DNA of 11,872 nucleotides from Myxococcales bacterium (GTDB taxonomy: Bacteria > Myxococcota_A > UBA9042 > JABWCM01 > BTVJ01), in NCBI GenBank assembly GCA_045863395.1, contig BTVJ01000141.1:1-11872 (forward strand), written 5' to 3'. A model generated the notes under the pieces. That model worked only from the letters and a program-made list of their open reading frames with translations. It ran no database searches and had not been told where the DNA came from. This document shows, piece by piece, positions 1 through 11,872 of the stretch (position 1 is its first letter; each line of letters begins with the position of its first letter). The position numbers and the translations under genes are program-made.

Positions 1-7
1 AACGAAG

Positions 8-628
8 CTACTGGGCGCCCGCGCCACCCTCGGGAGCTGCGCCACCCTCGGGAGCTGCGCCACCCTCGGGAGCTGCGCCACCCTCGGGAGCCGCGCCACC
101 CTCGGGAGCTGCGCCACCCTCGGGAGCCGCGCCACCCTCGGGAGCCGCGCCACCCTCGGGAGCCGCGCCGGCCGCCGCGCCGGCCTTCTGAGCCTCCTCC
201 AGCGCCGCCTTCATCTGGGCCTGGATGATCGTCTGCATGCAGGTGCTCACCGCCGTCTGGTCGGCGGCGTTGGCCAGGCAGCCGCGCGCGTCCTCCGGCC
301 AGGTCTCGCACTGGGTCTTGAAGGCCGCCAGCTCCTCATCCGACGGGTCCTTCTCGCCCATTGCCTTGCCGATCTTCTTCATGTTGGCAATGACGCCGTC
401 GCACGACGCCCCGCCACCGGCCTTGGCCTCATCGGCCTTGGGCTCGTCCTTCTTGGCTTCGTCGGCCTTGGCCTCGTCCTTCTTGGCCTCGTCCTTCTTG
501 GCCTCGTCCTTCTTGGCCGTCGCCCCCGGCTTGTCCTTGCCGGCAGCCTCGTCCTTCTTGCACCCGGCGCCAGCGCCCACCGCCAGCACCAGGAGCCCCA
601 TCACCATTCCACGTACCAACAGCTTCAT
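8..628 (-). CDS. Small lipoprotein: signal peptide/lipobox, (KKDEA)n charged linker, 4-Cys helical domain, (AAPEGG)8 tail
   Basis: ATG at 628 with a strong SD (AAGGAGGA, 634-641 minus strand). MKLLVRG is followed by a hydrophobic stretch and AGAG-C-KK, consistent with a lipoprotein signal. The repeats are in frame and a TAG stop lies at 8-10. Confidence 0.88.
   Translation of the reverse strand: MKLLVRGMVMGLLVLAVGAGAGCKKDEAAGKDKPGATAKKDEAKKDEAKKDEAKADEAKKDEPKADEAKAGGGASCDGVIANMKKIGKAMGEKDPSDEELAAFKTQCETWPEDARGCLANAADQTAVSTCMQTIIQAQMKAALEEAQKAGAAAGAAPEGGAAPEGGAAPEGGAAPEGGAAPEGGAAPEGGAAPEGGAAPEGGAGAQ
21..169. repeat. 18-bp tandem repeat, 8 full copies plus 5 bp (GCGCCACCCTCGGGAGC[T/C]), encoding AAPEGG on the minus strand
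   Basis: Units start at 21, 39, 57, 75, 93, 111, 129 and 147. They differ only at the last base (T,T,T,C,T,C,C,C), a synonymous position. Confidence 0.97.
425..514. repeat. 15-bp tandem repeat, 6 units (consensus GGCCTCGTCCTTCTT), encoding K(K/A)DE(A/P)
   Basis: Three perfect copies at 470-514 and three variant copies at 425-469, plus one detached copy at 545-559. Confidence 0.93.
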
Positions 629-633
629 GAGAG

Positions 634-641
634 TCCTCCTT
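634..641 (-). promoter_or_regulatory. Shine-Dalgarno site for the 8-628 gene
   Basis: The reverse complement reads AAGGAGGA, 5 nt before the ATG at 628. Confidence 0.85.
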
Positions 642-657
642 CAAGGGTCGACGCGCG

Positions 658-686
658 ACCATAGCACCGATCAAACTGCGCTGGAA
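658..686 (-). promoter_or_regulatory. Putative extended -10 sigma70-type promoter for the 8-628 gene
   Basis: The minus strand reads TTCCAG-N17-TATGGT with TGn directly before the -10 (TGCTATGGT). The -35 match is poor. Confidence 0.4.
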
Positions 687-756
687 GAGCGCACTTCGGA
701 GCGGTTACCATCGGGGAGCGTGTCGCAGCGTCCGCGTTCTCTCCCTCCCGCCCTGC

Positions 757-785
757 TTGCGCCGCATGCGGCCGTTCGCTACCTT
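757..785 (+). promoter_or_regulatory. Putative sigma70-type promoter for the plus-strand gene run
   Basis: TTGCGC (757-762)-N17-TACCTT (780-785), about 50 nt upstream of the ATG at 837. A perfect palindrome GCCGCATGCGGC lies at 761-772. Confidence 0.4.
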
Positions 786-836
786 CGCAGGGTGCCCGCC
801 CGGGCAGCGCCTGGACCTCCACTGGCAGGGAGCCCC

Positions 837-1697
837 ATGACCCTCACGCTGCGTCGCCCTCGTTCAGCCGTGGCCCTCACGTGCCTCGCCCTGTACATGG
901 CCTGCACCGACGTCGTGACGACAGGCGGCCAGGACGGGGGCGGCACGTCGTCTCCCTATGACACCGGTCCTGCTGGGGGCGTCCCGGATGCGGGCACGAA
1001 GGACACGGGACCCGCCGGAGTTGCGGACGTCGGTTCGGCGGACACCGGCGCAGCCGACGCCGCGAGCAGCGACGCCGACCCGGACACCGCGGCAGTGCTC
1101 GATGTGCCGATGGGTCCGGACGTCTCCGACGACGCGGACACGCTCCCGACGACCGCCTGCGAGGACCTCGAGGCCGACTACGCCGCCGCCCTCACCCTCG
1201 CAAAGACCTGTACAGCCGACGCGGACTGTGCGCTCCGCCGCCCCACGGACCCGGCGGGCTGCACCTGCGATGCCTGGGTGGTGTCGGCGGCCACCCTGGA
1301 CGACATCGCGGACGACTACGCCCTGGCCTCTTGCGTCACCTGCGACCCGCCGGGGGCCTGCCCCGCCCTCGGGAACGCTCGTTGTATCGGGGGCCAGTGC
1401 GTTGCTTCCGCAACCCCGGTGAACTGCACGACCCTGGCCGACAAGTACAAGGGCGAGGTCAGCAAGGCCAAGGCCTGCACCACCTCCGAGGAGTGCCGCG
1501 TGCTCGTCGACAGCGTACTCACGTGCGGGTGCCCGGTGTACGTGAACGAGACGTATGACGCCACGCTGATGACGTCCCTCTCCAATCAGTACCACAGCGC
1601 GCAGTGTCCGCCCGGGGAGGGCTGCGCCGCCTGCGGCGAGCCGCTGGTCGGCGTCTGCACCGGCGGCAAGTGCGCGACGAAGACCAAGGCCCCGTGA
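837..1697 (+). CDS. Putative lipoprotein (286 aa) with an acidic D-x-G low-complexity linker and two tandem 10-Cys modules
   Basis: The start was re-assigned from the track's 225 to the in-frame ATG at 837, which has GGGAG just upstream. MTLTLRRPRSAVALTCLALYMA-C is signal-like with a non-canonical lipobox. It is followed by a DTG/DAG/DVG-rich linker and two homologous Cys-rich modules (1158-1400 and 1425-1673). Confidence 0.82.
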   Translation: MTLTLRRPRSAVALTCLALYMACTDVVTTGGQDGGGTSSPYDTGPAGGVPDAGTKDTGPAGVADVGSADTGAADAASSDADPDTAAVLDVPMGPDVSDDADTLPTTACEDLEADYAAALTLAKTCTADADCALRRPTDPAGCTCDAWVVSAATLDDIADDYALASCVTCDPPGACPALGNARCIGGQCVASATPVNCTTLADKYKGEVSKAKACTTSEECRVLVDSVLTCGCPVYVNETYDATLMTSLSNQYHSAQCPPGEGCAACGEPLVGVCTGGKCATKTKAP

Positions 1698-1703
1698 GCG
1701 CCC

Positions 1704-3212
1704 ATGAGCACGCCACAGACCCGCGTGGTGAGCGATATCGGCGCCTGCATGGTCGCCGCGTTTCGTGAAGCGCGCGCAGCGGTCGCGTTCCTGCGTTGTG
1801 ACGATGAGCAGGCCCGCCAGGAGGCGCTCGCGGCGCTGACCCGTCACCGCTCGACCGTGATCTGGCGTGTCGTGGACCTGGCCGGGAGCCCTGGCTCGCC
1901 CCAGCGGGCCCTCGCGGATGCCTCCCAGGGAGAGACCCCCACCATCGTCGTCGTCCGGGACGTCGACGCCGAGGTCATCCAGCGCCTCGCAGCCGAGCGC
2001 GACGCCTACGACCAGGCGCTCACCCGCGCCATCTTCTTCATCACCCCGAAGGACATGCGCACCTTCGCGCAGAAGTGCCCGGCCTTCTGGGAGCGGCGGG
2101 ACCTGTTCACCGCCTGGCCCATCGACGAGGAGCAGCGCGCTGCGGAGGCGCGCGCCCGGGTCATCGAGGCCGAGCGTCGCCCGCGGGAACGCCAGACGGC
2201 CTCGCGCGTGACCACGCCGGAACAGGCGACCGCCCTGTTCCAGAAGGCTCGCGGGGCCTTCTACACGTCGAGCGAGGGCGCCGAGAAGTCACTGATGGCC
2301 TCCATCGAGCCTCTCAAGGCCCACCACATGCTCGCCGAGATCGCGGAGACCTACGAGCTCCTGGGCGTCTTGACCGAGCGGCGCAACGACTGGCGCGCCG
2401 CCGAGGCCTGGTACGAGCAGGCGCTGGTCCAGTGGAAGGCGGTGGACGACGCCCGTGGAATGGGAAGCGTGCTCGGGCGCATCGGGTCCATCCGCTTCCG
2501 CCTCGATGACGCCGAGGGCGCGCGGCGCTACCTGACCCAGTCGCTCCAGCAGGAGGAGCGGGCCGGCGACGGGCGGCGCATCAGCGACGCGCTTCGCCGC
2601 CTCGCCATGGTCCGCGAGCGCGAGGGCGCGCTGAAGGACGCGGCCACGCTGTTCGACAGGGCGCTCAAGACGGTCGAGCCGCTCAACGACGACGCGCGCC
2701 TGTCCCACTGCCTCCAGCACCTCGGCCGCATGAAGGAGCGCCTCGGGCTGACCGACGACGCCCTCGCCCTCTACGAGCGCTCCTACCGCCTGAAGCTCGC
2801 CCTGGGAGACCACGCGGGCATGGCGACGTCCCTGCACCAGATGGGCAACGTCTACTTCCAGAAAGCCCAGTACGAGCAGGCGGTGCGATGCTACCGGCAG
2901 GCCATCGGGCGGGAGCACAAGGCCGGCGACGAGCGAGGCATGGCGTCCACCCTCGTCCAGCTCGGACTCATGCTGGAGCAGCGCTTCGACTACGAGGAGG
3001 GGCTCCGGTGCCTGCTGCGCGCAGTCCCCCTCCTGCGGAAGCTGCGGTCCGGCGTGCTCGCAGAGGTAGAGACCCACATCGCGAAGTGTCGAGGGATGGT
3101 CCCCGACCACGTGATCCAGTACATCGAGGAGGACGTCGCGCGGGGGGCGCGCGACGCCACGGCCGCGGAGCAGGCGCTGATCGCCAACGACGCCCAGCTT
3201 CGATTTGTCTGA
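1704..3212 (+). CDS. Tetratricopeptide-repeat protein with an N-terminal alpha/beta domain, probably a degenerate P-loop NTPase
   Basis: Several ~40-aa TPR units of the 'GDxxGMAxxLxQxG...A...Y..AL' type, e.g. GDHAGMATSLHQMGNVYFQKAQYEQAVRCYRQAI and GDERGMASTLVQLG. There is no signal peptide. It starts 6 nt after the upstream stop. Confidence 0.88.
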   Translation: MSTPQTRVVSDIGACMVAAFREARAAVAFLRCDDEQARQEALAALTRHRSTVIWRVVDLAGSPGSPQRALADASQGETPTIVVVRDVDAEVIQRLAAERDAYDQALTRAIFFITPKDMRTFAQKCPAFWERRDLFTAWPIDEEQRAAEARARVIEAERRPRERQTASRVTTPEQATALFQKARGAFYTSSEGAEKSLMASIEPLKAHHMLAEIAETYELLGVLTERRNDWRAAEAWYEQALVQWKAVDDARGMGSVLGRIGSIRFRLDDAEGARRYLTQSLQQEERAGDGRRISDALRRLAMVREREGALKDAATLFDRALKTVEPLNDDARLSHCLQHLGRMKERLGLTDDALALYERSYRLKLALGDHAGMATSLHQMGNVYFQKAQYEQAVRCYRQAIGREHKAGDERGMASTLVQLGLMLEQRFDYEEGLRCLLRAVPLLRKLRSGVLAEVETHIAKCRGMVPDHVIQYIEEDVARGARDATAAEQALIANDAQLRFV

Positions 3213-6108
3213 GCTGTCGCCAGGATCTGCCCGGTGGCGCTTTGCCGCGTCGCTGGCCCTCGCCTGCGCATTGTGGTCGTCCGTCGTGCGGGCCGGGTCG
3301 GACCCCGACCAGGTCTGGGCGAGCATCGCGACCCCCCACTTCGACGTCCACTATCACGACGGGGGCCGGGACGCGGCGCTGCGTGCTGCGGCCATCGCGG
3401 AGGAGGCCCTGGCCACCCTGGCGCCGGTGCTGGGCTGGACCCCCCGCGAGCGGATCCAGGTCGTGCTGCGTGACGAGTCGGATGGCGCCAACGGCTTTGC
3501 CAGCGCGGCCGGCTACAACCGCCTGACGCTGCTCGCGACCCCGCCGGAGGCCGACGCCGAGCTCGGAAACTACGACGACTGGCTCCACCTGCTGATCACC
3601 CACGAGCTGACTCACGTGCTGCACCTCGACAACGTCGGAGGCGCCCCGGCGGTGATCAACGACGTGTTCGGGAAGGTCCTGCTTCCGAACCAGGCGACGC
3701 CCAACTGGTTCATCGAGGGGCTCGCCACCTGGGCCGAGAGCGCCTTCACCCCCGCCGGCAGGGTGGGCGACGCCTGGTTCGAGATGTACATCCGCACGTC
3801 GGTCCTCGCGGGCGAGCCCCTCGACCTCTCCGAGATGACGGCCCCGCCCGCCCGCCTGCCCCGGGCCACCTCCTGGTACGCGTATGGGGGAGCCTTCGTC
3901 ACCTTCATCGTGCGTGAGAAGGGGGTCGACGCCCTCCGGGAGATGCTCCGACTGTACGGGCGCCGGCTCATCCCCTACGCCCTCAACTCCGTGGCCCGGG
4001 AGGCCCTCGGCGAGAGCATGGTCGACCTGTACGAGCGATGGATGGCCGAGCTTCGGGAGCAGTACGCTGCGTTTGAGCGTGCTCGGCGCGCGCAGGGCCT
4101 GCTGGGGGGAGAGCGAGTCACGTCGTCGGGCGAGTTCAACGGCAACATCGCGTTTCGCCCTGGGACCAACCAGCTCGCCTACGTGGTGTCCGACGGCCGC
4201 TCCCGGAGCCACATGCGCCTGCGCGACCTGGACACCGGGAAGGAGACCCGCATCCTCACCTGCTACGGGGGCTGCGGCCGCCCGACGTTCTCCCCGGATG
4301 GCCAGACCCTCTACTACTCCCGCGCCGACATCACCAAGACCGTCTACCGGTTCCGCGACCTCGCGCGGCTCGATCTGGCCACGGGGCACGTGGAGCGCGT
4401 CACGCGGGGCCGACGCCTGCGTGACCCGGACCTGGCGCCGGATGGCCGCACCCTGGCGTTCGTCACGACGAGCTGGGGCCTCACCGAGCTGCGCACCATG
4501 GACCTGGAGACCGGGGAGGAGCGCCTGCTGCTCGACGGGAGCGGACACCGGCAGCCGTCGACCCCCCGGTGGTCGCCGGACGGTCGCGGGCTGGCGCTCT
4601 CCATGCAGGTGGAAGGCGTGCGCGACCTGTGGTGGCTCGACGTGGAGACCGGCCAGCTTCGGCGCCTGACGACGGATCTGCCGCGCGCCGTGAACCCCAG
4701 CTTCACACCCGACGGCGCCTTCATCCTCTATGCGTCCAGCGACGAGGCCGTGTGGGATCTCTTCGCGGTGCGCCTCGCGGACGGCCAGCGCTTCCGGGTC
4801 ACGCGGGTGCTGACCGGCGCTCTCCAGCCCGAGGCGGACCCGCGTGGGCGGTCCATCTGGTTTCGGAGCTGGTCGGTGGACGGCTGGGACCTCGCGCGCA
4901 TGGACCTGGACCCGGCCGCCTGGGAGCCTCTGGATGACGGCGGGGTCGACGCGGACGCCCTCGCCGCGCGGCGGTACGGGGCCCCCGAGCCCCAAGTCGA
5001 GGAGGAGGGGGCCTACGACCCCTCGTGGACCCTGTGGCCGCGGTCGTGGCTCCCGGACATCACGTTCCTGAGCGGTGACGGGGTGACCCTCGGGCTCTCC
5101 CTTGGCGGCGCGGACGTCGTCGGGCACCACGCCTGGTCCCTGTCCGCCCAGTGGTCCCTCGACGACGTCCGGCCGGCGGTCGTCGCCGCCTACAGCAACG
5201 AGCGCTTCCTCCCGAGCATCGGGGTCTCCGGCGCGTGGCTCCGTCACGACAAGCTGGCCTTCGACGGCGCCGACTACGTGATCTACGAAGAGGAGCTCCT
5301 GCTCGCGTCCCTGGGTCTCGGCCTGCCGTTCCCGGGCCTCGACGAGTCCCTGTCCCTGTCCTTCCGCTTCGACGTCCAGCACGCGCGGCCCGTCGAGATG
5401 CCTCCCTCCCGCGCGGAGCCCGACGGCGTGCGGCACCGCCTCCCAAGCGCCCGCACCGACCTGGGAATCACCACCGCGTGGTCCTACGACAACTCGGAGA
5501 CCTACACCCTCTCCGTGGTGCCCGAGCTGGGGCGCCGCCTGTCCTCGTCCTTCACCCTGCGGCCGCCCCTGGCCGACGGCGACCCCATGCCTTGGGCCCT
5601 GCGCTGGTCCTGGACCGAGTACCTCCCCGCGCTCTGGGTGGATCACCACGTGTGGGCGCTGCGGGTGCAGGGCGGGGTCTCCGGTGGTGCGGGGCGCCAG
5701 AGCTTCAGCCTGGGGGGCATCCCGGAGCGGGACCTGGTCGACGACATCCTCAATCAGCAGGGCATCGGAGGCGCACAGCTCCGCGGGTTCGCGCCCGGTG
5801 CGCTGAGCGGGGATCAGTTCCACCTCCTCAACGGCGAGTACGTCTTCCCGATCGCCTACGTCCACCGGGGCCTCGGCACCCTCCCGCTGTACCTGGGGCG
5901 CGTCTATGGGCTCGTGTTCGCCGACGTGGGGACGGCGACCCGCGGCGCGCTGACGGACGCGCTCTGGAGCGCCGGCGTGGGGGCCGAGGTGCGGGCGACG
6001 TTCGACCTGTTCTATGGGAGCGCTCTCACCCTGCGGCTCGGCTTCGGGCAGGGAGTGACCGAGGGCGGGGAGAGCCAGGTGTACTTCGTCTCGGGCGGCG
6101 GTTTCTGA
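3205..6108 (+). CDS. Omp85/BamA-superfamily outer-membrane protein with an N-terminal gluzincin-type (HExxH) peptidase domain and a TolB/PD40-like beta-propeller (WD40-Omp85 type)
   Basis: Signal peptide; HELTH (3601-3615) followed by PNWFIEGLA (3700-3726). PD40-like repeats include PTFSPDGQTLYY, PDLAPDGRTLAF, PRWSPDGRGLAL and PSFTPDGAFILY. The C-terminal amphipathic strands carry the Omp85 loop-6 motif LRGF (5779-5790) and FADVG (5917-5931), ending in YFVSGGGF. The TTG start overlaps the upstream gene by 8 bp. Confidence 0.88.
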   Translation: MSELSPGSARWRFAASLALACALWSSVVRAGSDPDQVWASIATPHFDVHYHDGGRDAALRAAAIAEEALATLAPVLGWTPRERIQVVLRDESDGANGFASAAGYNRLTLLATPPEADAELGNYDDWLHLLITHELTHVLHLDNVGGAPAVINDVFGKVLLPNQATPNWFIEGLATWAESAFTPAGRVGDAWFEMYIRTSVLAGEPLDLSEMTAPPARLPRATSWYAYGGAFVTFIVREKGVDALREMLRLYGRRLIPYALNSVAREALGESMVDLYERWMAELREQYAAFERARRAQGLLGGERVTSSGEFNGNIAFRPGTNQLAYVVSDGRSRSHMRLRDLDTGKETRILTCYGGCGRPTFSPDGQTLYYSRADITKTVYRFRDLARLDLATGHVERVTRGRRLRDPDLAPDGRTLAFVTTSWGLTELRTMDLETGEERLLLDGSGHRQPSTPRWSPDGRGLALSMQVEGVRDLWWLDVETGQLRRLTTDLPRAVNPSFTPDGAFILYASSDEAVWDLFAVRLADGQRFRVTRVLTGALQPEADPRGRSIWFRSWSVDGWDLARMDLDPAAWEPLDDGGVDADALAARRYGAPEPQVEEEGAYDPSWTLWPRSWLPDITFLSGDGVTLGLSLGGADVVGHHAWSLSAQWSLDDVRPAVVAAYSNERFLPSIGVSGAWLRHDKLAFDGADYVIYEEELLLASLGLGLPFPGLDESLSLSFRFDVQHARPVEMPPSRAEPDGVRHRLPSARTDLGITTAWSYDNSETYTLSVVPELGRRLSSSFTLRPPLADGDPMPWALRWSWTEYLPALWVDHHVWALRVQGGVSGGAGRQSFSLGGIPERDLVDDILNQQGIGGAQLRGFAPGALSGDQFHLLNGEYVFPIAYVHRGLGTLPLYLGRVYGLVFADVGTATRGALTDALWSAGVGAEVRATFDLFYGSALTLRLGFGQGVTEGGESQVYFVSGGGF

Positions 6109-6167
6109 GCCGGGGGGCGCCCGCTCGCCGTCGTGCATCAAATGCTTGCGACAGGCCGGGTTCGCGG

Positions 6168-6197
6168 TTGACACCGCTTCCGGCGCTGCGTTACGAT
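6168..6197 (+). promoter_or_regulatory. sigma70-type promoter upstream of the PEGA gene
   Basis: A perfect TTGACA (6168-6173), an 18-bp spacer and TACGAT (6192-6197), in the 170-bp intergenic gap. Confidence 0.7.
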
Positions 6198-6265
6198 GCC
6201 GCGCAATTTGCCGGGATTTCCCGAGCTTGCGTGCAGCGAGCCGGGGCGCGCAGAGGACAGCAGGC

Positions 6266-6270
6266 GGAGG
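6266..6270 (+). promoter_or_regulatory. Shine-Dalgarno site for the PEGA gene
   Basis: GGAGG 8 nt before the ATG at 6279. Confidence 0.8.
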
Positions 6271-6278
6271 CCGTAACC

Positions 6279-7223
6279 ATGAGAGCACAGAGGAGGCGCA
6301 TCGTGGCGCTGGCCGCCCTTGCGCTGGCGCTGGCCGCGGGCGGGAGCGCGCTGGCGGCGTCCAAGATCGTGGTGTTGAAGGTCTCCGGCGATGCGCTGAG
6401 CGAGGCCGAGCGGGGCGCCCTGACCGACGCCCTGCGCAAGCAGGCGGAGGCGCGGCCCGCCTACCAGGCGATGCCGACCCCCCAGGCCGACCTCATCGAC
6501 CTCATGTTCGACGCGGAGTGCGTCGAGGCGGACAACGCCTGCCTGAAGGACATCGGCAAGTCCCTCGGGGCGGACGCGGTGCTCTTCGGCGAGGTGGCGG
6601 CCAAGGGCGGCGGTTACGAGCTCCGCGTCCGCGTCGTCGACGTGAAGACCGGGAAGCAGCTCAAGGAGTCGAGCAAGGCCGCGCCCGCGGCCTCGGGGCT
6701 CGCCGGCGTCGTCCCCGACCTCGCGACGGCGGCCCTCGGTGCCGCCCCCGCAGTCGCTGCGAAGCCCGTCCTGGTTGCGCTCACGGTCAAGACGGCGCCG
6801 GAGGGGGCGGACGTGTCGGTCAACGGGCAGCGCGTCGGCACCACCCCGCAGAGCTTCGAGGGCAAGCCGGGCGCATACACGGTCCGCATCACGAAGGAGG
6901 GCTTCCAGGAGGTCATCCGCAAGGTCGACCTGAAAGAGGGTGCGCCGGTGACGCTGGAGCTGACCCTCGAGAAGGTCCCCGAGACGCCCGTCGTGGTCAC
7001 CCCGCCCGTCACCGAGACCCCGCCCGTCGTGACGGAGGGCCCCGAGTTCTACGAGACCTGGTGGTTCTGGACCATCGTCGGCGCCGCCGCGGCCGGCACG
7101 ACCGTCGGGATCCTCGCGGGGACCGGCGCCTTCGACGCGGAGCCGGCGCCCGTCGGCAACGCGACCCTCCTCGTCGGGCAGCGCCCCGACCAGGACTTCC
7201 TGCTCCACCTCCAGAGGAAGTGA
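6279..7223 (+). CDS. PEGA-domain protein (314 aa): Sec signal, alpha/beta (TolB-N/CsgG-like) domain, PEGA domain, Pro/Thr/Val linker, C-terminal TM helix
   Basis: The start was re-assigned from the track's 5151 to the ATG at 6279, which has an SD. Signal peptide MRAQRRRIVALAALALALAAGGSALA. The PEGA-like segment is LTVKTAPEGADVSVNGQRVGTTP...PGAYTVRITKEGF...TLELTLEK (6780-6974). The membrane anchor is FYETWWFWTIVGAAAAGTTVGILAG. Confidence 0.87.
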   Translation: MRAQRRRIVALAALALALAAGGSALAASKIVVLKVSGDALSEAERGALTDALRKQAEARPAYQAMPTPQADLIDLMFDAECVEADNACLKDIGKSLGADAVLFGEVAAKGGGYELRVRVVDVKTGKQLKESSKAAPAASGLAGVVPDLATAALGAAPAVAAKPVLVALTVKTAPEGADVSVNGQRVGTTPQSFEGKPGAYTVRITKEGFQEVIRKVDLKEGAPVTLELTLEKVPETPVVVTPPVTETPPVVTEGPEFYETWWFWTIVGAAAAGTTVGILAGTGAFDAEPAPVGNATLLVGQRPDQDFLLHLQRK

Positions 7224-7229
7224 CCTGCG

Positions 7230-9458
7230 ATGAAGCTCCCGATCACGAGGATGGTGAGTGTCTCCGCGGGGCTCGCCGCGGTTCTCTCGGGCTGCGCCTC
7301 GGCGCCGGACGACGGTGCGGCGCAGAGCGGGCTCGTCCAAGTCCGGTTCGCGCTTGCGGCGGACTCCGCGAGCGCGGGCTGCCCGAGCGGCCTCAAGTTC
7401 CCGCAGGTGAAGAGCCTGCGGCTCCGCCTGTTCAGCGGCACCCCGGAGTCGGTGGACGCCGCCGCGCCGCTGTTCGACACGAGCGACCCGGCCATCGCCG
7501 CGGACGGCTGCCTCTCCTTCGTCCAGTGCACCAACGGCGCCGTGCGCATCGACGCCCCGGGGGCATCGCAGGCGGCGCGCATCGAGGAGTGCAAGGCGGC
7601 GGGCGGCACGACCGTCGAGGCGCTGGAGATCAACGTCACGGACATCGAGCCCAACGGCAACGTGACCGCCTGGCTGGAGGCCTACTCCGACGAGGGCTGC
7701 CAGGACAAGGTCTTCGTCGGCCTCCGCGGAGGCATCGACATCCAGGCCGGTGAGGACGGGCGGGGCTACTTCATCCAGCCCCTGTGCGTCGGCCACTTCA
7801 CGGAGCTGCCGGACCCGGGGCAGGAGGACGCGGGCTTCATCCGCAACGTCGCGGGGACGACCTGCACGACAGATTGCGAGTGCATCGACGCCTTCAGCGA
7901 CACCCTCAAGATCAAGTGCTCCGACGCGCAGAAGGGCAAGCCCTCCCTGCCCGGGGCCCCGCTCCAGTGCAAGAGCGGCAAGTGCACCACCGGGCACGCC
8001 TTCGAGGACATCCTGACCACCACGTGCACCGACGACGTGCCGTGCACGGCGCTCTACCCGTCGGCGGCCTGCGGGGGTGACGGCTTCTGCCGGGTGACCT
8101 CCTACTATCCGCTCGACATGAAGCACGGGCGGGCCTTCCACACAGCGACGCCCCTGCCCGACGGCCGGGTGCTGCTGGTCGGCGGCCTCGCGAAGAAGGT
8201 GACGGGTGGCGACAAGGGGACGTTCGTGGCCCTGGACGACGCCATCGAGGTCTACGATCCGCGCATTGGCACCTTCTCCGAGATGACGGTGTCCGCGGCG
8301 GAGCAGGGCGCGCTCCAAGGGGACGAGGGGCGACGCGCCTTCCACACGGCGACTCCGCTCCGCGGCGGCAAGTTCCTGGCCGTGTCCGGTGGTGTCCAGG
8401 AGGCGTCCTTGCGCGTCGCGGGCTCGGGCGCGGGCCGGCAGCTCCAGATCGCCACGCCCGCGACGACCGTCGCCGGCGAGGGCAGCAACATGCTCTCCAA
8501 CCTCTTCCTGGTGGACACCGGCGCCCGCATCGGTCGCGCGAAGGCGCTGGGCGTGGACTCCGGGGGCAAGCGCACACCCCAGCCCTTCGCCATGCACACG
8601 TCGTCGGCGGTCCTGTCGCACTCGACGGAGGAGCTGTTCCTCATCGGCGGCATCGCCCCCGACGGCACCCCCATCACCCAGTGCGACAACAAGAGCTCGT
8701 CGCCCTACGCGGACGTCGCCACCAACTGCCAGGTTGGCGATCCCGCCGAGGCGAGCTGCAAGGTCAACCCCTGTGTGCTCCACGCGGCCCGTGCCGCGGC
8801 GTCGGGTGTGTGCTTCGCTGCCGACGACAGCGGCGTCTGCTCCGCCTACGCGGTGATCGGCGGCGCCCTGTCCGACAAGTCCCCGGTGGGCGAGGTCTTC
8901 GCGACGCCCCAAGGCGGCGGCGGGTCCGGTTCGTTCGCTGCCCTGGGGGCCAAGGGCTCCGACGAGCTGCGCCTGGCCAAGTTCGGTGCGACGGTGAGCG
9001 ACCCGGCGACCGGCAGGGCATGGTGGTTCGGCGGCGCGGTGTCAACGACCTTCGACGCGCCCGCGAACGTCGCCACCTATGAGCTGAAGCTGACGGAGAC
9101 GGGCGGCCAGCAGAGCCTGGAGGCCAGCCCGGCGAGCACCACGGCCCTCCAGAGCGCGTCGCTGGCGCTGCGCACCCTCCACGAGGCCACGCGCCTCGAG
9201 AGCGGTGTCATCTTGGTGACCGGCGGGCTCGACTCCAAGACCCAGAGCACGGCGTCGGTGCTGCTCTTCGACCCGGCGGCCAACGCCTACAAGGCGTCGG
9301 ACCTGACCATGGAGCGCTCGCGGTTCGGGCACAGGGCGACCCGCATCGAGTCGGGCCTGCTGAAGGGCGCGGTGCTCGTGACCGGGGGCATGTCCCTCGG
9401 CGCGAACGCGACAGAGCCCGAGCTGGTCCCGACGGCCGAGATCTACATCCCGGAGTGA
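7230..9458 (+). CDS. Kelch-repeat beta-propeller lipoprotein with an N-terminal beta-rich domain and a Cys-rich insert
   Basis: Canonical lipobox LSG-C at residue 22. About seven Kelch-like blades ending in GG: RAFHTATPLPDGRVLLVGG, RAFHTATPLRGGKFLAVSGG, FAMHTSS..LFLIGG, RAAASG..YAVIGG, KFGATV..WWFGG, RTLHEATRLESGVILVTGG and RFGHRATRI..VLVTGG. The protein ends in AEIYIPE. Confidence 0.87.
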   Translation: MKLPITRMVSVSAGLAAVLSGCASAPDDGAAQSGLVQVRFALAADSASAGCPSGLKFPQVKSLRLRLFSGTPESVDAAAPLFDTSDPAIAADGCLSFVQCTNGAVRIDAPGASQAARIEECKAAGGTTVEALEINVTDIEPNGNVTAWLEAYSDEGCQDKVFVGLRGGIDIQAGEDGRGYFIQPLCVGHFTELPDPGQEDAGFIRNVAGTTCTTDCECIDAFSDTLKIKCSDAQKGKPSLPGAPLQCKSGKCTTGHAFEDILTTTCTDDVPCTALYPSAACGGDGFCRVTSYYPLDMKHGRAFHTATPLPDGRVLLVGGLAKKVTGGDKGTFVALDDAIEVYDPRIGTFSEMTVSAAEQGALQGDEGRRAFHTATPLRGGKFLAVSGGVQEASLRVAGSGAGRQLQIATPATTVAGEGSNMLSNLFLVDTGARIGRAKALGVDSGGKRTPQPFAMHTSSAVLSHSTEELFLIGGIAPDGTPITQCDNKSSSPYADVATNCQVGDPAEASCKVNPCVLHAARAAASGVCFAADDSGVCSAYAVIGGALSDKSPVGEVFATPQGGGGSGSFAALGAKGSDELRLAKFGATVSDPATGRAWWFGGAVSTTFDAPANVATYELKLTETGGQQSLEASPASTTALQSASLALRTLHEATRLESGVILVTGGLDSKTQSTASVLLFDPAANAYKASDLTMERSRFGHRATRIESGLLKGAVLVTGGMSLGANATEPELVPTAEIYIPE

Positions 9459-11578
9459 GCTCCGAGCGGCCGCCCCTCCCTCCGCTCCCCCTGGTCGCAG
9501 GAGTCGCCTCCTTCCTGACGTTGATGGTCGCCGCACCGGGCGACGTGTGGCTGCGTGACGCCGGTCAGCTCGGGGCCGCGTCCTGGTCCCTCGGCGTGGC
9601 ACACCCGACGGGTTTTCCCCTGGTCATGGTTGCAGGGCGGCTCGCCAGCCTGCTCCCCCTCGGGAGCCTCGCGTGGCGCATGGGGCTCGTCAGCGCCGCG
9701 TGCGCCGCGTGCGCCATCGGGCTCGCCGTGAGCGTCGCGCTGGCGCTCCTCCCCCGGCAGGTCGGGTGGGTTGCGCGTGCGGTGGTCGCGGGCGCCGTGG
9801 CCGCCGTGCTCCTCGCAAGCCCGACCTGGTGGCTGCACGCCACTGTGCTCGAGGTCTACGCCCCCACCGCCCTGGTGATTGCCGGGGGGGTGCGCCTGCT
9901 GGTCGCGCACGTCGAGGCGCCATCGCGGCGGACGGCGGCGCTCCTCGGCCTCCTGGCCGGGCTCTCCGTCGGAGTCCACGTCACCGGCCCCCTGTGCCTC
10001 GCTGTCGTCTGGGTCGCCCTCCTCGCCGGGCGTCCGCCACGGGAGGCGGGGAGGGTGCTGCTCGTCGCCGTCCCCCTGGCGCTGGCGGGCACCCTGGTGC
10101 TCGCCTACCTCCCGGCGGCGGCCGCCCACGACCCCTGGCGCAACTGGGGAGACCCGTCCACGCTGGCCCGCATCATCGATCACGCGACCGGGGCGAGCAT
10201 CCGCGCGGCCTTCGCTGGCACCATCGGCTCCACCCACCCCCTGGTCCTCGAGGCAAACCTGCTCTCGTACGGCGAGCAGCTCGCGGACGGGGTGGGGGCA
10301 GCCCTGGTCCTGGCCGCCGTCGGGGCCGTGTGGCTCGTCGTGGCCGGGCGCCGCGCGGTCCTCGGCGCGCTCCTGGGCATCTGGCTCGTGGACGCGGCCT
10401 TCACGGTCCTGGTCAACCCCATGGGCATCGTGGATCGGCAGACCGGGGTCCCTTCCCTGGTCGTCGCCGCCGTGCTGGCGGGCGTGGGCGTGGGCGCGGT
10501 GGTGCGGGGGGCGTGGCGCCTGGTGCCCCGGGTTCGCGAGGCGCTCCCGGCCTTGCTGGCCGGCGCCTCCGTTGTCGCCGCCCTCTGGTGGGCCGAGGTT
10601 CCGGAGGGCCTGCGCCCGCAGCCCGGCTGGGCCGAGCTGTGGGGCCGCGCGGCGCTTGCCCAGGTGCCCCCGGGGGGCCTGGTCGCGACGGCCACCGACG
10701 ACACGTCGGGGGTGCTGACCTTCCTCCTCGGGGTGGAGGGCGCCCGCCCCGACGTGGCGCACCTGGAGCTGGCCCACCTCTATGATCCGGGCGCCATCGG
10801 GCACTGGCGCCGGCTGTACGGCGCGGTAGTCCCCGACGAAGCGCTGGACCTCGCCCGCTCGGCGGACCTCCGCTCCACTGAGGTGCAGCGGGGGGTCCTC
10901 GGCGCGATCGTGGCCGAGGCCGAGCGCCGCGGGACCCCCGTGCTGTGGGAGCCCTCCGAGCGCGACCTGGACGTGGTGGTGGAGCCGAGGCTCCGCGGCG
11001 CGTGGCCTCTGTGGCCGCTCGTGCGCGACGGCGACAAGCTCCCCTACCCGGTCACCGACGCCCAGTCGGCCCCGCTGCGCTGGGAGGCGCTGGCGACGCC
11101 CGACGCCGCGGCGCGGCGCCTGCTGGCCCTGACGGCGCGCAGCGCCGCGTTGATTGAGGTCGGGCGGGGCCGCCCCGTGCTCGCCACCGCCCTGCTCGCA
11201 GGGGCGGCGACGCAGGCACCCGACGAGCCCAAGGTGCTCTCGAACCTGCTCACCCTGCGGGCCCGGGCCGGGGCGCTCGACGAGGCCCTGTCCCTGGCGC
11301 GCCACCTGGTGAGGGTCGCTCCGGCGTATGCGGCAGGACGCCTGGACCTCGCGGGCCTCCTCGTCGCGACGGGCAGCCCCGACGAGGCCGAGGAGCACGC
11401 CGAGGCGGGCCTCTCCCTGGCGGCGGGTTCCCGCCAGAGGGCACGGGCGCTGGTGCTCCTGGGGCGCGTTGCGCTGGCCCGAGGCGACGCGACGGAGGCG
11501 GCTCGCAACGCTCGCCTGGCTCTGGAGGCCGCTCCCGGTTCCGAGGAGGCGGAGGCGCTGCTGCGGGAGGCGCGCTGA
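9455..11578 (+). CDS. DUF2723/TMEM260-like multi-pass membrane glycosyltransferase (GT-C fold) with C-terminal TPRs
   Basis: GTGA start/stop overlap with the Kelch gene. The motif RDAGQLGAASWSLGVAHPTGFPL resembles the DUF2723 'D.GE...LG..HPPGYP'. LEVYAP and NWGDPST motifs are also present. Many hydrophobic helices precede a soluble region and C-terminal TPR-like helices (APDEPKVLSNL.., APAYAAGRLDLA.., ALEAAPGSEEA). Confidence 0.8.
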   Translation: MSSERPPLPPLPLVAGVASFLTLMVAAPGDVWLRDAGQLGAASWSLGVAHPTGFPLVMVAGRLASLLPLGSLAWRMGLVSAACAACAIGLAVSVALALLPRQVGWVARAVVAGAVAAVLLASPTWWLHATVLEVYAPTALVIAGGVRLLVAHVEAPSRRTAALLGLLAGLSVGVHVTGPLCLAVVWVALLAGRPPREAGRVLLVAVPLALAGTLVLAYLPAAAAHDPWRNWGDPSTLARIIDHATGASIRAAFAGTIGSTHPLVLEANLLSYGEQLADGVGAALVLAAVGAVWLVVAGRRAVLGALLGIWLVDAAFTVLVNPMGIVDRQTGVPSLVVAAVLAGVGVGAVVRGAWRLVPRVREALPALLAGASVVAALWWAEVPEGLRPQPGWAELWGRAALAQVPPGGLVATATDDTSGVLTFLLGVEGARPDVAHLELAHLYDPGAIGHWRRLYGAVVPDEALDLARSADLRSTEVQRGVLGAIVAEAERRGTPVLWEPSERDLDVVVEPRLRGAWPLWPLVRDGDKLPYPVTDAQSAPLRWEALATPDAAARRLLALTARSAALIEVGRGRPVLATALLAGAATQAPDEPKVLSNLLTLRARAGALDEALSLARHLVRVAPAYAAGRLDLAGLLVATGSPDEAEEHAEAGLSLAAGSRQRARALVLLGRVALARGDATEAARNARLALEAAPGSEEAEALLREAR

Positions 11579-11596
11579 CGGGCTGGGCAGCCTTCC

Positions 11597-11734
11597 GAGC
11601 ACGGCGTAGGCGACGCAGAGGAAGTTGCCGGTGCCGCAGGCCGGGTCGAGCACGCGCACGTCGTGCAGGCGCCGCAGGAATGGGAGGAGCATCTTCTGCG
11701 CGGCCTCGTTCGCCTTCGTCTCGGCGTTACGCAG
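11597..11734 (-). pseudogene. Remnant of an N6-adenine DNA methyltransferase (MmeI/type IIL-like RM enzyme), SAM-binding motif I only
   Basis: The minus-strand frame reads ...AAQKMLLPFLRRLHDVRVLDPACGTGNFLCVAYAVL (DPACGTG at 11647-11627). It then runs straight into the antisense of the glycosyltransferase gene with no NPPY/F motif IV. The upstream in-frame residues do not look like an MTase. Confidence 0.72.
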
Positions 11735-11872
11735 GCCGCCGCCCAGGGCGACGCAGGTGTCATGGGCGCACGCCGTCAACGCGGGAACGAGGTCTCGCCG
11801 GGCCGCAAGCACGGATCCAGCGGTGGGCGGATGGGCAGGTCGTTTCGGCACCCGCAGACGCCTCCGCTGCCG

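Follow-up and report, generated by a model that had tools for sequence, protein, structure and literature searches.

Six co-directional genes at this locus, among them a peptidase-bearing Omp85 protein and a TMEM260-like glycosyltransferase, raise the question of whether they serve a single envelope system. The window we analyzed, a stretch of 11,872 nucleotides, is one entire contig, and the original prediction read its genes as a six-gene system for export, processing, and glycosylation of surface proteins. The features are listed below, with the last three genes referred to as the module.

837..1697, + strand: gene 1, a putative lipoprotein specific to the lineage, with two 10-Cys repeats in tandem and no family match; outside the module
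1704..3212, + strand: gene 2, a TPR protein of 502 aa with no signal peptide seen; outside the module
3205..6108, + strand: WD40-Omp85 protein with a gluzincin motif, a TolB-like propeller, and a 16-strand Omp85 barrel, without POTRA domains
6168..6197, + strand: sigma70-type promoter-like site (TTGACA-18-TACGAT), the predicted promoter of the three-gene operon
6279..7223, + strand: PEGA anchor protein of 314 aa, core of the module
7230..9458, + strand: predicted Kelch lipoprotein of 742 aa, core of the module
9455..11578, + strand: TMEM260-like (DUF2723/PF11028) GT-C glycosyltransferase of 707 aa with a TPR tail

The layout was as predicted. The six + strand open reading frames (ORFs) form two tight triplets with matching coordinates and junctions, the successive gaps being 6, -8, 170, 6, and -4 nucleotides (the last a GTGA overlap), and their GC3 is 0.87-0.96. 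The domain calls (TPR; PD40 plus Omp85; PEGA; Kelch; TMEM260-like PF11028 plus TPR) also stand. The first product, described as a 10-Cys lipoprotein, does contain two 10-Cys units, but the label fits one repeat; the whole protein has 22 Cys, the other two being in the signal region, one of them the putative lipobox C23.

We compared gene order across 60 genomes of the same class, scoring adjacency in genomes that have both genes. The class consists mostly of uncultured bacteria (Myxococcota), and most genomes with the operon appear to be metagenome-assembled. The PEGA alignment offered no conserved seed, so the locus search was run with the DUF2723 alignment. PEGA and Kelch adjoin in 44 of 49 genomes (13 families) and Kelch and DUF2723 in 41 of 45 (9 families), with orthologues of the triplet mostly 25-35% identical. 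The concern that the grouping might be incidental is thus answered class-wide for these three genes, but not for genes 1 and 2 and the Omp85 gene, which show no such conservation. The 22-Cys lipoprotein has no orthologue in the 60 genomes (weak partial matches occur in four, none near the locus). TPR and Omp85 genes adjoin in 0 of 20 genomes, and the TPR gene lies near the locus only in two genomes of the same order, making it an order-level neighbor. The WD40-Omp85 gene adjoins PEGA in only 10 of 49 genomes and is apart from it in the other 39. The six-gene system proposed at the outset does not withstand these counts, and genes 1 and 2 are probably passengers.

We consider it extremely doubtful either that all six genes form one system or that the Kelch protein acts on the transferase's glycan as a copper radical enzyme of the galactose oxidase type. 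The tight junctions favor the first idea, as do RNA-library contigs that bridge the first triplet too, but synteny largely refutes it. Instead, the last three genes, all from known families, likely make up a genuine and previously undescribed envelope operon, a proposal that draws on direct observations of gene order, a promoter-like motif, domain layouts, and catalytic-residue conservation.

The 170-bp gap contains a near-consensus TTGACA-18-TACGAT element (one found, against a mean of 0.0 in shuffled sequence). Of 36 PEGA orthologues, 27 are preceded by TTGACA-17/18-TAnnnT, where 1.3 would be expected, and the promoter-like site is present in 6 of the 11 genomes in which Omp85 abuts PEGA. 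A search of the gap for terminator-like sites came up empty. The original prediction made no mention of the site at 6168-6197.

The conserved promoter-like site of the second triplet points to transcription independent of Omp85. Two RNA-library contigs (6155-9977 and 6216-9854, from two runs of one study) span both junctions of this triplet, which places these sequences in RNA libraries and is not proof of a single transcript. Positions 6053-6154 were bridged by no RNA contig in any of four runs, a hole that proves nothing and that we do not count as evidence. Independent transcription had been named as grounds for rejecting a joint system; it is predicted for the second triplet. RNA-library contigs 802-4546 and 873-3426 span the junctions of the first.

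The WD40-Omp85 protein is a putative gluzincin peptidase. H133, E134, and H137 of the HExxH motif (codons at 3601-3615) and E171 (codon at 3715) are invariant in 29 of 29 orthologues. The C-terminal Omp85 barrel matches PF01103 with 33.7 bits (cut-off, 24), and the model (pLDDT 87.9) has 16 barrel strands. Fold neighbors are TolB (Z 27.5) and the barrel of D. radiodurans BamA (Z 21.5, rmsd 4.6, 311 residues aligned). The N-terminal part comprises peptidase and propeller, with no POTRA array. As judged from sequence, the description of a non-BamA Omp85 with a built-in protease motif therefore holds. The architecture is not new, since a "WD40-like" subfamily of Omp85 proteins was catalogued in 2014 by Heinz and Lithgow (PMC4104836), with no function given in the part of the catalogue available; our literature search found no paper on the function of any WD40-Omp85 protein. 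Nor is the protein dedicated to these lipoproteins, as had been suggested: it also occurs in 5 of 5 genomes with only weak matches to the Kelch family. The source genome has five other Omp85 matches, the best (E 2.7e-66) on contig C29.

The WD40-Omp85 gene lies directly upstream of PEGA in the source genome and 10 others, representing 7 further families, and in the Omp85 tree these adjacencies fall into three separate regions. (We read the topology of this tree alone; two long branches join there, and the rows without adjacency were ungrouped, making a group statistic uninformative.) Their recurrence in further families and separate tree parts suggests ancestral linkage, and we propose that WD40-Omp85 is an anciently linked but loose, separately transcribed neighbor of the operon. 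A four-gene system, equal to the original prediction minus genes 1 and 2, is unlikely; in it the transferase would act first, and WD40-Omp85 would insert or surface the PEGA and Kelch proteins and use its zinc peptidase to trim or degrade them. The scattered adjacencies, the invariant peptidase motif, and two genomes of another family with the gene within 10 kb of the triplet are consistent with it, but separation is the commoner state, the promoter-like site sits between Omp85 and PEGA, and the protein occurs where its supposed cargo is at best weakly matched.

The DUF2723 protein matches PF11028 with 71 bits (cut-off, 24.2) and has TPRs at residues 604-696; its profile matches PDB 9rql (chain residues 29-482) with an E value of 6.7e-48. 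All 25 orthologues compared have D35, H50, E133, and D415, which the alignment pairs with human D52, H67, E144, and D441. D52 and H67 (donor) and D441 (catalytic base) are essential in human TMEM260 (bioRxiv 10.64898/2026.03.17.711096). As their equivalents are all kept, the protein is likely an active lipid-sugar-dependent glycosyltransferase, in agreement with its original assignment as TMEM260-like. Where the human donor loop has R264 and Y267, the bacterial protein has G246 and I249, and the R355 position is variable (pairwise alignment, low identity), so donor chemistry may differ from that of the human enzyme. The nearby R250, conserved in 24 of 25 orthologues, may serve as a substitute. 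The operon contains no donor-synthase gene.

Our best explanation, which we hold tentatively, is a housekeeping PEGA-Kelch-DUF2723 operon whose enzyme would glycosylate both neighbors, which are predicted to act as a bound pair. The conserved sigma70-type site would drive expression of all three genes. The TMEM260-like enzyme, in the inner membrane, would move a sugar from a lipid carrier to Ser/Thr of newly exported proteins, with the PEGA protein (which has a predicted membrane anchor) and the Kelch lipoprotein the most likely acceptors. By analogy with human TMEM260, D35 and H50 would hold the polyprenyl-phosphate sugar, D415 would serve as the base, and the TPR part would grip the extended chain before folding. 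Judging from the genomic comparisons, PEGA anchor and Kelch lipoprotein would form the core pair in the envelope, probably joined via the anchor's C-terminal strand, with glycosylation an accessory maturation step.

The candidate acceptor sites speak against this reading. No extracytoplasmic Ser/Thr is invariant in either protein: the best Kelch columns reach 60-79%, and the best PEGA column, a Thr at 89%, is inside the hydrophobic helix. Most of these columns also persist where the enzyme is missing. At Kelch positions 702 and 704, Ser/Thr occurs in 21-22 of 32 sequences with the enzyme versus 1 of 7 without, where four of the seven enzyme-less genomes belong to one family and 704 lies within an ordinary Kelch repeat motif; other positions show no clear difference. 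A TMEM260-sequon-like pattern has no match in PEGA or Kelch, and the Bacteroidota-type D-(S/T)-x sequon is not enriched (observed/expected 0.75 in 563 predicted lipoproteins versus 0.82 in 1799 predicted cytoplasmic proteins).

It is possible, although we lean against it, that the operon is real and the enzyme is a general one for other exported beta-sandwich proteins, such as those with IPT/TIG repeats, so that it shares only a housekeeping promoter with PEGA-Kelch, an unrelated envelope device. The clients of human TMEM260 are IPT domains, and its discovery paper notes only distant bacterial homologues (PMC10214176). The source genome has 27 IPT/TIG matches, some (on contigs C1, C81, and C82) with a TMEM260-like sequon, and a second DUF2723 paralogue, indicating that other clients exist. 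Moreover, PEGA-Kelch is kept in five genomes without a PF11028 match, one of them single-contig and 97%-complete, and DUF2723 homologues of another class have no PEGA or Kelch within about 1.5 kb at 25 of 25 loci. However, TIG domains are not co-lost with the enzyme, numbering 12-139 in five of five genomes without it and 11-27 in five of five with it. The GTGA overlap and the 41/45 adjacency also represent tighter coupling than co-expression alone usually calls for.

We regard PEGA-Kelch as the core because the two genes stay together where the enzyme was not found and because a second such pair is conserved. A second Kelch lipoprotein is present in 50 of 60 genomes, and at all 19 loci examined the gene immediately after it encodes a PEGA/WFW-helix protein. 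In the source genome, this second pair lies on contig C8 at 69066-72162. Genome-wide in the source genome, PEGA genes are followed by a lipoprotein in 6 of 23 cases versus 240 of 2042 (p 0.047), a weak signal from a crude caller.

The PEGA protein consists of a signal-peptide-like N terminus, a CsgG/LpoB-like alpha/beta domain with invariant C81 and C88, a PEGA domain, a Pro-rich linker, a WWFWT-led hydrophobic helix (about 7059-7121), and a tail of ~30 aa with a conserved beta-strand-like motif (about 7155-7178). In both anchor families, a flexible linker and an amphipathic G-x-h-x-h-x-h strand follow the helix; the Gly is kept in 33 of 37 PEGA anchors, and the second family carries the motif at its extreme C terminus. 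Were the helix an ordinary inner-membrane stop-transfer segment, the tail would be in the cytoplasm, away from the Kelch lipoprotein. In 25 of 37 PEGA anchors, the 12-residue stretch past the helix carries a net negative charge, unlike a cytoplasmic tail. Helix hydrophobicity (median +1.7 on a crude scale, versus -1.2 to +6.5 for transferase helices) does not discriminate inner from outer membrane.

The Kelch protein, whose family was confined to this class in the genomes we searched, has a lipobox Cys (C22), an N-terminal beta-sandwich domain, a Cys-rich insert, and a propeller at which the chain stops, with no C-terminal domain (model pLDDT 84.1, pTM 0.87). All 39 sequences have Cys in the Cys22 column, most of them in a lipobox-like context, as predicted for a lipoprotein precursor. 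The top structural neighbors of the model are AA5 oxidases (Z 23-29; best Z 28.6, rmsd 3.1, 339 residues aligned), which favors the copper-enzyme idea raised above. AA5 oxidases are marked by a Cys-Tyr cofactor, Tyr/His copper ligands, and a C-terminal His-bearing domain. No Tyr or His is invariant across the 39 Kelch sequences; with the copper site absent and no domain beyond the propeller, we rejected this assignment.

Whole-chain fold searches mostly returned propellers, barely probing the peptidase domain and the Kelch N-domain. The N-domain profile matched nothing significantly in PDB sequences or Pfam; the domain is beta-rich in the model, and its Atlas neighbors include FimA/Mfa2 clusters at a TM of 0.37, under the naming bar. 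These clusters bring to mind type V pilus assembly in Bacteroidia (Fim/Mfa), which works by strand exchange (PMC13655056). A type V pilin is made as a lipoprotein precursor and has a transthyretin-like N-terminal domain, a second beta-sandwich bearing the donor strand, and a protease site conserved in the beta1-beta2 loop. An equivalent here, in which the first Kelch strand is cut (the Omp85 peptidase being a possible agent) and the anchor's C-terminal strand takes its place to give a glycosylated Kelch adhesin on a membrane stalk, is very unlikely. The post-helix strand in both anchor families resembles the lipoprotein's first strand, and the negative residues after the helix fit. Yet the pattern is generic and the Kelch strands compared with the tail were selected by it, many orthologues have only a very short loop behind the first strand and no conserved basic site in it, a pilin C-terminal domain is absent, and Omp85 linkage is loose. 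Improbable too is a broader, so far undescribed route to surface Kelch adhesins, in which the Trp-rich PEGA helix would sit in the outer membrane and give its tail strand to the Kelch N-domain (in two such conserved pairs per genome), a dedicated enzyme would glycosylate the pair before folding, and WD40-Omp85 would insert and process it. If true, this route would provide the first client for both bacterial TMEM260 and WD40-Omp85.

Under the preferred reading of a glycosylated PEGA-Kelch pair, an enzyme with a full catalytic core in a class-wide three-gene operon acquires two concrete candidate clients. A change at Asp415 (equivalent to human D441A) offers a ready inactive control, and co-expression can then test what bacterial TMEM260 enzymes glycosylate. 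The conservation of two anchor-Kelch pairs suggests an unstudied envelope structure that defines the class. Literature searches found no paper characterizing a bacterial TMEM260 homologue, none on the PEGA-Kelch pair, and no printed link of WD40-Omp85 to PEGA-Kelch-DUF2723 (8 families here).

Several known systems resemble parts of this locus. In Streptomyces, GlxA is paired with the glycosyltransferase CslA. Like galactose oxidase and GlxA, the Kelch protein has a Kelch propeller fold and a gene next to a glycosyltransferase, but it lacks the conserved copper ligands and C-terminal domain of AA5 oxidases, and its neighbor is a GT-C enzyme rather than a processive GT2. Shared with the type V pilus (PMC13655056) are a nearby protease gene, a partner protein whose C-terminal strand is free, and a lipoprotein with an N-terminal beta-sandwich whose first strand comes after the lipid anchor. 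Here, however, a propeller replaces the pilin CTD, the beta1-beta2 loop has no conserved cleavage site, structural similarity is sub-threshold, and a PEGA protein anchored by a helix, rather than a pilin, would donate the strand. In the WD40-Omp85 subfamily (PMC4104836), as here, a TolB-like propeller replaces POTRA domains ahead of a 16-strand barrel; the N-terminal gluzincin domain, invariant in our orthologues, is unmentioned in the available part of that account. Human TMEM260 (CAZy GT117; PF11028; PDB 9RQL/9RQM/9RQN) is a protein O-mannosyltransferase, an enzyme type that passes mannose from a polyprenyl phosphate to Ser/Thr of proteins. Compared with it, the bacterial protein lacks R264, Y267, and R355 at aligned positions, and its gene shares an operon with those of the PEGA anchor and the Kelch lipoprotein, which both lack a TMEM260-sequon-like match. 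The two proteins are of similar length and share a GT-C membrane part, a Rossmann-like part, and a TPR tail, with D52, H67, E144, and the base D441 conserved.

The source genome (8.77 Mb, 70.9% GC; G000 below) contributes the window as one entire contig of 11,872 nt; the titles of related records refer mostly to Myxococcota, Myxococcales or Deltaproteobacteria MAGs. On recheck, the six predicted ORFs and their junctions (6, -8, 170, 6 and -4 nt) matched exactly, and all six ORFs have the GC3 bias typical of real genes. The gene 1 product, earlier described as a 10-Cys protein, does contain two tandem 10-Cys units, but its total is 22 Cys, including the signal region. The features, with Pfam matches for genes 2-6, are:

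837-1697 (+), gene 1, putative lipoprotein; no Pfam family matched
1704-3212 (+), gene 2, TPR
3205-6108 (+), gene 3, PD40 and Omp85 (WD40-Omp85)
6168-6197, gap between the two triplets, promoter-like TTGACA-18-TACGAT, the sole such site found in the window
6279-7223 (+), gene 4, PEGA
7230-9458 (+), gene 5, Kelch
9455-11578 (+), gene 6, TMEM260-like and TPR (DUF2723)

At one edge, 8-628 (-) encodes a divergent putative lipoprotein with Lys/Glu/Ala repeats (an 18-nt tandem repeat lies at about 18-170); its likely orthologue adjoins the TPR gene in a same-order genome, G001. At the other, a gene fragment convergent on the DUF2723 stop, 11578-11872 (-), has a motif that we take to be like that of a DNA methyltransferase. 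DUF2723 residues 533-607 recur elsewhere in the genome, 88% identical (contig C155:619-843), among short or fragmentary genes, and together the fragment and the partial copy suggest a mobile-element insertion or strain variant.

We compared gene order in the same 60 relatives for every protein query (two of the same order, 58 of the same class; 15 families), using the best place per genome and leaving out secondary paralogue matches. Every genome with a match was entered for Omp85 (50/50), Kelch (50/50) and TPR (26/26), as were 57 of 58 for PEGA (one weak partial match dropped) and 51 of 53 for DUF2723 (two TPR-only matches dropped). PEGA lies immediately 5′ of Kelch in 44 of the 49 genomes having both (44/45 if on the same contig), and Kelch lies 5′ of DUF2723 in 41 of 45 (41/42), an order kept at mostly 25-35% protein identity. 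It is very probable that PEGA-Kelch-DUF2723 is a real conserved unit. This part of the proposed six-gene grouping stood; the remainder did not, as Omp85 was immediately 5′ of PEGA in 10/49 genomes (7 families), TPR and Omp85 were adjacent in 0/20, a TPR gene lay no more than 8 kb 5′ of PEGA in 2/23 (both same-order), and gene 1 had no orthologue-grade match among the 60 relatives, with weak partial matches in four. A six-gene system, even when counted together with a copper oxidase role for the Kelch protein, is extremely improbable. A scan of the genome collection with a DUF2723 alignment returned 80 loci. PEGA and Kelch both lay upstream in 32 of them, and Omp85 was also there in five of the 32; the loci overlap the 60 relatives and are not an independent sample, nor are kin independent of one another.

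Among the genomes searched, the unit is taxonomically restricted in its Kelch member, whose profile (E 1e-25) matched 18/19 same-class genomes in a phylum sample versus 0/91 of other classes. Run against 1.84 billion representatives, the Kelch N-domain profile matched 112 clusters at E 1e-10, mostly 560-770 aa long, which marks it as one compact family. At 25 DUF2723 loci of another class, PEGA, Kelch or Omp85 was found within about 1.5 kb in none.

In 27 of 36 orthologues, the 300 nt 5′ of PEGA contain a TTGACA-16/18-TAnnnT site scoring 9 or more out of 12, versus 1.3 expected from shuffles; one of the 37 aligned orthologues, at a contig start, was left out. Where Omp85 abuts PEGA, 6/11 genomes have the site. 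In sludge metatranscriptomes from one study, single contigs span 6155-9977 and 6216-9854, and others span 802-4546 and 873-3426, although such contigs give neither strand nor single-transcript status and may include DNA. We infer that the window holds two transcription units, the second with a housekeeping promoter.

The PEGA protein begins like a signal peptide and continues with a CsgG/LpoB-like domain, in which a Cys pair is invariant, and the PEGA domain. These are followed by a Pro-rich linker, a WWFWT-led small-residue helix and a tail, about 30 residues long, in which a strand-like motif is conserved. The 12 residues past the helix are net negative in 25/37 and net positive in 8/37, a composition that would fit a cytoplasmic tail poorly, though it is no proof of a different topology. 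The Kelch model (pLDDT 84.1) combines a beta-rich N-domain with a Cys-rich insert and a propeller, and its top fold matches are AA5 oxidases. Unlike these enzymes, the Kelch family has no invariant Tyr/His and no domain C-terminal to the propeller, which argues against a copper oxidase role. A second Kelch lipoprotein in G000, present in 50/60 relatives, likewise has a PEGA protein directly after it, one that shares the helix and ends in a strand:

C8:69066-72162 (= locus L241:5067-8163), 570-aa Kelch lipoprotein, then 459-aa PEGA protein (WWFWT helix, terminal beta-strand)

Among the best 19 of the 50 loci, this PEGA partner is directly 3′ of Kelch in all 19. Because two independent pairings are conserved, a physical PEGA-Kelch partnership appears likely.

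About a dozen secreted PEGA proteins of G000 (for example, on contigs C25, C29, C59 and C62) have a C-terminal part made up of a hydrophobic helix, an acidic linker and a hairpin-like stretch with a terminal Phe, and some of their genes precede lipoprotein genes. They possibly form an oligomeric outer-membrane anchor. Where DUF2723 is missing, a protein of about 200 aa with a weak cadherin-like match lies 3′ of Kelch; two other genomes have it 3′ of DUF2723. In one family, two genomes carry a CPBP-family (myxosortase-like) protease gene just 5′ of PEGA (L058:12515-13972, L059:11685-12521), and in several families ECF sigma factor and zf-HC2 anti-sigma-like genes lie directly 5′ of WD40-Omp85, where they are a possible envelope-stress regulator of it. 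At L047 the anti-sigma-like gene alone was seen; at L044 and L045 sigma/anti-sigma genes are nearby. The loci in relatives are:

L048:6518-7108, L049:7391-8035, L042:13696-14295, L044:5766-6347, weak cadherin-like protein
L048:12914-14539, L042:4203-5815, L046:13991-15345, L047:13437-14141, ECF sigma/zf-HC2 genes 5′ of Omp85

The gene 3 product belongs to the WD40-Omp85 subfamily as defined in the accessible part of Heinz and Lithgow (PMC4104836), whose supplementary tables could include these proteins or their peptidase domain; in the literature searched, the subfamily term appeared in two papers only. In the model of the product (pLDDT 87.9, pTM 0.87), a helical peptidase region is followed by a TolB-like propeller (Z 27.5 versus TolB) and a 16-strand barrel (Z 21.5 versus D. 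radiodurans BamA), with no POTRA domains; the gluzincin motif is invariant (29/29). The original prediction was that this Omp85 could be dedicated to the locus. The same gene occurs in 5/5 further genomes, of which 2/5 gave Kelch matches, weak ones only, and because it is present where the Kelch family was not found, dedication to Kelch/PEGA cargo is not likely. A four-gene system that includes Omp85 is improbable. The Omp85-triplet linkage is likely old; on a quick 33-row tree, the genomes that have Omp85 beside PEGA are spread over three regions, a scatter that would be compatible with an ancestral neighbourhood lost by the larger families.

A 25-sequence DUF2723 profile matched human TMEM260 (PDB 9rql) at E 6.7e-48. 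D35, H50, E133 and D415 align pairwise to human D52, H67, E144 and D441 (positions counted on the alignment), and each is invariant in 25/25 orthologues. Given this match and these residues, the protein is likely an active GT-C enzyme; we infer its sugar, lipid carrier and acceptor. Our leading but tentative reading is that the three genes form a housekeeping operon, encoding an anchor-lipoprotein complex of the envelope together with a glycosyltransferase for its maturation, the DUF2723 enzyme, which would serve the PEGA anchor and Kelch lipoprotein. Neither family has an invariant extracytoplasmic Ser/Thr, and the D-(S/T)-x sequon is not enriched. In 5/5 tested genomes that keep PEGA-Kelch, including a 97%-complete one on a single contig, PF11028 (the DUF2723 domain) was not found, and the enzyme is therefore dispensable in some lineages. 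It is somewhat unlikely that the enzyme is instead a general IPT/TIG glycosyltransferase sharing a promoter with PEGA-Kelch: G000 has TIG domains bearing a TMEM260-like sequon, but TIG domains occur whether or not a genome has the enzyme. The triplet's reality as a unit is much more certain than any mechanism for it, the maturation operon included. A second DUF2723 paralogue in G000 (C59:4606-6516) overlaps two small genes, presumably of the QueD-type synthase kind.

Set beside known systems, the bacterial enzyme resembles human TMEM260, in which, according to the available part of 10.64898/2026.03.17.711096, D441 acts as catalytic base, donor binding falls to D52 and H67, and the TPR part holds an extended peptide. 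It differs in lacking conserved counterparts of human R264, Y267 and R355 at the positions that align with them; R250 and Q329 of the bacterial protein, close by, are conserved. The consulted portion of PMC10214176 mentions just distant bacterial homologues. By analogy with the mechanism in the accessible part of PMC13655056, type V pilus-like strand exchange would be another reading of the triplet, and a very improbable one. Each domain family of the operon is already known. Searches covering mainly titles and abstracts of the open literature turned up no description of the triplet operon or of the anchor-Kelch pairing.
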